DNA of 64,000 bases from Saccostrea echinata. Lineage: Eukaryota. Positions 1-64,000 of this stretch are shown here, piece after piece. Within the stretch, counting starts at the first letter, position 1. Each line of letters begins with the position of its first letter. A model generated the notes under the pieces. The model was not told where the DNA came from and made no database searches. It saw only the letters and a program-made list of their open reading frames with translations. The DNA lies in contig NW_026889758.1 in the NCBI RefSeq assembly GCF_033153115.1, positions 51,584,001 to 51,648,000 of the forward strand, read 5' to 3'. The translations under genes and the position numbers were made by a program.

Positions 1-55569: not shown

Positions 55570-56751
55570 AGAACGAGTGCACTTAAGGGCCCCGGTAAAA
55601 TGTGAAAAAATGAAGAATCAAATTAAACATAATTTTTCATCTCAGATCATTAATTGATATTTAAACCATAAGATTCAACAAATTTTATCACTGAAATTCG
55701 TGAATATACAAAGAACAAAGCCATACAATGTGGTAGGGGTCAACCGACATTCATGATTTTCTATAGTAAATCGAGGACGGTCATTCATTTCAAAGCTTTT
55801 GTTTACTGTCAGCCTAACGTTGTACAAATTTGTGCGAATGACAAAATACCCATTATACATTTATAAAACTTGCGTGAAAGTAGGAAATTTGTACAAGATT
55901 AGGCTTGTACTTAAAATATTAAAAATGTATGAAAAGTTCAATGTTTTTCCTATAGCAAGCGAAAGCTATTTACCTGTGTGACCTATGTTGAACCCACCGT
56001 GGAATAAATTATTTAAAATACCGGTAGTCACGTGAGTTCTACCCATGTAAACATTCCTCAAAGGTGCTCACTGAAAAAGATAGCCATGCACGTTTTGTAT
56101 CATTATATCGAAGTCGTGCCGCATAGAGAAGTTTGAATGTATTTGGTTTTAGGAACACGGGAGGGTTAGGAGAGTTTAGTGTCGTTAAAATGTCATCATG
56201 CATAAAAGCATCAAACATTTTTAACATTCATGCAAGACAATGCTACCGGTATTGAAAGCCACCTGAATACACTTTTTTCATTTTAAAATTCAAAGGAACT
56301 AATTTTAATAGGCCTCCTTATTGTATTATTTCAAATGCAAGCGTGCAAATTTCTTAGTTTGATGACTATGGCTACAGGCATCTATACAACTTCATTCGAT
56401 TTTTTTCTCAGGTAAAATAGCGCAACAAGTATCATTCGGCAAACGCGCCCGTCAATGATCCACCATCAGATTGTTCAAGTGTCTGATTTAAATGTCTCAT
56501 CCCCCTGATTTAAATAAACGAAACTCAAATAGGTTCTGTACGACTTATCCGGATTTGGGGTATCTATAGGCATTTAAACATCTTCATTTGGTTCAAATCC
56601 GTGCTGATTTAGGTGATGTTTTAACGTGATTTTAATTAGAAATATCCACTTGTGTTTAACTATTACCAAACGAGAACAATTTGGTAATATATTCTAAAGT
56701 AATACGGCACTGAAAAGGGCCCATTAAGCATTGCTTAAGTGCACTTGTCCT
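55570..56751. mobile_element. ~1.18-kb non-autonomous TIR element (Kolobok-like)
   Basis: aaagaacgagtgcacttaag (55568-55587) matches the reverse complement of cttaagtgcacttgtccttt (56734-56753) at 18/20. The interior is CpG-rich relative to the flanks. No clean TSD. Confidence 0.6.
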
Positions 56752-57992
56752 TTGCTGGAGAAATTCTTCAATGGTAAACATTTTCTTGCTTTGTAATTTA
56801 TTTTTTGTATGCCACAGGTAAATTATTAGTATCATTTATGTATGTTTAACAAGATTATCCAACAATCTATATAATAATGTATCTTTTAAGCATCACAAGC
56901 ACGCTTAAAATGTAAAGTTACATAGAACTGAAGTCCTTTCAGTATTCAGAGACTGTCAAGAGTCAATATTTAATTTAATGGCAGTCCTTGACACTTGTAA
57001 TAGTACTTGTTCCAATTAAATTTCAATTTTAATTTACATTGAATAAAATATTCATAATGTTTACATCAAGCTTGTTTTTTTCCCCCCCTAAATCTCTCAG
57101 AAATTGATTTGAAGCTCTTTTTCTAAGTTTTAAGAAGGACTATGAAAAAAGGTTAAGATAAAAGATATTTTTTATTCAGAATGATCTGAGAAAGTCTTAT
57201 AACGTTTCTTAGATTTAATTTCTCTGATTTAAATGCATAGGTGTGCTTTAGGTCAAACTCCGAACTTTTCCGAAAAAAGTTCATGCTGCATTTTCTTTAA
57301 TTTTTTATTACCAGGTAATCTATTAAGCGCCATAATTCTGACAATAGGAATTCCAATCTAATGATTTGCTTTTAACAGTAGCTACTAAATCATAAATATC
57401 CAATTATTTTTAAAATTTTTAAGCTACATGAAATTGATCAATGATGAAATGGCCATGTTTCAATAATTCATTGAATTTATGTCCAAGGACAGAAGTTGTA
57501 TGAGATATCACATAGCAACAATTAGTTACAGTATATACAAGCTTGTTCTTTGACCCTTTCACCTCAAATTCAATACATGTATAGGGATCATTTTTCATTT
57601 TTGAAATTGGAGTGAATCTGCAAACCAAGTCATATTATGTATAACCTTGTGACCTTTACCTTTCAGCTAAAGATCAGGAGGGATCTTTAAGTAATAGAGT
57701 CATCACCTTAATTAAGTTTCATTGCAAAAGCTTAAGGTCTTACGACACGTTGCTCAAATATCTGTTTTGTATCTATTCATAATATACAACAAATTAATTG
57801 TAATTATCATTTTCTTGTGATTTTAAAATAGTTTTTAAAATGTCTTAGTAGATAAAGACACAAAAAACCGTAATATTGGCAATGCTAGTGATTTCCAATA
57901 GTATTCTATGGTAAGGCCAAGATAAATAGATTGTCTGTTTCCTATTCCAACCTGAGGAAAAATAGGGTAGGTAGGGAAAACATTTAATTTTA

Positions 57993-59533
57993 TTAGCTCT
58001 TCTGAGCCAAAGGCTCAAAGAGCTAATGCTATGGCCATTTGTGCAGTGTGCGTAAACTTTTTAGAATATGGGCCATAACTCAAGAACCCCATGGCCAATT
58101 ATTGTCAAATTTATCACAGGGTATCCTTGGCCCAAGGGCTCCTGTTCACACTAAAACGAGGGTTGTGACCCTTAAACAAGGGGAGATAATTAGGAAAATA
58201 GAAATAAAAGTACTGGTTGCTAAAAAATCTTCTTCTCAAGAACCACTGGGCAGATTATCACTAAACTTACACAAGAGGATGAGGATATGCTGAAGATTAA
58301 AAATGTTCAAGGCATCACCCTGGGGCAAAAGGCGTGGTCTCAAGGTCACTTCAAAGTTGACCAAAAATTACATTTTATTAAAATGTTGATATTTTGCTTA
58401 CTATCAAGACTAGGATCATCAAATCTTGTCAGTTGATGCATTTGAGGACCTCATATCATGTCGACTCAAAAGTAGGTCATGGTGACCTACATTTAAAATT
58501 TTGCGGCCATTCTTTTTCAAAATGATTTAGAGGCATATTTTGAACAATTTAAGGCCTATGATCATCAAACTTTGTCAGTTGATGCATCTTGGGTCCTAGG
58601 AGTATGTCGACTAAAAAGTAGGTCACCTTGACCTACTTTTTGAATTTTATGGCTAATCTTTTTCAAAACAATTAAGGTCATAAGGTCATTAATTTGAATA
58701 CTGAGAGGTTTAGAATCATTCAATCTTGTAAGATGATGCATCTTGGGACAATAAAACATATTTATTAAAAAGTCACCATGACCTACTTTTTGAACTTTGC
58801 AGGTATTTGATTTCAAAGCATTTAAGGGGCATAATTTGGACATTTTAAGGCCTATGATCATAAAACTTAGTAAGTTGATGCATCTTGGGTTTTCGAAAAA
58901 ACGTCAACTGAAAAGTAGGTCAGTGTGACCTACTTTTCAAATTATATGACTAGAGTTAAATACATGTATTTCGGGTACTAATTGGCTTAGAATCATCAAA
59001 CTTTGTCAGTTGATGCATCTTGGATCTTAGTACCTGAAATATTTAATTCTAGTCATATAAATTGAAAAGTAGGTCATGGTGACCTACTTTTCAGTCCACC
59101 TACTCCAAGGACCCAAGATATATCAACTGACAGATTTTGATGATTATAAGCCAGATAGCACCCAAATATTAAATACAGCAATAAAATTTCAAAAGTAGGT
59201 CAGGGTGACCTACTTTGCAGTTGTCATACTCCAAGAACCCAAGATGCATCAACTGACAAAGTTTGATGATTCTAAGCCAATTAGTCCATGAAATATTTAA
59301 TTATAGTCCTATAAATTGAAAAGTAGGTCACGGTGACCTACTTATCAGTCGACCTACTCCAAGGACCAAAGATGCATCAACTGACCGATTTTGATGATTC
59401 TAAGCCAAATAGTACCTGAAAATATTTAATTAAAGCCATAAATTTTCAAAAGTAGGTCATGGTGGCCTACTTTTCAGTTGACTTACTCCAAAGACCCAAG
59501 ATGAATCAATTGACAAAGTTTGATGATTCTAAA
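57993..59533. mobile_element. HINE-like element with a 125-155-bp repeat array that switches orientation at ~59027
   Basis: 5' hairpin tagctcttctgagcc-aaa-ggctcaaagagcta after a T-run. Shares aaaatcttcttctcaagaaccactggg with the 50971 element. The unit atcatcaaactttgtcagttgatgcatcttggg occurs forward five times (58415-59025), then as its reverse complement four times (59066-59533). Confidence 0.8.
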
Positions 59534-60292
59534 GCGGATTATAAAACAGCGTAAACTGACCCAAACCAGGTTATACTCGAATAATTTGGCCAAGAATTAG
59601 AGTCATTCCTTATAATTTAATTTTAAAATCATTAAATATCTATGGGTGTAAAATTTCATTGCTTTTTATTAGTTCAAATTTGCCGCTCAATAATACAACC
59701 ATAGTAACGGAAGTGATGGGAAGCGAGGGGAGGTAAAAACTGATACATAGGCCTAGCAGCTTGTTTACATGTGGTAAGATCAAATTATTGTTTGAAGTTA
59801 AAGGTACATTTATTAAATCTGGAATTTTCCATGAATCCTGAGGACTGGAAATGGGAGGATTGTATGAATACAGATGATTCAGCTGGTTGGGGGGGGGGGG
59901 GGGGTGTCCCCATACCAAACCAGGTTATACAGAAATAATTTGTGTTCCTTTTTGGATATTAACCAATCAGAGGCTAGAATACAAACAAAATTAAATTATT
60001 ATAAAATATCTAGGGCTAATAACTAGAAACAATCTATGCTAGTATTTGCTGCATTTAATAATTTGCTTGTGTTAAACAATACAGGATTGTAGAGTTAGGG
60101 TACAAGTGCACAATGCTGACATCTGTACTTCCACGCACACACTGTCATAGGAAGTTGATGTTGCCATCATCTCATAACGAAAGATGGAAACTTTCTTCAT
60201 TAGTGTGCATGGGTATTATAATCATATATATTTTAAGCTCTTCACTGTAATGAAAAATGTTAACATTATACATATAGTTTATCAAGCATTAT

Positions 60293-61348
60293 CTATCCTT
60301 TCATTCCTGGCACAGCAGATTTTTTACACAGTCTTGCCAACAATGCTGACATCTGTAACAGGGACTGAACACCTTCTGCGATCCTCATATGAGTATATCC
60401 AATTTCTTTAATAAATTCAAGTTTCAAGAATTCTGGGATATTCTGGTTTTTGCAGACTCTGAAGATAATTGTGATTATATCCTCAGCTGAGTATCCCAGC
60501 TTCCAAAGATGCGCCATAGTTTTGTAAGCTTCTTCCACATTGCCATTAACACAGTGTTGAAGCATATCCTGTATTAACATGGGATGCGGTTCGTCACAAA
60601 CCTTGAAGACGTTTTCACTGTTAACATGTCCAAAACCTTGAAATGTTGACTGTAAGTTGTTCAGAGCCTGTCTCATGTCTCCTTGTGCTGTAAAGACAAT
60701 GGCCTCTAAGCCATCATCAGTATAACTAACAGATTCCTCCTCGCATACTTCCAGCAGCCTTTTCAATACTTGAGCATCAGTCAGCTTGGAGTATCGCAAA
60801 ACAGCACACCGAGACTGTATGGGCTCAATGATTTTTTCTGAGGAATTGCAGGCCAATGCAAATCTAGTGGTCTTTGAATAGATCTCCATAGTTCTCCTTA
60901 GCGCTTGTTGTGCTCCATCCGTCATACTATCTGCTTCATCCAGAATAATAATTTTGTGTCTTCCTTTGGGCAATGTAACTTTTTGTTGTGCAAACATTTT
61001 GATTTTGTTCCTCACAACATCAATACCCCTGTCATTTGATGCATTCATTTCTAAGACAGCATCTCTATATGAAGGCCCCAACATTGCTCTGGCAAGACAT
61101 AATATACTTGTGGTTTTTCCAGTTCCAGGAGGACCTGCAATGATTAGGTTTGGAACATTTCCGTCTCGGGCAAAAACTTCAAGACGACTGATGGTCTCTT
61201 CGTTACCAACTATATCGTGAAGCTTGACTGGTCTATATTTTTCAACCCACGGCTGTTCTTGTTGACGAGTACCTCCAGATTTAGAGGCTGCCTTTGAAGG
61301 AGGAATGTCTTCTATTTCCATTTCTTGATCAGCCATCTTTCCCGCCAT
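60293..61348 (-). CDS. RFC2: Replication factor C subunit 2 (clamp-loader 40-kDa subunit), single coding exon, 351 aa (347 aa from the second ATG at 61336)
   Basis: Uninterrupted ORF with PWVEKYRP, Walker [55 protein letters not shown] motif and [10 protein letters not shown]. Confidence 0.97.
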
Positions 61349-61368
61349 TTATTAAAATGGCTTCCGGT
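61329..61368. promoter_or_regulatory. Cluster of YY1-like and ETS-like motifs at the RFC2 start
   Basis: AGCCATCTT, CGCCATTT, AAAATGGCT and CTTCCGG fall within 40 bp, typical of housekeeping core promoters. Confidence 0.45.
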
Positions 61369-62272
61369 TACACCATATTTAAACAATTCATACAAAGAAA
61401 TATATGTAAATATTTCCACCATGAGATTTGAGTTCATGAGAGGAACGATGCTAGTGATCTCATAGATTTTAATTAAAAATTCTCAGTTTTCTGTACATGT
61501 AGCATTTTTTTTAAATGTGTTTTTTTTGTATGTATAGGAATGAAACATGTACAACTTGCTTAATTAGTTAAATTATGACACAGGGATCATCTCAAAAATT
61601 CCAAAATGTTGCCTTATTTTCACTTTCACAGGATCGATCTGCCCTTGATTATGCCCTGCGCTACCACACAAAACAAGATCGATGTCTTTGTCTAATTAAG
61701 CAGCAAGAGATTTGGCATTTGAATGTAGTGATATGCTCTAACATTTTTATTGATAGAACACTTTCAAGAGATTGTCCTTAGTTTTCTAATTTTAGAACAC
61801 TGCATGTTGGGAAAATCCCTCGTAACTTTCCATCACCTAAATAACTGTGACCTATATCATGGATAACGGTAAAATCTAAAAAGTGCAATTCGGTTTTTAA
61901 ATTTTGATTTCAAGTAATACTGTAAGACAGTGGTCGATGAGAGTTCAACCGAAAATGAGAATTTTAAATTTAATGCAATGAAAAAAAATATCAGCATTCA
62001 ATATAAAGAACCAAAATAATTCAATCAAAGTTTAAATCGTTCGCAGATTTCCATTTTTACCCGATTATAAAGTTTTTTCGAGACCGAAAAGAAATCCCCA
62101 AGATTGTCTAAAGCCGAAAGCGGCGAGAGCATCAACTGTTTTGCGTTGCATGAAAAGTACATCATGTCACACAGTGCAAACGGTAAAATATGTTGCTTTT
62201 TACTCATTTTTATCAATATTGGTCGTTTTTAATCTTCAAACTTTCTTGCTTCACCGGTTTAATAATTATAAT

Positions 62273-62608
62273 TATATCCACCGCTTTTAAAAAGCGGGGT
62301 TATATAGTGTTGGGGTGCCCGTCCGTCCGTCTGTACGTCCGTCCGAACATCCATTACACTTGAGGGAATCTTTATCTGCATGTCCTGTTATACCACTGAA
62401 TAAATTTTATTATTAAGACTTTCACAGAATCTTTATTACATTGTACATAGTGCCATTGTGCCCTGCTATTTTTTTATGCCCTGATCTGACAGATTTTTTT
62501 GCCCCCCCCCCCCCCCCCCCCATGGACTTTACAATTATACTCATATGGGAGCAGGGAGAGGGGGGAGGTAATCATTCTGTGAGCTCAGTGCTTACAGTAC
62601 TTCTAGTT
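62273..62608 (+). mobile_element. Short HINE-like element
   Basis: 5' hairpin ccgcttttaaaaagcgg, (GTCC)n tract at ~62320-62345, and a 3' imperfect hairpin tgtgagc..gcttaca followed by ctagtt. Confidence 0.6.
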
Positions 62609-63058
62609 TATATTTAATTTTTTTCAGTAGGGTGGGGGATAATATTAAGAAATGCAATTCTTATTTGCTTTAGTACATTGCATAGTGTTTTGTTTTTCTA
62701 CCTTTCCTTTTGTTTTTGAAATTTACAACAGAAAAAAGGCTATAAAGCTACAGTATTTCTTATGTAGAAAGAAAAATCATTTATTTTGTCAATATTGAAG
62801 TGAAGAAACACAGGCTTACATTTATAACCTACTATCGGGGGTTTTTTTTAATTGAGAGAAAGAGAGAGAGAGAATCCCTGAAGCATGCAACAAAAAAGTG
62901 GATTTCAAGATTAATGTTTACAATGGATAAATATATAGCTCTATGGTATGGTACACTTGAAGTATATTTTATGGTGCATTGTAGAACTCCAGGGCTAACT
63001 TGCTTGTTTGTTGCCCTAGCTGAACACACCATTTTGAATTGACAAGGTTGTCATGCAC

Positions 63059-63612
63059 TTTTTAGCTCACCTCAACATGCCTCAACGAAGTCGAGATGAG
63101 CTTTTGCTATACCCCCGGTGTCGGTGTTAGCGTCGGCGTCCCGGTTAAAGTTTTAGGAGCAAGTCCATTCCCAAGTAACTATAAGCCCTACCTGGACCAA
63201 ACTTGCATGAATGATGCATCTAGGGATGGACACTACCACACTTGCTTCGGATACTGGATCTGACTTAGATTTTCCAGATGAGTGACCAGGTTAAAGTTTT
63301 TGAGCAGGTCCATTCCCAAGTAACTATTAGCCCTACCTGGACCAAACTTGCATGGATGATGCATCTAGGGATGGACACTACCACACTTGATTCAGATGCT
63401 GGATCTGACCTACATTTTCCAGATGAGTGACCAGGTTTAAGTTTTTGGAGCAGGTCCATTCCCAAGTAAGTATAAGCCCTTCCTTGACCAAACCTGCATG
63501 GATGATGCATCAAGGGATGGACACTACCACACTTGCTTCGGATGCTGGATCTGACCTACATTTTCCAGATGAGTGACCAGGTTAAATTTTTTGAGCAGGT
63601 CCATTCCCAAGT
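63059..63612 (+). mobile_element. 3'-truncated HINE with ~3.2 copies of a 145/146-bp repeat
   Basis: Starts tttttagctcacct like the 50971 element, with a (GTCGGC)-like microsatellite. gtccattcccaagt recurs at 63163, 63308, 63454 and 63599. Confidence 0.82.
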
Positions 63613-64000
63613 GATACAGAATTTCCCCCAACCAAAACAACCCACAAATTTGATCACCCTAATTTATGCCCTAAATATTAAATCTATATGTCGTAATTTC
63701 ATTTGTAGATATCATGGGAATATCACCAACTATTGTATGTTATTAATGTATGCTTTATGTTTCAACTATTATGTATAACTCATGAATATCGTCTGGTTGT
63801 ATTGTACAAACCCAAATTTCCTCCATAGATCAGTCGCCTCGTAATAACAAATGGCCACCTGGCTATGTTATTCGACTGACATACCCAAAATCAACTTGGC
63901 ATCGTCTCCAAAACAATTTCCAAACAAAAACTCATCCCATTTCCCGCCTTTGTAATGCTAAAGCCTTTACTTTGTGCAAAAGTTGTAACTATACAAACAT

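What the first reader, a model, noticed from the sequence alone, without database searches (positions are those of the whole stretch)
58340..59472. Transposon-borne array of perfect estrogen-response-element palindromes that double as paired ROREs
Seen: perfect AGGTCAnnnTGACCT at 58474, 58620, 58917, 59071, 59197 and 59325, and one-mismatch copies at 58770 and 59454. The 3-nt spacer varies (tgg, cct, gtg, ggg, cgg) while the half-sites are kept. Most extend to AAAAGTAGGTCA-nnn-TGACCTACTTTT. TCAAGGTCA lies at 58340. Known: IR3 AGGTCA is the consensus ERE, and mollusc ERs are ligand-independent activators on EREs; AAAGTAGGTCA is a ROR/Rev-erb (HR3/E75) element; TCAAGGTCA is the ERR/SF-1 site. 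Inference: a mobile nuclear-receptor enhancer cassette between the 3' ends of L2HGDH and RFC2 that may spread ER- or clock-responsive sites through the genome.
Basis: partly seen in the sequence, partly recalled or inferred. Interest (0 to 1): 0.7.

Follow-up and report, generated by a model that had tools for sequence, protein, structure and literature searches.

The report
Jumping element supplies oyster's estrogen-type sites
The eight estrogen-response-type palindromes are the repeat units of one broken copy of a rolling-circle jumping element whose roughly 1,500 copies hold most such sites in this genome, and the sites likely persist because a host nuclear receptor binding them helps the element spread, not because this copy regulates the neighbouring genes.

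Summary
All eight AGGTCAnnnTGACCT sites are real (8 vs 0.1 expected). They are the monomer palindromes of a Helentron-type non-autonomous element (HINE). This copy starts at 57995, has lost its right end, carries an inverted 504-bp block and has lost 8 of 12 CpGs. The family has 1,478 left ends and supplies about 83-95% of the genome's 12,790 perfect sites (control 40). Spacer variation is mostly CpG decay. Half-sites are invariant across 10 monomer types, show no common variant in other organisms' runs and persist in a sister HINE whose outer hairpin arms changed; but in resting copies they mutate at near-background rate (0.86, not significant). So the constraint acts on the propagating element, not on insertions as host enhancers. 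The family also lies 5' of Helentron transposase ORFs (7/30; 3' 0/30; random 1/120). The genome encodes an ER with the CEGCKA P-box; binding is untested. Best reading: selfish receptor-binding arrays, like Helitron heat-shock elements in Caenorhabditis. An enhancer for L2HGDH or RFC2 is unsupported. The scan noted receptor-type half-sites in HINEs of another genome before.

The parts
57995..58024 (+). Left end of the HINE: subterminal inverted repeat with its nested inverted repeat, preceded by TT
   Evidence: 1,478 genomic matches to a 25-nt part of it
57995..59028 (+). Forward part of the element (left end, two Cg170-like units, position-specific monomers M1-M4, start of a fifth unit); about 91-92% identical to bases 1-1024 of full-length copies
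58340..58348 (+). TCAAGGTCA (ERR/SF-1-type site by recalled consensus) in the second unit; part of the family majority sequence
58468..58494 (+). M1 palindrome, IR3 core 58474-58488, spacer TGG (family CGG, CpG decay)
58614..58640 (+). M2 palindrome, perfect 27-mer, spacer CCT
58767..58790 (+). M3 palindrome with a 3-bp deletion in the left arm
58911..58937 (+). M4 palindrome, perfect 27-mer, spacer GTG
59029..59532 (-). Inverted block of four 126-129-bp internal units with IR3 cores at 59071, 59197, 59325, 59454; copy-specific rearrangement; the element's right end is absent
   Evidence: no such inverted array among 80 other copies, one had a single reverse box
59532..60000 (+). Second, unrelated dispersed repeat (95-97% identical copies) that begins here at the tip of a long hairpin whose left arm is present in most other copies; marks the rearrangement breakpoint
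60293..61348 (-). Intronless RFC2 ORF (351 aa), stop 825 bp from the last site; neighbour only
54899..55216 (+). Open frame holding the last coding exon of the L2HGDH-like gene, stop 3.3 kb from the first site; neighbour only
   Evidence: family assigned from upstream exons

Best explanation
The array is the central repeat of a truncated, partly inverted copy of a Helentron-type non-autonomous transposon family that holds most of the genome's perfect AGGTCA-n3-TGACCT sites, and these sites are likely kept by selection on the element itself because a host nuclear receptor of the ER/ERR type would bind them and favour copying. Shown: HINE ends, TT insertion without target duplication, about 1,500 copies of about 2.1 kb with a median of 8 perfect sites; the 12 half-site bases are fixed across monomer types and lineages but decay almost neutrally once a copy rests; the family is enriched, co-oriented, 5' of Rep/helicase ORFs and was carried inside one autonomous Helentron. 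Inferred: the palindrome arose by fold-back duplication of a single TGACC site that many oyster HINE monomers carry about 60 bp after an AAACTT box; a ligand-independent ER homodimer (or ERR) binds it; binding opens the donor copy or raises transposase transcription where the array precedes the ORF, so copies with intact sites leave more offspring. This window's copy is probably a dead end with no selected role for RFC2 or L2HGDH.
For: Anatomy: (59 of 80 copies with right end, 0 of 59 with a target duplication). Genome share: 12,790 perfect IR3 vs 40 control; 10,664 with family-type T..A flanks, 579 with neither flank; other spacers 0-8 total only 1,699 (minus). Lineage-level constraint: half-site columns invariant 12/12 vs 33/95 across 10 types (P 1e-5); shared variants 1/120 vs 70/889 (P 0.002); all mismatches 160 vs 265 expected but singletons 63 vs 73.5. 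Other organisms' runs: only the 3 spacer bases and one outer-arm G vary at 4% or more, and depth falls steeply in the flanks. Sister HINE with different ends: half-sites 12/12 and 11/12, outer arms 3/12 and 8/12, rest about 60%; hairpin energy drops from -10.2 to -5.2 and -3.6 kcal/mol. Non-palindromic RGGTCA in 7 of 11 other satellite-like units vs 1.9 expected, below-average variation in 5 of 5 tested, significant in one; AAAGTAGGTCA 42,832 vs 948 control, 8 of 12 random-sample hits single, mostly in a HINE whose unit does not align. Position: IR3 within 5 kb 5' of long Rep/helicase ORFs 7/30, 3' 0/30, random 1/120; two copies on different contigs share the same junction; that ORF has OTU, Rep, PIF1 and a weak endonuclease match. 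Host ER exon with CEGCKA P-box; mollusc ERs bind EREs and are constitutive (PMC2529310 passages).
Against: No binding, chromatin or reporter data. A fixed motif in source lineages fits any sequence-specific binder, including the element's own transposase. The sister family's perfect unit was found by a search that required perfect half-sites and changed flanks, so only its other unit (11/12) is a fair test. Outer arms are also invariant in 10 of 12 columns across types and nearly so across organisms, as a hairpin would be. In an unbiased ranking GGTCA was 4th of 5-mers and AGGTCA 5th of 6-mers, behind ACCAA/GACCAA-type words, so shared ancestry of monomers explains part of the recurrence. All HINE families, not only this one, pile up 5' of transposase ORFs, which nesting alone can produce (PMC5148889 passages); in the 20 loci added as a test the figure was only 2/20 vs 0/20. 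CpG decay shows the copies are methylated in the germ line, which argues against routinely open chromatin (inference).
Confidence: 0.5

Rival explanations
1. Structural or recombinational conservation: the 27-bp palindrome matters as a hairpin in the single-stranded rolling-circle intermediate, or is kept uniform because it is the longest identical tract between units and so the site of unit exchange; the ERE match is a by-product of folding back an old TGACC box.
For: Stable 12-bp stem with 3-nt loop, -10.2 kcal/mol; spacer mismatches 2.4 times background; both clean chimeric monomers switch at columns 67-83, in the right arm (2 of 2 clean, 3 found); outer arms 10/12 invariant across types.
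Against: Only 2 compensatory pairs among 448 stem mutations, 0 in 566 clustered monomers; flipped loops are rare (0 AGG among 64 M2 units); a sister family keeps the core and loses arm complementarity; single, non-palindromic TGACC boxes are conserved in other families.
Confidence: 0.2
2. The site is read by the element's own machinery (Rep/helicase or another Helentron protein) as a loading or spacing signal repeated once per monomer; likeness to nuclear-receptor sites is chance.
For: Constraint is in propagating lineages; TGACC recurs at a similar distance from an AAACTT box in five families; arrays cluster at autonomous elements.
Against: Four of 11 other satellite-like units lack RGGTCA; the configurations seen (IR3, DR0, extended half-sites) vary between families in ways typical of receptor elements (recalled); no zf-C4 match in the one transposase scanned.
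Confidence: 0.17
3. One reading: the insertions are host-selected ER- or clock-responsive enhancers, and this one regulates RFC2 or L2HGDH.
For: In this copy half-sites have 1 substitution vs 6.1 expected (P 0.016) plus one deletion; RFC2 starts 1.9 kb away; the singleton ratio was 0.55 in a narrower set; Helitron-borne heat-shock elements do rewire genes in worms (PMC6927752).
Against: The copy was picked for its perfect sites, so that P is biased; the palindrome-blind recount gives 0.86, and 0.87 in older incidental copies; one search had dropped 43 of 609 monomers; 8 of 12 CpGs are lost here; the second RFC2 copy shares no flanking sequence with this locus.
Confidence: 0.1

Closest known systems
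Cg_HINE elements of the Pacific oyster (PMC7492417; parts 1-3 of 7 and passages read; figure sequences and supplements not seen)
   Same: 5' subTIR plus inverted repeat, central 140-180-bp repeats in fixed orientation, 3' subTIR plus palindrome, TT insertion, no target duplication; first units resemble the window's 166-bp Cg170-like array.
   Different: Monomers of 146 and 128 bp with a 27-bp IR3 palindrome and ordered, position-specific types; only a vestige of the microsatellite; that paper's text names no receptor or transcription-factor motif. Whether this family equals one of its 11 elements could not be checked.
Helitron-acquired heat-shock elements in Caenorhabditis (PMC6927752; abstract, sections 6 and 12 read)
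   Same: A rolling-circle element carries clustered sites for one host factor and supplies most of them genome-wide (61% there, about 83-95% here); authors speculate on a selfish origin in the transposase promoter.
   Different: There binding and gene induction were shown by ChIP and RNA-seq; here nothing is shown beyond sequence; factor class (nuclear receptor) and element class (Helentron) differ.
DINE-1/HINE of Drosophila and mites (PMC4067079, passages)
   Same: Defining ends and TT target; non-autonomous partner of endonuclease-encoding Helentrons.
   Different: No autonomous partner with this family's own ends was found.
Consensus estrogen response element (probe AGGTCACAGTGACCT in PMC2529310, passages)
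   Same: Identical 15-mer; CAG is the M3 spacer and the sister family's spacer.
   Different: Binding by this oyster's ER untested; sites lie in methylated repeats.
Composite Helitron2 elements with several 5' ends in Fusarium (PMC5148889, passages)
   Same: Nested insertion builds composite 5' regions that move together.
   Different: Here whole 1-2.7-kb HINE arrays stack upstream of the ORF.

Membership tests
HINE (non-autonomous Helentron) | 5' subTIR with nested inverted repeat | tested here: met
   Window 57995-58024; same end in all 80 sampled copies by construction, boundary sharp
HINE (non-autonomous Helentron) | 3' subTIR and short 3' palindrome | tested here: met
   59 of 80 copies within 3 kb; 10-bp reverse complement of the left subTIR followed by a GGCCC/GGGCC stem. 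Absent from the window's copy
HINE (non-autonomous Helentron) | Insertion at TT, no target-site duplication | tested here: met
   78 of 80 left ends preceded by TT; 0 of 59 with a duplication of 5 nt or more
HINE (non-autonomous Helentron) | Central tandem repeats in fixed orientation, no coding capacity | tested here: met
   Forward-only arrays in the sample, one copy with one reverse box; window copy secondarily inverted; only short ORFs
HINE (non-autonomous Helentron) | Microsatellite after the left end (common, not universal) | tested here: inconclusive
   Only a short GT-rich vestige at that position
HINE (non-autonomous Helentron) | Autonomous partner with matching subTIRs | tested here: inconclusive
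   At least 150 Rep matches; 30 long ORFs examined; the family lies inside or beside them but none was shown to have its ends
Estrogen response element | AGGTCA inverted repeat with 3-bp spacer | tested here: met
   spacer length 3 in 751 of 761
Estrogen response element | Host ER with CEGCKA P-box | tested here: met
   L138 exon, best hits AncSR1 and ER DNA-binding domains
Estrogen response element | Receptor binding and transcriptional effect in vivo | not testable with these tools
   No ChIP, ATAC or reporter data; runs found were contigs only
ROR/Rev-erb element | A/T-rich 5' extension before RGGTCA, kept with the half-site | tested here: inconclusive
   Present and 10/12 invariant across types, but mismatches 1.25 of background and 3/12 and 8/12 in the sister family
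Exapted TE enhancer at this locus | Sites conserved after insertion | tested here: not met
   Family-wide singleton ratio 0.86, P 0.12; this copy's low count is ascertained
Exapted TE enhancer at this locus | Open, unmethylated chromatin and effect on neighbours | not testable with these tools
   Indirect only: 8 of 12 CpGs turned to TG/CA

The most novel reading that the evidence does not exclude
Oyster Helentrons have recruited the host's ligand-independent estrogen receptor: their non-autonomous arrays act as portable ER enhancers that, stacked upstream of the transposase exon, drive mobilisation in gonads, and in doing so they have written about nine in ten of the genome's perfect EREs, so the natural targets of the orphan mollusc ER would be mostly transposons.
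Probability: 0.25. Interest if true: 0.78.

Novelty: new variant of a known kind. Interest (0 to 1): 0.5.

Why it matters
What the constitutive, steroid-blind mollusc ER does in vivo is an open question. If most perfect EREs in an oyster lie in one Helentron family and are kept by selection on the element, ER ChIP that discards repeats would miss most of its sites, ERE scans of bivalve promoters would be dominated by one transposon, and insertion polymorphism could rewire genes as Helitron heat-shock elements do in worms. It also gives a concrete candidate function for the conserved boxes of bivalve satellite-like monomers. If binding fails, it remains a tidy case of a palindrome mimicking a receptor site.

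Tried and rejected
Chance cluster: rejected, though the sites are copies of one motif. MITE with terminal inverted repeats (suggested by the head-to-head arrays): rejected, other copies are all forward and have HINE ends. First conservation test used raw alignments with misaligned rows; one search gave singleton ratio 0.55 after dropping 43 of 609 unclustered monomers; one search gave 0.56-0.61 without restricting to type-invariant columns; the palindrome-blind recount (756 monomers) gave 0.86 and is the one relied on. Arm-to-arm hairpin repair: little support (2 compensatory pairs). A genome-wide count of symmetric double mutants failed because the pattern included the consensus base; it is uninformative and was not repeated. 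Read laying at the locus could not show presence or absence of the insertion, expression or chromatin: only short contigs, mostly from other copies; contigs guessed to be RNA covered RFC2 down to about 60053-60180. The second RFC2 copy is no empty-site control (flanks unrelated). Host silencing through the sites: rejected as the cause of conservation, since it would favour loss of the sites in active lineages (inference). Literature searches for a prior report (listings and abstract starts only) and passage searches in PMC7492417, PMC8268682 and PMC11136912 found none linking oyster HINE repeats to nuclear-receptor sites; subscription journals, Repbase and supplements were not seen. Scan look-ups by sequence and relatives were blank.

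Full report
Observation. They sit one per unit in a 146-bp and then a 128-bp tandem repeat. Only three are the full 27-mer; the site at 58770 has a 3-bp deletion; the last four units are on the opposite strand. RFC2 is confirmed; the upstream gene is a DAO-family oxidoreductase consistent with L2HGDH (name of the PDB entry recalled). Both genes point their 3' ends at the array, 825 bp and 3.3 kb away.

What it is. A DNA search of the window's own 923-Mb genome found 2,381 candidates, 40 scored. Their ends are those of a Helentron-associated non-autonomous element as defined in PMC4067079 (passages) and, for the Pacific oyster, PMC7492417 (parts 1-3). A 25-nt piece of the left end occurs 1,478 times with at most one mismatch. 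I fetched 80 of the first 100 listed exact matches, chosen without regard to the palindrome: 59 have the right end within 3 kb, median length 2,149 bp, 78 follow TT, none has a target duplication. Units come in a fixed order: two Cg170-like units, four position-specific monomers, a variable run of 128-bp types, terminal units. The window's copy matches bases 1-1024 at about 91-92%, then a 504-bp block is inverted and the right end is missing. The break joins the tip of a long hairpin in a second repeat at 59532-60000 whose left arm is present in most other copies. Eight of 12 CpGs in the forward part have become TG/CA against 55 of 941 other changes. It is an old, rearranged, probably immobile copy. 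That the host is an oyster is inferred from the Cg170-like satellite and from earlier scan notes.

Genome share. There are 12,790 perfect IR3 sites against 40 for the reversed control; all other spacers from 0 to 8 add only 1,699. 10,664 have the family's T..A flanks and 579 have neither, so the family holds between 83% and about 95%; 7.8 sites per sampled copy times 1,478 gives about 11,500.

Spacer. In element orientation 576 of 756 spacers are CCG, CGG or one CpG-deamination step from them; most of the rest are fixed type variants.

Where the constraint acts. Half-site columns are invariant in 12 of 12 across ten monomer types against 33 of 95 elsewhere (P 1e-5), and shared lineage variants number 1 of 120 against 70 of 889 (P 0.002). 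With monomers typed blind to the palindrome, all mismatches in half-sites are 160 against 265 expected, but singletons are 63 against 73.5 (0.86, P 0.12), and 14 against 16.1 in 62 older incidental monomers. Narrower tests gave lower ratios (0.55, which had dropped 43 of 609 monomers; 0.56-0.61); I rely. In this window's copy half-sites carry 1 substitution against 6.1 expected plus the deletion, but the copy was chosen for that. In contigs of four public runs from three coded organisms, one of them about 10% different in RFC2, only the three spacer bases and one outer-arm G varied at 4% or more and depth fell steeply in the flanks; contigs with both changed core and changed flanks would not have been laid. 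So copies that go on to propagate keep the sites; resting copies lose them at close to the neutral rate.

Sequence or hairpin. A sister HINE with different ends has two homologous units about 60% identical outside the palindrome; half-sites are 12/12 and 11/12, outer arms 3/12 and 8/12, and the arms no longer pair. The 12/12 unit was selected by the search; the 11/12 unit was not. Compensatory changes are 2 among 448 stem mutations. Single RGGTCA sites occur in 7 of 11 other satellite-like units (shuffle mean 1.9, maximum 6 of 1,000; 11 coding, low-complexity or single-locus units were dropped first) and at 4.6 per kb in arrays against 0.9 outside in 600 kb of evenly spaced DNA; they vary less than the rest in 5 of 5 families, significantly in one. 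AAAGTAGGTCA occurs 42,832 times against 948; 8 of 12 random-sample hits are single sites, 7 of them in a HINE whose unit does not align with this one. Against over-reading: GGTCA ranks only 4th among shared 5-mers, and the units share an AAACTT box about 60 bp upstream, so common ancestry contributes. For the hairpin view: a -10.2 kcal/mol stem, a spacer at 2.4 times background and two clean chimeras that switch in the right arm.

Link to the transposase. Around 30 long Rep/helicase ORFs (from at least 150 matches; 21 groups at 85% identity) perfect IR3 sites lie within 5 kb upstream in 7, downstream in 0, and in 1 of 120 random 5-kb pieces; in the 20 loci added as a test it was 2 against 0. 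All family blocks found were co-oriented with the ORF. Two autonomous copies on different contigs share the same insertion junction, so the array travelled inside that Helentron, whose ORF has OTU, Rep, PIF1 and a below-cut-off endonuclease match. Several ORFs begin directly after a TTTTAG acceptor-like sequence, so the stacks may lie in a 5' intron (inferred). Other HINE families stack there too, and nesting alone can build such composite 5' ends (PMC5148889 passages).

Candidate binder. The genome has 86 zf-C4 matches; among the 30 loci translated are an ER first finger with the CEGCKA P-box, ERR-, HR3/ROR- and FTZ-F1-like exons (names other than ER recalled; ER checked). Three mollusc ERs bind EREs and are constitutive (PMC2529310 passages). 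No binding by this species' receptors was tested.

Verdict. Membership in the HINE class is met on the defining features. The family works like the Helitron-borne heat-shock elements of Caenorhabditis (PMC6927752, sections 6 and 12) in supplying most sites of one type, but function is unshown. Most likely (0.5) the IR3 core is kept by selection on the element through binding of an ER/ERR-type host receptor; a structural or recombinational cause (0.2), the element's own protein (0.17) and host-selected enhancers (0.1) remain. No prior report was found in the searches listed under Tried and rejected; an earlier scan note reached a similar idea for HINEs in another genome, and its claim of recurrence in unrelated elements held here. 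Interest 0.5; new variant of a known kind.

Noticed in passing
window 60293-61348 and L269 (G000:C15:5823636-5824688): RFC2 is intronless and the genome holds a second intronless copy (95% amino-acid, 90% DNA identity, unrelated flanks); no intron-containing copy was found; a second variant shows in three runs. Looks like retro-duplication with loss of the parent.
   Followed up: partly
window 59532-60000; L157-L167: A roughly 545-bp dispersed repeat (1,402 candidates, 95-97% identical) with a 75-bp hairpin arm at its left end, sometimes in tandem; class not determined.
   Followed up: partly
L188-L207, L270-L309: Stacks of co-oriented HINEs of several families upstream, rarely downstream, of Helentron Rep/helicase ORFs; many ORFs start right after a splice-acceptor-like TTTTAG.
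   Followed up: partly
window 50970-53930: Complete Cg170-like HINE with 14 units of 166 bp and a GTCC microsatellite in the last intron of the L2HGDH-like gene; each unit has one TGACCC.
   Followed up: partly
window 63060-63612: Another HINE with 145-bp units carrying TGACCTACATTTT, the right arm of this family's palindrome without the left arm.
   Followed up: partly
L310-L324: Sister HINE with different ends and one AAGGTCACAGTGACCTT site per copy, the bulk of the 579 sites lacking both family flanks.
   Followed up: yes
window 57906-57994: Short piece of a further high-copy repeat directly left of the HINE (high depth); not characterised.
   Followed up: no
window 44620-45687: Minus-strand open frame with RING- and B-box-like cysteine patterns (TRIM-like, by eye), head-to-head with the L2HGDH-like gene.
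   Followed up: no
window 54020-54140: Long near-perfect palindrome of about 120 bp in the last intron of the L2HGDH-like gene (by eye).
   Followed up: no
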